A stretch of 64,000 bases of DNA from Candidatus Binatia bacterium (GTDB lineage: Bacteria > Desulfobacterota > Binatia > UBA9968 > JAJDTQ01), in assembly GCA_963666515.2 (NCBI GenBank), contig OY762897.2, positions 1-64,000 of the forward strand, given 5' to 3'. The first letter of the stretch is position 1. Each line of letters opens with the position of its first letter. Below are positions 1 to 64,000 of this stretch, piece by piece. The notes beneath the pieces were generated by a model. That model saw only the letters and a program-made list of their open reading frames with translations. It did no database searches and was not told the origin of the DNA. Position numbers and translations under genes: made by a program.

Positions 1-972
1 AGGTGCAAGCGGACAAGCAGTATCACCTTGGGGTGAAGGGGGTGAGCCGATCGTCGTTGGCGCGGGTGAACGAAAAGCAGCCGTATACGTTATACGAGGC
101 GGTGTTCGGCAAGTTGCTGGGCCGCTGTCGGAGTCAGGCGCCGGGACACAAGTTTCGCTTCAAGAACAAGCTGTACTCACTGGATGCGAGCACCATCGAC
201 TTGTGTCCGTCGCTGTTTCCGTGGGCAAAGTTCCGTACCACCAAGGGAGCGGTGAAGGTGCACATGGGATTGGACCACGACGGTTATTTGCCGACCTTCG
301 TCAACATCACCGACGGCAAGACTTCCGACATCCATGGAGCGCGGGCGCTGACCTTGCCCCAGGGCAGCATCCTGGTGGCGGACCGGGGCTACGTGGACTT
401 CAGTTGGCTCAACCACCTGTATTCACAAGGGATTTTCCTGGTCACCCGCCTCAAAAGAGGCGCCTGCTACCGCGTCTGTGAAAGCCGGCCCGTCCGCCCC
501 GAACAGGGCGTGATCTGCGATCAAACCATCGAACTCACTTCCAGCCACTCCAAGTATCCCCGCCCCCTCCGCCGCGTCGGCTACTACGACGCCGCCACCG
601 GCCAGTTCTACGACTTCCTCACCAACCACTTCTCCCTGGCCCCCAAAACCATCGCCGACATCTACAAAGACCGCTGGCAAGTCGAACTCTTCTTCAAGTG
701 GATCAAGCAGCACCTCAAAGTCAAAAGCTTCCTCGGAACCTCCCGCAACGCCGTCCTCACTCAGCTCTGGATCGCCCTCTGTGTCTATCTCCTCATCGCT
801 TACATCAAGTTCCTCAATCGTATCTCCCTCTCCCTCTACCACATCCTCCGCCTCCTCCAACTCAACCTCTTCGACCGCCGCCCGCTCCTTTCCCTCCTCT
901 ACCCGCCGCCCCCGGCTCCCCCGCCACCCCAACTCCCCCTCCCGGGTACCTAAAGTTTGTGGGACAGCAGTG
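1..972 (+). mobile_element. IS4-family insertion sequence (left part outside window)
   Basis: Transposase ORF followed by a terminal-repeat-like end GTTTGTGGGACAGCAGTG (to 972), where the opposite-strand ATPase gene is cut. Confidence 0.8.
3..953 (+). CDS. IS4-family DDE transposase (5' partial)
   Basis: LDASTIDL, VADRGY and YKDRWQVELFFKWIKQHL (YREK-type) motifs. Confidence 0.92.
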   Translation: MQADKQYHLGVKGVSRSSLARVNEKQPYTLYEAVFGKLLGRCRSQAPGHKFRFKNKLYSLDASTIDLCPSLFPWAKFRTTKGAVKVHMGLDHDGYLPTFVNITDGKTSDIHGARALTLPQGSILVADRGYVDFSWLNHLYSQGIFLVTRLKRGACYRVCESRPVRPEQGVICDQTIELTSSHSKYPRPLRRVGYYDAATGQFYDFLTNHFSLAPKTIADIYKDRWQVELFFKWIKQHLKVKSFLGTSRNAVLTQLWIALCVYLLIAYIKFLNRISLSLYHILRLLQLNLFDRRPLLSLLYPPPPAPPPPQLPLPGT

Positions 973-1465
973 TCTCTGGGTAGTCATTTCGAGGTATGTT
1001 GTACATCCAATGTCGAAACGCCGCATCCACGTCAGGTGCATTGTGTCGCTTGATTTCCTCCCGTTTCGATCCAATGACCGAGTTAAGGAATACGCGTAGG
1101 CCCGGTTTACCGTTGTCGGACAGTTGCAAGTGCTTAACGAGTTCTCTATAGACATCGAGCGGACTATCGAGACTCACTCCTTCGCCACACGCGACATAGG
1201 AGACCGCGAATCCTTCTTGCAGAGCCCGCTCGCCAAGAGTCAGCAAGAAGTGGGTTTTGCCACCACCGTAAGATGCCAACACCAGTTTGAAATGCGCGGC
1301 TTCCCGGCAAAGGTCCCGCAGATATCGAGTTGTCAGCCTGTCGATCCAGGGGTTGATTCCAGCCGTATAGCTTGAAAGGATGCGAGAGGCGTTCGTAAGG
1401 TCTGTCGGCGCCTTGCCTTCCTCACCCAACTTGGCCCATAGTTGAGATGCATCATTGTAGTCCAT
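973..1465 (-). pseudogene. BrxD/DUF2791-like P-loop ATPase, N-terminal part truncated by IS4
   Basis: ATG at 1465; FKLVLASYGGGKTHFL Walker A followed by ALQEGFAVSYV; the frame runs into the IS4 end. Confidence 0.7.
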
Positions 1466-1475
1466 CAAAAACCTT

Positions 1476-1777
1476 TCATGCAGTGCCGTGCTCCAAGCCC
1501 TGTGCAACCTCCGTGGCCGCTGCCTTTACGAACTCACGCACACGGCCTTCATGGATGCTGTTGAGATGCTCTGTGGTGAGGTGCGTTAGCGAAACGATAA
1601 GCTGGTTCGCGGCATCAGCAGTCAATCCAGCATCGCGTCCCAATTCAATGATGCGCCCGGCCAGTTCCTCAAAAAACTCGGGCGTGTCTGGTCCAGGCAC
1701 TGTCAACTCGTCGAGCCCCACCCACACTGCACGTGGATTACGTGTTTCACGCAGTTCCGGTACGCTGGTTCGTTCAA
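1476..1777 (-). pseudogene. C-terminal remnant of a second BrxD/DUF2791-like ATPase
   Basis: NPRAVWVGL and GRVREFVKA resemble DUF2791 C-termini; its stop lies 10 bp before the next start; the 5' part is replaced by IS1380. Confidence 0.5.
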
Positions 1778-3326
1778 CTCGATTGTTGCAAAAACCACGG
1801 CTGAATTTAAGAGTCAGGCGCGGGGCGTGAGGGCTGCGAGGGCGTGACGCAGTTCTGCTTCGAGATTCGGATTGGTATTCATCGACAGGATGAGCTTGCC
1901 GGCGGGGCGAATGATACGTCCGGCTCGTTGAATGAGGGTACGGCGCAGGGTTCCGATTTCGCGGAAGCACCACAGGGCGGGGCGCTTGGCTGTGGTGGAA
2001 CGCTCACGGGGGTGGATTCGCATCTGGAGTTCGCGGGTGAGGTTGTGAGCGAGGATGCTGGCGAACATGTACAACTGGTTCCCGACGCGTGTTTTGACGG
2101 GCACGTAGCCCATTTGGCAGTGGGACTTCAACTCGGCGAAGATACCCTCTTGGGATCCCCGTCCTTCGTGGAAGAGCGCCACGTTGCGTGGGCGGATTCT
2201 CTTGTTGGTGACGATGACCTTGAACTCGTACCCATGGGAGACCGGCTTGAAGAGGTCGAGTTGGATTTCCTCCTTGTCCTGGTATCGGACGGGTTTTCTG
2301 ATGAAGACGAAGCGATAGCGGGTGTTCCAGGACTTGGGCTTCCAGCGGGTCTCGAAGTAGCCGAGTCCATTGGCCATGGGCCGCCATCGTTGTCTGCCTT
2401 CGATCATCCCCTTCAGTTCGGCCAAGCGCTCGAAGGGCACCGAGACGGTGAAGGTGACACCCAGGGAGTGAAGCCGGTCGACGATATCCCTGCTGAAGAA
2501 GGCGCTGTCCATGCGCACCTCGATCCTGGCCCGGGGCAGGCTTGCGCGCACGGTGCACACACAGCCCTGGATGAAGGCATCGGCGCCCTTGGAGTCATGG
2601 ACGTTTCCCGGCCGATGGTGCACGTCGAGCACCTGGTCGGTCTGGGCCACGGTGCAAAACAGGGGGTAGTAGCTGCGCGCCCCTTTCTTCTTCTTGTTGA
2701 ACCCCACCGCGGTGCCCTCGGCGTGGCGCCCGGTGCTCAAGACCGAGCCGTCGAAGTCCAGGGTGATAGTCGCGAAACCTTCGGCCACCAGGCGCTCGAT
2801 GACCACCGTTCTCGACTCGGCGCGGACGTTGTCGACGCTGCACGCGTCGGCACTCTTCAGCGAGCGGCTCACGGTAGACACGTCCGGCAAGCGTTTCAGC
2901 CCAAGCAACCGCCGGACCAGTTCATCATCCCGGTAGTACGCCAAGTCTTGCAACTGTCGGTGTCCGATGATGAGATGCACCACCAGCAGCAGCAACACGA
3001 CGTGGTGACCGTAGATCGGATTGGCTTTCAGGTGGCGGAAGCACCGCCCCAGCCGCTCCTTGAGACCCAGGTGGGAAAAGAAGCACTGAAAGAGGATGAG
3101 CCCCGAATACGATGTCAGTTTCTGCGGCTCGAATCGAACCTCCATGCCCAGCGTGGCTTTACCTCGAACCGCGGTTCTGCTAAGTTTCATTTCGTGGTCT
3201 CCGTTTCATCGGGTATTGGGATGATACCAACGATGATTATATCAGTTTCGGAGACCACATCCTTGAGCTCACCTCGTTTTGTTCGAAAAAATGTCGCAAC
3301 AACCCCCCTCGATTTTATCTCACGGG
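1778..3326 (-). mobile_element. IS1380-family insertion sequence (boundaries tentative)
   Basis: Intact transposase; candidate imperfect ends CCCGTGAGATAAAATC and CTCGATTGTTGCAAAA; no target duplication seen. Confidence 0.65.
1814..3190 (-). CDS. IS1380-family transposase (DDE_Tnp_1_4)
   Basis: LTSYSGL, TLDFDGS, YYPLFC, RMDSAFF and HEGRGSQEGIFAELK motifs. Confidence 0.92.
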   Translation of the reverse strand: MKLSRTAVRGKATLGMEVRFEPQKLTSYSGLILFQCFFSHLGLKERLGRCFRHLKANPIYGHHVVLLLLVVHLIIGHRQLQDLAYYRDDELVRRLLGLKRLPDVSTVSRSLKSADACSVDNVRAESRTVVIERLVAEGFATITLDFDGSVLSTGRHAEGTAVGFNKKKKGARSYYPLFCTVAQTDQVLDVHHRPGNVHDSKGADAFIQGCVCTVRASLPRARIEVRMDSAFFSRDIVDRLHSLGVTFTVSVPFERLAELKGMIEGRQRWRPMANGLGYFETRWKPKSWNTRYRFVFIRKPVRYQDKEEIQLDLFKPVSHGYEFKVIVTNKRIRPRNVALFHEGRGSQEGIFAELKSHCQMGYVPVKTRVGNQLYMFASILAHNLTRELQMRIHPRERSTTAKRPALWCFREIGTLRRTLIQRAGRIIRPAGKLILSMNTNPNLEAELRHALAALTPRA

Positions 3327-3415
3327 CGGCTGTGGCTTAGCTTCACAGATGGTGAGCCTGAGCTATTTGCCGTATGACACCGGAGAGCCTTTGTAGGACG
3401 GCCTGAGCGGGCTCT

Positions 3416-3995
3416 TCAAGAGGGCGTTTTGCAACTGACGGGTACACTTGCTGACGCTGGCTGAAGGGGCGACGCGCCGTCAAATGGATTACCGCCGACA
3501 GTCGGTTTCACAATAGCGGGCCTTCCGTGAAGTTCACGGGCGAGCTCTTCGAGTTTCGTCGGATAATCTGAATCCTTGGAGAAGTCGATGTACATTTCTT
3601 CGTCCAAGCCTTTGAGGCAATTGGCGCCCCGGGTTGTCTCGCATGATGGGCAGGAACCTTTTGGTATCGGTTAAGTTGAACAGGTCCGAGGAAATCATCA
3701 TGTCTTCATAGCCGACTCCGCCGGTCCCGCTGTTTGCCTTGTCTACGTAACGCTTCGTGCAGACAAGGATCACTCTACTTGCTGAGGAAATTCCTGTCCT
3801 CATGAACGCCGTAACGTCTTGTCCTGCGGTCAGATCCCATTGGTCGAGAATCGGATCGATTCCTAGGTGGCAGAGGTCTTCTGCGAGATTACGGACCCAA
3901 GTCTTATGTTCTATGGAGTCATGTGAGTACGACACAAAGATCACTGGGGCGCGTCGTTTCACAGTAGTCGTCTCTTCCCTTGGACTATCGACCAT
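3416..3995 (-). pseudogene. SEFIR/TIR-domain protein with a frameshift near 3597
   Basis: IFVSYSHDS, LDQWDL and GGVGYE in ORF 3534-3995; the typical continuation YIDF..LEELARELH..KP.VGGNPF is in another frame (3416-3607). Confidence 0.8.
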
Positions 3996-6900
3996 CGAGT
4001 GAATCCTCGAACATCTTGTTGCGAAAAACAGCCTCGATCGTTTCCGCGGTCCAGTTATCCCCGCGTTGCTTCATGGAGTTCAGGGTGTGGTCTCCGTTGA
4101 CGTAGATTAGATCAAGTGACTCGGGGAACCGTTCTCGGTTGCGAACGAACCATGCATCCAAGGCGGAACAATCCACATTGAGAGTGCGCCAGAGGATAAG
4201 GCACTTCCGCCTCTCTGCGTCCGTGCCGGTGATAGTGGTTATGCTGTCGATCCGACGACGAGTTTCTACACGCAGCCCGATCAGATAGTTGAAAGTCTCA
4301 GGGAGGTCGACTCGCGCCTCACGGCGCTCGCCGTCGCCCAAAACGGACAGCGTGTGGGCGAACGGATCTGCGAAATCACGGTCCTGCAGACCGGCGTTTC
4401 CGGATATCTCTACGCCAAGTGCGTAGCGCAATCGGTAGTCCTCTGCCAGATGGAAGTCTTCTTCCAGCAACCTGGTTTGGTCGTCGGACGGCGGCGTAAG
4501 TTCGAGGCTGTCCAGCGTGTCCTCATAGGATTCGAGGCGTAGGTACTTGAGCAAGTGTGCGATGCCCTCGCGCGAAACAGGCTTGCCACTTCTCCAGTTG
4601 GGCGAGTAGACTACCTTCTTAAGACGAGGTAGCAGTACCTTCTCGAAATGGCTGCCAATCTCGACCAGAATGTACTTACGCCGTTGGCCGTCGTCTCGAT
4701 TCAAGTTGACAACCGCGTGGCCGGTAGTGCCAGAGCCAGCCAGGAAGTCAAGGACGTATTGGTCTCTCGTAGCAATAAAGCCAAGAAGGTTTACGAGCAG
4801 TTCTACTGGCTTCGGATTCTTGAAGACCTCGCGCGAGCCGAAGAGCGATTCCGGGGCGTTCGCACCGACTCTACTGTCGAGTTCGATGAGGCCCTTCAGG
4901 CCGCCGTCGTAGTCGCGCAAGTATTCTTTGATCTGAATGATCTGAGTCTCATCGGTTCCAAAAATGATCTTGTCATTCTCAAGAAGCTTCGTCATGGTTT
5001 CCAATGGAAACCGATAGCCTCGTGCTGGTTCTACACATGGTCTGCCAGTCCTTGGGTGAATGACGTCGTAGCGATAGCCCTCCCTTCCTGGATTGTGAAC
5101 TCTCCTGCCGCCCGTGTAAGGCCCATCCTCGTCAACGCGGTCGTAGTGTGTCAGGGGTGACAATACTTCCCGATTGTCCTTGATGAACTTTCGGAAAAGA
5201 GCCTGAATTTGGGCCAGTTCGTCGTACGAAGCGTGAAGTCGCTCCCATTCCTCCAAAATAAGCGTTTTTGCCTCGTTGGCGGTGCTTTTCCAGACCGGTG
5301 CGGTGGACGCGAGTGCTTTGGCGTACCAGACGAGATACTCGTGTTCGGTCGTAATTCGAGTTGGGTTGTTGTCTGTTGCTCCCTTCCACACCATGTTTGC
5401 GATACGATTGGCTGAACCGAAGCTTTCGTCCATGAGCAAACGAAGAAGGGGTTGCTCTATGTCGTCAATACTCGAGAAAAGGATACCTTCCACCGAGAGC
5501 AATTCGCGGGTGAGGGACAATCTATCCTTTAGCATCGTGACCCAGGATGAGTGCTGATAGCTGTCCCGGTAAGCGAAACCGTCTTCACCGGTGTTGTACG
5601 GTGGGTCGAGGTAGGCACACTGTATTTGTCCCCGATACCGCGCCTCAAGCAGACTAAGCGCCTGAAAGTTCTCCCCGTGCACCAGCAGCCCGTCCAGCTG
5701 TTCGTCCAGGGGGCCGGCCTCGGAAAGCCAGTCCAACAACCGGTCGGTAAAGTTGCCGTCGAAGTGCCGGGTATCCAACATCAAATAGGGGTTGGCCTTG
5801 AGGAAATCTACGCTCGGCGGGTCCGTCCAGGTCGTGCTGCCGTTCGCCAAGTGGCCCGCTATTTCATCCACGGCGTACAGATTGACCCATTCCTCGCACT
5901 GAGCCCGGTTGGCAGCGATTTCGGGGTACAGCGTTTCGGGTACGCGGTCCAGGGTGACGCACCATTGTGTCTCCAGCACGAACTTCTTCTTGAGCCAAAG
6001 CTGTTTCTGGAAGTCCTCCAGTTGCGCCAGAAAGTCGATGATCTTGCCACCCACCTGGCGTGTTGCCCGGACGCGCGCCAGTGCCCGATCCAGCCGGGCC
6101 GTGTCGCCCCGTTCCAGATCGTTCAGGTTCAGGACCTCGGTGTTCAGGTACAGGTCCAGTTCCCGGCGCAGGAAACCGCCAAGGTCCTTGTGGATGAAGT
6201 AGTCGAAGCTGTTCTTGGCCGTGTAGCGGTCCACGTGTTTCGCCAGTAACGTCCGGTCAGGGTTGGCGTCGGTGGGGTCAGGTGCAGCCAGGAGAGGCAG
6301 CCAATCCGGGCCTGCGGTCTTGAGTATTCGGTCGGCGGCAGCCTCGTTGATCCGGCTCTGCTGGGTCCCGCCGTTGCCCGGCCAGGACTTCTTTTCGCCC
6401 TCCGTCAGCGGCCGGTGCTCGAAACGCGCGACGAGTTCGTCGCCCTCGATGGCGACGGCGCCGTTGCCGCCGACGAGCACGAAGCGGCGTTGTCGCCCGT
6501 CAGGTTCCTTGACGTTGTCCTTTCATTGTCGGCTGCCGCAATCTCGAATCGGATGCGCCGCGCCGACTCTCCGACACCCGCTTTGAACGCGTAGCTGGCG
6601 TAGTTCTCGGTCGTTTTGACGTAGTATTGATCGGAGTTCGCCCAGTGCAGCTTCACCTCTTCGCCGTCGTAGGGAATGAGATAGGCTGACCGGCCGCCGC
6701 TGGAATAGCGGCGCTGGGAGATGAAGTCGCCATCGGTGTAGTAGCGGGCGAAGAAGTTGGCGAGGTGGTTGTAGACGTCGGCCTCGGCGTCCACATCCTT
6801 CTTCATCTCGGCGAGTCTTCGGTTCAACTCGACGATCTTGGGCGGAGGATTGGTTTCGGGATCGACCCCCAGCGCTCGAGCCTGTTCGCTGGCCGCCGCC

Positions 6901-7148
6901 AACTCTTTTTCCAGTTCCGCCCGTTCCTCGTCGCCGGTGAGCTTCAGCGCCGTCTTGACTTGTGGCAACAGGTCCTCGTCCAGAAACGTGGAAATCTCTG
7001 CGGCCTTCAGGTTCATGATTCGATACAGGCCGAAGTCCAGGTCGCCACGGTCGAGTTGAAACATCTCCCGTAGCAGGATCTTCAGCCGGTCGAGTTTTTC
7101 TCCCGGTACGGAAGCTGGCGGGTTTTTGGAAGGCGTCGACTCGTTCAT
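3985..7148 (-). pseudogene. mod: Type III R-M Mod-like N6-adenine DNA methyltransferase, frameshifted near 6521
   Basis: DLDFGLYRIMN and YDGEEVKLHWAN in the N-terminal ORF; DYFIHKDLGGFL, YLDPPY and DFLAGSGTTG in the C-terminal ORF; adding one A restores DNEKDNVKEPDGRQRRFVL. Confidence 0.85.
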
Positions 7149-7360
7149 GGGCGGAATTGCAGGTGTCTCGTGTCGTGTGGTCAGTTTGAGATGTCAGGGT
7201 CGGCTTCTCAAACATGTATTGAACTGTAACTAATCTATAACCGTTACCGAAGCGGTTCAAGCTTGTCCCTGAGTAACACGGGCGACTACCACCCATTAGG
7301 ACGGGACGACATCCGTCGCCTTGAGGTCCAAGGGGCAGATGCGGCCCAGGATATGCTGCA

Positions 7361-7412
7361 CAATCTGCAAGTAGTACTTGCAATCTGTAAGTTCTACTGG
7401 TAGCGTGGTGGC
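7361..7412 (+). promoter_or_regulatory. Probable leaderless sigma70 promoter with overlapping palindrome and direct repeat
   Basis: TTGCAA (7378)-17 bp-TAGCGT (7401)-6 bp-ATG, no SD; palindrome TGCAAGTA-G-TACTTGCA at 7366-7382. Confidence 0.5.
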
Positions 7413-8588
7413 ATGATCGAGCGCGAGATCATGCCCCGTTTGACCGCGCTGTTCCGACAGTACCCCTTCGTGACGGTGACCGGGCCGCGGCAGTCGGGCA
7501 AGACGACGCTCTGCCGTGCGGCTTTTCCCGATCTGGCGTATGCCAACCTGGAAGCGCCCGACCAGCGGGATTTCGCCGAATCGGACCCCCGGAGCTTTCT
7601 CGCGCAGTTCGGTGAGGGGGCCATCATTGATGAGGTGCAGCACGTTCCTGCGCTGCTTTCTTATCTTCAGGTTCTTGCAGACGAAAGAGGCCGCAACGGC
7701 CTCTTCGTGCTCACGGGCAGCGAGCAGTTCAGGCTCTCCGATGCCATCAGCCAGTCGCTTGCCGGACGCACGGCGCTGCTCCGCCTGCTGCCGTTTTCCC
7801 TGGCGGAGCGGCAGCGCACGGGCGCGAGCGAGGCCATGGACGACATCATCTACTCGGGGTTCTATCCCCGGATTCTCGACCAGGGGCTTGAGCCGCATCA
7901 AGCGCTCGGCGACTACTTCGAGACCTATGTCGAACGTGACGTGCGGCGTCTGGGTGAGATACGAAACCTGTCGAGTTTCAGGCGTTTCGTGCGCCTGTGT
8001 GCCGGGAGGGTCGGCCAACTGGTGAATCTCAGCTCACTGGGTTCGGATGCGGGCGTTTCCCACACGACGGCGCGGGAATGGCTTACCGTCCTGGAGGCGA
8101 GCTACATCGTCTTCCAGTTGCCGCCGTTTCACGCCAATATCCGAAAGCGCTTGATCAAGTCACCCAAGTTTTACTTTTACGATGTAGGGCTGGCCAGCTA
8201 CCTGATCGGCATCGAGAACAAGGGGCAGGTCGCCGCTCATCCCCTTCGCGGCGCCCTCTTCGAGAACGTGGTCGTTGCCGAGGCGCTCAAGCACCGCTTC
8301 AACAGGGGCCGCCGGTCCAATCTCTCCTTTTTCCGGGATGCAAGGGGGTTGGAGTGCGACATCCTCTACGAGACCGGCCGCGGCATCGGCGCCATCGAGG
8401 TCAAGTCCGGCTCCACGGTTGCCTCCGACTACTGCGACTCGCTCAACCGCATTGCCGATCTGATGTCGAATATCTCCGCCAAGGCCGTCGTGTACGGCGG
8501 AGAAGCCCGTCAGTCCCGAGGCGATTGCGAGATCGTCCCGTTGGGTGACCTCAGCGGCACCCTCGAACGATTCGATGTTCCCCATTGA
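7413..8588 (+). CDS. AAA_14 ATPase with DUF4143 domain
   Basis: GPRQSGKTT, IIDEVQ, LTGS, SLAGR, KSPKFYFYDVGL, ECD and AIEVKS motifs. Confidence 0.9.
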   Translation: MIEREIMPRLTALFRQYPFVTVTGPRQSGKTTLCRAAFPDLAYANLEAPDQRDFAESDPRSFLAQFGEGAIIDEVQHVPALLSYLQVLADERGRNGLFVLTGSEQFRLSDAISQSLAGRTALLRLLPFSLAERQRTGASEAMDDIIYSGFYPRILDQGLEPHQALGDYFETYVERDVRRLGEIRNLSSFRRFVRLCAGRVGQLVNLSSLGSDAGVSHTTAREWLTVLEASYIVFQLPPFHANIRKRLIKSPKFYFYDVGLASYLIGIENKGQVAAHPLRGALFENVVVAEALKHRFNRGRRSNLSFFRDARGLECDILYETGRGIGAIEVKSGSTVASDYCDSLNRIADLMSNISAKAVVYGGEARQSRGDCEIVPLGDLSGTLERFDVPH

Positions 8589-8636
8589 ATGATGCAGCTT
8601 TCGTGGGAAGGAAAGACGGTCGGCCTCCGGTCCGCC

Positions 8637-8666
8637 TTGACACCGGCCGGGCTCCTTCGATATACG
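8637..8666 (+). promoter_or_regulatory. Putative sigma70 promoter of the tctCAB operon
   Basis: TTGACA-18 bp-TATACG upstream of the tctC start. Confidence 0.35.
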
Positions 8667-8708
8667 ACCGGTTTCAACCGTAACACACGAATACTTAAGG
8701 AGGTTTTC

Positions 8709-9743
8709 ATGAAGCCAGCCGTTGGGGCGATCGTTGCAGGAATGCTGTTGTGCGCCGCGGTCACGGCCGTAGCACCGACCGCCCAGGCCGTGGACTTCTC
8801 CGGCAAGACGTTCGTGGTGATGGTGGCGTCGAACCCCGGCGGTGGCACGGACACGACCGCGCGGCTGGTGGCGCGCTACTGGAGCAAGTACCTGCCCGGC
8901 AAGCCGGAGGTCGTGGTCCGCAACCGGCCGCTTCAGACCGCGGCCGCCAACTTCTTCCAGCGCAAGGCGCGTCCCGACGGCCTCACCACCGCGGTGTTCG
9001 CCGGCGGCGGGAGCCTGTCGCCGGTGGCGCGCAAGGCGTCGTCGGTGCGCTACGACCCGTTGAGTTGGGAGTACATCGGCTCCATCGAGCGCGGACCCTC
9101 CGTGCAGTTCGTCCGCAAGAGCGCCCTGGCGCGGCTCAAGGACCCCGGCGCCAAGCCCGTGGCCGTGGGCTCCGCGGGACCGGGCTACCGGCCGTCGGAC
9201 GCCATGGCGGTGTATGGAGCGGAGTACGGCGGCTGGAACATCAAGATGGTTCACGGCTACCCCAGTTCCCGTGATGTCTACCTTGCCTACGAACGGGGCG
9301 AGGTGGACATGTTCGGGTCCGGCACATCGAGGATCATCCGGCGTTTCCTCAAGGGCGACGCGGTGGCGCTGGCGGTGCACGAGAAGAGGGCAGACTTCCC
9401 CGAGGTGCCGACTCTCCAGGAGCTTCTGGGCGACAAGTTGCCCAAGGGCATGGCGCGGAAAGCGTACCGGATCTGGTCCGGCCCGAGCTCCGTGGACAAG
9501 TATTTCGTGCTGCCCGCCAAGACCCCTGCGGCCGTGGTGAAGGTGTTGCGGGTTTCGTTCGACAAGGTGCTGGCCGACCCCGGCTTCCAGAAGGACGCCA
9601 GGAAGATCCTCGGCAAGGGATACCGGCCGTTGACCGGTCCCGAGACCAGGCAGTTGGTCAAGGACTCGCTGGTCATTCCCGCCGAGGTCGCGAGCTTCAA
9701 CGACAAGCTGCGCACGAAGCACGGCCTGCCGATCCAGAAGTAG
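8709..9743 (+). CDS. tctC: Tripartite tricarboxylate transporter substrate-binding protein (TctC/Bug)
   Basis: Signal peptide; PGGGTDTTAR, PDGLT and RGEVD motifs; adjacent to tctA. Confidence 0.85.
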   Translation: MKPAVGAIVAGMLLCAAVTAVAPTAQAVDFSGKTFVVMVASNPGGGTDTTARLVARYWSKYLPGKPEVVVRNRPLQTAAANFFQRKARPDGLTTAVFAGGGSLSPVARKASSVRYDPLSWEYIGSIERGPSVQFVRKSALARLKDPGAKPVAVGSAGPGYRPSDAMAVYGAEYGGWNIKMVHGYPSSRDVYLAYERGEVDMFGSGTSRIIRRFLKGDAVALAVHEKRADFPEVPTLQELLGDKLPKGMARKAYRIWSGPSSVDKYFVLPAKTPAAVVKVLRVSFDKVLADPGFQKDARKILGKGYRPLTGPETRQLVKDSLVIPAEVASFNDKLRTKHGLPIQK

Positions 9744-9857
9744 CGGCCGCGACGCTCGTGGGTCGCCCCCGGCGCGCTCCCACCCCGGACGCGCGCCGGC
9801 GGGACCCTCTCCTGAACCTCTCCCGGTTCGTCTTGCGGACGGCGGACCATCGAAACC

Positions 9858-11327
9858 ATGCTTGACGCTGCTTGGCAGGGCCTTACGGGCATACTGGCCC
9901 TGGAGCCCATGCTGCTCCTGCTCTTCGGCGTGCTCCTGGGCACCTGGGGCGGCGCGCTGCCGGGCGTGGGCGGGCCGTCGCAACTCGCGGTGCTGCTGCC
10001 GTTCGCCATGGTGATGGAGCCCTTCAACGCCATCGCCTTCCTCATCGGCGTCACCACCGTGGGCAACACCGGCAACACCTTCACCTCCGTGCTGGTGGCC
10101 GTGCCCGGCGGCTCCGGTGCCCAGGCCACGGTGCTGGACGGCTACCCCATGGCCCGGAACGGCGAGGCCGCCCGCGCCTTGAGCGCGGCCTTCATGGTGT
10201 CCATGCTCGGCGGCATCTTCGGCGCCTTCGTGCTGTTCGCCTCCCTGCCGGTGCTGCGGGAGATCGTGCGCAGCTTCGGCTCCCCCGAGCTGTTCATGTT
10301 CACCATCTGGGGCCTCAGCATGTTGGGGACCATCAGTTCCGGCGCGCCCCTCAAGGGGCTCACCGCGGGCATCCTCGGCGTGCTCCTGTCCACCATCGGG
10401 CAGGACGACAAGTCGGGAGTCATCCGCTTCGATGTCGGGCTGCCCTATCTCTGGGACGGCGTCAGCGTGGTGCTCATCTCCCTCAGCATCTTCGCCATCC
10501 CGGAGATGATCGCGCTGGCCGGGTGCAAGGGGCGCGTGGCCGAGATCCAGAAGCTCGGCGGCGGCCTGCTGCAAGGGATCAAGGACGCCTTCCGTCACTG
10601 GTGGCTCATGATCAGGTGCTCGGCCATCGGCGTCTGGGTGGGGGTTCTGCCCGGCCTCGGCAGCGACGTGGCCGACTGGTTCGCCTACGCCCACGCGCGC
10701 CAGACGGAACGAAACAGCGAGAGCTTCGGGCGCGGCGACGTGCGCGGCGTCATCGCGCCCGAATCCTCCAACAACGCCAAGGAGGGCGGGGCGCTCATCA
10801 CCACGCTGGCGTTCGGCATCCCCGGCAGCACCTCCATGGCGCTGCTGCTCATCGCCTTCGTGGCGGTGGGCCTGACGCCCGGGCCGGAGATGCTCACCGA
10901 CCAGCTCGGCTTCGTCTTCAGCATCATATGGGCGCTGGTGTTCTCCCAGATCCTGGCCTCGGCGGTGTGCTGGATCCTGGTGAAGCCGGCCGCGCGCATC
11001 TGCTTCCTGCCGTTCTACGTTCTGGTGCCGTTCATCGTGGCGCTGGCGTTCCTGAGCGCCTTCGCCGCCAACTTCGACATCGGCGACCTGGTGGCTCTCC
11101 TGTCACTGTCGCTGCTGGGCTACCTGCTGAAGACCTTCGGCTGGCCCCGGGCGCCGGTGGTGCTGGGCTTCGTCCTGGGCCGCAAGATGGAGCTGTACCT
11201 GTGGCTTTCGGTGGCGCGCTACGGCATGGAGTGGGTGCTCCGTCCCGGCGTCATCATCCTGTTCCTGCTGGTGCTGGGCACGCTGGCGTATCCGATGATC
11301 AAGGCGTGGCGCGCGGAGGCTTCATGA
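9858..11327 (+). CDS. tctA: Tripartite tricarboxylate transporter permease TctA
   Basis: ATVLDGYPMARNG, GVIAPESSNNAKEGG and FGIPGS motifs; polytopic membrane protein. Confidence 0.93.
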   Translation: MLDAAWQGLTGILALEPMLLLLFGVLLGTWGGALPGVGGPSQLAVLLPFAMVMEPFNAIAFLIGVTTVGNTGNTFTSVLVAVPGGSGAQATVLDGYPMARNGEAARALSAAFMVSMLGGIFGAFVLFASLPVLREIVRSFGSPELFMFTIWGLSMLGTISSGAPLKGLTAGILGVLLSTIGQDDKSGVIRFDVGLPYLWDGVSVVLISLSIFAIPEMIALAGCKGRVAEIQKLGGGLLQGIKDAFRHWWLMIRCSAIGVWVGVLPGLGSDVADWFAYAHARQTERNSESFGRGDVRGVIAPESSNNAKEGGALITTLAFGIPGSTSMALLLIAFVAVGLTPGPEMLTDQLGFVFSIIWALVFSQILASAVCWILVKPAARICFLPFYVLVPFIVALAFLSAFAANFDIGDLVALLSLSLLGYLLKTFGWPRAPVVLGFVLGRKMELYLWLSVARYGMEWVLRPGVIILFLLVLGTLAYPMIKAWRAEAS

Positions 11328-11337
11328 GGGTCCGTCC

Positions 11338-11817
11338 ATGAGATTCAGGCCCACCGACTACTTCACGCTCTTCATCGGGCTCGCCATCCTGGCCGCCATG
11401 ATCGCGGCCTGGGACTGGCCGCTCCGCGCCTCCATCATCATCCTGGTGCTGGGCAGCGCCGGGCTGGTGATGGTGGCGGCGCAACTGGCGCTGGATCTGA
11501 CCCGCAACCGCAAGCGCACCGTCGAGCCGAAGCTGGCTTTCGAGATACCGTCCTTCGAGGAAACCGACCCCGGGGCGTTCCAGCGCGGCACCCTGGAGAT
11601 CTGGGGCTGGCTGATCGGGTTGCTCGTGACGGTCCTGTTGATCGGTCTCCCCGCGGCCCTGGTCCTGTTCGTGTTCCTCTACATGAGGACCTACGGTGCG
11701 GGCTGGCTCTTGTCCCTCGGCATGGCCGCGGCCATCGCCGCCTTCGAGTACGGCGTCTACGACCGCATCATGCACGTCTACTGGCCGGAAGCGCTTATCT
11801 GGCGCCTGTTCGAGTAG
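11338..11817 (+). CDS. tctB: TctB-family small membrane subunit
   Basis: About four TM helices, immediately downstream of tctA. Confidence 0.75.
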   Translation: MRFRPTDYFTLFIGLAILAAMIAAWDWPLRASIIILVLGSAGLVMVAAQLALDLTRNRKRTVEPKLAFEIPSFEETDPGAFQRGTLEIWGWLIGLLVTVLLIGLPAALVLFVFLYMRTYGAGWLLSLGMAAAIAAFEYGVYDRIMHVYWPEALIWRLFE

Positions 11818-11843
11818 CGGGACGGGCAACCGGCCCTCGGCAC

Positions 11844-11871
11844 CGTCATTCCGGCGAAAGCCGGAATCCAG
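11844..11871. repeat. REP-like palindrome between convergent genes
   Basis: CGTCATTCCGGCGAAAGCCGGAATCCAG hairpin. Confidence 0.6.
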
Positions 11872-11925
11872 GTGGGGTAGGGCGGGATAACCGGGAGAGC
11901 TGGAGTCCAGGGGCCGCGGATGGGC

Positions 11926-12858
11926 TTACGCGGCGGTTCCCCACACCCCGTCGATGTAGCCGCTGTCGTCGATCTCCCGCAGGTAGTGCAGGTCCCACAT
12001 GGCCAGGGGGTTGAAGCCTTCCACTTCGGGGTGGCGCCGGACCGCCAGCGCGAAGACGTTGCGGATGGCATCGAGGGTCGGGTAGGGCTTGGGCTCCAGG
12101 GTGGCGACCTGCTCGTCGTAGAACGCCGCGAGTTCCTCGTCCGTTTCGTACTTGTCGCCGCAGTGGGTCTTGATGATCTCCAGGGTCTCTTCCCGGTGGG
12201 TCTTGAAGAAGTGGACGGCGTCCACCAGGGCGCGGATCAGGGCGCGGACCTCCTCGGGATGACCGTCGACGTAGGTCGTGGTGGTGGTGAGGGTGACGCC
12301 CTCGATCATGGCCATGGGCGGGACGTCGATGAGCGTGGCGCCCAGGGCGCGGGCGCGCAGCTTGTCCACCGCGCGCACGAAGGTGGCGCCGTACTCGCCC
12401 GACATGACGCCCCGGACCCGTTCCCGGGCGTCCTTGGGTCCCTCCACCAGCTCCACGTCGCGGCCTTCCTCCAGTCCGTGGAGCCTCAGGTAGAGCCAGA
12501 CGTTGAGCCCGGTGTGGCCGTCGAAGTCGTCCATCACCACCCGCTTGCCCTTGAGGTCCGCCAGCCCGCCGACGCCGTCTCCCGCCACCAGGCAGTTCTC
12601 GCGCCACTGGTTGTTGGGCTGGGCCAGGTGGACGAACGGCTCGTTGTGCCGCGCCCGGCGCACGTAGAGGTTGTGGTGGTTGCCGGAGACGATGTCGATC
12701 TCGCCTGCCCGGAGCCCCTGCATGGCCTTGCCGCGCATGCCCTCCATGGAGCCGAAGTCCATGGACGCGCCGTGGCGCTCCAGGAAGCCGCCGTACTCGA
12801 TGACCTTCCACAGCGGCACGTGGCTGGAGGCCCGGTAGTAGATACGCATCTTTTCCAT
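11926..12858 (-). CDS. NMT1/SsuA-like ABC-type substrate-binding protein (no signal peptide)
   Basis: GEIDIVSGNHH, LADLKGKRV and HPEEVRALIRAL motifs. Confidence 0.75.
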   Translation of the reverse strand: MEKMRIYYRASSHVPLWKVIEYGGFLERHGASMDFGSMEGMRGKAMQGLRAGEIDIVSGNHHNLYVRRARHNEPFVHLAQPNNQWRENCLVAGDGVGGLADLKGKRVVMDDFDGHTGLNVWLYLRLHGLEEGRDVELVEGPKDARERVRGVMSGEYGATFVRAVDKLRARALGATLIDVPPMAMIEGVTLTTTTTYVDGHPEEVRALIRALVDAVHFFKTHREETLEIIKTHCGDKYETDEELAAFYDEQVATLEPKPYPTLDAIRNVFALAVRRHPEVEGFNPLAMWDLHYLREIDDSGYIDGVWGTAA

Positions 12859-12891
12859 GGTCGTTCCTTGTGATGGATGGCCGGCGGGCCG

Positions 12892-13965
12892 TCAGCCCGA
12901 CACCGCCGCCATCTTCGATTGCAGACCTTCCCTGGCCAGCTCCGACTCGAAGATCTCGCGGATACGGGGATCCTCGTCCTCGTACTCGATCTGGTCGCCG
13001 CCTTCCTTGACGCTCTTGTCGGTGCCGAAGCCCTTCTCCCGCATGGGGAACTTGCGGCTGTTCCAGCGCAGCGCCAGGTACCGGGCCGGCGTGCCCCCGG
13101 AATTGAAGTGCTGGTGGAACCACATCTCCGGCGGCACGATCACGCTGCGTTCGTGCCAATCGAACTTCTGGATGTTCGACCCGCCGGGCCACATGAGCGA
13201 AAACCCCTTGCCGCCGAGGACCACCACGTGGGCGCCGGGTCCGTGGCGGTGGGCCTTCTTGTAGGTGCCCACCGGGAACTCGGCGATGTGCGCGGTCATG
13301 GAGTTCTCCGACAGCTCGATGCCCAGGAACCGCCCGCCGGCGCCCCGGTTCTCGCGCACGTAAAGCTCGATGGAGCGCACGTCGGCGATGAAGTTGGTGT
13401 CCCACACCTTGATGGCGCGGAAGTCGTACTGCTCGCCCTTGCCGGAGAAGTAGTCCTCGGGGCTGCTGAAGCGGTCGTCGAAGGAGAAATGGTTGTCGAA
13501 GACGAAGTCCGGGTTGTGGAACAGGTTGATGACCAGCGGCGCGGAGGTGACCGCGAAGAAGCGCGCGGGTTCCGAGCCGCTGCCGTTGAAGTGCTGGCGC
13601 CAAGTGTTCAGGGGAGGGGAGAACACGCTGCCGGCGCCCCACTCGAAGGTGCTCTTCTTGCCGTCCTCGTTCCACACCGAGGTGGCGCCGTGGCCGCTCA
13701 CCACGTAGATCATCTCCTCGAACAGGTAGCGCTGGGGATGCAGGCTCTTGCCCGGGGGGATCTCGCAGATGTACGAGTCGTTGCTCTCGCCGGTTCCGAT
13801 GAGGTTCAGGTAGGCGCCTAGGCCGCCCTTCCATTCCCACGGCTCCAACTCCACCGTCCCCAGGTCCTTCACGTAGAACTCCTTGAGGATCGGTATGCCC
13901 TGGGAGGCGATCCACTTCTGGTACGGAGTGCTTCCGCCCAGCTCGGCTTTCTGACCCTTCAGCAC
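12892..13965 (-). CDS. Bicupin protein (gentisate-dioxygenase-like)
   Basis: GTG start after AAAGGAG; FEEMIYVVSGHG, PLNTWRQHFN, KAHRHGPGAH and WFHQHFN motifs. Confidence 0.8.
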   Translation of the reverse strand: MLKGQKAELGGSTPYQKWIASQGIPILKEFYVKDLGTVELEPWEWKGGLGAYLNLIGTGESNDSYICEIPPGKSLHPQRYLFEEMIYVVSGHGATSVWNEDGKKSTFEWGAGSVFSPPLNTWRQHFNGSGSEPARFFAVTSAPLVINLFHNPDFVFDNHFSFDDRFSSPEDYFSGKGEQYDFRAIKVWDTNFIADVRSIELYVRENRGAGGRFLGIELSENSMTAHIAEFPVGTYKKAHRHGPGAHVVVLGGKGFSLMWPGGSNIQKFDWHERSVIVPPEMWFHQHFNSGGTPARYLALRWNSRKFPMREKGFGTDKSVKEGGDQIEYEDEDPRIREIFESELAREGLQSKMAAVSG

Positions 13966-14087
13966 GTCGCGCGCTCCTTTCTGCGCCAAGTGGATTAGGC
14001 TATACCGTTGCCGGGTCGAAGAATCAACGCGATGCGAGCGTGAGGGGCGACGCGTCCTCCGCACCGTCGCCGGCCCGCCACCCATTC

Positions 14088-15353
14088 ATGCTCCGAAGAA
14101 TCAAAGACGGGCTGCAACGGGCAGGAGGATCGCTCGCGTACCGCGAGTTCCGGCTGTTCTACGTGGCGGTGGTGAGCGCGTCCATGGGCAACCAGATCCA
14201 GCGCATCGTCGACCTCTGGGTGGTGTACGAGATGACCGGCTCGACGGCTTACCTGGCGCTCACCGGCCTGGCCCGCGGCATCCCCATCATCGTCTTCTCC
14301 CTCGCCGGCGGCCTCATCGCCGACCGCGTCGACCGCAGGGGCTTCATCATGGTGATGCAGCTCGGCAGCGCCGCGGCGAACCTGCTGCTGGCCGGGCTGA
14401 TCCTGGCCGGGTCGGTGCAGTTGTGGCACATCCTCGTCATCTCCATGGTCAGCTCGTCCTTCGTGGCCATCAGCGCGCCGGCCCGCACCGCCATCACGCC
14501 CGCGCTGGTGCCGCGGAACCTGCTGGTCAACGCCTTCGCCTTCACCGGCACGGCCTGGAAGCTGGCGCAGATCATCGGCCCGGCGTTGGCGGGGCCCATG
14601 ATCGCCATCGCCGGCAGCGGCGTGACCTATGGGTTCAACGGCTGCGTCTATCTCCTGAGCGCCGGGGTGCTGCTGTTCATGAGCTACCGCTCGGTCCCTG
14701 CCACAACCGGCCAATCCGCGCTCAGGAGCCTGGTGGAGGCTTTGTCGTTCGTCAAGCGGGAATCGGTCATCGCGGTGCTGGTGTCCATGGACGTGGTGGC
14801 GGTCTTCTTCGGCGCCTACCGCATCCTTCTGCCGGTGATCGCGGTGGATCTCGGCATGGGAGCCACAGGCTTCGGCCTGTTCTCGTCGGCGCCCGCGGTG
14901 GGCGCGATCCTCGGCGCCGCCGCGATCATGGCGTGCGGAGACATGCGCTACAAGGGCCTGGTGGTGGCGGGAGGCATCCTCGGCTACGCTGCGTGCCTCG
15001 CGGGTCTTGCGCTGTCGCCGTGGTTTCTCATGTCGCTGGCCGTGGTGATGCTGCTGGGCGTCTTCGACGCCGTCCAGACCATCCCGCGCAACGCCGTGAT
15101 CCAGTTGGTGACCCCGGACGCGCTGCGGGGCCGCGTGTCGAGCTTCACGCGCATGCTGAGCGTCGGCATGCCCGGTCTCGGCGAGGCGCAGATGGGCGCG
15201 ATGGCCGCTCTCCTGGGCTCGGCTGCGACGCTGCTGCTGGCCGCGGTGGTCTGCGCCGGCGCCACCCTGGGGATGCTCGGCTGGCGCCGCGACTTGCGTG
15301 GGGCCGACCTGGGAAACTCCTCGCGGCTTGACTCCGCGCCCGCCGCTCAATAA
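14088..15353 (+). CDS. MFS transporter (MFS_3-like)
   Basis: GLIADRVDRR motif A, PDALRGRV, about 12 TM helices. Confidence 0.88.
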   Translation: MLRRIKDGLQRAGGSLAYREFRLFYVAVVSASMGNQIQRIVDLWVVYEMTGSTAYLALTGLARGIPIIVFSLAGGLIADRVDRRGFIMVMQLGSAAANLLLAGLILAGSVQLWHILVISMVSSSFVAISAPARTAITPALVPRNLLVNAFAFTGTAWKLAQIIGPALAGPMIAIAGSGVTYGFNGCVYLLSAGVLLFMSYRSVPATTGQSALRSLVEALSFVKRESVIAVLVSMDVVAVFFGAYRILLPVIAVDLGMGATGFGLFSSAPAVGAILGAAAIMACGDMRYKGLVVAGGILGYAACLAGLALSPWFLMSLAVVMLLGVFDAVQTIPRNAVIQLVTPDALRGRVSSFTRMLSVGMPGLGEAQMGAMAALLGSAATLLLAAVVCAGATLGMLGWRRDLRGADLGNSSRLDSAPAAQ

Positions 15354-15427
15354 GAGAACAAGCTGGTCCCTCGACACGAGCAGGGACTCGGCCGAAGGCC
15401 GTGTTGATGACAAGGGAGGTTAACGAA

Positions 15428-15841
15428 ATGGCAGACCTGTCGCACCAAGTGATTCACGAAGCAGCGGGGGAGCTGCTTTCCGAGTTGGCCAACGAAACCG
15501 GGCGTCCGGTGTCCTGGGCGGTGTTGAACGCCCACCGGGAGATGTTGCACTACACTCGCATGGACGGCGCGCCCTACCGCTCCAGCGTCCTCTCCCACAA
15601 CAAGGGATATTCCGCGGTGTGGTTCGGCCGCGACTCGGTGGAGATCGAGAAGATGGTGGGCACCCGCGGCATCGCCGCCTACGGCGACCCGAACCTGACT
15701 TCCATCGGCGGCGGGGTGCTCATCAAGGACAAGGACGGCGCCGTGGCGGGCGCCATCGGGGTGAGCGGACGCACCATGGAGGAGGATATCGAGGTAGCGG
15801 TGCGGCTGGCGGACAAGATCAAGGCGAAGGCGGGGCTGTGA
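15428..15841 (+). CDS. GlcG/HbpS-family heme-binding protein
   Basis: RMDGA, NKGYSA, GGGVLI and GAIGVSG motifs. Confidence 0.85.
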   Translation: MADLSHQVIHEAAGELLSELANETGRPVSWAVLNAHREMLHYTRMDGAPYRSSVLSHNKGYSAVWFGRDSVEIEKMVGTRGIAAYGDPNLTSIGGGVLIKDKDGAVAGAIGVSGRTMEEDIEVAVRLADKIKAKAGL

Positions 15842-15870
15842 GGCCGCGCCGGCCAAAGGAGGGGACTCCA

Positions 15871-16902
15871 ATGAAGATGTTTCGTTCCATGATCCTGGGC
15901 ATCGCGGCGCTGTTCCTGGTGGCGGGGGTCGCCGGGGCCGCGGATGCGCCGTTCTACAAGGGCAAGACCATCCGCATCGTCGTGGGCTACAGCCCGGGCG
16001 GCGGCTTCGACACGTTCTCCCGGCTCCTGGGCAGGTTCCTCAGCAAGAACGTGCCGGGAAATCCCTCGGTCATCGTGGTCAACATGCCGGGCGCGAGCAG
16101 CATGGCCGCGGCCAACCGGGTCTACGCCATGCAACCGGGCAACGGCCTGACCATCGCGGTGTTCAACGCCGGCACGCTGATCCAGGCGGTGAACCGGGAC
16201 CCGAGCGTCAAGTTCGACCCGCGGAAGTACATCTGGCTCGGCGACCCCGCCATCGGAAGCCTTCCCGAAGTGCTCTGGGTCCGCAGCGACCTTCCCGTCA
16301 AGACCTTCGACGACTTCAAGAACTCGAAGAAGGTGCTGCACTCGGGCTCCACGGGCATCGGCTCCGCGTCCACCGCGGCCACGCAATTCCTGCGCTACCT
16401 CGGTTATCCCATCAAGGCGATCATGGGCTATCGCGGCACGGCCAACGTCATGGCCGCCATGGAGCGGAAGGAGTTGGACGCCCGGGTCATGTCCCAGGCC
16501 ACCATGCAGGGCAACTACCGGCGTTACATCGAGAGCGGCTTGGTGCGTCCGATCCTGTCCATCGGAGACGAGCCGCGGGTCAAGCCGATCCCGGGCATCG
16601 CCACCACAAAGGACCTGAATCTCAACGCCGAGCAGCAGAAGATCGCCGACTTCATGATCGGCACCTGGAAGCTGTTGCGGCTCTTCGCCTTGCCGCCCGG
16701 GACGCCGCCGGACCGCGTGGCGACGCTTCGCAAGGCTTTCATGGATACGCTCAACAGCCCGGAGCTGCTCCAGCAGGCCAAGCGCCAGAAGCTCATCATC
16801 TCCCCGGCCTCGCCGGAGTCCGTGGAGAAGACCGTCGCCGGGCTCTACACGGCGTCGCCGGAGCTTCTCGCCAAGTACGACGAGATCGTCAGGGGAAAGT
16901 AG
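15871..16902 (+). CDS. TctC/Bug substrate-binding protein
   Basis: Signal peptide; YSPGGGFD, NMPGA and PPGTPPDRV motifs. Confidence 0.88.
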   Translation: MKMFRSMILGIAALFLVAGVAGAADAPFYKGKTIRIVVGYSPGGGFDTFSRLLGRFLSKNVPGNPSVIVVNMPGASSMAAANRVYAMQPGNGLTIAVFNAGTLIQAVNRDPSVKFDPRKYIWLGDPAIGSLPEVLWVRSDLPVKTFDDFKNSKKVLHSGSTGIGSASTAATQFLRYLGYPIKAIMGYRGTANVMAAMERKELDARVMSQATMQGNYRRYIESGLVRPILSIGDEPRVKPIPGIATTKDLNLNAEQQKIADFMIGTWKLLRLFALPPGTPPDRVATLRKAFMDTLNSPELLQQAKRQKLIISPASPESVEKTVAGLYTASPELLAKYDEIVRGK

Positions 16903-16924
16903 GCGCCGCCGAAGGCGCGCTTCA

Positions 16925-17962
16925 TCATCCCGCCAGGCCGCGCTCCATGATGTAGCGGGCACTCGCCCGGACGCATTCGGCCGCCGGGATGAAGTCCATG
17001 TCCAGGAGTTGCCGCGCCCGGGCGTTGTCCAGTTCCTGGCGCCGGCCGAGCAGCGGGACGATGGAGCGGAGGGTGCGGTCGAAGAGGCCGGCGAGGCGGA
17101 TCAGGAAGTCGGGCGCGGTCCTCAGGGGAATTCTACGTTCAGGGTAGGCGGCCTTCAGGAGTTCCGCGATTTCCGCGATCCACATGAATTCCGCTGCCCC
17201 GATGACGCGTTTTCCCGCCGCGCCGGCTGCCGTCATGGCGCGCACGTGCATCCGGGCGACATCGGTGACGTCCACGATGCCCATGCCCATGTGCGGAAGC
17301 AGGGGATCCTTGCCTCGGAGCAGCCGTTCCACGAGACCCAACGAAGCGCCGTAGTGGTCGTCGAGGGGACGGCCGAGGACGAGACAAGGGTTTATCGTGG
17401 TGAGTTGCATTCCCGGCGCTTCGTTCTCGACGAAATCCCATGCCGCGCGCTCGGCCAGGGTCTTCGACCTGGTGTAGGGCGTCATTCTTGCCCACGATGG
17501 GTCGCTCCAGTCGGTCTCGTCGAATCTGTGCCTGCCGGGGCGGGCAGCCCTGTTGGTGACCGCGGCGGTAGAGGACGTCAATACCACGCGGCGGACGCCG
17601 GCCGCGTGGGCGGCCCGCAGGGCGCGCAGCGTCCCGTCCACCGCGGGTCGGACGAGTTCGTTCTCGTCCCGCGGCTGCGCCATGGGCAGGGGCGACGCCG
17701 TGTGCATCAAGACGTCGATGCCCGACATGGCGTCGGGCCAGCCGTGGTCCTCGTTGAGGTCCAGGGTGACGAAGCGCAGGCGCCGGTCGAGGTCCTCGTC
17801 CGATTCGAGGCGCGGCCGGACTGCCTCCCGGACTTCGTCGCGGCGCGACTCCGTCCGTAGCGAGCCGACCACGCGACAGCCCGCATTCAGCAGTTGGAGA
17901 ACGATGTGCTTGGCGATGAAACCGCTGGCGCCGGTGACCAGGATGGTCCGTGTGTCTCTCAC
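16925..17962 (-). CDS. NAD-dependent epimerase/dehydratase (aldehyde reductase-like extended SDR)
   Basis: TGASGFIA, HTASP and YTRSKTLAE (YxxxK) motifs. Confidence 0.88.
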   Translation of the reverse strand: MRDTRTILVTGASGFIAKHIVLQLLNAGCRVVGSLRTESRRDEVREAVRPRLESDEDLDRRLRFVTLDLNEDHGWPDAMSGIDVLMHTASPLPMAQPRDENELVRPAVDGTLRALRAAHAAGVRRVVLTSSTAAVTNRAARPGRHRFDETDWSDPSWARMTPYTRSKTLAERAAWDFVENEAPGMQLTTINPCLVLGRPLDDHYGASLGLVERLLRGKDPLLPHMGMGIVDVTDVARMHVRAMTAAGAAGKRVIGAAEFMWIAEIAELLKAAYPERRIPLRTAPDFLIRLAGLFDRTLRSIVPLLGRRQELDNARARQLLDMDFIPAAECVRASARYIMERGLAG

Positions 17963-17986
17963 TGGCGTTGGGTTTCGGTCGTGGCG

Positions 17987-18844
17987 CTAGTTCTTGCGGG
18001 CCCCGAACGCCCCGAAAGCCGTGGGATGGTTGAACACTCCTCCCACCTCGCCATGGTCCGGTCCGTAGAACCGGCCCGCGACTTGCCCGTTGCCTTCGAA
18101 CCTGAAAGATCCGTCGGCGAACACGGAAACCGGAGGCCAAGGCATGTCGGGATGGGCGTTACCCGTGTCAGGGTTCTTGATGTTGACGAATCTCACGTCG
18201 AGAGAGCCTACCGCATTGGCTTCAAGAGCGGGGTTCTCGCCCAGGGTGAACGCGACGTTCGCGTCGCCTCGAATCGGCTCGATCTGTCCGTGTCTCGTGT
18301 TGCCGATCATCACCCCGGTCCAGGTCGCATTGCCGCCGGGACTCGTTCCGGTATCGTTCCCGAAGGACATGCTGTAGGCCGTCTGCAGGTTTGTCCCGCC
18401 GGCCCCTGTGGCGTTGCCGATGCTGGTTTCGAGGCCGCTATAGGTGAGCCAGGCGCCGTAGTTCGAGAAAGTCCACTCGTCTCCGCCGCGGGTCGAGGTG
18501 AGGCTGTATTGAGCCACGTCGACCCCTTGGTGCTTGCCGGGCTTCGTATAAGTGGTGCGGGGATCGACCGTTAGCCCGGCGAGCGCCCGGAGGGGCTCGA
18601 TCCTGGGCGCACTATCGGTCGGATTCCGCGTGCACGTCTGTCCGGTGCAGTTGTATCGCGTCAGAGTCGTCTTGTCGCCGTTGACGGAGAATACATCGCT
18701 CACGATCAGGGTATCGGACTGCAGGACGATACTGCTTACCCGGGCAGCTATGTCGACGCCTTGGAGAATCTTGATGACCTTGCTGCCATCATCCTTGGCG
18801 CAGGCGGCCAGGAAAACCACCAGCACCAGTGCGATGCGCCACAT
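17987..18844 (-). CDS. Surface lipoprotein with TbpB/HphA-like C-terminal beta-barrel
   Basis: Lipobox FLAAC; C-terminus GRFYGPDHGEVGGVF..GAFGARK. Confidence 0.65.
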   Translation of the reverse strand: MWRIALVLVVFLAACAKDDGSKVIKILQGVDIAARVSSIVLQSDTLIVSDVFSVNGDKTTLTRYNCTGQTCTRNPTDSAPRIEPLRALAGLTVDPRTTYTKPGKHQGVDVAQYSLTSTRGGDEWTFSNYGAWLTYSGLETSIGNATGAGGTNLQTAYSMSFGNDTGTSPGGNATWTGVMIGNTRHGQIEPIRGDANVAFTLGENPALEANAVGSLDVRFVNIKNPDTGNAHPDMPWPPVSVFADGSFRFEGNGQVAGRFYGPDHGEVGGVFNHPTAFGAFGARKN

Positions 18845-19079
18845 AGAGAACCTCCTTGATCGGGTTCGAGTCGTGGAAGCCGTTGTCTTGATTGATTAAC
18901 AGAGAAGCCCGTTGGCTGCAATTCGGTTTTGGACGGACCCTCGTCGCCGCCCCTCCCAAAGAACGGAAGGGGTTGAATGCAAGGACGAAAGGGGAGTAAA
19001 TGGAGCGGTGCTCGCAGGATTCCATTGAGTGGCGCGGGATGCGCTCCATTCTTTCGTCCGCACGCCTGGAGGAAAACTT

Positions 19080-20102
19080 ATGAGAAGTACGAACAGAGTT
19101 GTGATTGTCACGGTTGCGGCCGCCTTGTGCCTGGCCGCCACCGCCCAAGCGGCGCCGGACTACCAGGGCAAGAGCCTGCGCATGATCGTGGGCACGTCGC
19201 CGGGCGGCGGATACGACACCTATGCCCGGGCCATCGCGCGCCATATGTCGAAACACCTGCCCGGGAAGCCGAACATCATCGTGCAGAACATGCCCGGGGC
19301 GGGCAGCCTCATCGCCGCCAACTACCTGTACAACGTCGCCAGACCCGACGGGCTGACCTTCGCCATGCTCATCAGCGGCTTGGTCATGGAACAGACCATG
19401 GGCACGGAGGGGATCAAGTTCGACGCCGGCAAGTTCCACTGGATCGGCGCGCCCAGCGTGGGCATGCCGGTGTGCGCGTTCATGGGATTCAGCGGCGTGA
19501 CGAAACTCCAGGACTTGGTAACGTCGAAGAAGCCCATCACCATGGGGGCGGCCGGCAGCAGCACCCGCGAGCAACCGAGGATTCTGAAACAGTTGATCGG
19601 CGCCAACGTGAAGCTGGTGCCCGGCTACCAGGGCACCGCGGGCATTCGCGCCGCCATGACCCGGCGGGAGGTGGACGGCGCCTGCTGGCAGTGGGTGTCC
19701 ATGAAGATCACCGCCCGCGACATGCTGAACGCCAAGGGAGACGACCGGCTGATCCCGGTGCTCCTGCAGGGCGATTCCAATGACCCCCAGGTGAAGGGGC
19801 TTCCCAAGTACACCGATTTCATCAAGGGCGCGGAGGACATGGAGGCGTTCAACGCGTGGATGGCCCAGTACCGGTTTTTCCGTCCGTTCGCCGCGCCGCC
19901 CAAGGCCCCGGCCGACGGCGTCGAGGTCCTGCGGCGAGCCTTCAAGGCAACGCTGGAAGACCCGGACTTCCTGGCGCTCGCCAGGAAGACGAGGATGACC
20001 ATCGATTACGTGTCGGCGGAAGACGTCGCGGCCCAGGTGAAACAGGTGTTGGCCGCCTCGCCCGCGGTCAAGGCCAAGCTCAGGGACATCATCGGAAACT
20101 GA
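19080..20102 (+). CDS. TctC/Bug substrate-binding protein
   Basis: Signal peptide; SPGGGYDTYAR, QNMPGAGS and PDGLT motifs. Confidence 0.88.
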   Translation: MRSTNRVVIVTVAAALCLAATAQAAPDYQGKSLRMIVGTSPGGGYDTYARAIARHMSKHLPGKPNIIVQNMPGAGSLIAANYLYNVARPDGLTFAMLISGLVMEQTMGTEGIKFDAGKFHWIGAPSVGMPVCAFMGFSGVTKLQDLVTSKKPITMGAAGSSTREQPRILKQLIGANVKLVPGYQGTAGIRAAMTRREVDGACWQWVSMKITARDMLNAKGDDRLIPVLLQGDSNDPQVKGLPKYTDFIKGAEDMEAFNAWMAQYRFFRPFAAPPKAPADGVEVLRRAFKATLEDPDFLALARKTRMTIDYVSAEDVAAQVKQVLAASPAVKAKLRDIIGN

Positions 20103-20141
20103 CAACGCCCCCAGGGGGACCCGTCAGAAAGGAGGATACGC

Positions 20142-20480
20142 ATGGCACGGCCCAGGATACGGCACATCGCCATCAACACCCACGACCGCGACAAGGTGGC
20201 GGACTACTACAAGGAGCACTTCGGTCTGGAGGAGAAGAGCCGGGGACCCAACGGCACCATCTACCTCTCCGACGGGCACGTCGACGTGGCCCTGATCAGC
20301 AGCCCGAACCTGCCCTACGGCATTCACCACTTCGGCTTCGTGGTGGACAGCGTCAAGGCCGTCGAGGAGTCCGTGAAGGCCACCGCCAACGCCAACACCT
20401 ACGGCGCCATCGCGGAGAGCTGGATCACCGATCCCGAGGAAAACCGAGTGGACGTGTCGGAGCACGGCTGGCCCGTTTGA
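20142..20480 (+). CDS. VOC/glyoxalase-family protein
   Basis: IRHIAI, YLSDGH, GIHHFGFVVD and DPEENRVDVS motifs. Confidence 0.85.
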   Translation: MARPRIRHIAINTHDRDKVADYYKEHFGLEEKSRGPNGTIYLSDGHVDVALISSPNLPYGIHHFGFVVDSVKAVEESVKATANANTYGAIAESWITDPEENRVDVSEHGWPV

Positions 20481-20513
20481 GCCGGCTGGGTGTCGGGGCG
20501 AACGGAGGTACCC

Positions 20514-21212
20514 ATGAGCGAGTGGACGAAAGCGCGCACCGTCGTCGACGACATGGTCAACCGGCATTTCGAGAGCGCCGAATACCGGCGCATCTTCGGC
20601 GTCCGTCTCACCCCGGCGCGCCAGGCCATTCTCGACCTCCACTATCCCCACTACATCAAGAGCCGGCGCGACTGCTGGGCGGTGGCCGCGGGCAAGGCGC
20701 CGCTGGACGTCAAGCGGGCCATCTGGGAGCACGAGAAGGACGAGCTGATCTTCGACGAGCGGCTGGGCGCGGCTCACCTCACCGACGAGGACATGGCCGG
20801 GGCCACGGACGAGGCCAACCTCTTGCCGGGGGCGCGGGCGGCGTTCTGGGCGTGGTTCCACCTGTGCTCCACGCGTTCGTGGATCGAGGCCCTGATGGTC
20901 AACCACACCACCGAGCGCAAGAACAACAACGAGATCGTCAAGGGCGGCGGCTTTACCCACCGCATGGCCATGAAGAAGGCGCGCGAGATCGTCGGCTCGG
21001 TGGAGAAGCTCGACGCCAACACCCAGCTCCACATGACCGCGGACATCGGCCACTCGGACATGTTCGATCCCGTGTTCGAGAAGTACGTGCGCGACGCGGA
21101 GACCGGCGCGCTGATCATCCGGGCGGCCCGGGACTGCCTGGCGCTGGACCGGGCGTACCGCGGGACGCTGGGGTCGGCGATGGTGGAAGTGCCGGAGACG
21201 CAGGCGGCGTAG
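20514..21212 (+). CDS. Heme-oxygenase-like diiron (PqqC/CADD-like) enzyme 1
   Basis: HEKDE..AAH, TTE and HMTADIGH match the CADD-type E..H/E/HxxxDxxH ligand pattern. Confidence 0.7.
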   Translation: MSEWTKARTVVDDMVNRHFESAEYRRIFGVRLTPARQAILDLHYPHYIKSRRDCWAVAAGKAPLDVKRAIWEHEKDELIFDERLGAAHLTDEDMAGATDEANLLPGARAAFWAWFHLCSTRSWIEALMVNHTTERKNNNEIVKGGGFTHRMAMKKAREIVGSVEKLDANTQLHMTADIGHSDMFDPVFEKYVRDAETGALIIRAARDCLALDRAYRGTLGSAMVEVPETQAA

Positions 21213-21289
21213 TCCGCCGGACGGCAGGCAAGACCCGGCGGAAGTACCGCGACGGGCCGGCGCATTCACGACACGCTACCGGAGAACTC

Positions 21290-22855
21290 ATGGGCACGGT
21301 CATGGGCAGGAACGGCATGGTCGCCTGCAGCCAGCGTTTGGCGTCGCTGGCGGGCGTCCAGGTGCTGGCGGAGGGCGGCAATGCGGTGGACGCGGCCGTT
21401 GCCACCGCCGCCATGCTCGGCGTGCTGGAGCCCATGTCCATCGGCATCGGCGGCGACGCCTTCGCGCTCCTCTACGTCGCCGACACCGGCGAGATGAAGG
21501 CGCTGGACGCCAGCGGCCGGTCTCCCTACGGCGTCGATGCGGAGGCCTTCCGCAAGGAGGGTCTGGACGCGGTGCCGCAGACCGGCATCCACTCGGTGAC
21601 GGTGCCCGGCGCGGTGCACGGGTGGGAGACGCTGCTCGAAGCCCACGGCACGCGCACGCTGGCGGCGGTCCTGGAGCCCGCCATCCGCTATGCCGCGGAA
21701 GGCTTCCCGGTGAGCGCCTTCACCAGCGAGGAGTGGCGCGGCCTGGAGGGCAAACTCCGGAAGAACGAGGAAGCGGCCGCGGGCTATCTGGTGGACGGGC
21801 GCGCGCCGCGGCCGGGGGAGATCTTCCGGCAGCCGGACCTGGCCCGGACGTTGCGCGGCATCGCCGAGGGGGGCGCCGAATACTTCTACCGCGGCGAGGT
21901 GGCGGAGAAGCTCGTGTTCTGCTCCCGCAAGCTGGGAGGCGCCTTCAGCATGCGCGACATGGAGGAACACGCCTCCGAGTGGGTGGAGCCCATCCACGCC
22001 TCCTACCGCGGCCACGAGGTGTACCAGTTGCCACCGGCCACACAGGGGTTCGTGGCGCTGGAGATGCTCGGGATCCTGGAGGACTACGACCTGGGTTCCC
22101 TTGAGCACAACGGCGCCGACCACCTGCACCTCTTCATCGAAGCCAAGAAGCGCGCCTTTGCCGACCGCGAGCTTTACCTCGCCGACCGCGACAGCATGAC
22201 CGTGAGCTGGCGCGACCTTCTGTCCGGAGCACGCATCGGCGCGATGCGGAGCGGCATATCCATGGACGCGGCGGCGGCGCGCGTGGACGCGGCGCCGGTG
22301 GAAGGGGACACGGAGTACGTGGCCGTGGCCGACGGCCGGGGCAACCGGGTGTCGTTCATCCAGAGCCTGTTCATGGGCTTCGGCTCGGGCGTGGCGGTGG
22401 AAGACACCGGCATCGTGCTCCAGAACCGCGGCCACATGTTCTGTCTCGACGAAGGGCACCCCAACTGCCTCGGCCCCCACAAGCGTTGCAGCCACACGCT
22501 CATGCCGGGCATGGTGTGCCGGGACGGGCGGCCGGTGCTGGTGGTGGGGCTCAAGGGCGGCCACGTGCAGGCTCAGGTGCAGAGCCAGATCATCGCCAAC
22601 GTGGTGGACTTCGGCATGGACGCGCAGGAGGCGCTGGCGGCGCCGCGCTTCAACCACCTGTCGGGGCTGGAGGTCGCGCTGGAGCCGGGAGTCGCGCCCA
22701 ACACCGTGAGCGGCCTGAAGGCGCGCGGCCACCGCGTTGTGTCCGGGACGCCCGAGAGCTTCGGCGGCGCCCACGCCGTCGCCATTGAGCCGGAGACCGG
22801 CGTGCTGATGGGCGGGTCGGACCCGCGCAAGGACGGCTGCGCCATCGGGTTTTGA
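21290..22855 (+). CDS. ggt: Gamma-glutamyltransferase-family Ntn hydrolase
   Basis: GGNAVDAAVA, GIGGDAF, VTVPG, GDT nucleophile, LQNRG and SDPRKDG motifs. Confidence 0.9.
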   Translation: MGTVMGRNGMVACSQRLASLAGVQVLAEGGNAVDAAVATAAMLGVLEPMSIGIGGDAFALLYVADTGEMKALDASGRSPYGVDAEAFRKEGLDAVPQTGIHSVTVPGAVHGWETLLEAHGTRTLAAVLEPAIRYAAEGFPVSAFTSEEWRGLEGKLRKNEEAAAGYLVDGRAPRPGEIFRQPDLARTLRGIAEGGAEYFYRGEVAEKLVFCSRKLGGAFSMRDMEEHASEWVEPIHASYRGHEVYQLPPATQGFVALEMLGILEDYDLGSLEHNGADHLHLFIEAKKRAFADRELYLADRDSMTVSWRDLLSGARIGAMRSGISMDAAAARVDAAPVEGDTEYVAVADGRGNRVSFIQSLFMGFGSGVAVEDTGIVLQNRGHMFCLDEGHPNCLGPHKRCSHTLMPGMVCRDGRPVLVVGLKGGHVQAQVQSQIIANVVDFGMDAQEALAAPRFNHLSGLEVALEPGVAPNTVSGLKARGHRVVSGTPESFGGAHAVAIEPETGVLMGGSDPRKDGCAIGF

Positions 22856-22897
22856 TTCGTGTCGAGTCCCGGTGACGCCAGTCGGGAGGGATCGAGC

Positions 22898-23614
22898 ATG
22901 GAAGTTCACGAGTGGCGCAAGGCCATCGGCGACATCGTGCGGGAGCATTCTGCTTCCGACGTCGTGACCCGCTACTTCGACCTGAAGCAGACGCCGTTGC
23001 GCGCCCAGGTGATCGTCCGGGAGCTGGCCCACTTCATACGCCACCGCCGGGACTGCTGGGCCCACGTGTCGGGGAACTGCCCGGTCTGGTCGGTGAAGCA
23101 GAAGATCCTGCAGCACGAGTACGGGGAGGTGATCAAGGACGAGTTCAGCGAGCACGGCCACATCACCCTGATCCTGAACCAGGGCAAGACGGTGGGACTC
23201 GAGCCGGAGGACATCCTGAACGCCGACCCGCTTCCCACCACCCGCGCCGTGCTCTACGCCTGGGGCTGGATCACCCGCGAGAAGCCCTGGCTGGAGGGGC
23301 TGGCGGCGCTGACGGTGACCGAGTGGTGCAACGACGACCGCCTGCTGGGGGACCACGGCGGCGGCCATTCCACGCGCATGGGCCGGCGCTGGAGCGAGGA
23401 CATGGGCTTCAAGATGAAGGAGATGCCCAACTTCGACGTCCACTCGCAGGCCGACGAGGAGCACAGCGACATGTTCCTGCCCGATCTCGAGAAGCACGCC
23501 ACCGGCCCTTTGCAGGAAAAGACGCTGCGCGCCGTCAAGGAATCCATGGAGCTCATGACCATCTATCGCGCCGGCGTGCTGGAGGCCATGGAGCGCATAC
23601 CGGTGGACGGCTGA
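22898..23614 (+). CDS. Heme-oxygenase-like diiron enzyme 2
   Basis: HEYGE..HGH, VTE and HSQADEEH motifs. Confidence 0.75.
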   Translation: MEVHEWRKAIGDIVREHSASDVVTRYFDLKQTPLRAQVIVRELAHFIRHRRDCWAHVSGNCPVWSVKQKILQHEYGEVIKDEFSEHGHITLILNQGKTVGLEPEDILNADPLPTTRAVLYAWGWITREKPWLEGLAALTVTEWCNDDRLLGDHGGGHSTRMGRRWSEDMGFKMKEMPNFDVHSQADEEHSDMFLPDLEKHATGPLQEKTLRAVKESMELMTIYRAGVLEAMERIPVDG

Positions 23615-23627
23615 AAGGAGTGACGGG

Positions 23628-24338
23628 ATGGATGCGACGGTAGCAGGGTACGACGAGTCCTTGAACCAGTTGACCCGGGACGCGTTTGCCGTCCCCGAAG
23701 TCCAGGCGTTCTATGAGATGCGGCTCACCCCGCGGCGGGCGCAGATCATCGCGCAGCAGTTCGGCCTGTTCGTGCGCGGCCGGCGCTCGGCCTGGGCCTA
23801 CCTCATCGCCCGCTGTCCGCACATGGAGGTCAAGAAGGAGCTGCTCGCCCACGAGACCGAGGAGATGCTGTTCGATCCGCGCTGCGGCTCGGACCACTAC
23901 ACCCTGTGGGTGCGGCACGGCGAGGCCGTGGGCCTCACCGCGGACGAGGTGCACGACGCGCGGCCGCTGCCCACCACCCGGGCGGCCATCTGCGGCTGGA
24001 GCTGGCTGGCGTTCAACCTGTCGTGGCTCGAAGGTCTCGGCGGCGTGGCGGTGCTGGAGAGGGTCAACCTCGACCCGATCATTCCCGGCGGCGCGCACCA
24101 GACCCGCGCCCAGGAGCGCTGGACGAAGGACCTCGGTCTTACCCTGGAGCAGCTACCCAATTTCAAGCTGCACCGCGAGGCCGATACCGACCACAAGGGC
24201 CAGACCATGGAGCTGTTGGCCAACTACGCCAGGACGGACGTCGAGTGGGAGGGCATCCTGGACGCCGCGCGCCAGTCGCTGGAGTTCTGGCAGGTGTTTC
24301 TCGGCGGCGTCGGCCGCGCCATGGAAGCGGTCGAGTGA
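23628..24338 (+). CDS. Heme-oxygenase-like diiron enzyme 3
   Basis: HETEE..SDH, VLE and HREADTDH motifs. Confidence 0.75.
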   Translation: MDATVAGYDESLNQLTRDAFAVPEVQAFYEMRLTPRRAQIIAQQFGLFVRGRRSAWAYLIARCPHMEVKKELLAHETEEMLFDPRCGSDHYTLWVRHGEAVGLTADEVHDARPLPTTRAAICGWSWLAFNLSWLEGLGGVAVLERVNLDPIIPGGAHQTRAQERWTKDLGLTLEQLPNFKLHREADTDHKGQTMELLANYARTDVEWEGILDAARQSLEFWQVFLGGVGRAMEAVE

Positions 24339-24387
24339 CCGCGTCCGGTCCAGCGGAAAACATGCACGAAAGAGAAAGGGAGCAACC

Positions 24388-24819
24388 ATGACACGATTGA
24401 GGCACATCGCCATCGCCACCAAGGATCCGGAAAAGACCGCCGCGTTCTACCAGAAGGTGTTCGGTCTCAAGTTCGTCAAGAAGGTGCCCGACTCGCCCCG
24501 CGGGGGCGGCGTGTTCCTCTCCGACGGGCACATCAACTTCGCGTTCCTGAACTATCCTTCGGACGAGGCCGCGGACATGGTGGGAGGGGCCAGCTACGAG
24601 GGGCTCCACCACATGGGGTTTCAGGTGGACGACCTCAAGGAGGCCAAAACACGGCTGGAGGGGACGGAGGCGGAACTGCTCGGCGACGCCGTGGGCTCGC
24701 ACCACAGCTTCTACTTCGAGCAGAAGGTGCGGGGTCCTCACGGCATCATCATGGACATGTCCACCCAAGGCTGGGACCTGGAGCCGCCGGAGGCCGCCCC
24801 CGCCGAAAAGAAGGCCTGA
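24388..24819 (+). CDS. VOC/glyoxalase-family protein
   Basis: LRHIAI, FLSDGHINFA and GLHHMGFQVDD motifs. Confidence 0.85.
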   Translation: MTRLRHIAIATKDPEKTAAFYQKVFGLKFVKKVPDSPRGGGVFLSDGHINFAFLNYPSDEAADMVGGASYEGLHHMGFQVDDLKEAKTRLEGTEAELLGDAVGSHHSFYFEQKVRGPHGIIMDMSTQGWDLEPPEAAPAEKKA

Positions 24820-24840
24820 GGGTGTTCGCCGCGCGGGCCG

Positions 24841-25743
24841 TCAGACGCCGGTGGCCTTCAGGGCGTCGGCGACGGTCTGCATCGCTTCCTCGGTAAGCTC
24901 CTCGGAAGGCCATCGCGGGTAGCGCTTGATCCTGAAGCCCCGCGCCCGCATGGCCTCGCGATGGGCGCTGCGGCCGAAACGCTGCCCCAGCCGGCCGATG
25001 GTCCGGCCGAAGTCGTCGGCCTTCTTCTGCAGCGGAATCGCTGCCGCGTAGTCCTTCCGCTCCAGCGCCTCCCACAGAGCCACGCAGATCTCGGGGATGG
25101 CGCTGGTCAACGGCGGGATGGCGCCGCTCAGCCCGTGGGGCGTCGCCGGCAGCAGGTCGATGCTGTTGCCCGACATGACCGCGAAGTCCTCGGGCATGGC
25201 CTCCAGATAGCCCATTAGCGGCCCTTGGGCGTAGTAGCTCGCCTTCATGCCGCACAGCGAGGGAACTTCCTTCTGCAGGGCCTTGGCCGTCGCCGGCGTG
25301 AAGGCCCAGCCGGAATACTTGACGTTGTCGTACAGGAACAGCGGGGTGCCGTTGACCGCGGCCGCCACCGCCTTGTAGTGCGCGGTAATCTCCCACGGCG
25401 TGTGGTCGGTGTAGTAGTACGGCGGCACCACGGCCACCGCGTCCACGCCCAGGCCCTGCGAGTGTTGAGCCAGCCGGCAGGTGGTCTGCACGTCCGCGGC
25501 GCCCGCGTGCATGATCACCGGGAGGCGTCCGCGCCCGCGCGCCACGACGAATTCCGCGGTGGCGAGTCGCTGTTCCGTCGTCATGGCCGGTCCCATGCCG
25601 GTGGAGCCCAGCACGAAGAGGCCCTGCACGCCGGCTTCGATGTTGAACTCCAGCATGTCGCTCAGCACGTCGAAATCCACCTCGCCGTCGTCGTCGAAGG
25701 TGGTCAGGGTCGGGATGAAGATGCCGCGGAATCGGGGTTTCAT
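24841..25743 (-). CDS. DHDPS/NAL-family class I aldolase
   Basis: LGSTG, VVPPYY, LYDN and GMKAS (Schiff-base Lys) motifs. Confidence 0.88.
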   Translation of the reverse strand: MKPRFRGIFIPTLTTFDDDGEVDFDVLSDMLEFNIEAGVQGLFVLGSTGMGPAMTTEQRLATAEFVVARGRGRLPVIMHAGAADVQTTCRLAQHSQGLGVDAVAVVPPYYYTDHTPWEITAHYKAVAAAVNGTPLFLYDNVKYSGWAFTPATAKALQKEVPSLCGMKASYYAQGPLMGYLEAMPEDFAVMSGNSIDLLPATPHGLSGAIPPLTSAIPEICVALWEALERKDYAAAIPLQKKADDFGRTIGRLGQRFGRSAHREAMRARGFRIKRYPRWPSEELTEEAMQTVADALKATGV

Positions 25744-25824
25744 GAATGCCTCCCTGCACGGCGCACGGCTGATGGCAAGTGTCCGTGTCGAGTCTTCAGG
25801 AACGGCTCCCGCCGTTCCCAAATC

Positions 25825-25867
25825 AAGAGGGGCATGCCTCCGAAGCCCGGAAGCATGCCCCTTTCTT
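25825..25867 (-). terminator. Stem-loop downstream of the SBP gene
   Basis: AAGAGGGGCATGCCTCCG-loop-CGGAAGCATGCCCCTTTCTT inverted repeat. Confidence 0.5.
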
Positions 25868-25888
25868 CGCTTGCGGGAACCTGTCCCG

Positions 25889-27409
25889 CTACTTCACCCT
25901 GATGTCCATGCCGTAGATGCGGGAGTCGGCCGGGGGCTGATAGTCGATGCCTTGCGACATGCCCCACAGGAACTCGTGCCGCCACTGGAAGCAGGCGGGC
26001 GCCATGTCGGTGATCAACTCCATGGCCTCGGAGAGGTACTCGTTCCGCTTCTTCGGATCGAACTCCTGTTGCTCCCTGTCGAGGGCTGCGTCGATGGCGG
26101 GATGGGAGAAGCCGATCCGCGGCGAGCCGCCCTTACGGAAATACTGGTGGAACGCCGAGCTCGGATCGAGAACGCCGCCGCGGCCCATGTAGAAGAACGG
26201 CACCTTGCCCTTCTGGACGTTGGCCCAGAGGGTGGGCCATTCCGGCGTCCGCAGCTTGGCCTTGAAGCCGGCGGCGTTGAGCATCGGGATCATGGCCTCG
26301 GTCACCTGCTTGTCCAGGATGTAGCGGCCGACCGGGGTCTGCAGCTCCACCTCGACGCCGAGATGCCCGGCCTTGGTGAGCAGCTCACGCGCCTTCTTGG
26401 GGTCGTAGGTGTAACGGGCCTTAAGGTTAGGGTTGTATCCCAACTGGCCGGGGCCCAGGGGCCCGTCGAGCCGTGCCGCCTGCCCTTGCAGCAGGGTCCT
26501 GATGATCTTGTCCCGGTCGATGGCGTAGCACACCGCCTGGCGCACTTCCTTCTTGTCGAAGGGCGGCTTGGGCTGCATGCCCAGGAACATGATCACGAGG
26601 GATTGGATCTTCACGATCTTGTGGTTCGGAGAGCCCTCCACCGTCTTCATCAGATGCGGCGGGATGAGCTGCGCGACCTGCACCTCGTTGTTCATGAGGG
26701 CCGCCACCCGCTGCTCGGTCTCGCGCATGACGCGGAACACGACCTCATCCGGCGCGTCGGGATTCCTCGACATGGCCGGGTGATCGGGCCGCTTGCGGAT
26801 GACCATGCGCTGTCCCTGCACCAGCTCCACCAGCTCGTAGGGGCCGCCGCCCATGTGGTGCTTCCGGTCGGCCTCGGCCGGGCCGTACTTGTCGTAGGTC
26901 GCCTTGCTGGTGATGATCAGGCCGTCACAGAGGAAGTCCAGCAGCGGGGCGGTGGGTTTGTGGGTGGTGACCTGCACGGTGAAGTCGCTGAGCGCCTTGA
27001 CCTCCTTGACCGGCCGGGCCACGGATGCCTTCTGCTTGCTCTGCGGGTCGTTGAAGATGCGCCAGATGGAGTGGACGATGTCGTGGGCCGTCACCGGGCT
27101 GCCGTCGTTGAACTTGTAGCGCTGGTCCAGCTCGAACACCCAGTTGTTGGGGTCGACAACCTTCCAGCTCTTGGCCAGCCGCGGCTCCCAACTGCCGTTG
27201 CTCCAGTTGTACTTGCACAGGGGGCCGGCCAGCTCGGTGTAGATGCCGTAGAGCAGCGCCACGCTGTCGCCGTACGGGTTGTGGGTCTCCATGGTCTCGG
27301 TGGCGCCGATGGTGACCCGGGTCTGCGCCAAGGACACCGTGGCGGTGAGGCACAGGGCCAGGGCCGCGACGAACAGCGCCAGGATTGTGGTCCGTAAACG
27401 ATTTTGCAT
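25889..27409 (-). CDS. ABC substrate-binding protein, family 5 (peptide/nickel type)
   Basis: Signal peptide; PRLAKSW, KFNDGSPVTA, VRQAVCYAIDR and YDPKKARELL motifs. Confidence 0.9.
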   Translation of the reverse strand: MQNRLRTTILALFVAALALCLTATVSLAQTRVTIGATETMETHNPYGDSVALLYGIYTELAGPLCKYNWSNGSWEPRLAKSWKVVDPNNWVFELDQRYKFNDGSPVTAHDIVHSIWRIFNDPQSKQKASVARPVKEVKALSDFTVQVTTHKPTAPLLDFLCDGLIITSKATYDKYGPAEADRKHHMGGGPYELVELVQGQRMVIRKRPDHPAMSRNPDAPDEVVFRVMRETEQRVAALMNNEVQVAQLIPPHLMKTVEGSPNHKIVKIQSLVIMFLGMQPKPPFDKKEVRQAVCYAIDRDKIIRTLLQGQAARLDGPLGPGQLGYNPNLKARYTYDPKKARELLTKAGHLGVEVELQTPVGRYILDKQVTEAMIPMLNAAGFKAKLRTPEWPTLWANVQKGKVPFFYMGRGGVLDPSSAFHQYFRKGGSPRIGFSHPAIDAALDREQQEFDPKKRNEYLSEAMELITDMAPACFQWRHEFLWGMSQGIDYQPPADSRIYGMDIRVK

Positions 27410-27463
27410 GTCAGTCTCCCTTCCGATGGTTGACGATAGATACCCACCTTGGGTGATTCGGCG

Positions 27464-27492
27464 CTTCTACCAACGTGCCGTAGAGTTGTCAA
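27464..27492 (-). promoter_or_regulatory. Putative sigma70 promoter of the SBP gene
   Basis: Minus strand TTGACA-17 bp-TAGAAG with an upstream TG. Confidence 0.45.
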
Positions 27493-27533
27493 CCACTACA
27501 CTGCGCTCTGTGCGGCCGGACGGCCCGGTTGCA

Positions 27534-27557
27534 AGGGGCGGTTTCGAACGCGCCCCT
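27534..27557. repeat. REP-like hairpin or terminator
   Basis: AGGGGCG-GTTTCGAACG-CGCCCCT at the end of the TauE gene. Confidence 0.4.
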
Positions 27558-28278
27558 ATAGCAGCACCGCGGCAAGGCCGCCGGCCACCACGACGCCGGT
27601 GGCGAGCCAGCGAAACGCCGCCACCGAGACTCGCGCCCGGAGCCACGCCCCGGTGAAGTAGCCCAAGGCGATGCCGGGCAGACCGTACAGCACGAGCCGC
27701 CCGACGGCCGGAGTGAGCAGGTCCATCTCCCAGTAGAAGGGCAGCGAGAACGCAGAGATGATCAGGAAGTAGGCGATCAGGGTGGCGCGGAAGCGGGCGG
27801 GGTCCCAGCGCTGCTTGAGCCCGAACAGCACCAGGGGCGGTCCGGACACCGAGGTGCTGGCGGCGAGAAAGCCGGCTATCAGGCCGGTGGCTGCGCAGGG
27901 CGCGAACTCCCGCGTGAACGGCGGCCCGGGTTTCACCTGCAGCAGCAGCGCCAGGACGATCATCAGCAAGCCGATGCCCCGTTGCAGCGTGACCGTGTCC
28001 ACCTCTCGCAGTACGACGGCGCCCAGCGGCACCATCAGGGCCGAGCTTGCCGCGAGGGTGGCGAGCCGCCGCCGGTCGACGTCGCCGCGGAGCTGGATGA
28101 TCTGGGCGATGCCCAGGGGCAGGTAGAGGAGGACGATGCCGGGCACCACCACGGTGGCGGGCAGCGCCACCACCAGCGGCGGCACCGAAAGGATCATCAT
28201 GCCGGCCCCGGTGATCCCTTGCAGGCTCGCGGCCGTGAGCACCACGGCGAAGGCGTAGAGTCCCGTTTCCCAGCCCAC
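27556..28278 (-). CDS. TauE/SafE-family exporter
   Basis: LQGITGAG, STSVSGPPLV and FRATL motifs; hydrophobic; start uncertain. Confidence 0.82.
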   Translation of the reverse strand: MGWETGLYAFAVVLTAASLQGITGAGMMILSVPPLVVALPATVVVPGIVLLYLPLGIAQIIQLRGDVDRRRLATLAASSALMVPLGAVVLREVDTVTLQRGIGLLMIVLALLLQVKPGPPFTREFAPCAATGLIAGFLAASTSVSGPPLVLFGLKQRWDPARFRATLIAYFLIISAFSLPFYWEMDLLTPAVGRLVLYGLPGIALGYFTGAWLRARVSVAAFRWLATGVVVAGGLAAVLL

Positions 28279-28310
28279 CTCAGCGTCCTGTTCCACCAGG
28301 CGGCACGCCG

Positions 28311-29699
28311 TCAGCCTGCGAAGTAACCCAGGTGGCGCAACCAGACGAACTGAAGCGGCAGCGTCACGACCCACGCCAGCAGCGTCAGGGCCAGCAGCAG
28401 CCGGGTGGCGTCCGCGACCCGCATCCCGGCCATGCGCGAGGCTACCACCAGCGGCGGCAACTCATAAGGGAAGGGGACCATGGACCAATTGACGGCCTGC
28501 GCCAGCAGCACGGTGGCCACCGGCCAGCCGGTGACGGCGCTGAGGTCCCCGGCCAGGGTGGCGGCGATGACGGGCTCGCCCGGAACCGTGGTGGCCATGC
28601 TGATGATCATGCCCACGGCGCTCATGGCGGCGAGATTGAACAGGTCGCGGCCGGGCTCGATGGGGAGCTTGTCCAGCAGCCAACCCCCCAGCAGGTCTCC
28701 CAGGCCGCCGTGCGCCACCACCGATCCCATGCCGACGATGCCGCATATGAAGAGCCACGGCCCGAGGTTGACCTTGCCGGCGAGGGAGGTGGCCGGCATG
28801 CAGCCGACCCGCGGCAACAGGCACAGTATCCCCGCGCCCAGCGCGATCCATGCCGGCGACACCCGGTGCCAGTGGTCGGTCACCCAAAGCGCCAGGGCCG
28901 TCACCAGGATCAGCAGCAGGTTGCGTTCGGCCGTCGTCCACGGCGCGCCGCCGGCCGGCGCCTGGGCCGGTCGCAGGTCCGCGGGGAACATCGCCGCGAT
29001 CAGAAAGGGCAAGGCGAGGAGATTGACGACGCTGATGACCGGGAAGTGCAGGAGGAAATACTCGCCGTAGGTGATGTGGATGCCGTGGATGCTCTCGGCC
29101 GCTCCCAGGAGCACCACGTTGGGAACCGCGGCCGTGAGGATGCCGAAACTCGGATAGATGCTGCCGGCGGCGACTGCCAGGGTGATGCCGGTGCGGCCCT
29201 TGCTGCCCGGTCCGAACCCCAGCCGCTCGCCCATGCTCAGAAAGATGGGCAGCATGACCAGCACCCGGCTCATGTTGGAGGGCACCAGGAAACCCATGAG
29301 GGCGGCGGTGAGGACGATGCGCCAGAGGAATCCCCGATAGGACCTGCCGAAGTAGGCCACCGCGGCCGTGGCGATGCGTGCTCCGAGACCGGTGCTCTGC
29401 ACGGCCGCGGCGATGATCAGACCGCCGAACACGAGCCAGCCCGCGGTGGAATAGAAACCGGCGAAGACCACCTCGGGCGCGGCGCCGACCAGGGTCACGG
29501 CCAGGAAGCAGAAGATGACCGCGGTGAGGTACTCGGGGACGGCCGCGGTGGCCCAGAGGCTGATGCACAGCACCACGACGCCGGCGGTGGGCAGTATCCC
29601 CGCGGGCAGTCCTGCGGGTGCCGGCGTGAAGGCCAGCGCCATGCCCGCCACGCAACCAACGGACGCCACGAACCGGTGCGGAGCTACCTTGCGGGACAC
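28311..29699 (-). CDS. SLC13/DASS-family anion permease
   Basis: LWATAAVPEY, WLVFGGL, VPSNMSR and LWVTD motifs; start uncertain. Confidence 0.82.
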   Translation of the reverse strand: MSRKVAPHRFVASVGCVAGMALAFTPAPAGLPAGILPTAGVVVLCISLWATAAVPEYLTAVIFCFLAVTLVGAAPEVVFAGFYSTAGWLVFGGLIIAAAVQSTGLGARIATAAVAYFGRSYRGFLWRIVLTAALMGFLVPSNMSRVLVMLPIFLSMGERLGFGPGSKGRTGITLAVAAGSIYPSFGILTAAVPNVVLLGAAESIHGIHITYGEYFLLHFPVISVVNLLALPFLIAAMFPADLRPAQAPAGGAPWTTAERNLLLILVTALALWVTDHWHRVSPAWIALGAGILCLLPRVGCMPATSLAGKVNLGPWLFICGIVGMGSVVAHGGLGDLLGGWLLDKLPIEPGRDLFNLAAMSAVGMIISMATTVPGEPVIAATLAGDLSAVTGWPVATVLLAQAVNWSMVPFPYELPPLVVASRMAGMRVADATRLLLALTLLAWVVTLPLQFVWLRHLGYFAG

Positions 29700-29709
29700 G
29701 ACTCCAGGG

Positions 29710-30348
29710 TCATTCGGCGTCGGGCTGCCGCTCCGGAGCCTGGTCCGCGAAGGCGGGGAGCCGCATGCAGTTGTCGTAGACGCGGCCCAGGGTCGGGTAG
29801 CGGGCCATGTCCACGTCGAAGCGCCTGGAGTTGACGACTTGCGGCACGAGGCAGACATCCGCCAGGGTGGGGTGGTTGCCGAAACAGTGGTCGCCGGCGC
29901 GCGGGTCGTCCTTCAGCATGGCTTCCATGGCGGCGAAGCCGTCGTCGATCCAGCGCCTCGCCCATGCGGCTCTGGCCTCGTCGTCCAGGCCGAGGTCCTT
30001 CTCCAGGTATTGCAGGATGCGCAGGTTGTTGATCGGGTGGACGTCGCAGGCGACGATCTGGGCCAGCGCCCGCACCCAGGCGCGGTCCGCGGTGGCGGAC
30101 GGAAGAAGCGGCGGTTCCGGGAACCGTTCCTCCAGGTACTCGATGATGGCAAGGGACTGCGCGAGCACCGCGCCGTCGTGTTCCAGGGCCGGAACCAGGC
30201 CTTGGGGATTCCGCTCCAGGAACTCCGGCGCCCGCTGCTCGTCGCGGCGCAGGTGGACGGGTTGAAGATCGTAGTCCAGCCCCTTGAGCGACAGCGCGAT
30301 GCGCACCCGGTAGGAGGCGGAGCTCCTGAAGTAGCCGTACAGTTTCAT
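29710..30348 (-). CDS. maiA: Maleylacetoacetate/maleylpyruvate isomerase (GST zeta)
   Basis: YFRSSASYRVRIAL, NPQGLVP, IACDVHP-like IVACDVHPINNL and PERQPDA motifs. Confidence 0.93.
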   Translation of the reverse strand: MKLYGYFRSSASYRVRIALSLKGLDYDLQPVHLRRDEQRAPEFLERNPQGLVPALEHDGAVLAQSLAIIEYLEERFPEPPLLPSATADRAWVRALAQIVACDVHPINNLRILQYLEKDLGLDDEARAAWARRWIDDGFAAMEAMLKDDPRAGDHCFGNHPTLADVCLVPQVVNSRRFDVDMARYPTLGRVYDNCMRLPAFADQAPERQPDAE

Positions 30349-30424
30349 GAATCCTCCGATGCACGGACAGGGGGATTAGATTAACTAGCATCGTTTCCGG
30401 CGGGAATACAGGGAAGCTCCGGCG

Positions 30425-30454
30425 TTGACAGTCCAGGTGGTTTGCTCCTATTCT
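30425..30454 (+). promoter_or_regulatory. Putative sigma70 promoter
   Basis: TTGACA-18 bp-TATTCT upstream of the amidohydrolase. Confidence 0.4.
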
Positions 30455-30492
30455 CGGCGGGACCGTTCGGGGAACCCGTGGGAGGAAAGTCA

Positions 30493-31599
30493 ATGAAGAA
30501 GATCGATGTCGTCGACGCGGACTCGCACGTCATGGAGGTGCGGGAGACGTGGGACCATCTGGACGAGGAGTTTCAGCACCGAAGGCCGGTGGTGGTGCAG
30601 GGCGAGGGGCTGGCCACCCATTCCCACATCGACGCGTGGTGGCTCATCGACGGCCAGATACATCCCCGCCTGTGGGGTAAGGGCACGACCTTCAGCGGCA
30701 CCCCGCTGGAGATGAAGTTCGCTCGGGACAAGACCTTCAACCTCGGCAGTCAGGGCATGACGGACATCGACGCCCGCATCCGGGACCTGGACGCCTTCGG
30801 CATCGACATCCAGGTGATCTTCTCGTCCATCCTGTTCCATCGCCTCACCGAGGACCCCCGTTTCGAGGCCGCGTTGATGCGCAGCTACAACACCTGGATA
30901 TCGCAACGGTGCGGCGAGCGGCCGGACCGGCTGAAGTGGGCGGCGGTGATTCCCATGCGGGACCGGGACGCCTGTGTCGCCGAGGTCCATCGCGCCCGGG
31001 AGCTGGGCGCGGTGGGTCTGATGATCGGCGGCACCGCCGGGCAGACCCTGCTGCACCACCCCGACCTGTCGCCGTTCTATGCCGCCGCCTGCGAGGTGGA
31101 CCTGCCGGTGTGCATCCACACGGGATGGAGCGCCCCAGGCCTCACGCAGACCTGCGAAGACCCCTACGCGGCGTTGATCCTGAGCTTCACGCTGCCGGTG
31201 CTGATGGGTTTCTTCAGCATCCTCGGCGGCGGCGTGCTGGACCGCTTCCCGAAGCTCCGGGTGGCGTTTCTGGAGGCGGGTGCGGAATGGATACCCTACA
31301 TGGTGGGGCGGATGGACCACTACCACCCGGTGGTGGCCATGCTCGGCAACCGCTCGAAGAAGCTGCCCAGCGAGTATCTCAAGGAAGGCCGGGTCTACGT
31401 GACCTGCGAAGCGGAGGAGCCGCTCCTGCCCCAGGTCATCGACTTGGTGGGGGAGGACCAGATCCTCATCGAGGGCGACATCCCTCACGCCGAGGCGCGG
31501 GAGACGGGCATCGAGGAGTTGCGTGAACGCGCCGACATCCCGGAAGCGGTGAAGCAGAAGATCCTGCGCGAGAACGGGCTCGCCTTCTACAACCTGTAG
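30493..31599 (+). CDS. Amidohydrolase_2-family protein
   Basis: DADSH, CIHTG, FLEAGAEW and GDIPH motifs. Confidence 0.88.
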   Translation: MKKIDVVDADSHVMEVRETWDHLDEEFQHRRPVVVQGEGLATHSHIDAWWLIDGQIHPRLWGKGTTFSGTPLEMKFARDKTFNLGSQGMTDIDARIRDLDAFGIDIQVIFSSILFHRLTEDPRFEAALMRSYNTWISQRCGERPDRLKWAAVIPMRDRDACVAEVHRARELGAVGLMIGGTAGQTLLHHPDLSPFYAAACEVDLPVCIHTGWSAPGLTQTCEDPYAALILSFTLPVLMGFFSILGGGVLDRFPKLRVAFLEAGAEWIPYMVGRMDHYHPVVAMLGNRSKKLPSEYLKEGRVYVTCEAEEPLLPQVIDLVGEDQILIEGDIPHAEARETGIEELRERADIPEAVKQKILRENGLAFYNL

Positions 31600-31617
31600 A
31601 CAATCGTCACGGCCGGC

Positions 31618-33501
31618 TCAATCGTTCGACGGCAGGCCGTACTTCCTGAGCTTCCGGTAGAGTGTCGCACGACTGATCTTCAGGGTTCGCGCGGCCTCCG
31701 CCACGTTGTGGCCCGTGAGCGCCAGCGCGTGGGCCATGGCCTCGCGCTCCGTCTCTTCCAGCGACAGGACCTTGCCGGTCTCGGACGGCGCCCCCGGCCC
31801 GGCGCCGAGCGGCGAGAGGTGCGGCGGCAGGTTGTGGACCTGCAGCACGTCCGAGGTCTCCAGCAGGACGGCGCGCTCGACGGCGCTTTCCAGCTCGCGC
31901 ACGTTGCCGGGCCAGTCGTACTGCAGGAAGAGGCGCAACGTCGCGTGGGAAAGGCCGCCAATGGTTTTTTCGGCGCGTTCGGCGTGTTTCTCGAGAAAAT
32001 GCTCCGCCAGCAGGGGAATGTCTTCCCGGCGTTGTCTCAGCGGCGGAATCACGATGGGGAAGACCGCCAGGCGAAAGTAGAGGTCCTGGCGGAAAGCGCC
32101 CGCCCGGACCGCCTCCTCCAGGTCCTTGTTGGTGGCGGCAATCACCCGCACGTCCACCGGCCGGGTTTCGTTTCCGCCGAGCCGCTGGATATCCTTCTCC
32201 TGCAGCACCCGCAACAGGCTGGCCTGGAGAGCCGGTTGCATGTCGCCGATCTCGTCCAGGAAGATCGTTCCCCCATGGGCGCGCTCGAAGGCTCCGGCGC
32301 GCTGTTGCGTCGCGCCCGTGAAGGCCCCTCTTTCGTGGCCGAACAGCTCGCTTTCGATCAGGGCCTCGGGAAGGGCCGCGCAATTGATGGCCACGAACGG
32401 TCCGGTCTTGCGCTGGCTGTCGAAGTGGAGCGACTTGGCCAGCAGTTCCTTGCCGGTGCCGCTCTCGCCCCGAACGAGCACGGTGACGTCGCTTTCGGCC
32501 CCCAGCTTCATCAAGCCGTACACCTGCTTCATGTGAGGGCTGCTTCCGACGATGCCGGCAAACGAATAGGTCGTCTCCAGCTCGCTGCGCAAGCGCAGCA
32601 CTTCCGCTTTCATCCGCTCGACTTCGATCTCCTTGGACACGTCCCGGTACACGATCAGGTTGCCGATCACGTCTTCTCCCCCGTCGTGTACCGGCGCGGT
32701 GGAGCGATAGAACAGCCGGCTGCTCGACAGCTCGCCGGCGGTGGTTTCGTCCACCACCTCGCCCTGCTCCCCGAACAGGAACTTTCCTTCCTGGTCCGCG
32801 AGACCGGCTTTCCCGAACCGCTCCATGAGCGCGTCCTGCGAGATCTCGTTCAATTCGTCGTCCGCCACGTCGAACAGGGTCTTGAACCCATGGTTGGCAA
32901 ACACCAGGCGTCCGGCGGCATCGTACATGGCCATGGCGTCGGCCGTGGCGTTGAGCACGGCCTCCAGCCGCTGGTGGCTGTCGGTGAGCTGGCGCCGGTT
33001 CTCGTTCAACGCCTGTTCCACGTTCCACTTGCCGACCAGGGACAGCGTCATCTGCTGGATCTCCTCGCGCGTGAAAGGCTTTCGGATATAGAGGGTCTTG
33101 TGCACGAGTTCCATGTCGTCGAGAATTTCCGGCAACGACCTGTCCGTGTACGCGGTCATGATGACGACCTCGATGTCGCGGTCGATCTGTCTCACCCGGC
33201 GGACCGTTTCAATGCCGTCGATGCCCGGCGGCATTCGGATGTCGATGTAGGCCACGGCAATGGGACGGTTCGATTCCTTTGCCGTCCGGATCATCCCGCA
33301 GGCTTCATCTCCACTGGCGGCGTGCGCAAGCTCGAAATCCGGCAGAAACCGGTTGTCGGTGTCCTTGACGAAGGCCGCGGCCAGTTCGTCCGTCGACCGC
33401 TGTGGCAGTTTGGGGCACAGCATTTCCACGAAGTCGTCGTGGATCTCCGTCTGGTCATCGACGATCAGTACGCGATGGTTCTCCTGCTCCTTGAGTTCCA
33501 T
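31618..33501 (-). CDS. Sigma54-dependent activator (REC-PAS-AAA+-Fis HTH)
   Basis: IDIRMPPG receiver; [23 protein letters not shown] and [10 protein letters not shown] motifs. Confidence 0.93.
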
Positions 33502-33525
33502 GGACCATCCCTTCGTAAGGATACG

Positions 33526-36500
33526 TTACGTGGGCTTGTATTCGGGTTCCTTGACGGGCGTGACGGACGAGAGCCGCAGCATGACGCGCATGGTCGCTCC
33601 ATGGCCGATGCCGTCGCTCAGCGGATGGATCTGGCCGCCGGAGCCGACCACGAAATTGGCGGTGGAATGGAGGCCGAGCCCGCTGCCCTGTTTCTTCGTG
33701 GTGTAGCCTGCGGCAAAGATCAGCCTGGACGTCTTCGTGTCGATGCCGATGCCGTTGTCGCTTACGTCGAGGTTGAGAAAATCCCCCTCGACGTAGGCTC
33801 GAATGCCGACGCGCGGGGCTTCCGCAAGTTCGCCCGAGGCCGCGCGCTCGTCGATGGCTTCGATGGAGTTCTTGACCAGGTTCACCAGCATCTGATTGAA
33901 CCGACTCTCCTGGACGCGGATTTCCTGCGGCGCTTTTTCGCAGTCGACGGCGACGGCGATGCCTCTCTTGTCCAGGGACTCCTGCAGCACCTTGACGGCG
34001 TCCGAGAGCGCGTCGGGAAGGGAGATGTCTTTCCGGTCCATGCTGGAGTTGCCGAGGGCCTTCTGGCTGCGGACGATGTCGGTGATGTGCTTCGCGCGTT
34101 CGCTGACGCGCTCGACGGTCTTGATCAAGTCCGCGTTGTCTTGTGCAAAGTCGTCTGCCAGGGCGATGATGAACGGCGCCACCTGCCGGCCTTGCGGGTC
34201 GTTCAGGACGTAGTCGCTCCAGTCGTCCTGATGGGCCTTGACCGCGCCGGCGAGCGCGGAAAAGCGGTTTATCAGCCTGCTCTCCGCCATGCTCCGTTGC
34301 ACCGTGTCGACGCCGATGGTGACGCTGTTGATGGCGTTGCCGATGTTGTGGAGGATGGTTTCGACGATCTCCAGCCGCCCTTGCGCGAACGCACGGGTCA
34401 GCGCTTCGTCGGCGATGACCTGCTCGGTGACGTCGCGAGAGATGATCACGCCGCGCCGGGTCTCGCCGGAATCGGTACGCAGCGGCCGCGCGCTGACGCG
34501 GATGTAGACGCCGCCCTGTCCCGTCCGGCTGGGTATGAATACATCCTCGTCGTCAACGGCCTCGCCGTTGAAAATGGCCCGGGGCATGGGGAGGTCTTCG
34601 TTCTTGATGGGGGTCACCCGGTCGGGGTAGTAGAACTGCACGGGCTTTTCCGCCCAGGAGCCCGTCCGCCTTTCCTCGCCGAAGGTCTGTACGGCCTCGG
34701 GGTTCATGTAAAGGAACTCTCCGTCGGCGTCGGCCACGATCACGCCGTTGCTGATGCTGTTGAAGACGGTTTCCAGCAGTTGGGTCTTTTCGCGCAATTC
34801 ATCGATGGTTTGTTTCAGTTCGGCTTCCGTCCGTTTGATCTCCGTGATGTCCCGAAAGACCACGACGCCGCCTCTCGTCCCGCTCTCGGCGACCTCCAGG
34901 GGCCTGCCGCTGACGCTGAGGTAGGCGCCCTCCGGGTTCTTCGGACCATGCACGAACATCTCGACGTCGTTGACCTCCTCGCCTCGGATGGCGCGCTGGA
35001 GCGGCAGATCGTTCAGTTGATAAGGGGTTTCCCCGTCGGGCATGTAGAGGCCGTATGCCTTGGCGCGTTCCATCGGATCCATGTGGAACATTCCGGAATC
35101 GCGGAAGCGCTCTTCTGCGCGTGGATTCATGAGCAACAGGCGGCCGGTCGTGTCGGCGACGATGACGCCTTCGGCCATGCTTTCGAAAACGGCCTTCATG
35201 AGCTGTGTCTGGCGTTGCAACTCGTCCGTGGTATGGCCCAGCTTGGCCGCTGTCTCCCTGTCCACGGTGAGGTCGCGGAAAATGATGATGCCGGCCACCA
35301 CCTCGGTCCCGTCGTTGCCCAATATCGGCAGCGCGCGGCAGTCGATATAGGTTCCCGTGGGGTTTTTGCTGTTGCAGATGAAAAATTCCATTTCATCGGT
35401 GGTCTCGCCGCGCAGCGCGCGCACCATCGGAAGCCGTTCGAACGGGACCGGTGTCTTGACATCGGGATAGAACACCCCGTACGTGCTGGCCCAATCGGCC
35501 GGTTCCGGGGCCACGAGCCGCCTGCCGAAGATCCGTTCCGCAACCTTGTTGCCGAACACGACCCCACCTTGCGGGTCGGCGACGATCAAACCCTCGCTGA
35601 TGTTGTCGCAGATGGATTCCATGAGTTCGACGCGGTAGCGCAGCTTGTCGAGGACACGTTCCGGCGTGGACTCCGACTCGCCGTTCCCGGCAACGTCCGG
35701 CGCCCGTGTTTCCCCGTCCCCGGTGAGGTCCTGGACGATGGCCACGCCCGCCCTGACCCTTTCGCCGGCGTCGTCCCGCAAGGTCCGCCCGCGGACCCGG
35801 ATCGCCGTCCCGGCAGGGTTGTTCCGATTGTGCACGAACAGTTCCATGTGTTCCGTGTCCTCGCCGCTGACGGCGCGTACGAGCGGAAGCCGGTGAACGG
35901 GAACCTGTGTCCGTCGGTCCGGATAGAAGAGGCCGTAGGCCTTGGCTCTTTCGCTCACGTTCACGTTCAGGACGTCGGAGCCGTAGATGTGCCGGGCGCT
36001 CCGATTCATGTACACGAGGCGGTTGGTTGGATCGGAGACGAGAACGCCGTCGTCGATGTTGTCGAGGACGTATTCCATAAGGTAGTTCCGATCGCTCAAC
36101 TCGTTGACGTTCTGTTCCAGTCTGGCTTCCGCTTCCTTGGACCGGGTGGCGTCGTGAAAGACCACCACGCCCGCGCTCACGCCGTTGCCGTTGCCCTTGA
36201 TGGGTCTGCCGCTGACCCGGAGCAGTCGGCCTTCCGTCTGGCCCTGATTGTACGAGAAGACCTCGACGTCGTCGGTGGACTCGCCGGAGACCGCACGCGA
36301 GAGCGGCAGATCGGCCCTTGGAAACGGCGTGACCCGGTCCGCCATGAACAGTTTGTGCAGTCGGGATCCCCGACTCTGCCCCGTGCCCGGCAGATAGGTT
36401 CCCAGTATTCGTTGCGCGCTCGAATTGTAAACCAGGTACTTGCCGTCGGAGTCGGCGGCGATGACGCCCGCGCTGAGGCTGTCGAGGACACGTTCCAGGA

Positions 36501-36942
36501 CGTTGGCCTCCTGCCGTCGTTGTTCGGCGGTCTGCTCCAGCGCGCGCTCGGTCTCGCGGTGCCGGCGCTCACTCTCGTGCAGGGAAAGGGCGGTCTGGAG
36601 GCTCAGGTGCAGTTGCCGCTCGTTGAACGGCTTCACCACGTAACCGAACGGACGGGTCGTCGCGGTCCGCTGCAACGGATATTCCTCGACGCCGTTGGTG
36701 AGGTAGACCACGGGGACGTCGAGGCGGCCGCCGATCCGGTCGGCCACCTCGACGGCCTCGTCATCCCCCCGGAGTCCCAAGTCGATCAGCGCCAGATCGG
36801 GACGTCTGTCAGCCGCCTCTTCCAGGGCCTTTTGCCCGGACGACACCCGGGCGCACACCGTATAGCCCAGGCCCGTCAGGCACTGTTCGAGGCCGGTGGT
36901 GGAATCATCGTTTCCGACAATCAGTATGCTTGCGCCGGTCAT
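33526..36942 (-). CDS. Cytoplasmic REC-5xPAS histidine kinase
   Basis: N-terminal REC; five PAS repeats; H-box LHNIGN, N-box NLVKNS, DNGIG and GSGLGL. Confidence 0.9.
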   Translation of the reverse strand: MTGASILIVGNDDSTTGLEQCLTGLGYTVCARVSSGQKALEEAADRRPDLALIDLGLRGDDEAVEVADRIGGRLDVPVVYLTNGVEEYPLQRTATTRPFGYVVKPFNERQLHLSLQTALSLHESERRHRETERALEQTAEQRRQEANVLERVLDSLSAGVIAADSDGKYLVYNSSAQRILGTYLPGTGQSRGSRLHKLFMADRVTPFPRADLPLSRAVSGESTDDVEVFSYNQGQTEGRLLRVSGRPIKGNGNGVSAGVVVFHDATRSKEAEARLEQNVNELSDRNYLMEYVLDNIDDGVLVSDPTNRLVYMNRSARHIYGSDVLNVNVSERAKAYGLFYPDRRTQVPVHRLPLVRAVSGEDTEHMELFVHNRNNPAGTAIRVRGRTLRDDAGERVRAGVAIVQDLTGDGETRAPDVAGNGESESTPERVLDKLRYRVELMESICDNISEGLIVADPQGGVVFGNKVAERIFGRRLVAPEPADWASTYGVFYPDVKTPVPFERLPMVRALRGETTDEMEFFICNSKNPTGTYIDCRALPILGNDGTEVVAGIIIFRDLTVDRETAAKLGHTTDELQRQTQLMKAVFESMAEGVIVADTTGRLLLMNPRAEERFRDSGMFHMDPMERAKAYGLYMPDGETPYQLNDLPLQRAIRGEEVNDVEMFVHGPKNPEGAYLSVSGRPLEVAESGTRGGVVVFRDITEIKRTEAELKQTIDELREKTQLLETVFNSISNGVIVADADGEFLYMNPEAVQTFGEERRTGSWAEKPVQFYYPDRVTPIKNEDLPMPRAIFNGEAVDDEDVFIPSRTGQGGVYIRVSARPLRTDSGETRRGVIISRDVTEQVIADEALTRAFAQGRLEIVETILHNIGNAINSVTIGVDTVQRSMAESRLINRFSALAGAVKAHQDDWSDYVLNDPQGRQVAPFIIALADDFAQDNADLIKTVERVSERAKHITDIVRSQKALGNSSMDRKDISLPDALSDAVKVLQESLDKRGIAVAVDCEKAPQEIRVQESRFNQMLVNLVKNSIEAIDERAASGELAEAPRVGIRAYVEGDFLNLDVSDNGIGIDTKTSRLIFAAGYTTKKQGSGLGLHSTANFVVGSGGQIHPLSDGIGHGATMRVMLRLSSVTPVKEPEYKPT
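33553..34650. repeat. Copy 1 of a ~1.1 kb duplicated kinase-core segment
   Basis: Near-identical to 36984-38081 (offset 3431). Confidence 0.85.
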
Positions 36943-39900
36943 CGCGCTCGCTTTCCTCTTGGAGAATCGGGGGCGAGTTCCTCGACGGGCGTGACGGACG
37001 AGAGCCGCAGCATGACGCGCATGGTCGCTCCATGGCCGATGCCGTCGCTCAGCGGATGGATCTGGCCGCCGGAGCCGACGACGAAATTGGCGGTGGAATG
37101 GAGGCCGAGCCCGCTGCCCTGTTTCTTGGTGGTGTAACCCGCGGCAAAGATCAACCTGGACGTCTTCGTGTCGATGCCGATGCCGTTGTCGCTTACGTCG
37201 AGGTTGAGGAAATCCCCCTCGACGTAGGCTCGAATGCCGATGCGCGGCGCTTCCGCGGGTCCGCCCGAGGCGGCGCGGTCGTCGATGGCTTCGATGGAGT
37301 TCTTGACGAGGTTCACCAGCATCTGGTGAAACGGACTCTCCTGGACACGGATTTCCTGCGGCGCGTTTTCGCAGTCGACGGCCACGCTGATGCCTCTCCT
37401 GTCCAGGGATTCCTGCAGGACCTTGACGGCGTCCGAGAGCGCGTCGGGAAGGGAGATGTCCTTCCGGTCCATGCTGGAGTTGCCGAGGGCCTTCTGGGTA
37501 CGGACGATGTCGGTGATGTGCTTCGTGCGCTCGCGGACGCGCTCGACGGTCTTGATCAAGTCCGCGTTGTCTCGCGCAAAGTCGTCGGCGAGGGCGATGA
37601 TGAACGGCGCCACCTGCCGGCCTTGCGGGTCGTTCAGGACGTAGTCGCTCCAGTCGTCCTGATGGGCCCTGACCGCGTCGGCGAGCGCGGAAAGGCGGTG
37701 TATCAGCCTGCTCTCCGCCATGCTCCGTTGCACCGTGTCGATGCCGATGGTGACGCTGTTGATGGCGTTGCCGATGTTGTGGAGGATGGTGTCGAGGATT
37801 TCCAGCCGCCCTTGCGCGAACGCCCGGGTCAGCGCTTCGTCGGCCATGACCTGCTCGGTCACGTCGCGAAAGACGACGACGCCCCGGTGGACCCCGCCGG
37901 CGTCGGCACGGAGCCGTCGCGAGCTTACCCGGATGTACACGCCGTCTTCCGCCTGGCCGGGTACGAAGATGTCCTCGTCGTCTACGGCTTCGTCGTTGAA
38001 AATGGCCCGGGGCATGGGCAGGTCTTCGTTCTTGATGGGCGTCACCCGATCCGGGTAGAAGAACTGCCCGGGCTTGTCCGCCCAGCGACCCTCACGCCGG
38101 GCGGAGTAGGCTTCGACGATCCGTTCGGCCCAGGGGTTCATGTACAGGTACTGCCCGTTGGCGTCGGCGACGATGATGCCTTCGTTGACGCTGTTGAAAG
38201 TGGTTTCCATCAGATCGTTCTGATCCTGCAACTCCGTCATCGTCTGGCGCAACTGCTCCTCCGCCCGCTTGCGGTCGGTGATGTCCTGGAAAACCACGAC
38301 GCCGCCGCCGGGGCCGCCGGTTCCCCCGCTCAGGGGTTGCCCGCTTACCCGGAGGTAGACCCCGTCGGGTTTCTTCTCGTTGCGGATGAACACCTCCATG
38401 GCTTCCACGGCTTGGCCTTGTACGGCGCGCACGAGCGGAATCTCTTCGGTGGGGACGCGGGTTTTCTCGTCCGGGTAGAAGATGCCGTAGGCATCCGTCC
38501 ACGCCTCCGGCGGCTGGTCCACCATGCCGACGCCGACGATGCGTTCGGCGCCGGGATTGAACAGCATGAATTTCGCCTCGGCGTCGGCCACGATCACGCC
38601 GTCACTGATGCTGTTGAATACGGTTTCCATGAGATGGGCCTGTTCCTGGGCTTCTCGCAGCGCTTGCGCCAGCTTGTCTTCCGCCACCTTCTGCTCGGTC
38701 ATGTCGTGAACGACGCTCACGGCGCCGACGATCTCTCGACCGTCTTCGCTGTATAGCGGCCGCGCGCTGGCGCTGATGTACCTTCCGGCCGGGATGTTGT
38801 CATTGCGCACGAAGAAGTCGAGCTTGCCCGTTTCTTCCCCCTGCAAGGCGCGCCAGAGCGGGATTTCTTCGGTCTGAACGAGCGTTTCCCGGTCCGTGTG
38901 GAACATGCCGTACGTTTCCGCCCATAGACCGGGGTCGACATCCTGGACCTCCATTTTGAAGATGTCCTTGACGCCCCGGTTGACGAGCAGCAATCGGCCG
39001 TCCTTGTTGGCGACGACGACGCCGTCGTTCATGTTTTCGAACACGGTCTCCATGAGCTCGGTCTGCTGACGCAACTCGTCGATGGTCCGTTTCAGGTCCG
39101 CTTCCGCCCGCTTGATCTCGGTGATGTCGCGAAAGACCACCACGCCGCCGTTCCTGCCGGTGGCGTCGAGGCTCAGCGGTTTGCCGCTGGCGCTGACGTA
39201 CATCCCTTCCGGTTTTGCCTGGTTGCAGATGAGCATCTCGACGTCGGTGGTCTCTTCACCGCGGATGGCGCGCTGGAGTGGAAGCTCATCCGGCGAGAAC
39301 AGCCCCGACCCGTCGGGGTGGTAGAATCCGAATCGCGCCGGGCGCTTGGTGATGTCGTTGTTCGGTATGTTGTCGTAGGTGACCTTCAGCGTCGTCGCAT
39401 TGGCCATCAGGTATTTGCCGTTTTCGTCGGTGGCGAAGACGCCGTCGCTGATGCTGTCGAAGACGACGTTCGTGAGGTCGATCTGGCGTTGCAGTTTGGC
39501 GATGGTGCTTTCCAGGTTGAATTCGGTGCGCTTGAGCCGGGTGATGTCGCGAAAGACGAGGATGCCGCCTCTCTCGCCGTTCTCGTCGATCTCGATAGGC
39601 CGGCCGCTGACACCGAGATAGAGACCTTCCGGGTTCAATCGATTGCGTACGTGCACCTCGACGTCGGTGATCTCCTCACCGTGGAGCACGCGCTCGATCG
39701 GCAGCTCATCCAGCGCATGGGGGTTTTCGCTGTCGAGCTTGAAGAGATCGTACGCGCTGACCGGTTCGCCATTTTCCACGTCGGACGCCCCGAAGATGTC
39801 TTCCGCGATCGGGTTCATGAACAACAGGCGGCCGGCCGCGTCGATGACGGCGACTCCCTCGCTCATGCTTTCGAAAACGGCCGTCATGAGCCGGATCTGG

Positions 39901-39977
39901 CGGTTCAATTCGCCGGTGGTGTCGCCCGGTCGGGATTCCGCGTCCCTTTCGCCGATCAGTGTCCTTGCGTTTGTCAT
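36939..39977 (-). CDS. Cytoplasmic 5xPAS histidine kinase (paralog)
   Basis: Start MTNART; five PAS repeats; same kinase boxes; ATGA overlap with the downstream kinase. Confidence 0.9.
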   Translation of the reverse strand: MTNARTLIGERDAESRPGDTTGELNRQIRLMTAVFESMSEGVAVIDAAGRLLFMNPIAEDIFGASDVENGEPVSAYDLFKLDSENPHALDELPIERVLHGEEITDVEVHVRNRLNPEGLYLGVSGRPIEIDENGERGGILVFRDITRLKRTEFNLESTIAKLQRQIDLTNVVFDSISDGVFATDENGKYLMANATTLKVTYDNIPNNDITKRPARFGFYHPDGSGLFSPDELPLQRAIRGEETTDVEMLICNQAKPEGMYVSASGKPLSLDATGRNGGVVVFRDITEIKRAEADLKRTIDELRQQTELMETVFENMNDGVVVANKDGRLLLVNRGVKDIFKMEVQDVDPGLWAETYGMFHTDRETLVQTEEIPLWRALQGEETGKLDFFVRNDNIPAGRYISASARPLYSEDGREIVGAVSVVHDMTEQKVAEDKLAQALREAQEQAHLMETVFNSISDGVIVADAEAKFMLFNPGAERIVGVGMVDQPPEAWTDAYGIFYPDEKTRVPTEEIPLVRAVQGQAVEAMEVFIRNEKKPDGVYLRVSGQPLSGGTGGPGGGVVVFQDITDRKRAEEQLRQTMTELQDQNDLMETTFNSVNEGIIVADANGQYLYMNPWAERIVEAYSARREGRWADKPGQFFYPDRVTPIKNEDLPMPRAIFNDEAVDDEDIFVPGQAEDGVYIRVSSRRLRADAGGVHRGVVVFRDVTEQVMADEALTRAFAQGRLEILDTILHNIGNAINSVTIGIDTVQRSMAESRLIHRLSALADAVRAHQDDWSDYVLNDPQGRQVAPFIIALADDFARDNADLIKTVERVRERTKHITDIVRTQKALGNSSMDRKDISLPDALSDAVKVLQESLDRRGISVAVDCENAPQEIRVQESPFHQMLVNLVKNSIEAIDDRAASGGPAEAPRIGIRAYVEGDFLNLDVSDNGIGIDTKTSRLIFAAGYTTKKQGSGLGLHSTANFVVGSGGQIHPLSDGIGHGATMRVMLRLSSVTPVEELAPDSPRGKRAR
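36984..38081. repeat. Copy 2 of the duplicated kinase-core segment
   Basis: Near-identical to 33553-34650. Confidence 0.85.
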
Positions 39978-40026
39978 CGGGTTCACATCCTTCGTCGAGA
40001 AAACGCACCGAAAACTCCCCGGCTGC

Positions 40027-41154
40027 TCAGAGGCCGTAGAATTTCGCCGGATTGTCCGCCAGTATCTTCTCGATGATGCGGGGCGGAACGTCCTCGCGTT
40101 GCCGCATGACGTCCACCATTCGCGGCTCGTTGGCGGGGTCGGTGTGACCGTAGTCGGAGCCGATGAGGAGGTTGTCCTGGCCGGTGTAGTCGAGCAGGTA
40201 GGGCAGGTCCTCGTCGGCCTCGCAGGCCACGTAGATGCGGTAGTCGCGGAACAGCTCCTCGTTGGTCTCGTGCTTCCACCGGGGGCGCTGGATGGCGTTC
40301 CGGCCGCCCGCGGTCGCGGCTCGGGACTCGCGCCGCAGTAGGTGGATGAGATAGGGGATCCAGCTCGCCTTGGCCTCGATGAAGCCGAACCGCAGGCCGG
40401 GATACCGCGCCGGCAGGTGGTTGGCGACGATGTCCCGGAACGCGAACAGGGGCACCACCACCTGGTTGGCGAACACCGAGCTGATGGCCAGGTCGAACAG
40501 GTTGAGCAACGTGCGGGAGCCGGAGCCCGTGTGGATGCAGATGGGCAGGTCGAGCTTCTCGGCCTCCTCGTAGAGAGGAGAGAAGCAGGGATCGGCGATG
40601 CTGCGGTCGCCTTCCAGGCCGCGCAGGGTGACCCCCACCGCGCCGCCGGCCTTGCCCTTCCGCATCTCCTCCAGCGAGGCGTCCATGGAGTGGAGCGGCG
40701 GCACCACCACCCAGCGGAGCCGCCCACGGGACTTGGACCACACGTCCGCCATCCAGTCGTTGTAGGCCCGGCACAGCGCGGTCTCCAGCTCCGGGTCGTC
40801 GGTGAGGTAGACCAGGAACAGGGTCGGGTAGATGACCTGCACGTCCACGCCCAGCTTGTCCATGTCCGCCAGCCGCGCCGGCACGTCGGTGATCTCCCGG
40901 CAGGCGATGAGCATGTCCTTGCGGCGCGTCTGGCCCTTGGAGCGGGACGGCGTCACCAGCCGGAAGCCGCCCCGGCCCGCGGGCTTGGGAAAGAGGTTGC
41001 CGTCGATCAGCCACAGGACGTTGATGTCCGCGTAGAGCGTATCGTCCGGCACCTCGGTCATCACCGGCCGGCGGGGATGCATGGAAGGCTCCATCAGCTC
41101 CCACATCCCCTCCGACTCGGATATGTGCGTGTCCGCGTCGATCACACCGGGCAT
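40027..41154 (-). CDS. Amidohydrolase_2-family protein
   Basis: DADTH, CIHTG, FIEA and GSDYGH motifs. Confidence 0.88.
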   Translation of the reverse strand: MPGVIDADTHISESEGMWELMEPSMHPRRPVMTEVPDDTLYADINVLWLIDGNLFPKPAGRGGFRLVTPSRSKGQTRRKDMLIACREITDVPARLADMDKLGVDVQVIYPTLFLVYLTDDPELETALCRAYNDWMADVWSKSRGRLRWVVVPPLHSMDASLEEMRKGKAGGAVGVTLRGLEGDRSIADPCFSPLYEEAEKLDLPICIHTGSGSRTLLNLFDLAISSVFANQVVVPLFAFRDIVANHLPARYPGLRFGFIEAKASWIPYLIHLLRRESRAATAGGRNAIQRPRWKHETNEELFRDYRIYVACEADEDLPYLLDYTGQDNLLIGSDYGHTDPANEPRMVDVMRQREDVPPRIIEKILADNPAKFYGL

Positions 41155-41231
41155 GTTGTCCCTCGTTCGGTCAGGTGGGCTGTCCTCGTTCGGATATCGC
41201 CGCCCGAACGGAGATGGGCGACGCGCTCTTG

Positions 41232-42209
41232 CTACTTCTTGAGCGCCTTGCGGATGGCGTCCGCCTCCTTTTCCACGTGGGAGATCACGTTGCTGGCCGA
41301 TTTCACCGCGGTAGCCGCGTCGCCCGGATTGATGGGGGTGCCGCTCTTCTTAGCCCAGTCGGTGAACACCGGGTCGTTCATGGCCTTGACCACGATCTCC
41401 TCCAGCTTCTTCGCCCGTTCGGGAGGGACGCCGGGAGGCAACGCCACCAGCCGCAGGATGCTGCTCAGATACCCCAGGCCCAACTCCTTGGAGGTGGGCG
41501 TGTCCGGACAGGCCCACGAACGTTCTGCCGCCAGGTGGACGATGCAGCGGAGATGACCGTCTTTCGCCAGCGGTCCCACCGTGGAATGCTCGCTCGGGTT
41601 CAGCCAGGTGACGAAGTCGCCCCGCATCAGGCCGGGAACGCTGTCTCCGGTTCCCCGGTAGCCCGTCACCAGGTCGAAGCGCAGCCCCAGGTTCTTGGCC
41701 GCCAGGTAGGACGGCAGCCATCGTCCGGTTCCGATCCCCTCGACTCCCCAGGGCAGCCGGTCCAGCTTCTTGAGATCGTCCAGGGTCTTGTGCGGGGATT
41801 TTCCCGACACGAAGATCGTATAGGCGTCGCTCCCCATGCGGGCGATCCACTGGTATTTGTTCAGGTCATAGCCGGGGTTCTTTGCGGCGGTGATCGTGGG
41901 CGGGATCAGGCCCAGCAGATCGAGAAGCCCCACCGTGTGGCCGTCCGGCTTGGACCGGTACAGGTAGATGGCGCCGCGCCGCCCGCCCGCGCCGGTGACG
42001 TTCTTGACGATGACGCGAACGCCCTTGGGCAGATACTTGTCGAGGCTGCGGGCCAGCGCCCGGCTCATGGCGTCATAGCCCCCGCCCGGCGGAAACTGCA
42101 CCACCCAGTTGATGTTCTTGCTGGGGAAGTCGGCCTGCGCGGGCGCCGCGGCCAGTGTGAAGGCTGCCAGGAAGAAGAACAACCCGGTGAAACGCACGAT
42201 CGCTTTCAT
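41232..42209 (-). CDS. TctC/Bug substrate-binding protein
   Basis: Signal peptide; FPPGGGYD, NVTGAGG and KPDGHT motifs. Confidence 0.88.
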   Translation of the reverse strand: MKAIVRFTGLFFFLAAFTLAAAPAQADFPSKNINWVVQFPPGGGYDAMSRALARSLDKYLPKGVRVIVKNVTGAGGRRGAIYLYRSKPDGHTVGLLDLLGLIPPTITAAKNPGYDLNKYQWIARMGSDAYTIFVSGKSPHKTLDDLKKLDRLPWGVEGIGTGRWLPSYLAAKNLGLRFDLVTGYRGTGDSVPGLMRGDFVTWLNPSEHSTVGPLAKDGHLRCIVHLAAERSWACPDTPTSKELGLGYLSSILRLVALPPGVPPERAKKLEEIVVKAMNDPVFTDWAKKSGTPINPGDAATAVKSASNVISHVEKEADAIRKALKK

Positions 42210-42258
42210 GAGTACCTCCTCATCGTTCTCTAGGAGCCTGTCCGAGTAGTCGAATTTC

Positions 42259-42330
42259 AGGGGGCGACCGCGGGTCGCCCCTACACATGCCCCAGCGGAA
42301 CCCATGTAGGGGCGACCCGCGGTCGCCCTA
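42259..42330. repeat. Inverted pair of GTAG-type REP elements (REPIN-like)
   Basis: GGGCGACCGCGGGTCGCCCCTACA followed by TGTAGGGGCGACCCGCGGTCGCCC. Confidence 0.75.
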
Positions 42331-43215
42331 GGCTTCCGCCTTGACGTTCAGTTCCATCACGCCGATCTTCTCGATCTCTCCCCTGAGCTTGTCGCCGTCC
42401 AGCAGCGTGTGCACCCCGGCCGGCGTCCCGGTGGTGATGAGGTCGCCGGGCCGGAGGGTCACCACGCTCGACAGGAAGCGAATGTGGTCGCGCACGCCAC
42501 AGATCATGTCGCTGGTGTGCGAGGTCATCACCTGCTCACCGTTGTGCCAGGCGCTGAGTTTGAGGTCCTGCGGTTCCGGGATCTCGTCCGCGGTGACGAT
42601 CCAGGGGCCGAGCGGGCTGAAGGTGTCGAAGCCCTTGCGGATGTTGCGGGTGTTCTGCTTGCCGCGGCCCCAGGGGTCGCGCTGGCTGATGTCCCAGCAG
42701 ATGGTGTAGCCGAACACGTAGTCCAGCGCCTGTTCTTCGGTCACTTTCCGGGCGGTCTTGCCGATGACCACGCACAGCTCGCACTCGAAGTCCACGTCGT
42801 GGGAGACCTTGGGGATGATCACCGTGCCGCCCGGCCCGATGATGGACGACACCGGCTTCAGGAAGTCCTGGGACATGTGGTCGTCCTTGTCCGGCAGCGC
42901 CTGGTGGCCGCCGCCCATGCGCGTCTCCATTTCCTTCCGGTGGTCCATGTAGTTCGCCGCCGCCGCCCACAGCGAGGTGGGGTTGTCGATGGGCGCCCGC
43001 AGGGTCACCTGGTCCAGCGGCACCGAGTCGCCCGACCGGATGCATTCATCGACACAGGGTTGGGCGTCCGGGTTGTCGGTCATCGCCTCGATGACCTGGA
43101 CCATGGTGTAGCCCTCCTTGAGAATCCCGGCCGCCACCATGGCCGCGCCCACCGGATAGACCTTGCCGTCCGCCACCACTCCCGCCTGCTTGTCGTCGTA
43201 AGTGCAGAATTTCAT
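42328..43215 (-). CDS. Fumarylacetoacetate hydrolase-family protein
   Basis: DFECEL, KGFDTFSPLGPWIVT and PGDLITTGTPAGV motifs. Confidence 0.92.
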   Translation of the reverse strand: MKFCTYDDKQAGVVADGKVYPVGAAMVAAGILKEGYTMVQVIEAMTDNPDAQPCVDECIRSGDSVPLDQVTLRAPIDNPTSLWAAAANYMDHRKEMETRMGGGHQALPDKDDHMSQDFLKPVSSIIGPGGTVIIPKVSHDVDFECELCVVIGKTARKVTEEQALDYVFGYTICWDISQRDPWGRGKQNTRNIRKGFDTFSPLGPWIVTADEIPEPQDLKLSAWHNGEQVMTSHTSDMICGVRDHIRFLSSVVTLRPGDLITTGTPAGVHTLLDGDKLRGEIEKIGVMELNVKAEA

Positions 43216-43373
43216 ATGGTTGAAGTCCTCCGCGCTGGAATCGTTGCCTTATACCATAACGGGCGAGGGGTGGGACAGCGGAGTGACCGCGCGGCGCGCC
43301 GGGCTTGACACCCGCGCGGAAATGTTCGATCCCGATGGCGTCCCCAGGGGCTCATACCAGCGGGAGGTCCACC

Positions 43374-44189
43374 ATGAAGACGCGAATCCGGCACATTGCC
43401 CTCAACACGGAGAACTGGGACCGGATGGCCCGGTTCTACCAGACGATCTTCGGCATGAAGAAGATCACCACCGGCATGACCGACGAGAAGGGCAACTACA
43501 ACCCCAACCGGGGCCACATCAGCGACGGCGTCATCGGCTTCGCCATGCTGCAGAAGCATCCGGGGAACCAGTCCGGGCTGGACCACTTCGGCTTCGAGGT
43601 GGAGGAGATCCCGCTGGTGCTGGAGCGCATGCGCAACGACTATCCCGAGCTGCTGGTGGCCAAGAGCCTGCCCCACGTGCCGTTCTCCGTGTCCCGCGGC
43701 ACCGACCCCTGCGGCACCCAGTACGACATCTCGCAGAAGGGTGTGGCCAAGGTCCGCGAGGGCTACTTGGAGGACGGCTGGGACCAGCCGCGGCAGATCA
43801 GCCACATCTCCATCCGCTCCAAGCAGCCCGAACGGGTCGCGGAGTTCTACCACAAGGTGTTCGAGTTGGACGCCGGCGAGACACCCGGTCCCGACGGCAG
43901 CTTCCGCATCACCGACGGCAAGGTGGAACTGCTGGTGCGCCCGTGCGACAACTCGCTCTACCGCGGCATGCGCGAGGGGCTCGACCACATCGGCTTCATC
44001 GTGGAAGACCTGGAGCGCACGCGCAAGGAAATCGAGGAGTTGAGCGAGTCCGCCCCCGAGTCAGCGCCCGCCAACCTGGACGCCGGCCGCTTCGGCCCCA
44101 TGACCCGCGCCGACCTGGAAGGCTGCGTCATCGGAGAGTATGCGATGGCCGATCCGGACGGTGTGCTGCTGGATATGACAGAGGCGTAA
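43374..44189 (+). CDS. Two-domain VOC-family protein
   Basis: IRHIAL/GLDHFGF and ISHISI/GLDHIGF repeats. Confidence 0.85.
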   Translation: MKTRIRHIALNTENWDRMARFYQTIFGMKKITTGMTDEKGNYNPNRGHISDGVIGFAMLQKHPGNQSGLDHFGFEVEEIPLVLERMRNDYPELLVAKSLPHVPFSVSRGTDPCGTQYDISQKGVAKVREGYLEDGWDQPRQISHISIRSKQPERVAEFYHKVFELDAGETPGPDGSFRITDGKVELLVRPCDNSLYRGMREGLDHIGFIVEDLERTRKEIEELSESAPESAPANLDAGRFGPMTRADLEGCVIGEYAMADPDGVLLDMTEA

Positions 44190-44195
44190 AGCGCT

Positions 44196-44223
44196 CTCCT
44201 ACGCCGCGTTGCTCAGGGAACTC
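44196..44223. repeat. Imperfect direct-repeat copy of the GMC gene 3' end (island boundary)
   Basis: CTCCTACGCCGCGTTGCTCAGGGAACTC versus CTCTTACGCCGCGCTGCTCAGGAACTC at 46772-46798. Confidence 0.6.
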
Positions 44224-44319
44224 GAACCGCAAACGGCGAAGCTGGAGGGAACCCACGGCCGTCGTCCTCTCCTCGGAGGCTCGACCGTGGCGGCGGTCCC
44301 GAAGATCACCGGGGCTGCA

Positions 44320-44602
44320 TTATGCGGGATCGAAACTGATCCTAAGCTTGGTGCCCGTAGCGCGGGCGATCCTCTCCAGGGTCTGGGTGGACGGATGGAT
44401 ACGGCCGCTCTCCAGGCGGACCACGACCGATTGCGTCGTCTCCATGCGTTCGGCCAACTCGGCCTGGGTCAGTGCAGCACGAGTGCGGGCCTCGATCAGC
44501 ATGTGCGACAACGCGAATTCCGGCTCAAGACGATCATAGGCTTCCCGGTACTCCGGGTCCTTGCTCCATTCCCGGTGCAACTCCGATACCTTAGTTAGTC
44601 AT
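44320..44602 (-). pseudogene. HigA-like Xre HTH antitoxin with a 4-bp duplication after the start codon
   Basis: ATG ACT AAC TAA instead of ATG ACT AAG GTA (TTAG duplicated at 44591-44598); LTQAELAERM..RLESG motif; a TTG at 44580 may rescue expression. Confidence 0.75.
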
Positions 44603-44923
44603 GACCATATCTCCCCGGCGCGCCTGAGCGCCAATGCGATTTCCCGTTTCGGTGTCCGTCGCATTTTCTTGAGGAACGCCCGAGCCACGATCACCCGTCT
44701 GTCCCCGGCGGGGACATAGAGCGCTCGCGACGTGCCTGCACGGCCGCTCATGCGCATTCCCAGAGCGGGCCGGTGAGGTGCCTGACATGGGGCGCGTCCA
44801 TGCGTTCAAGACCAACCGCGGGATCAACTGACAGATGCGCGCGAAGCGCGCCGGCATATCGTGCGGCAACGCCCGCAACTCCGCGTCCACGGTTTCGTTG
44901 GGGGTCTCGACGGTCCATTCCAT
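44599..44923 (-). pseudogene. RelE/HigB (Gp49-like) toxin with two frameshifts
   Basis: Reconstructed frames give PHVRHLTGPLWEMR..RALY..AFLKK..TPKREIALA; single-base losses near 44821 and 44757; ATGA overlap with the antitoxin. Confidence 0.8.
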
Positions 44924-44986
44924 ATTCCGTCACTGTATCGCGTGTTTGCTATGAAGGCGGCCGGAAGGCAACCGGTAGGGATGTCG

Positions 44987-45898
44987 TCAAGCGGCGGTCA
45001 AATGAGGATTGCTTCCGAGCTTGCCACGACTGCAGATAGCTTCGATTGTGTCGGTGCGCCAACACAAACCCAATGCCGCTTCGCTTTCCGATTGCATAGC
45101 ACGACCGCTGTAGCATCCAACGAACTGGGTGCCCTGGCTGCCCCAGATCGCAACGTCGTCTCTATTCCAGAATCCCGGTTCGTCGGGATCAACCTTGCGA
45201 TATGGATCTTTCATATCCCAAGCGCCGTAGTAGCGGGCAAACACCGGGGACCCTGACATGCCGGCTCGCGTTTGCGCGTCTAAGAAGAACGCCGGTATGC
45301 GTGTGCCGCCTGTCAATCCGCCGTACGCCTGCGGCTTTCCGGCAAGGTCGATGTCATAATATGGTTCCGAAGCGATATAGCCTGACTTCCACAACGGCAG
45401 GCCGAAGGCAACGCTAATGGCCTGTGGGAAGCCGATAATGAAGACCGTACATCCGGGCTCAAGCGGTACTTCGTCTTCGCTGATACGGTTTGCCGCGTTG
45501 TGCATGAACTCGGGACATGATTCAGGTCTTGCCATCGGGATCGCAATCACGTCACAAGAAGGGCCTAGGTCAGGATGTTCAAGCCACACCGGATGCTCTC
45601 CGTCATAGAGTCGGATGGGATGTGGCACGATTCCGAACTTTCTGCTGTCAGGATCACCAATCTTGTATGACGACAACTTGGCGGTTAGACTGATGGGTTC
45701 TCGGAATGGATGGATCAATGGTTCGCGGGTCAGGAAATGGCGGCCGCTGACGATGTGCCAATTCGTGATGAGAAACCAGTTTCCGGCCGTCTCGAAGAAA
45801 AAGGCGCTACCTGACGACAGCACCGCCTCATGCTGATCGTGTGTCAGCAATTGTAAGGGGCATTGCGAGTAGGTGCTCCTGATTCCGTACCTTGGCAT
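44987..45898 (-). CDS. Trypsin-like serine protease domain protein
   Basis: ITNWHIV (His), CDVIAI (Asp) and GMSGSPV (Ser); no signal peptide. Confidence 0.78.
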   Translation of the reverse strand: MPRYGIRSTYSQCPLQLLTHDQHEAVLSSGSAFFFETAGNWFLITNWHIVSGRHFLTREPLIHPFREPISLTAKLSSYKIGDPDSRKFGIVPHPIRLYDGEHPVWLEHPDLGPSCDVIAIPMARPESCPEFMHNAANRISEDEVPLEPGCTVFIIGFPQAISVAFGLPLWKSGYIASEPYYDIDLAGKPQAYGGLTGGTRIPAFFLDAQTRAGMSGSPVFARYYGAWDMKDPYRKVDPDEPGFWNRDDVAIWGSQGTQFVGCYSGRAMQSESEAALGLCWRTDTIEAICSRGKLGSNPHLTAA

Positions 45899-46042
45899 AA
45901 CTTCGTCCGCCTTCGTTGGGTACGATCATGTCAGGTCCGACGGCAGGTTTCTGGAGTCAAGGCATCCGGATCCGACTGCGAGTCAACTCGGCGCTCGAAC
46001 AAGTCCAATATCCGAAGGTCCGAAATCGAGTCGAAGAACTGC

Positions 46043-46405
46043 TCAATCACGCACCCGAATTCTCGATTCCTCAACGATCCAGAGTTGGCCGTCGAGGGAG
46101 CCGGCGGAAAGTCGATGAAGAAATCGTGCTCCGATTTCCAGAAGATGGTCGCGTGCTTGATTGTCCAGTCGAAACACGACGATTCCCGGATATGCGCCGG
46201 GCCGATATGTTCGGATGTCCGAGAAGTCACCATCCAGCGTCACGATTGCGCGGCGCTCCTGAACGCAGACGGTCGCCAGATCCGGATCGCTTACGCCGCC
46301 CAGTTGCTGATCGAGAACGGTCACCGCATCGTGACCCGCCCTATTGAACAAGTCCGCCATTTCTGCGGGGAGGTTTTCGTCCAGCTTGAATCGCACCAGG
46401 GCCAT
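46043..46405 (-). CDS. DUF5615 PIN-like toxin (VapC45-like)
   Basis: FKLDENLP, GHDA and IVTLDGDF motifs. Confidence 0.85.
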   Translation of the reverse strand: MALVRFKLDENLPAEMADLFNRAGHDAVTVLDQQLGGVSDPDLATVCVQERRAIVTLDGDFSDIRTYRPGAYPGIVVFRLDNQARDHLLEIGARFLHRLSAGSLDGQLWIVEESRIRVRD

Positions 46406-46408
46406 TCC

Positions 46409-46636
46409 CTACTCGGATAGTGCTACCGTCCGCTCCTTGGCCAACTCCGCGGCGTAGCACACCGCTGCCTGCACGGACTCCCTTGTGATGGAAGGATAGC
46501 TCTTGGTGATTTCCTCTGAATCCAAGCCCGCTGCCAGATTGTTGAGGATGGTGGTGACCAAAACCCGCGTGCCCGTAATGCAGGCCCTGCCGTGGCAGAC
46601 TTCGGGATCGACGGTGATGTGCTCTCGCCAGTTCAT
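46409..46636 (-). CDS. DUF433 antitoxin (VapB45-like)
   Basis: ITVDPEVCHGRACITGTRV..YPSIT motif. Confidence 0.88.
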   Translation of the reverse strand: MNWREHITVDPEVCHGRACITGTRVLVTTILNNLAAGLDSEEITKSYPSITRESVQAAVCYAAELAKERTVALSE

Positions 46637-46774
46637 TTGGCCGGTCCCCCTTTCATATCCTTGGTACGCCAAAACGTCCTCAGTTCCAACAAGGCAATGT
46701 TGGCTAAGTCAAGAGGACCACTTGGGGATCCAGGGACTGCGGCAGCGGATCGCGCCGTGGACCGTCGCCGCCTC

Positions 46775-48286
46775 TTACGCCGCGCTGCTCAGGAACTCCG
46801 CCAGCCGTTCGCCGATCACGTACACGGTGGAGTTGGTGTTGGCGCGCACCACCTCGGGCATGACCGAGGCGTCCGCCACCCACAGGTTGTCCAATCCGTG
46901 GACCCGCAGCCGCTGGTCTACGACCGCGGCCGGGTCGTCGACCGGTCCCATCTTGCAGGTGCCGCTGGCGTGTTGATAGCTGTCGTAGGTCGAGCGCGCC
47001 CAGGTCGCCCAGTCCTCGTCCGGCGCCGGGTTGCGCAGCTCGCCGTAGAACTCCCGCATCGGTGGCGTCCGGGTCAGGTCGCGGATGAACTCCATGGCGG
47101 CGACCATCTTCTCCACGTCCGCGGGGTGCTCCAGCAGCCCGGTTTCAACGGCCGGGAAATCCTTCGGGTCGGCGCTGTTGAGGCGTATTCGCCCGGGCGC
47201 CTCCTGCTCCAGCAGTTGCGCGGACAAGGGGAGCAGGGAGCCGACGTCCTGGATCTTCGTGGGCGGGCGCAGGGTGACGCTGAAGTCGCCGTGGTCCAGG
47301 CCGGCGGCGCTCCGGGCCATGAGCCGGAGCCTCGGCAGGGTCCAGTCCACCTCGAATTCCCTGGCGGCCGCGAAGGTCATGTGGATGGAGGCGTGGTCCT
47401 GGAAGTTCCTCCCCACGCCGTCCAGCGCATGAGTGACCTCGATGCCGAGGGCCTCCAGTTCCGCGGCCGGGCCGACACCCGACAGCATGAGGATCTGCGG
47501 GCTCCGGTACGCGCCCGCCGCCAGCACCACTTGGCCCGCGGTGTCGGTGTGGACCCTTCCGTCCTTCTCGTAGCGCACCCCGTCCACGCGGCTGCCGGAC
47601 AGGGTCAGGCCCAGCACCGGCGCTTCCGCCTTGATGGTGAGGTTCGGACGCGCGCGCGCCGGGTCGAGATGGCTCACCACCGCGGACTGGCGCACGTCGT
47701 CCTTGATGTTGCAGACCCCGGGGCCCACGCCCACGGGATCGGGGAGGTTGGTGTCGGGCAGGCGCGGGATGCCCATCTCCGCGGCGCCGTCGATATAGGC
47801 CCGGACCACCGGGGCGAGGTCGGAGTCCAGGCCGAAGGGGCGCTTGACGTACACCGGCCCGGCGTGGCCGTGGTCGGGGTCGTCCGGGAAGTCCTGGTCC
47901 GCCTCGATCCGTTTCAGCACGCCGTGGACCGTTTCCCAGGACCAGTCGGGATTGCCCGCCGCCACCCACCGGTCCATGTCGTGGCGGAGCGGCCACACCC
48001 AGCCCATGGCGTTGACGGACGAGCCCCCGCCCATGATCTTTCCGGCCATGGGGTAGAACCGGCTGCCGTCGATGGGCCGCTCGACGGTCAACGTGTCGAT
48101 GTAGGGACTCTCGAACCAGAGCCGGTCCCGGCCGCTGGCCAGCCGGACGGTGTCGGGCGCCGGCCGGGGATCCGTCGCGGCCTCCAGCAGCAGCACCTTG
48201 CGGCGCGGATCCTCGCTCAGCCGCGCCGCGGCCACACAGCCCCCGGAGCCGCCGCCGATGATGATGACGTCGTAGTGATCGGACAT
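46775..48286 (-). CDS. GMC oxidoreductase (choline dehydrogenase-like), copy A
   Basis: GGGSGG, GGGSSVNAM, HASGTCKMG and ANTN motifs. Confidence 0.92.
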   Translation of the reverse strand: MSDHYDVIIIGGGSGGCVAAARLSEDPRRKVLLLEAATDPRPAPDTVRLASGRDRLWFESPYIDTLTVERPIDGSRFYPMAGKIMGGGSSVNAMGWVWPLRHDMDRWVAAGNPDWSWETVHGVLKRIEADQDFPDDPDHGHAGPVYVKRPFGLDSDLAPVVRAYIDGAAEMGIPRLPDTNLPDPVGVGPGVCNIKDDVRQSAVVSHLDPARARPNLTIKAEAPVLGLTLSGSRVDGVRYEKDGRVHTDTAGQVVLAAGAYRSPQILMLSGVGPAAELEALGIEVTHALDGVGRNFQDHASIHMTFAAAREFEVDWTLPRLRLMARSAAGLDHGDFSVTLRPPTKIQDVGSLLPLSAQLLEQEAPGRIRLNSADPKDFPAVETGLLEHPADVEKMVAAMEFIRDLTRTPPMREFYGELRNPAPDEDWATWARSTYDSYQHASGTCKMGPVDDPAAVVDQRLRVHGLDNLWVADASVMPEVVRANTNSTVYVIGERLAEFLSSAA

Positions 48287-48299
48287 GGGTTCCTCCTTC

Positions 48300-49811
48300 T
48301 CACGCCGCGCTGCCCAGGAACTCCGCCAGCCGTTCGGCGATGACGTAGACCGTGGCGTTGGTGTTGGCGTGGGTTACCTCGGGCATGATCGAGGCGTCGG
48401 CCACCCACAGGTTGTCGAGGCCGTGGACGCGCAGTCGCTGGTCCACCACCGCGCCGGGGTCGTCCGCCGGCCCCATTTTGCAGGTGCCGGAGGCGTGGTG
48501 GTAGCTGTCGTAGGTGGAGCGGGCGAAGGTCGCCCAGTCCTCGTGGGGTGCCGGGTTGCGCACCGCTCCGTAGAACTCACGCATCGGCGAGGTTCGGGCC
48601 AAGTCCCGGAGGAACTCCATGGCCGCCACCATCTTCTCCACGTCCTTCGGGTCTTCCAGCAGGCCTGTCTCCACGACGGGAAAATCTCTGGCATCCAGGC
48701 TGGGGAGGCGGATCCGTCCCGGCGCTCCTTGCTCCAGCAGTTGCACGGACAAGGGCAGCAGGGTGCCTACGCCCTCGATCCTGGTGGGAGGCCGTAGCGA
48801 AGCGCTGAAGTCGCCGTGATCGATGCTGGGGGAAGTCTGCGCCAGGAGGCGAAGCCTCGACAGGGTCCACGCCACCTCGAAGTCCCTGGCGGCCGCGAAG
48901 GTCACGTGGACGACGGCGTGGTCCTGGAAGTTCCCTCCGACGCCCTCCAGCCCGTGGGTCACCTCGATGCCCATCCGTTCCAGCTCCGCGGCCGGGCCGA
49001 TGCCCGACAGCATGAGGACCTGGGGGGTGCGGTACGCTCCCGCGGCCAGAACCACTTGGCCGGCGGTGTCCGTGTGGATGCGGCCGTCCTTCTCGTAACG
49101 CACGCCGTCCACGCGCCTGCCCGACAGGGTCAGCCCCAGCACCGGCGCCTCGGCCTTGATGGTGAGGTTCGGCCGTCCCCGTGCCGGTTCGAGATGGCTC
49201 ACCGCCGCGGACTGACGTACGCCGTCCTTGATGTTGGAGACCCCCGGTCCCACGCCCACGGGGTCGGGGACGTTGGTGTCGGGGAGGCGTGGCAGGCCCA
49301 TTTCGACGGCGCCGTCGATACAGGCCCGCACCACCGGGGACAGGTCCGAATCCAGGCTGAAGGGACGCTTCACGTAGACCGGTCCGGCGTGGCCGTGGCC
49401 CGGATCGTCCGGGAAGTCCTGGTCCGCTTCGATGCGCTTCAGGACCCCGTGGACCGTTTCCCAGGACCAGTCGGGATTCCCCGCAGCCACCCAGCGGTCC
49501 ATGTCATGCCGGGTCGGCCACACCCAGGCCATGGCGTTGACCGACGAGCCCCCGCCCATGATCTTTCCCGCCAGGGAGCGGAACGGGCTGCCGTCGACGG
49601 GCCGCACGACCGGGACCATGTCGACGTAGGGGGTCTCCAGCCAGACCCGGTCACGGGCGCTGGCCAGCCGGATGGTTTCCGGGATCGGTTGCGGGTCCGG
49701 CGCCGCTTCCAGCAGCAGCACCTTGCGGCGCGGGTCTTCGCTGAGCCGCGCGGCCGCGACGCAGCCGCCCGAGCCGCCGCCGATGACGATGACGTCGTAG
49801 CGATCGGACAT
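48300..49811 (-). CDS. GMC oxidoreductase, copy B (tandem paralog)
   Basis: Same motifs and same 503-aa length as copy A. Confidence 0.92.
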   Translation of the reverse strand: MSDRYDVIVIGGGSGGCVAAARLSEDPRRKVLLLEAAPDPQPIPETIRLASARDRVWLETPYVDMVPVVRPVDGSPFRSLAGKIMGGGSSVNAMAWVWPTRHDMDRWVAAGNPDWSWETVHGVLKRIEADQDFPDDPGHGHAGPVYVKRPFSLDSDLSPVVRACIDGAVEMGLPRLPDTNVPDPVGVGPGVSNIKDGVRQSAAVSHLEPARGRPNLTIKAEAPVLGLTLSGRRVDGVRYEKDGRIHTDTAGQVVLAAGAYRTPQVLMLSGIGPAAELERMGIEVTHGLEGVGGNFQDHAVVHVTFAAARDFEVAWTLSRLRLLAQTSPSIDHGDFSASLRPPTRIEGVGTLLPLSVQLLEQGAPGRIRLPSLDARDFPVVETGLLEDPKDVEKMVAAMEFLRDLARTSPMREFYGAVRNPAPHEDWATFARSTYDSYHHASGTCKMGPADDPGAVVDQRLRVHGLDNLWVADASIMPEVTHANTNATVYVIAERLAEFLGSAA

Positions 49812-49859
49812 GGGGTTCTCCTTGCGGAAACTCCGATTATTGTCGCCGGGCAAGATGGC

Positions 49860-49897
49860 GCCCTTCGACTTCGCTTCGCTACGCTCAGGGCGAACGG
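49860..49897. repeat. Intergenic palindromic repeat element
   Basis: GCCCTTCGACTTCGCTTCGCTACGCTCAGGGCGAACGG, a REP-like hairpin. Confidence 0.5.
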
Positions 49898-49946
49898 TGC
49901 CATCTTGATCAGAGGTAGAGGCCGTTCTGCAATACGGATGGCCACC

Positions 49947-51305
49947 CTACACCGCAGTCGGCGTGGCCGCCCGGGCGAGGGCGCCGGCATCCTCCAGTTC
50001 CGCCGCCCCCCGGCAGGCGTGAATCATCGCCTGGGTCGAAGCCTCTCCCAGCAGCGGGTCGGCTAGGGCGTGGACCTTCGCGTCCATGTCTTCATCGGAT
50101 AGCGGGCATTCGTGGCTTCCCGAGGCCTGCTCGACGACCTCCTCGACGGTACGGCCGTCCTTCAGCCGTATCGTGACCACGGCGCCGGCTTCGCGGATAT
50201 TGCCGTCCACCACCGCGGTAACCCGGTCGCGCACGGCCGTGACGCGCGGGTCTTGCACCACCTCGTCGGTGAACTCGGCGACGCCGACCCGCCCCAGCAC
50301 GAGGGCGGCGCCCACCGCGTGGTACACGCTGAACTTGCCCTGGAGCCCGGTCTCCGGGGTCTTGTTGCCGGTCAGCTCCAGCACCAGCGGATGCACCCGC
50401 AGTTCCACCGACTCGATGTCGTCGCCGGTGAGTCCGTGCCGCCGTTTCAGGCTGATGCAGCCGTCGAGGCTCGGGTGGATCACGACGCCGCAGGGGTAGG
50501 GCTTGTAGGTGTTAAGCAGGGTCTCGTAGGTTTCGCCCAGGCCGTCGCAGATGGCGCCGTAGTCCTGCTTCGTGGACAGCACCCGGGCGAAGCCGCGCGG
50601 GGCCTCGATGGCGCGCTCGGAGCCGCTGAGTCCCTCGGCGGCCAGCAGCGCCGCGGCTAGGCCGTTCTGCGCCGCCCGTCCGATGTGGAAGGGCTTCAGC
50701 ATGGTCCCGAACATCTCCCGCAGCCCCGCGGCCTGGGTGGCGGCTCCGGCCAGCGCCCAGCACATGCGCTGCACGTCGAGTCCCAGCAGGCGGCCGGCCG
50801 CAGCCGCAGCCCCGAACACGCCGGCGGTGCCCGTGATGTGCCAGCCCACGTCGTAGTGGTCCGGGTAGACGGCGTTGCCGATGCGGCACTCCACCTCGAC
50901 ACCGAGGATCAGGGCGTGGAGGAAGTCGCGCCCGGAGACGGGTCGGTGCTCCGCCAGCGGCACCAGCGCCGACGCCACCGGCCCGGCGGGATGGATGATG
51001 GTCTGCAGGTGGGTGTCGTCGAAGTCGAACACGTGGGAGCCGATGCCGTTCAGCAGCGCCGCGTGCAGCACGTCGACCCGTTCCGTCCGGCCCAGCACCG
51101 AAGCCTGCGGCTGCCCCATGAAGGGACCCAGCGCGCGCAGCGTGATGTCCACGGATTCGTGCCGCGATCCGCCTACGGCGCAGCCCATCCAGTTGAGCAG
51201 GGTGCGCGCGGCCTCTACGCGCACGGCGTCGGGGACGGTGTCGAAATCCGACTCGCAGACCCACTCGGACAGCCGTCGGGTCACTTCCATATCCGTGTTG
51301 CTCAT
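49947..51305 (-). CDS. MmgE/PrpD-family protein
   Basis: SHVFDFDDTH, IHP, GWHITGT, KPYPCG and KFS motifs. Confidence 0.9.
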   Translation of the reverse strand: MSNTDMEVTRRLSEWVCESDFDTVPDAVRVEAARTLLNWMGCAVGGSRHESVDITLRALGPFMGQPQASVLGRTERVDVLHAALLNGIGSHVFDFDDTHLQTIIHPAGPVASALVPLAEHRPVSGRDFLHALILGVEVECRIGNAVYPDHYDVGWHITGTAGVFGAAAAAGRLLGLDVQRMCWALAGAATQAAGLREMFGTMLKPFHIGRAAQNGLAAALLAAEGLSGSERAIEAPRGFARVLSTKQDYGAICDGLGETYETLLNTYKPYPCGVVIHPSLDGCISLKRRHGLTGDDIESVELRVHPLVLELTGNKTPETGLQGKFSVYHAVGAALVLGRVGVAEFTDEVVQDPRVTAVRDRVTAVVDGNIREAGAVVTIRLKDGRTVEEVVEQASGSHECPLSDEDMDAKVHALADPLLGEASTQAMIHACRGAAELEDAGALARAATPTAV

Positions 51306-51440
51306 GTGAGGGACTCCATAGTGGGGCTTGGCTGGAGGTTCATGCGCCGGCGAGCCGCACGATCCTTGACAACGCGCGTCGGGGTCTTCAATGTTGGTCT
51401 TTTGTCCTGTCAATGTAAACCGAATCAACGGAGGTGAGAA

Positions 51441-52562
51441 ATGGACTGTGTAGACGCTGACGGCCACGTGGAAGAGTGCCTGGAGACTTTCGACGACAAG
51501 TACCTGGACCCCAAGTTCCGCAGCCAGCGGCCTCGGGTGGTGGGCGTGGACGGCATGGCCTACTGGATGATCGACGAGCAGCTCTTCCCGCGCCGGGTGG
51601 GCCGGGGCTGCAACAACCTCGGAACGCCCCTGACCATCAACGGCGAGCTTGCGAAACACTCGGTGGGCAAGGTGGACAGCGTCGGCAGCCAGGAGCTTAC
51701 CAACATCCCCGAGCGGCTGGCGATCATGGACGAGGAGGAGATCGCCGTGCAGGTGGTGTACACGACGCTCTTTCTCGCCTATCCGCTGACCGACAACGTC
51801 CCCCTCGCCACCGCGCTGTGCGACTCGTACAACCGTTGGCTGGGAGACCGGTTGGCCGGAAACGACCGCATCAAGTGGTCCGCGGTGGTGAACCTCGACG
51901 ATGTGGACGGCGCCGTGCGCTCGGTGAACGAGGCCGCGGGGCTGGGAGCCGTGTCCGTCATGGTGCTGGGGACCGCGGGAGACCGGCTGCTGGACGACGA
52001 CGCGCTGCTGCCGTTCTATGAAGCCGTGGAGGGAAACAACTTGGCGTTGGGGGTCCACGTGGGCTGGTCCTGCCCGTCGGTGAACAACCTCTACTCGCAC
52101 ATCTATCCTTCGGGCGTCATCGCTTTCCACATGCCGGTGCTGATGGCATGCACCTCGCTCATCGCCGGCGGCGTCCTCGACCGGCATCCGGACATGCGGG
52201 TGGTGTTCCTGGAGGCCGGGTGCATGTGGGTGCCGTTCATGCTCGACAGGCTGAAGCACCGCTACGAGAACCAGGGAGAGCTGCTGCTCAAGTTCCTCCC
52301 CGAGTGCGTCCCGAATCAGGCGCTACCGGCCATGGACTACGTGAAGAAGGGCAACCTCTTCTTCAGCGCCGAGATCGAGGACTCGCTGCTGCCGCAGGTC
52401 ATGGACCTGGTGGGGCAGGAGCAGATCGTCATGGGGACCGACATGCCCCACGGCGACCGCGAGCGCTTCGCCGCGCGCATGCTGCGGGAGCGCACCGACA
52501 TTTCCGACGCCGCCAAGGACGCGATCCTGGACGCCAACCCCCGGCGGCTCTACGGACTGTAA
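51441..52562 (+). CDS. Amidohydrolase_2-family protein
   Basis: DADGH, GVHVG, FLEAG and GTDMPHGD motifs. Confidence 0.88.
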   Translation: MDCVDADGHVEECLETFDDKYLDPKFRSQRPRVVGVDGMAYWMIDEQLFPRRVGRGCNNLGTPLTINGELAKHSVGKVDSVGSQELTNIPERLAIMDEEEIAVQVVYTTLFLAYPLTDNVPLATALCDSYNRWLGDRLAGNDRIKWSAVVNLDDVDGAVRSVNEAAGLGAVSVMVLGTAGDRLLDDDALLPFYEAVEGNNLALGVHVGWSCPSVNNLYSHIYPSGVIAFHMPVLMACTSLIAGGVLDRHPDMRVVFLEAGCMWVPFMLDRLKHRYENQGELLLKFLPECVPNQALPAMDYVKKGNLFFSAEIEDSLLPQVMDLVGQEQIVMGTDMPHGDRERFAARMLRERTDISDAAKDAILDANPRRLYGL

Positions 52563-52637
52563 GCCTTCAACGGCGGACCGCCTGCTCCGCGTCAGGAAAG
52601 GAGCGGGCGGTCCCGCATCGACTCCCGGGAGACACGC

Positions 52638-53450
52638 ATGGCACTGAAAGCCTCCATGGGCGCCACTTACGGCTGGCGCGCGCGCATCGGTTTCGTAACT
52701 CCAAGTCCCGGCCACGAGAACAACGGCTACGAGTTCTATCTCATGGCCCCCGACGGCGTCACCATCGTGATGACGTCGCTGCACGTTACCCAGTTGACCC
52801 AGCAGCAGTATGACGACGCGGTGAGCCGCATGGACGCGGCGGTGAAGGAGCTGGAGGACCGGCGGGTGGATTCTATCATCCAGGCCGGGGTGCCGCTGGT
52901 GGTGACCCGGGGGTGGGGATTCGAGGAGAAACTCCTGGCCGAGGTGGCGCGTCAGACCGCCATACCGTTTGCCACGGACATCGGCTCCTGCATCCGCGCC
53001 ATGCACACCCTGAGCATGGCCCGCGTGGTGATGCTCACGCCCTTCGACGACGTCATGCACCGGCTGCTCGCCGAGTACGTGGGCCACGCCGGCATCGAGG
53101 TGGTGGCCACCCGCTCCCTGTGGCCCTCCGACGAGGCCGCCATGTCACGCCGCTACGGCGTGTCCACCATGCCCCTGGCGGAGATATACCGCGCCGCCAA
53201 GGACCTCTTTCTCTCGACGCCCGGCGCCGACGGCATCTGGATCACCGGCGCCCTCATGCCCAGCGTCGCCGTCATCGACAGCCTGGAGCAGGACCTCGAC
53301 GTCCCCGTGGTGACCAGCATGCAGGCCATGATGTGGGCCGGCCTGGGTCTGGCGCACGTGGACTCGGAGGTGGAAGGATACGGCCACCTGTTCGACTACG
53401 TGTACGGCGCCGAACCGGTTAACGATGACGGATATGACCCGGAAGCGTGA
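52638..53450 (+). CDS. Maleate isomerase/Asp-Glu racemase-superfamily protein
   Basis: YGWRARIG, MAPDGV, LTPF and LEQDLDVPVVTS motifs. Confidence 0.8.
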   Translation: MALKASMGATYGWRARIGFVTPSPGHENNGYEFYLMAPDGVTIVMTSLHVTQLTQQQYDDAVSRMDAAVKELEDRRVDSIIQAGVPLVVTRGWGFEEKLLAEVARQTAIPFATDIGSCIRAMHTLSMARVVMLTPFDDVMHRLLAEYVGHAGIEVVATRSLWPSDEAAMSRRYGVSTMPLAEIYRAAKDLFLSTPGADGIWITGALMPSVAVIDSLEQDLDVPVVTSMQAMMWAGLGLAHVDSEVEGYGHLFDYVYGAEPVNDDGYDPEA

Positions 53451-53537
53451 AGTGCTTGGTTTGGTTCCAGTAACTCGCGGGACGTAAACCGGCAATGCGC
53501 GAGGTTCGTCAAAGGACGGGCTTTCTTGGAGACTCTG

Positions 53538-56500
53538 ATGCCGTTTTCTCCCGGCCAGATCGTATGCTTGGCGTCCAACCCATCTGTTACGGGAGCCGTC
53601 GTCGACATCGTGGCAGGATCGTCCGAAGACTCCGTCAGGGTTTTTGTCAACGGCGATATTCGGACGTATTTCGCCTCTCAATTACAGGTTGCTGATCCAG
53701 CGGACCACGCAACGCCTCTGTCTGCAAGGCACTTTCAGGCCCGCCTGACCGCCCTGCAAATACGCCATCCCAACCTCTCGACGCTGTATTCGCTCAATGC
53801 CGCCCGTGTCGATTTCATCCCCTATCAGTTCCGTCCGGTGCTGAGATTCATCCGTTCCGACCGTCCGCGCTTGCTGATAGCCGATGGCGTGGGGGTGGGC
53901 AAAACCATCGAGGCCGGGCTGATTCTCAGGGAGTTGCAGGCTCGGCGGGAGGTCAAGTCCGTTCTCATCGTGTGTCCCCGTCCGCTCGTGACCGAGCGTA
54001 AATGGGAACTGGAGATGAAACGCTTTGACGAAAGGTTTACCCATTTGGACGGTGCAACATTGCGATACTGCATCAACGAAATGCACCTTGAGGGCGAATG
54101 GCCCGACCAGCATCGGAAAACGATCCTTCCGTATTCGCTGTTCGACGAGGCGCTTCTGTACGGTCCCGGCGGCAAAAAAAGCCGGAAACGACAACGCGGC
54201 AATGGTCTTTTGGATCTGGATCCGCCCCCGCGCTTCGACCTCGTCATCGTGGACGAAGCCCACCACATCCGCAATCCGGACACCCATAGGCACGCGGCGG
54301 TACGGTTTTTCTGTGAACATGCCGAAGCAGCGGTCTTTCTTACTGCCACCCCTGTTCAGCTCGACAGCCACGACCTTTTCGTGTTGTTGAACGTGTTGCG
54401 TCCCGATCTCGTACTGGATCAGGCCAGCTTCGAGCACATGGCGGAGCCGAACCCGTTCATCAACCAGGCCGTGCACCATGCCCGTACGCAAGGGCAAGGT
54501 TGGACGGGGCGCGCGACGGCCGCCCTTGAACAGGCAGCCGCCACCGCCTGGGGCCAAGCGATACTCAGGGACAATCCCGAATTCGGGCGGATCAGGGACA
54601 GGCTTGCCAAGGGGAGCGTCGCTGCCGACGAGAGGGTTCAATTCATCACCGACATGGAAGCCTTGCATACGTTTTCGGGCATTATCAACCGTACGCGTCG
54701 GCGCGATATCGGCGCGTTCACCATTCGGAAGCCGGAAACGTTCAAGGTTGCATTCACGCCCGACCAACAACGGCTTCATGACGAGTTGCTCCGTGTTCAG
54801 GCCGAGATATTCAGCCGGTTGCATCCAAGCGCCAACGTCAAGTTCATGATGACCACGATTCGACGGCAGGCTGCGAGTTGCCTTTATGGACTTGCTCCCT
54901 TCCTCACGGATATCCTGAATCGTCATCTCGATGAACTGGAATGGGAGGAGGTCGACGATACGGGTACGGTTCCGTGGAGCGATGTCAACGGCCCAATCCG
55001 CGCGCAGATCGAAACCATTCTGGAGCACGCCCGCAACCTTGACCCCGAAGACCCGAAACTTGAGACGTTGCGTAAAATCATCCGGGATAAGCAGGCCCTG
55101 CCTAACAACAGGATCATGCTGTTCAGCAGCTTTCGGCACACGCTTGCCTATCTGAACGGACGTCTCAGAGAGGATGGTATCCGCGCTGGAATGATTCACG
55201 GTGGTACGCCGGACGACGAACGTGTGGTACTGCGCAACCGCTTCGAGAAGCCACGTGAAGACCGTGACGCCCTTGATGTCCTGCTGTTCTCGGAGGTTGG
55301 TTGTGAAGGTTTGGACTACCAGTTCTGCGACTGCATCGTGAACTACGACCTGCCATGGAATCCCATGCGAATCGAGCAGCGCATCGGCCGTATCGACCGT
55401 AAGGGTCAGCGGAGCGAAAGCGTTGCCATCGTCAACCTGATTATCCCCGGAACGGTCGATGCGGACATTTACGAGCGCTGCCTTGTCCGCATCGGCGTGT
55501 TCGAGAATGCCTTGGGGGGCAGCGAGGCGATACTTGGCGACATCTCCACCGAAATCAAGAATATCGCCGAAAACTATTCCCTTAGTGAGGTAGACCGCCG
55601 GGAGAAACTGCAACAGTTGGCGGACAACAAGATTCGGTTGGTACAGGAACAGGAAAGGCTCGAGGAGCAGCAGTCGGAGCTCTTCGGTATTCGTCTGCCG
55701 GAAGATCAGATGAAGCAGGAGATCGAGGACGCATCGAGTTTCTGGCTGTCTCCGTCGTCGCTCCGCAAGCTGGTCACGGTGTATCTGCAAGATACCTGCG
55801 GGACGGCGCAGGAGTTCATCCTTGGCGAGAAATCCCTTAAAACATTGCGCCTTTCCCAAGATGCCCGGAATCACATGCTGCGTGACTTTCAGCAGCTCTC
55901 TGGACGGAGGAATACACCTGCCTATCGCGCCTGGGAAACTTGGTTAAAGGGAAGTGACCCACACTTGTCCATCACCTTCGATGCGGATTGCGCGAGCCAG
56001 AATCCACGAGTCACCTTCATCATGCCGCTGCACCCGCTCGTCATCCAGGCCGCCGGATCGCTTGTCGCAAAGCGGGTGGTCAGGACTACATTGAAGGCCA
56101 AGACTGACCGAATGCCTGCAGGGCGCTACGAGTTCGCCGTCTACCAATGGCAGTTCCACGGTATCCGGGAAGATCTGGTGCTCAAGCCGATTGCTGCATC
56201 GCGGGTTCTGACACCAGACCTTGGTCGTTTGCTTGAGAATGCGGTGGATGTCGAGCCGGACAGATGCGACAGTGTGGCTACCGAGTGGGACGAGTTGGAT
56301 GGACGGCACCACGACCTCTGGTCCGAGGCCCGTAGACAGCATCAACAACGGACTCGGGAACTCGCAGCGTACCGAAGGGAGAGCTTGGCCACCAGCCATC
56401 ACGCGCGCTTGGCGCTTCTAAGAGATCAACACCGAACCGCCGGCGACGACAATATCCGACGAATGCGTCAGTCGCAGATCGATTCTGCCGAGGCGGACTA

Positions 56501-56597
56501 CAATCGACGTTGCCGGGAGTTGGATTCGGCCATCGAGAGAGCGGATGTTGTCGCCGAGCCCGTGGCGTATGGGATACTGTATATTGAGCTATATTGA
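53538..56597 (+). CDS. SNF2-family helicase/ATPase (defence-type, HmaA/DrmD-like)
   Basis: PYQ, ADGVGVGKT, VDEAHH, TATP, EGLD, NYDLPWNP and QRIGRIDR motifs. Confidence 0.9.
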   Translation: MPFSPGQIVCLASNPSVTGAVVDIVAGSSEDSVRVFVNGDIRTYFASQLQVADPADHATPLSARHFQARLTALQIRHPNLSTLYSLNAARVDFIPYQFRPVLRFIRSDRPRLLIADGVGVGKTIEAGLILRELQARREVKSVLIVCPRPLVTERKWELEMKRFDERFTHLDGATLRYCINEMHLEGEWPDQHRKTILPYSLFDEALLYGPGGKKSRKRQRGNGLLDLDPPPRFDLVIVDEAHHIRNPDTHRHAAVRFFCEHAEAAVFLTATPVQLDSHDLFVLLNVLRPDLVLDQASFEHMAEPNPFINQAVHHARTQGQGWTGRATAALEQAAATAWGQAILRDNPEFGRIRDRLAKGSVAADERVQFITDMEALHTFSGIINRTRRRDIGAFTIRKPETFKVAFTPDQQRLHDELLRVQAEIFSRLHPSANVKFMMTTIRRQAASCLYGLAPFLTDILNRHLDELEWEEVDDTGTVPWSDVNGPIRAQIETILEHARNLDPEDPKLETLRKIIRDKQALPNNRIMLFSSFRHTLAYLNGRLREDGIRAGMIHGGTPDDERVVLRNRFEKPREDRDALDVLLFSEVGCEGLDYQFCDCIVNYDLPWNPMRIEQRIGRIDRKGQRSESVAIVNLIIPGTVDADIYERCLVRIGVFENALGGSEAILGDISTEIKNIAENYSLSEVDRREKLQQLADNKIRLVQEQERLEEQQSELFGIRLPEDQMKQEIEDASSFWLSPSSLRKLVTVYLQDTCGTAQEFILGEKSLKTLRLSQDARNHMLRDFQQLSGRRNTPAYRAWETWLKGSDPHLSITFDADCASQNPRVTFIMPLHPLVIQAAGSLVAKRVVRTTLKAKTDRMPAGRYEFAVYQWQFHGIREDLVLKPIAASRVLTPDLGRLLENAVDVEPDRCDSVATEWDELDGRHHDLWSEARRQHQQRTRELAAYRRESLATSHHARLALLRDQHRTAGDDNIRRMRQSQIDSAEADYNRRCRELDSAIERADVVAEPVAYGILYIELY

Positions 56598-56615
56598 GCG
56601 GGTCGAGAGGACACA

Positions 56616-59600
56616 ATGAATCTCGAAGAATTACGACAGAGACGCCTGAAATGGGTGGAAGCGAATCGCGAAAACGACTTTGAAGACGGTATCAGAGCCC
56701 TTCTCACGGACCTCTATCCGGACAATGCACATTTTATTTACGAGCTTCTTCAGAATGCTGAGGATGCCCAGGCAACGGCAGTTCGCTTCGTCCTCAAGCA
56801 GGACGGCGTTGAATTTGAGCACGACGGGAAGCTGTTTTCGATCCAGGACGTAAAGGACATTACAAGTATCGGAAATAGCGCAAAGAAAGACGATCCGACC
56901 AGCATCGGCAAGTTCGGGATCGGTTTCAAGGCCGTGTTTGCCTATACGACGACGCCGGAAATCGCATCTGGTCAATTTCATTTTCGCCTCCGTGACCTGG
57001 TGGTGCCAGAAACAGAGGGATTGGCGCCGCATCCACCTGATGGAGAAAAGACCCTGTTCGTCTTTCCTTTTAATAACCCTGCAAAGTCGCCCGAAAAGGC
57101 CCGTGATGAGATTGAGAGAAACCTCCGGCAGTTGGACGAATACGCCCTCCTTTTTCTGAAGAGTATCAAGAAAATAGAGTACCAGTTGCCCGATTCGTCC
57201 CAGGGGTCTCTGAGGCGGAAGGAACCAAAAGGTGACCGGATTGAAATTTTCATCGAGCACCCTGAAGAAGCAGGGTCGAGTTCACGTTCATTTCTCCGGT
57301 TCGACGGGTCCGTTGAAGTCGATGATGAGGACGGCGAACCCAAGGTGTGCCGCATTGCCGTTGCTTTCGGCTTGGAACGGAGCCAGGACCCGGAAGCGAA
57401 ACGGTCCGGCGGCAAGAGAAAACCACGGGTAGGCCGTTGGAAGATAGCGCCGTTGGAGCCGGGGAAGGTTTGCATCTATTTCCCTGCGGAAAAGGAAACA
57501 TCCAATCTTCGGTTTGCGTTGCACGCGCCTTTTGCCTCGACCGTTGCGCGCGACAGCGTGCGCGATTGCGCAGCGAACGATGCCTTGCGGGATCACTTGA
57601 CGGATCTCATCGCGGAGTCAATGACCAACCTGCGCGATCAGGATTTGTTGACGGTGAGCTTTCTTGCGACGTTACCCAACGACAAGGACAATTTGCCTCC
57701 ATTCTACAAGCCGATCTTGGAAAAGCTGGTCGAGGTGTTCCAGAGCCAGAAGCTTACACCGATGAAGGATGGCAGTCACGAGGTCGCAAATGGGGTATTT
57801 AGAGGTTCCAGGCAGCTATCCGACCTCATAGGTGATGAGGATTTGGCGACAATCCTCGGACAGGACGATTATTGCCCGCCGATGTGGATCGCCAATCCCC
57901 CTCAACAACACCAGCGTGAAGACAACTTTCTTTCCCTGCTGAGCGGCATCTCTGAATGGACGAGGGAAGATCTCGTCCAGCGGCTGTCCACTCGACCGGA
58001 ACAGGTCGCCAAATGGCTGACGAACAAGTCGGCTCATTGGCACCGAAAACTCTACGCGTTCCTGGGTGACTTCTTGACAAGCGCGCCAAATCGTCGGGAG
58101 GAAGCAGATCGTAAACGCAAGCTGGAACAGCTCCCCGTGGTTCTCTGCAGCGATGGCGCGCACAGGGTCGGGCAGGAATGTTACTTCCCTGGCGACGAAG
58201 ACGAGGGCGACGACGGGTTCCCACGTGTGGCCAGACACACCTATTCTTCTGGCGACAATCCGCAAGAGCAGAGGAAGGCCCGTGAGTTTCTTGACGTTGT
58301 TGGGGTTGGTGAAGTCGACGAGGCTGAAAGGGTGAAGGCGATTCTGAAGGAGCGATATTCGGAGGGCTCAATCGAACCTCGCCAACAGGATATGGAGAGA
58401 TTCATCAGGCTCGTCGAAGGATACGAGCGGTGTGCGGACATGTTCCGGGAACATTGTATCTTTCAATTGGAAACAGGAGATTGGGGGAAGCCAAGCACGG
58501 TCTTTCTTGACTCACCCTATCGAGACACCGGCCTGACGGCTTACTATGAGATACTCGGTGAAGCTCAGGGAAGGAGACGGGCGCTCTCCACGAAGTATGA
58601 CGCGTTTGGCATAGAGCCAACACGGTTGGGGGAGTTTGCTGAGGCGGTAGGCGCTCAGACAGAGCTACGACCCAGCAAACAAAGGATTCCCCCTAGCCAT
58701 CCTGAAAGGCGCAGGCTAAGTGACGGAGGGGGATGGTCAGAGAAGTACGGAATAGATAAGGACTACGATATCCCGGAGTTTGACGTGCTGTTGGGGCAGC
58801 CCAGCTTGGACAGGTCGAGGTTAATCTGGCAAACGATGACAGAACTGCCTGGTGCGTGTCTGAAAGCGGAGTATCGGTCCAATAGCTGGCATGCCTCGAA
58901 GGTTGCCGAGTCCACGCTTGTCCACAAGCTCAGAAGGCGCGAGTGGGTTCCGCAAACACAGGACGGCGGAGAGAGCATCCGTTTCGTGACGCCTGCTGAA
59001 GCCGTTTCTGACGGTCTCCTTAAGGGCTTTGCATTCGACCCGGGAGTGGAATGGCTGGAAGCAATCGAGTTTGGAAAGTCTCGACGAGATCGAGAGAAGG
59101 GTGAACGTCAGAGAAAAGAACAGTCTGCCCAAGACTTTCAGCGACAAAGCGAGGCATCTGAGGTGTTGGGGTTTCGGAGCGTTGAAGACGCGCTAGAGTT
59201 GGCACAGATGTTGCGTCAAGATCCTGGGATAGTGGAGCGATTGAAGAAAGACAAGCAGAAACCGCCATTTCCTGAAAGGGTGGCCCGTAACGCCGGTCGT
59301 GCGCGGGCACGGCTCATTGAAGATGTCGCTAGCCGTCCCGAGAAGGAATACGGTACGCGACCCAGAAGCGTGCGGGTCACAAGGAACGAGATCGATCCCG
59401 ATACCTGGTTGAGGAACCAGTACACGAACGAGGATGGACAGATGGTCTGCCAGATTTGCAAAGACGCAATGCCGTTCATGAAACGGGACGGCGAGCACTA
59501 CTTCGAGGCGGTGGAAGCCTTGTCCAGAGATTATTTTCCCAAGGAGCACGAAGAACAATTTCTGGCCCTGTGCCCACTTTGTGCCGCGATGTACAAGGAA

Positions 59601-59855
59601 TTCGTCAAGCGCGACGAAGATGTCATGAAACGTCTGTATGAGTGGTTGAAGGATTCAGATGAGCCTGAACTGCCACTGACGTTGGGACAATGGAGTGCGA
59701 GTCTCCGGTTCGTGGAAACTCACCGGCAGCGCCTGAAGGCGATCTTGGCCGTCGTGGACCACGGTGACGCGTGGACCGTGCAAGATGAAAACGATCTGAC
59801 CACTGCCTCCTTGCGGTACGCGGAAGGGCGCTACCCGGAGGAGGACGTTGTTTAA
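56616..59855 (+). CDS. Sacsin-type GHKL ATPase with C-terminal HNH-like Zn domain and short acidic tail
   Basis: YELLQNAEDA, HDG and GKFGIGFKAVF motifs; CQIC..YFEAVE..LCPLC; tail VDHGDAWTVQDENDLTTASLRYAEGRYPEEDVV. Confidence 0.8.
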   Translation: MNLEELRQRRLKWVEANRENDFEDGIRALLTDLYPDNAHFIYELLQNAEDAQATAVRFVLKQDGVEFEHDGKLFSIQDVKDITSIGNSAKKDDPTSIGKFGIGFKAVFAYTTTPEIASGQFHFRLRDLVVPETEGLAPHPPDGEKTLFVFPFNNPAKSPEKARDEIERNLRQLDEYALLFLKSIKKIEYQLPDSSQGSLRRKEPKGDRIEIFIEHPEEAGSSSRSFLRFDGSVEVDDEDGEPKVCRIAVAFGLERSQDPEAKRSGGKRKPRVGRWKIAPLEPGKVCIYFPAEKETSNLRFALHAPFASTVARDSVRDCAANDALRDHLTDLIAESMTNLRDQDLLTVSFLATLPNDKDNLPPFYKPILEKLVEVFQSQKLTPMKDGSHEVANGVFRGSRQLSDLIGDEDLATILGQDDYCPPMWIANPPQQHQREDNFLSLLSGISEWTREDLVQRLSTRPEQVAKWLTNKSAHWHRKLYAFLGDFLTSAPNRREEADRKRKLEQLPVVLCSDGAHRVGQECYFPGDEDEGDDGFPRVARHTYSSGDNPQEQRKAREFLDVVGVGEVDEAERVKAILKERYSEGSIEPRQQDMERFIRLVEGYERCADMFREHCIFQLETGDWGKPSTVFLDSPYRDTGLTAYYEILGEAQGRRRALSTKYDAFGIEPTRLGEFAEAVGAQTELRPSKQRIPPSHPERRRLSDGGGWSEKYGIDKDYDIPEFDVLLGQPSLDRSRLIWQTMTELPGACLKAEYRSNSWHASKVAESTLVHKLRRREWVPQTQDGGESIRFVTPAEAVSDGLLKGFAFDPGVEWLEAIEFGKSRRDREKGERQRKEQSAQDFQRQSEASEVLGFRSVEDALELAQMLRQDPGIVERLKKDKQKPPFPERVARNAGRARARLIEDVASRPEKEYGTRPRSVRVTRNEIDPDTWLRNQYTNEDGQMVCQICKDAMPFMKRDGEHYFEAVEALSRDYFPKEHEEQFLALCPLCAAMYKEFVKRDEDVMKRLYEWLKDSDEPELPLTLGQWSASLRFVETHRQRLKAILAVVDHGDAWTVQDENDLTTASLRYAEGRYPEEDVV

Positions 59856-60189
59856 GCCGAGCGATGTGGTAGTGCTCGACTTCCCTGGGGTGAGGGGTGT
59901 CAAACGCCGACCGGCAGTGGTCGTCTCCTCATCTGTTTACCATGCCTCCCGACCTGACGTGGTGGTCGGCCTGATAACGAGTCGCACCACCAGACTTGGC
60001 GCCATGGACTATGTCCTGCAGGATTGGGCACAGGCCGGCTTGAGGCTCCCTTCCGTTTTTAGGTGTTTTTTCGCCACGTTGCCCGGCACCCGGGCTAGCG
60101 TTGTCGGCGAACTGTCGGGCCGCGATTGGCGGGGCGTACGCGGGCGCGTAAGAGTCGCTCTGGCGCCATTGGCCACTCGGAAGCATTAG
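59848..60189 (+). CDS. PemK/MazF-family toxin
   Basis: DVVVLDFP, KRRPAVVVS, GLITS and DWAQAGL motifs; SD GGAGGAGG then TTG; 8-nt overlap with the upstream gene. Confidence 0.85.
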   Translation: MFKPSDVVVLDFPGVRGVKRRPAVVVSSSVYHASRPDVVVGLITSRTTRLGAMDYVLQDWAQAGLRLPSVFRCFFATLPGTRASVVGELSGRDWRGVRGRVRVALAPLATRKH

Positions 60190-60267
60190 GGATGTCGCGT
60201 CCGTCAGGACATCGTACGCGGATGTGAGGACGGTGCGTAGTGGGGAAACTGCTGTTGCGGCGGGGAG

Positions 60268-61284
60268 TTACGCGAGCCGCGGCGCCACCTTCTCGGTGAG
60301 CAGACGGATGGAGTTGAGGACCTGTTCGTGGGGGATCTGGCCGCCGTGGTTCATGTCCAGGATCAGGCCGGTGAGTCCCGTGCGCTCGCGGAATTCCTCC
60401 AGGCGGTCGACCACCGACTCGGGCGAGCCGAAGATGACGCGGGTGTTCAGGAACTCGTCGTAATCGTTCATGAACCTCTGGGCCTGGGCGACGCGGTCGG
60501 CGGCGTTCATGGCCGTGGCTTCGGCGATGACCCGGTGCAGGTCGTGGACCACGCTGGCTCTCGGGGTCTCGCGCGCCAGCTCTTCCGACTCGGCGACGAA
60601 GACGGGCACGCGCACATGGATCTCGGGCGGGTCGGCGTGGCCGGCGGCCTGCCATTCGTCGCGGTAGATCTGCAAGCGGTCCTCGTAGTAGTCGCCCATG
60701 AACCACAACACCACGTTGAAACCGCGCCGGGCGGTGGCGGCGAAGCCTTCGGGGGTGCGGACGGCCATGTAGATGGGGGGATGGGGCTTCTGCAGCGGCC
60801 GGGGTGAAATGCTGACGTCGTGGTACGAGTAGTAGTCGCCCTCGAAGGAGAACGTGTCCTGGGTGAAGGCGCGCATGACGATCTCGAACGACTCGGTGAA
60901 ACGCGCGGTGCTTTCCGAGTAGGGGATGTTGAAGCCGTCGTAGAACTTGGGGATGCTGCTGCGGCCGACGCCGAAGTCGAACCGTCCGTGGCTCATGTGG
61001 TCGATGGAGGCCACCTCTTCGGCGATGCGCAGGGGGTTGCCCAAGGGCAGCACCTGCACCGCGGTGCCGATGCGCACGCGCTGCGTGCGCGACGCGATTG
61101 CGCCGGCCACAGCCATGGACGCCGACAGCACCGAGGCCTGGGGCCGGAAGTGGTGCTCGACGATCCAGATGGAGTCCAGGCCCATGGATTCGGCGGCATC
61201 CACCTGCGCGAACAGCTCGTCGAAGGCGAGCGTCTGTGTCTGATCCTTCCGAACGTGACAGTCAACCAGCAAGCCGAACTTCAT
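60268..61284 (-). CDS. LLM-class flavin-dependent oxidoreductase
   Basis: WIVEHHF, NPLRIAEE, GRFDFGVGR and PRPLQKPHPPI motifs. Confidence 0.9.
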   Translation of the reverse strand: MKFGLLVDCHVRKDQTQTLAFDELFAQVDAAESMGLDSIWIVEHHFRPQASVLSASMAVAGAIASRTQRVRIGTAVQVLPLGNPLRIAEEVASIDHMSHGRFDFGVGRSSIPKFYDGFNIPYSESTARFTESFEIVMRAFTQDTFSFEGDYYSYHDVSISPRPLQKPHPPIYMAVRTPEGFAATARRGFNVVLWFMGDYYEDRLQIYRDEWQAAGHADPPEIHVRVPVFVAESEELARETPRASVVHDLHRVIAEATAMNAADRVAQAQRFMNDYDEFLNTRVIFGSPESVVDRLEEFRERTGLTGLILDMNHGGQIPHEQVLNSIRLLTEKVAPRLA

Positions 61285-61407
61285 TCGAATGATTCCTGTC
61301 GTGTTACCCGGAGCCCCCGGTCTCCGGGTAAGCGAATCCGCCCGAGCGCAGGGCAGTGACACTGCGCCCTGCCTCGTTCCGGAGCGCGGTTTTTCCGAAC
61401 TCCGCCC

Positions 61408-62484
61408 CTACGCTGCCTGCAGATCCTTGTAGTGGGCGTCCTTGGAGATGGGCGCCAGACCGCTGGCGATGACCGACCAACTGTCCCCGGCGTCGTCACT
61501 GCAATAGACGTCCCCGTTGGTGGTGGCGGCGAACACCGAGACGTCGTCCCCGGCCGCTTCCAGGCAGAGAGCCTCGACGCTCGCCTGCAGCATGTCCGGG
61601 AGCCCGTTGGTCAGGATCTCCCAGGTGCGCCCGCCGTCCGTGCTGCGCGAGATGCGCGCGTCGGCCGAATGGGTCTTTCGCCACTGTCCCGGGTTGTATT
61701 GAGCCGCGCTCAGGAACATCAGGTCGGGCCTTTGCGGATGGAGCACGCACCCGTCCGGATAGTTGCCGATGTCCGACGGCCGCGAGAGCCATTCCTCGAA
61801 GCTCTTGCCGCCGTCCAGGGACACGTACAACCCGCGCCCGGTGACGACGTACAACCGTTCGCTGTTCTCCGGGTGGATCACCAGCCGGTGCGCGTCCTCG
61901 TAGATGCCGTGGAGCTGCTCGAAGGACTCGCCGCGGTCCGTGCTCCTGAGCAGGCCGCCCACCTCCACGCTCACGTACACGGTGTCGGGATCGTGGGGAT
62001 CGAAGTTGATGTGCTTGGCGTGGGCGATGTGGGGCGGAACCGGGAAACTCCAGTCGGGCACGCTGGGCACCGACCGCAGTGCCGGCAGCTCGGTCCAGTG
62101 TCCGCCCATGTCATCGCTGCAGAACAGGTGCGCCGGCTCGGTGCCGGCGTACAGGCGGGTGCCGCCGTTGTTGCGGGAAGACGCGATGCTGTAGACGTCG
62201 TTGGAGGTGAGCCCGTTCTCCCGCGCCTCCCAGGTGGCGCCGTGGTCCGCGCTCACGTGCAGCCCGCCGTGGAACGCTCCGGCAAAGAACATCCCGCTTC
62301 CTGGTTCCTGGTGTATGGCGCTGATGTGCTTGTCCTCCAGCATGTGCCGGGCGAGGCGCCAGCCGCTGCCGCCGGACTCGCGCTCCAGCACGGCTATGCC
62401 CTTCCGGGTCCCCACCCAGACCTCGTCGGAGCGGGAAGGGGAAGAATAGATGGTGGTTCCACCGTGGGAAAGTGCGATGGTCAT
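61408..62484 (-). CDS. BNR/Asp-box beta-propeller protein
   Basis: Repeated SxDxGxTW boxes and AGTEPA motif. Confidence 0.82.
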   Translation of the reverse strand: MTIALSHGGTTIYSSPSRSDEVWVGTRKGIAVLERESGGSGWRLARHMLEDKHISAIHQEPGSGMFFAGAFHGGLHVSADHGATWEARENGLTSNDVYSIASSRNNGGTRLYAGTEPAHLFCSDDMGGHWTELPALRSVPSVPDWSFPVPPHIAHAKHINFDPHDPDTVYVSVEVGGLLRSTDRGESFEQLHGIYEDAHRLVIHPENSERLYVVTGRGLYVSLDGGKSFEEWLSRPSDIGNYPDGCVLHPQRPDLMFLSAAQYNPGQWRKTHSADARISRSTDGGRTWEILTNGLPDMLQASVEALCLEAAGDDVSVFAATTNGDVYCSDDAGDSWSVIASGLAPISKDAHYKDLQAA

Positions 62485-62666
62485 GGCCGTGCCTCCTCGC
62501 GAGTATCGGGCTCTGGTTCCGGGCTTGCCGAATCAACCGTACGACGGTGTTGAACCGGCCCAGCCCTTCTATGCAAGGCGGTACACCTTCGCTATGGTGG
62601 TGTCAAGTTCCGCCGGGCGAGGCCGCGTGGGACGTGGCCGGTCCCGGGGGTGGGAACCGGGGAGGC

Positions 62667-63593
62667 ATGATGAAAGTGACACGGTTAAGGGTCCTGTACG
62701 GGGTTCTCGGCGAGGGACGGGAAAGCGTCGCGCGCGACCCGACGGGCTATCTGGGCATCGAGCGGGGGATATACCGGCGCCGCGGGCTGGATCTGTCCTG
62801 GGACCACGTTCAAGGCACGGACGAGCGCAACCAGGCGCTGGCGTCGGGCGAGGCCGACCTGTCGCTCGTCATCGGACGGGCGTCGTTGCAGCATTTCCTC
62901 CGTACCGGCGCGACACGGCTCATCGGCTCTTGCATGAACAGCAGCCCCTACCTGCTCATGGCCGCCTCCGGGACGCGCGCGCTTGCAGACCTCCGAGGCA
63001 AGGCGCTGGCATGTCGCCGCATCATCGCCGATACCGCGCCGCTGGCCGGGACGCTGCTGGACCGCGCCGGCCTCGCGTTGGGCGCCGATGTGCGGCTCGA
63101 ATCGGTGGACACGGATCAGCACGCGCTGGACCGTCTGACGGCCGGTTCGGCGGGCGCGGCGCTGCTGCCCCGCCCGTTCGACTTCGTCGCCAGGGAGCGC
63201 GGTTTCCTGCCTGTCTCCGACTGGCCGGAGGTGGCGGCAGATCCGCTCCCCATCAGCCTCGAGACCATGGCCTCCACCCTGCGTGACAAGGGCAACGCCT
63301 TGAGGATGTTCCTGGTTTCCCACCGGGAGGCGATCCGTTATCTGCAGGGCCACCGGAGCGAGACCCTGGCCATGCTCCAGCGGGTGTTCGGGTATGCGCC
63401 CGATCTGGCGGCGGTGCTCTACGACGACTACCTGGGGCTGCTGGACCCGCATATGACCGTGGACCTGCCGCAAGTGGAGAGGCTGTTGCGCTTGACGGCC
63501 CCGGATGCCGGCGTCGAAGTGGCGGACCTGGCGTCCCGCTGGCTTGCGCCGGGAGCCGCCAGCCCGGCGCCGGCATCCGGCGTCTCGGAGTGA
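62667..63593 (+). CDS. NMT1/SsuA-like ABC-type substrate-binding protein
   Basis: ALASGEAD and LADLRGK motifs; SD GGAGG. Confidence 0.7.
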   Translation: MMKVTRLRVLYGVLGEGRESVARDPTGYLGIERGIYRRRGLDLSWDHVQGTDERNQALASGEADLSLVIGRASLQHFLRTGATRLIGSCMNSSPYLLMAASGTRALADLRGKALACRRIIADTAPLAGTLLDRAGLALGADVRLESVDTDQHALDRLTAGSAGAALLPRPFDFVARERGFLPVSDWPEVAADPLPISLETMASTLRDKGNALRMFLVSHREAIRYLQGHRSETLAMLQRVFGYAPDLAAVLYDDYLGLLDPHMTVDLPQVERLLRLTAPDAGVEVADLASRWLAPGAASPAPASGVSE

Positions 63594-63617
63594 CGCGCGC
63601 GCAGGGACCCCGATCCG

Positions 63618-64000
63618 GTGCCCGCGGAAGCCATAGCCCTGATGGCGGCCTTCGCCTACGCGTCGGTCTCGGTCTCCTCGCGGCTGGGGTTTCGTTATTC
63701 CACACCCCTCACTGCCACCTGCATGGCGATGGTAGTCCGGATGACGCTGCTCTGGTGCGCCGTGCTCGCCACCGGCGGCGTTCCCGCGGTGGCATCGCTT
63801 GCGGTGTTGATCTTCGTGCTCCTGGGCGTCATGCAGACGGGCACGAGCTACCTGACCTTCACCGGCGTCGCGCGCATCGGCGCTTCCCGCAGCCAGCCGT
63901 TGCGGACCACCTACCCGCTCTGGAGCGCGGTATGGTCCGTGGCGTTGCTGGGCGAGAGCCTGACTCCGGGTGTCATGGCCGGAACGGTGCTGGTGGTGGC
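63618..64000 (+). CDS. EamA/DMT transporter (3' partial)
   Basis: Translated by hand: MPAEAIALMAAFAYAS..GVARIGASRS..YPLWS..LLGESLT. Confidence 0.8.
   Translation, partial: MPAEAIALMAAFAYASVSVSSRLGFRYSTPLTATCMAMVVRMTLLWCAVLATGGVPAVASLAVLIFVLLGVMQTGTSYLTFTGVARIGASRSQPLRTTYPLWSAVWSVALLGESLTPGVMAGTVLVV

Follow-up and report, generated by a model that had tools for sequence, protein, structure and literature searches.

Why does a large, defence-type ATPase end in a stretch resembling an antitoxin, directly overlapping the start of a toxin gene? This question is raised by a stretch of 64,000 nucleotides (referred to here as the window) from Candidatus Binatia bacterium (GenBank assembly GCA_963666515.2, contig OY762897.2, positions 1-64,000, forward strand). 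Between metabolic genes, its neighbours being an arylmalonate-decarboxylase-like gene and a luciferase-like monooxygenase, lies an islet of three genes encoding an SNF2 helicase, a GHKL ATPase and a PemK toxin. Its GC content of 0.56, compared to 0.65-0.70 in the flanks, marks the islet as a block of three genes gained by horizontal transfer. Its features are:

53526..56597, + strand: SNF2-family helicase, DrmD-like, first gene of the islet (Pfam SNF2-rel_dom 1.8e-15, Helicase_C 2.8e-19)
56616..59855, + strand: Tiamat-like GHKL (sacsin-type) ATPase, 1079 aa including the tail (Pfam SACS 4.5e-21)
59400..59747, + strand: C-terminal CxxC...CPxC zinc-finger domain with an HNH-like fold (AF2 pLDDT above 90 here, last 200 aa modelled)
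59748..59852, + strand: 35-aa antitoxin-derived tail, a putative toxin-neutralising linear motif (hhalign against free antitoxins, E 1.3e-11)
59837..59845, + strand: Shine-Dalgarno-like GGAGGAGGA for PemK within the PEEE codons of the tail, read from the sequence
59848..60189, + strand: PemK/MazF-family toxin gene with TTG start (Pfam PemK_toxin 1e-07)

The explanation we favour, with a probability of roughly 75%, is that a type II antitoxin donated its toxin-neutralising segment to the GHKL protein as the tail: the segment would have moved onto the 3' end of the GHKL gene along with the matching PemK gene and the coupled junction between the two. The GHKL protein would then be the antitoxin, and its state would control PemK. 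In the literature searched we found no description of a GHKL-fused antitoxin tail with PemK.

The GHKL reading frame ends in ...RFVETHRQRLKAILAVVDHGDAWTVQDENDLTTASLRYAEGRYPEEDVV, the tail being the 35 residues from AVVD onwards behind a body of 1044 residues. Since the stop codon occupies 59853-59855 and PemK starts with the TTG at 59848, the two genes overlap by 8 nt (TTGTTTAA). The sequence-only reading of this locus was thus right in stating that the tail carries the Shine-Dalgarno sequence of the toxin and overlaps its start. It had also placed the tail behind the end of a nuclease-like domain. A helix matching ...HRQRLKAIL marks the end of this domain; among the 120 best homologues, 88 continue for only 0-15 residues beyond it, in agreement with that placement. 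A missed stop between body and tail, the error that could have mimicked a fusion, is absent from the window, from 31 further protein clusters of other assemblies carrying the tail in frame, and from a contig of a different study's run, which spans 59173-60201 with 36 substitutions and no gap. An assembly artefact was rejected on these grounds.

The origin of the tail can be traced through free-standing relatives. The sequence-only reading stated that short peptides with a D-x-W motif occur upstream of PemK-like genes. Of 80 metagenome loci with a PemK relative, 77 indeed had an open reading frame with D-x-W-[ST]-x-Q-D-x-x-D-L...S-L-x-Y-A ahead of that gene; these are 77 of 77 evaluable loci, the remaining three having less than 10 nt of upstream DNA. 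These free antitoxins comprise about 75 aa, and the tail is homologous to their C-terminal half, fitting the motif D-x-W-[ST]-x-Q-D-x-x-D-L-x-x-x-S-L-x-Y-A...PEE. Aligned by hhalign to a profile of 29 free-standing antitoxins containing no GHKL tail, the tail of the window gave a probability of 97.4% and an E value of 1.3e-11 over 35 columns, by which a chance similarity was rejected. The N-terminal helical domain of the free antitoxins (ERLRLA..LIL or DUF2281 type) is absent from the GHKL fusion and the motif follows residue 1044, indicating that the tail is a derivative of the family and not an ordinary member. Pfam searches with the free antitoxin gave nothing above threshold (Unstab_antitox at E 0.062; DUF2281 at 1.1e-4 for the second type), nor did a Pfam search with that of locus L098.

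The junction has its counterpart among the free pairs, too. In the 32 free-standing pairs examined, the Shine-Dalgarno sequence lies inside the antitoxin codons as in the window and in L002, a second tail-bearing GHKL locus which also has the TTG start and the 8-nt overlap; among the free pairs, the toxin starts with TTG in 29 of the 32, and in 28 this start is combined with a TAA or TAG stop in the same 8-nt overlap as in the window. Searched with a profile of the tail, the organism's own genome (4.67 Mb, 98% complete) yielded a single match at E ≤ 10, the tail itself (4.3e-17), as expected if there is no separate antitoxin. Homology, junction and uniqueness in the genome, and the co-occurrence described below, are read directly from the sequences.

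N-terminal partners of at least five different kinds carry the motif, which can therefore be regarded as portable, as proposed with the term "portable antitoxin tag". Unrelated carriers of this motif include P0310 and P0248. Searches of the ESM Atlas with their N-terminal parts returned only hypothetical clusters (DUF6188 in 30% of one), and for P0310 nothing at ≥ 0.8. The full antitoxin profile gave 9 matches among longer proteins; since long proteins crowd the word filter, this small number says little for or against other carriers.

The toxin itself scored 32.6 bits against PF02452, compared to a family cut-off of 23.1 bits, and had 640 homologues, mostly of 110-125 aa. Two segments, KRRP (K19-P22) and ITS-x-T (I43-T47), were invariant or nearly so in 28 relatives; the active site of MazF toxins includes an Arg of the beta1-beta2 loop and a Thr/Ser behind the ITS strand, and these segments may thus hold the catalytic residues. 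They align with KRRP and ITSNT of Mycobacterium tuberculosis MazF6 (5hk0, E 1.2e-3), a deposited variant of which differs at the Thr of ITSNT. MazF6 is the nearest solved toxin, and a search of the PDB with the PemK profile returned nothing at E ≤ 0.001. The genome encodes eight other PemK-family proteins (61-107 bits compared to 32 bits for the islet PemK), so that cross-talk is possible.

Modelling the tail together with a PemK dimer had been suggested as a check. In the resulting model of two PemK copies and a 45-aa tail peptide, the tail was placed in the dimer groove with an ipSAE of 0.91, compared to 0.01 for the best of three controls; that mark was attained by 116 of 157 solved complexes but only 2 of 215 mismatched pairs. 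The runs agreed in at least 89% of contacts at a partner pLDDT of at least 77. According to the model, the tail contacts residues 9-22, 42-48 and 64-79 of both PemK copies, including the KRRP and ITS segments. Complexes of the MazE-MazF type have been solved structurally, and the good score may therefore partly mirror likeness to them. A PDB search with the antitoxin sequence found no relative, and that of the toxin is only marginal. The binding geometry is accordingly a prediction of the model. Folded without a partner (AF2, last 200 aa), the tail had a pLDDT of 48-61 behind a confident domain, as would be expected for a disordered neutralising motif.

If tail and toxin were moved as one unit, they should occur together. 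The C-terminal 280 aa of the GHKL protein had 692 homologues, and the tail was present in 32 of the best 120 and absent from 88. The positions W, D(+4), S(+12), Y(+15) and Y(+20) were invariant in all 32 tail-bearing homologues, yet the GHKL bodies of these proteins are only about 50-60% identical. As judged from these sequences, the fusion is maintained. In both tail-bearing loci read as DNA (the window and L002) PemK follows directly downstream. A PemK-profile search of 80 genome loci, 71 of which offered at least 600 nt of downstream DNA, gave a match only in the tail-bearing L002 and none in the 79 tail-less loci; three GHKL relatives on viral contigs lacked both tail and PemK. In these loci, homologues without PemK thus also lacked the tail, a point that had been put forward as a check. 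By eye, contigs equal in size to that of a listed PemK cluster were found for 8 of 32 tail-bearing GHKL clusters compared to 1 of 88 tail-less ones, the PemK side comprising 120 listed clusters of the 640 homologues; the contig of the tail-less P0045 may also hold the PemK P0224. Altogether, a downstream gene could be assigned for 10 of the 32 tail-bearing clusters, and two tail-bearing loci were read as DNA. An AU test rejected the grouping of all tail-bearing GHKL proteins in one clade, and repeated loss or exchange of tail and PemK along the GHKL tree seems to have occurred. Since 88 of 120 relatives are tail-less and no PemK follows the GHKL gene in 79 of 80 species genomes, the toxin is dispensable for the core function of the system. 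Taken with homology, coupled junction, genome-unique motif and dimer-groove model, this co-occurrence sustains the view of the tail as an antitoxin-derived module.

Regarding the carrier, the PADLOC profile of TmtA matched the GHKL protein at 8.8e-58 (residues 3-588 against positions 7-582 of 1302), the match ceasing near residue 590. The protein has the N-terminal sacsin-type GHL ATPase, in which it resembles Tiamat, and the central region, but no C-terminal PD-(D/E)xK nuclease, and fits the "Tiamat-like" class of a recent preprint and not Tiamat proper. Instead of the nuclease there is a zinc-finger domain with the invariant residues C945, C948, C986 and C989 and no evident catalytic His. 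Foldseek searches of the PDB with this domain gave HNH nucleases as best matches (EcoKMcrA at E 4.3e-3, Cap5, PacI, Cas9 HNH), none of them at E ≤ 0.001; the label HNH-like is therefore a putative one, based on these weak matches and on the preprint (10.64898/2026.09.30.754977). In its available text the HNH-like class is called "Type IV", the Tiamat tested biochemically is that of B. cereus and not of the HNH-like subtype, and an antitoxin fusion is not mentioned (neither "mazf" nor "pemk" occurs). Compared to Tiamat-like proteins in general, tail and PemK are an add-on found in about a quarter of the subfamily.

Of 80 GHKL loci, 69 have an SNF2 relative encoded ahead of the ATPase gene in the same orientation. 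The helicase of the islet matches the PADLOC profile of DrmD over its whole length (2e-111, residues 5-891), in which it resembles DISARM. The islet lacks DrmA, DrmB, DrmC and a methyltransferase, however, and as no other Drm genes were found among the neighbours, membership in a DISARM system was rejected. From the DrmD and TmtA profile matches and the accessible part of the Tiamat-like preprint we infer that the SNF2-GHKL pair is probably antiphage. A scan of 53000-60500 for promoters and terminators was uninformative, as the counts were at or below the expectation from shuffled sequence.

On the favoured explanation, the 120-kDa GHKL protein would be the antitoxin by virtue of the neutralising segment at its C-terminus. 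Each GHKL molecule would tether one PemK dimer via the flexible tail, which would lie across the RNA-binding and active-site groove. PemK would be translated from its weak TTG start in coupling with GHKL, so that the toxin does not outrun its inhibitor, and its RNase activity would depend on amount and state of the GHKL protein. The tail might be released by a conformational change of the GHKL protein upon sensing of foreign DNA with its SNF2 partner or, alternatively, when the GHKL protein is inhibited, degraded or lost. Freed PemK would cleave RNA and halt growth as an abortive-infection or back-up arm. It is possible, and we put it forward tentatively, that PemK is a true output arm of the Tiamat-like system, its RNase being released by a foreign-DNA-driven ATPase cycle or by phage disabling of the system.

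Two readings differ in what such an arrangement is for, an anti-loss role and a phage-released guard being equally conceivable. In the first, which we consider somewhat unlikely, the islet is an addiction module: deletion, frameshift or nonsense mutation of the costly GHKL gene would remove the antitoxin, and the stable toxin would kill the cell with no need for a phage trigger. The position of the antitoxin at the very end of a 3.2-kb reading frame suits this role, as does the exchange of its own N-terminal domain for the gene to be protected, within a horizontally acquired block of low GC (0.56 compared to 0.65-0.70). Type II pairs are classical addiction modules (as far as covered by the available text of Makarova 2009), and similar reasoning has been applied to toxins repressed by CRISPR (accessible part of 10.1101/2024.01.05.574328). 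The translational coupling speaks against it, because an upstream nonsense mutation would also cut new toxin synthesis, and the apparent repeated loss or exchange of tail and PemK shows that the lock can be escaped. Moreover, addiction is compatible with a defence role.

In the second, which we regard as unlikely as a complete account but plausible as a special case of the favoured explanation in which the trigger is specified, PemK would remain attached to the GHKL protein up to the moment when the latter is put out of action by an inhibitor encoded by a phage or by proteolysis that the phage induces; the freed RNase would then abort infection. The tethering that this guard needs is backed by the homology to free antitoxins, the hhalign result, the complex model and the uniqueness of the motif in the genome; being an accessory on a minority of systems, the toxin has the distribution expected of a back-up layer. 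No phage trigger is identifiable from the sequence, however, and these data would agree as well with addiction or with a release that follows sensing. We know of no anti-Tiamat factor. Immunity components acting as reversible toxin inhibitors that are unleashed by viral counter-defence have both a precedent and a formulated hypothesis (PMC3506569, in its accessible part).

It seems improbable that an internal start (e.g. TTG 59745 or GTG 59754) gives rise to a small antitoxin of its own, either besides the fused tail or in its place, which would make the fusion only apparent. In-frame TTG and GTG codons do precede the tail, L002 has an in-frame Met 10 residues ahead of the conserved Trp, and gene calls of 38-58 aa with little beyond the motif occur among the profile matches. 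These short calls may be truncated contig ends, however, a conserved Shine-Dalgarno sequence before the tail is not established, and the frame runs uninterrupted from body to tail in all sequences compared above. Least of all do we expect a decaying relic, i.e. a toxin-antitoxin cassette beside the GHKL gene which lost its antitoxin start and whose toxin is already inactive: the modest Pfam score of PemK that might suggest this is common to its whole subfamily, including pairs with free antitoxins, while tail and PemK are conserved across the clade (PemK identity down to about 68%, GHKL 50-60%), the KRRP and ITSxT segments are retained, and compared to the X5 strain the only listed change within the 35 tail codons is synonymous (among 40 changes listed, with 23 more unlisted).

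The favoured explanation, a transplanted antitoxin segment, combines features of known systems. As in MazEF and PemIK pairs, a PemK-fold toxin is preceded by a translationally coupled gene, the product of which ends in an acidic stretch with a Trp that the model places in the groove of the toxin dimer; here, however, this stretch ends a 1044-aa ATPase and not a small labile antitoxin. Short disordered motifs that neutralise toxins, also on foreign carriers, are known from modular antitoxins such as Phd-C on SUMO, the multidomain PanA and the AAA-ATPase antitoxins of RNase-fold toxins. According to the available text of the NetFlax study (PMC10440598), Phd-C on the unrelated carrier SUMO was enough to counteract the toxin and large ATPases can be antitoxins in defence systems; the carriers named there are DNA-binding domains, Panacea and AAA/OLD-type ATPases, with no GHKL or Tiamat-like protein bearing the tail motif among them.

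The proposed logic of an RNase held on an immunity protein resembles that of PrrC, which is kept latent by EcoprrI (PrrI). PrrC has no conventional antitoxin, is silent on its immunity protein and is unleashed when immunity is compromised (PMC3506569, available text). This happens when T4 blocks the restriction enzyme. PrrC differs in being an ABC-ATPase/HEPN-type nuclease without an antitoxin motif, whereas in the islet a recognisable antitoxin segment, joined covalently to the putative immunity protein, forms the link; furthermore, phage activation is on record for PrrC and hypothetical for the islet. What is new here, as judged from the literature searched, is an antitoxin motif welded to a GHKL/Tiamat-like ATPase; modular type II antitoxins and PrrC-like coupling of immunity and toxin were known.

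For immunity proteins restraining an associated toxin there is, to our knowledge, one classical worked example, PrrC, and otherwise gene neighbourhood. In the islet the restraint would be legible in the sequence, as a neutralising motif with free-standing relatives for comparison sits on a defence-type ATPase, and three quarters of the close homologues, lacking both tail and toxin, provide natural controls. The coupling hypothesis is therefore directly testable with simple constructs. As the HNH-like domain of this Tiamat-like subtype seems to be devoid of catalytic residues, the arrangement would supply the subtype with an effector; it would also show how nature can, in little space, attach a MazF-type RNase to any kind of sensor. 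If PemK is indeed the output arm, an immunity protein would for the first time be visible in sequence as the antitoxin for the suicide effector it controls, in line with a hypothesis on immunity-toxin coupling from 2012, and the motif on P0310 and P0248 would point to a general plug-in wiring a MazF-type toxin to any sensor.

The GHKL ATPase is encoded in a three-gene islet on the + strand. The islet comprises the final 6.7 kb of coding DNA ahead of a luciferase-like gene and is flanked by metabolic genes on both sides:

52638-53450, arylmalonate-decarboxylase-like gene, neighbour of the islet
53526-56597, + strand, SNF2 helicase, matched over its full length by PADLOC DrmD profiles (2e-111)
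56616-59855, + strand, GHKL ATPase of 1079 aa (Pfam SACS 4.5e-21; PADLOC TmtA (Tiamat) 8.8e-58)
59748-59852, + strand, 35-residue tail AVVDHGDAW...PEEDVV at the C-terminus of the ATPase
59848-60189, + strand, PemK/MazF toxin gene (113 aa) with TTG start
60268-61362, - strand, luciferase-like monooxygenase gene, neighbour of the islet

The GC content is 0.55-0.58 in the islet compared to 0.65-0.70 in its surroundings. The TmtA profiles cover only residues 3-588 of the ATPase. Of the 80 top-ranking loci of the GHKL family from genomes (one per species, 71 of them with at least 600 nt downstream), 69 have a SNF2 relative directly upstream of the GHKL gene, and SNF2 and GHKL therefore form a conserved core. 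A preprint on Tiamat-like proteins (10.64898/2026.09.30.754977) also describes helicases as neighbours, Swi/Snf types included; the words MazF and PemK are absent from its main text. At one genome locus, L002 (L002:704-4013), the SNF2 gene appears to be divided between two ORFs, 704-3436 and 3465-4013. A Thioalkalivibrio contig contains two GHKL homologues in tandem (L055:4893-8072 and L055:8905-12045), the tail being absent from both. A contig of run X5, from a related strain of another study, has 1,824 extra letters between window positions 60216 and 60268, just after PemK.

The sequence-only reading had described an ATPase ending in a 35-residue tail which overlaps the toxin start and also encodes the SD of the toxin gene. 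This account was exact: the GHKL stop (59853-59855) gives an overlap of 8 nt with the TTG start of PemK, and GGAGGAGGA is located within the tail codons at 59837-59845. AF2 modelling of the C-terminal 200 aa gave the CxxC...CPxC domain a pLDDT above 90 and the tail one of 48-61. The best Foldseek matches of this domain in the PDB are HNH nucleases (EcoKMcrA with 4.3e-3, Cap5, PacI and the Cas9 HNH), none of them reaching an E-value of 1e-3.

The fusion of tail and GHKL protein is real. In other assemblies, 31 additional clusters have the frame open into the tail, and a 9,789-letter contig from a run of another study spans 59173-60201 without a gap and with 36 substitutions; both argue against the missed stop that had been considered as an artefact. 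In the contigs of four public runs compared with window 58800-60300 no insertion or deletion was found among the changes listed, and perfectly matching runs may represent the window's own source. Among the 40 changes listed (a further 23 exist beyond these), one falls within the 35 tail codons (59771) and is synonymous, and two just upstream of them (L>M and A>T) are the same as in the homologue cluster P0003.

With the C-terminal 280 aa as query 692 relatives were found, the best 120 of which were compared. A tail of the same kind is present in 32 of these 120, all with invariant Trp, Asp(+4), Ser(+12), Tyr(+15) and Tyr(+20) and with LV, IV or VV at the C-terminus. The remaining 88 terminate 0-15 residues past the last helix (...H-x-x-D-M-K-T-I-L). 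The bodies of proteins with and without the tail differ from the window protein to a similar extent (roughly 50-60 % identity). The tail is an add-on carried by a minority of the homologues. In runs X1 and X3 a diverged contig of 303 letters matches window 59556-59729 and continues with letters for a tail-less ending (…MRTILDSRQ…), so that a tail-less relative co-occurs in the same samples.

According to the sequence-only reading, short peptides with this motif occur upstream of PemK-like genes. We fetched 80 metagenome loci with relatives of the window PemK (52-75 % identity) and detected the motif at the C-terminus of an ORF ending at the PemK start in 77, i.e. in all evaluable ones; the other three have fewer than 10 nt of upstream DNA and therefore could not be judged. 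The ORFs in question encode free-standing antitoxins about 75 aa long (e.g. P0250, 73 aa). Their N-terminal half contains a helical ...ERLRLAALIL... segment, or in five loci (L135, L143, L145, L147, L155) a DUF2281-like one, and their C-terminal half is alignable with the window tail. A profile of 29 antitoxins, built without any GHKL tail, matched the tail in hhalign with a probability of 97.4 % (E 1.3e-11, 35 columns). In 29 of 32 free pairs whose stop falls 5 nt past the match start, the TTG start lies within ...C-TTG-TTT-AA, behind PEEE codons that resemble GAGGAGGA. The junctions in L002 and in the window are arranged identically (TTG, PEEE codons). Judged by its sequence, the tail is antitoxin-derived. 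The shared motif and junction thus indicate that a single block, made up of the antitoxin 3' half, the toxin gene and their coupled junction, was transferred to the GHKL end; the antitoxin N-terminal domain was not carried over in this transfer. Just before the motif the free antitoxins read ...LILQEL and tail-less GHKL proteins end in ...TILQ (window 59739-59750 and relatives), so the join falls in a stretch alike in both parents. This likeness could be due to microhomology or convergence.

Exactly one of the 80 genome loci, L002, has the tail, and only there a PemK-profile match was found downstream (2.8e-65, overlapping the GHKL stop); the sole other match (L045, 5e-4) is upstream of the helicase. 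The other 79 loci lack both the tail and a downstream PemK, as do three viral-contig relatives. We also matched the longest contigs of GHKL and PemK clusters by size, by eye, where misses are expected because 120 of the 640 PemK clusters are listed. At least eight of the 32 tail-bearers have a PemK cluster with an equal-sized longest contig (7253, 17297, 11054, 121547, 9894, 3280995, 10589, 5709), compared to at least one of the 88 tail-less clusters among the matches listed. In this latter case, the tail-less GHKL protein P0045 (ending …SPSP) and the PemK P0224 may share one contig (12002). P0224 is placed outside the GHKL-linked clade of the PemK tree and may belong to an ordinary pair at another place on the contig. 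The window's own genome (4.67 Mb, 98 % complete) contains a single match of the tail profile at E <= 10, namely the tail itself (4.3e-17), in agreement with the earlier statement that no separate antitoxin ORF exists. Eight other PemK-family genes of a more typical kind are located elsewhere on the chromosome (L166-L173) and score far higher in Pfam (61-107 bits) than the PemK of the window.

A 45-position tail profile detected 335 proteins at E <= 1e-3 in 1.84 billion representatives. Nearly all of the 150 listed comprise 40-130 aa with the motif at the C-terminus; exceptions among the matches listed are P0079 (a GHKL fusion) and P0310 (293 aa, of which the first 255 are unrelated). In a second search the motif was found behind another unrelated N-terminus in P0248 (189 aa). 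For the N-terminal parts of P0310 and P0248 Pfam gave nothing significant and Atlas look-ups gave unnamed clusters only (DUF6188 in 30 % of one). P0247 (1133 aa), also from the second search, belongs to the GHKL/SACS proteins and combines the tail with another C-terminal zinc-finger domain (…CQICE…CLCPWH…), which suggests that the cassette has been attached to more than one GHKL subtype. Together with the two small-antitoxin types, the motif is thus found on at least five kinds of carrier. Some gene calls of 38-58 aa contain little beyond the motif and may be truncated. Two others, P0298 (142 aa) and P0350 (215 aa), run from antitoxin or tail straight into PemK sequence and are probably deletions or frameshifted assemblies.

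The GHKL tree was based on the C-terminal 600 aa minus the tail (110 rows; ten proteins under 1000 aa and P0002 excluded). It requires six changes of the tail state, at least three of them forced by starred branches. For a 46-row subset, chosen from this tree to span clades, a single clade of tail-bearers was rejected by the AU test (delta lnL 178.9, p 0.000145). In the PemK tree (window, L002, the eight PemKs with equal-sized contigs, 44 of the 77 free pairs and P0224) the ten GHKL-linked toxins form one group nested among free pairs (SH-aLRT 90, unstarred). The simplest reading of both trees would be that the cassette was acquired in one or a few events, followed by repeated loss or by exchange between GHKL lineages, the latter possibly via recombination in the conserved 3' ends. 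Under either history the cassette remained intact while the lineages diverged considerably.

As suggested in the sequence-only reading, two PemK chains were modelled together with the 45 C-terminal residues of the GHKL protein, with an alignment supplied for each. The ipSAE was 0.91 in three runs (best of three controls 0.01); 116 of 157 solved complexes attained this mark, as did 2 of 215 mismatched pairs. Structures of MazE-MazF-type complexes exist, and part of the score may reflect likeness to these. A PDB sequence search with the antitoxin gave no relative. At least 89 % of the contacts agree between runs, with a partner pLDDT of at least 77. The modelled tail contacts residues 9-22, 42-48 and 64-79 of both toxin copies, including the KRRP and ITS segments, which are invariant or nearly so in the PemK subfamily and alignable with M. 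tuberculosis MazF6. The model supports binding of the tail to the PemK dimer.

The PemK/MazF toxin, the modular type II antitoxin motif, the Tiamat-like ATPase and the SNF2 partner are all known parts. In the literature searched, no fusion of an antitoxin motif with a defence protein of the Tiamat-like or GHKL kind was found. Tiamat proper has a PD-(D/E)xK nuclease, whereas the window protein does not and is thus not Tiamat proper. It also differs from the ordinary antitoxin family, being neither small nor free-standing and lacking the family N-terminal domain. According to PMC10440598 antitoxins are modular, and a linear neutralising motif still neutralises on an inert carrier. The GHKL protein with its tail is predicted, very probably, to work like an antitoxin. 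In 2012 a general hypothesis of coupling between immunity and toxins was advanced (PMC3506569), and PrrC-EcoprrI is the classical analogue of the logic proposed for GHKL-PemK.

As far as the genome sequence indicates, the GHKL protein bears the only cognate neutralising motif for a translationally coupled toxin gene. We infer, with a probability of about 0.75, that the 120-kDa ATPase is the antitoxin, each tail holding a PemK dimer and the RNase activity being set by the ATPase state. The toxin might be released during the ATPase/DNA-sensing cycle; this tentative proposal has its appeal in that the HNH-like domain of the ATPase appears to be catalytically poor. To about the same degree it is conceivable that PemK serves addiction, punishing cells whose GHKL gene is lost or truncated. 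The guard mechanism of the sequence-only reading, with release upon phage inhibition or proteolysis of the GHKL protein, appears slightly less likely still. For an ATPase acting as antitoxin, release on sensing, guard and addiction are not mutually exclusive.
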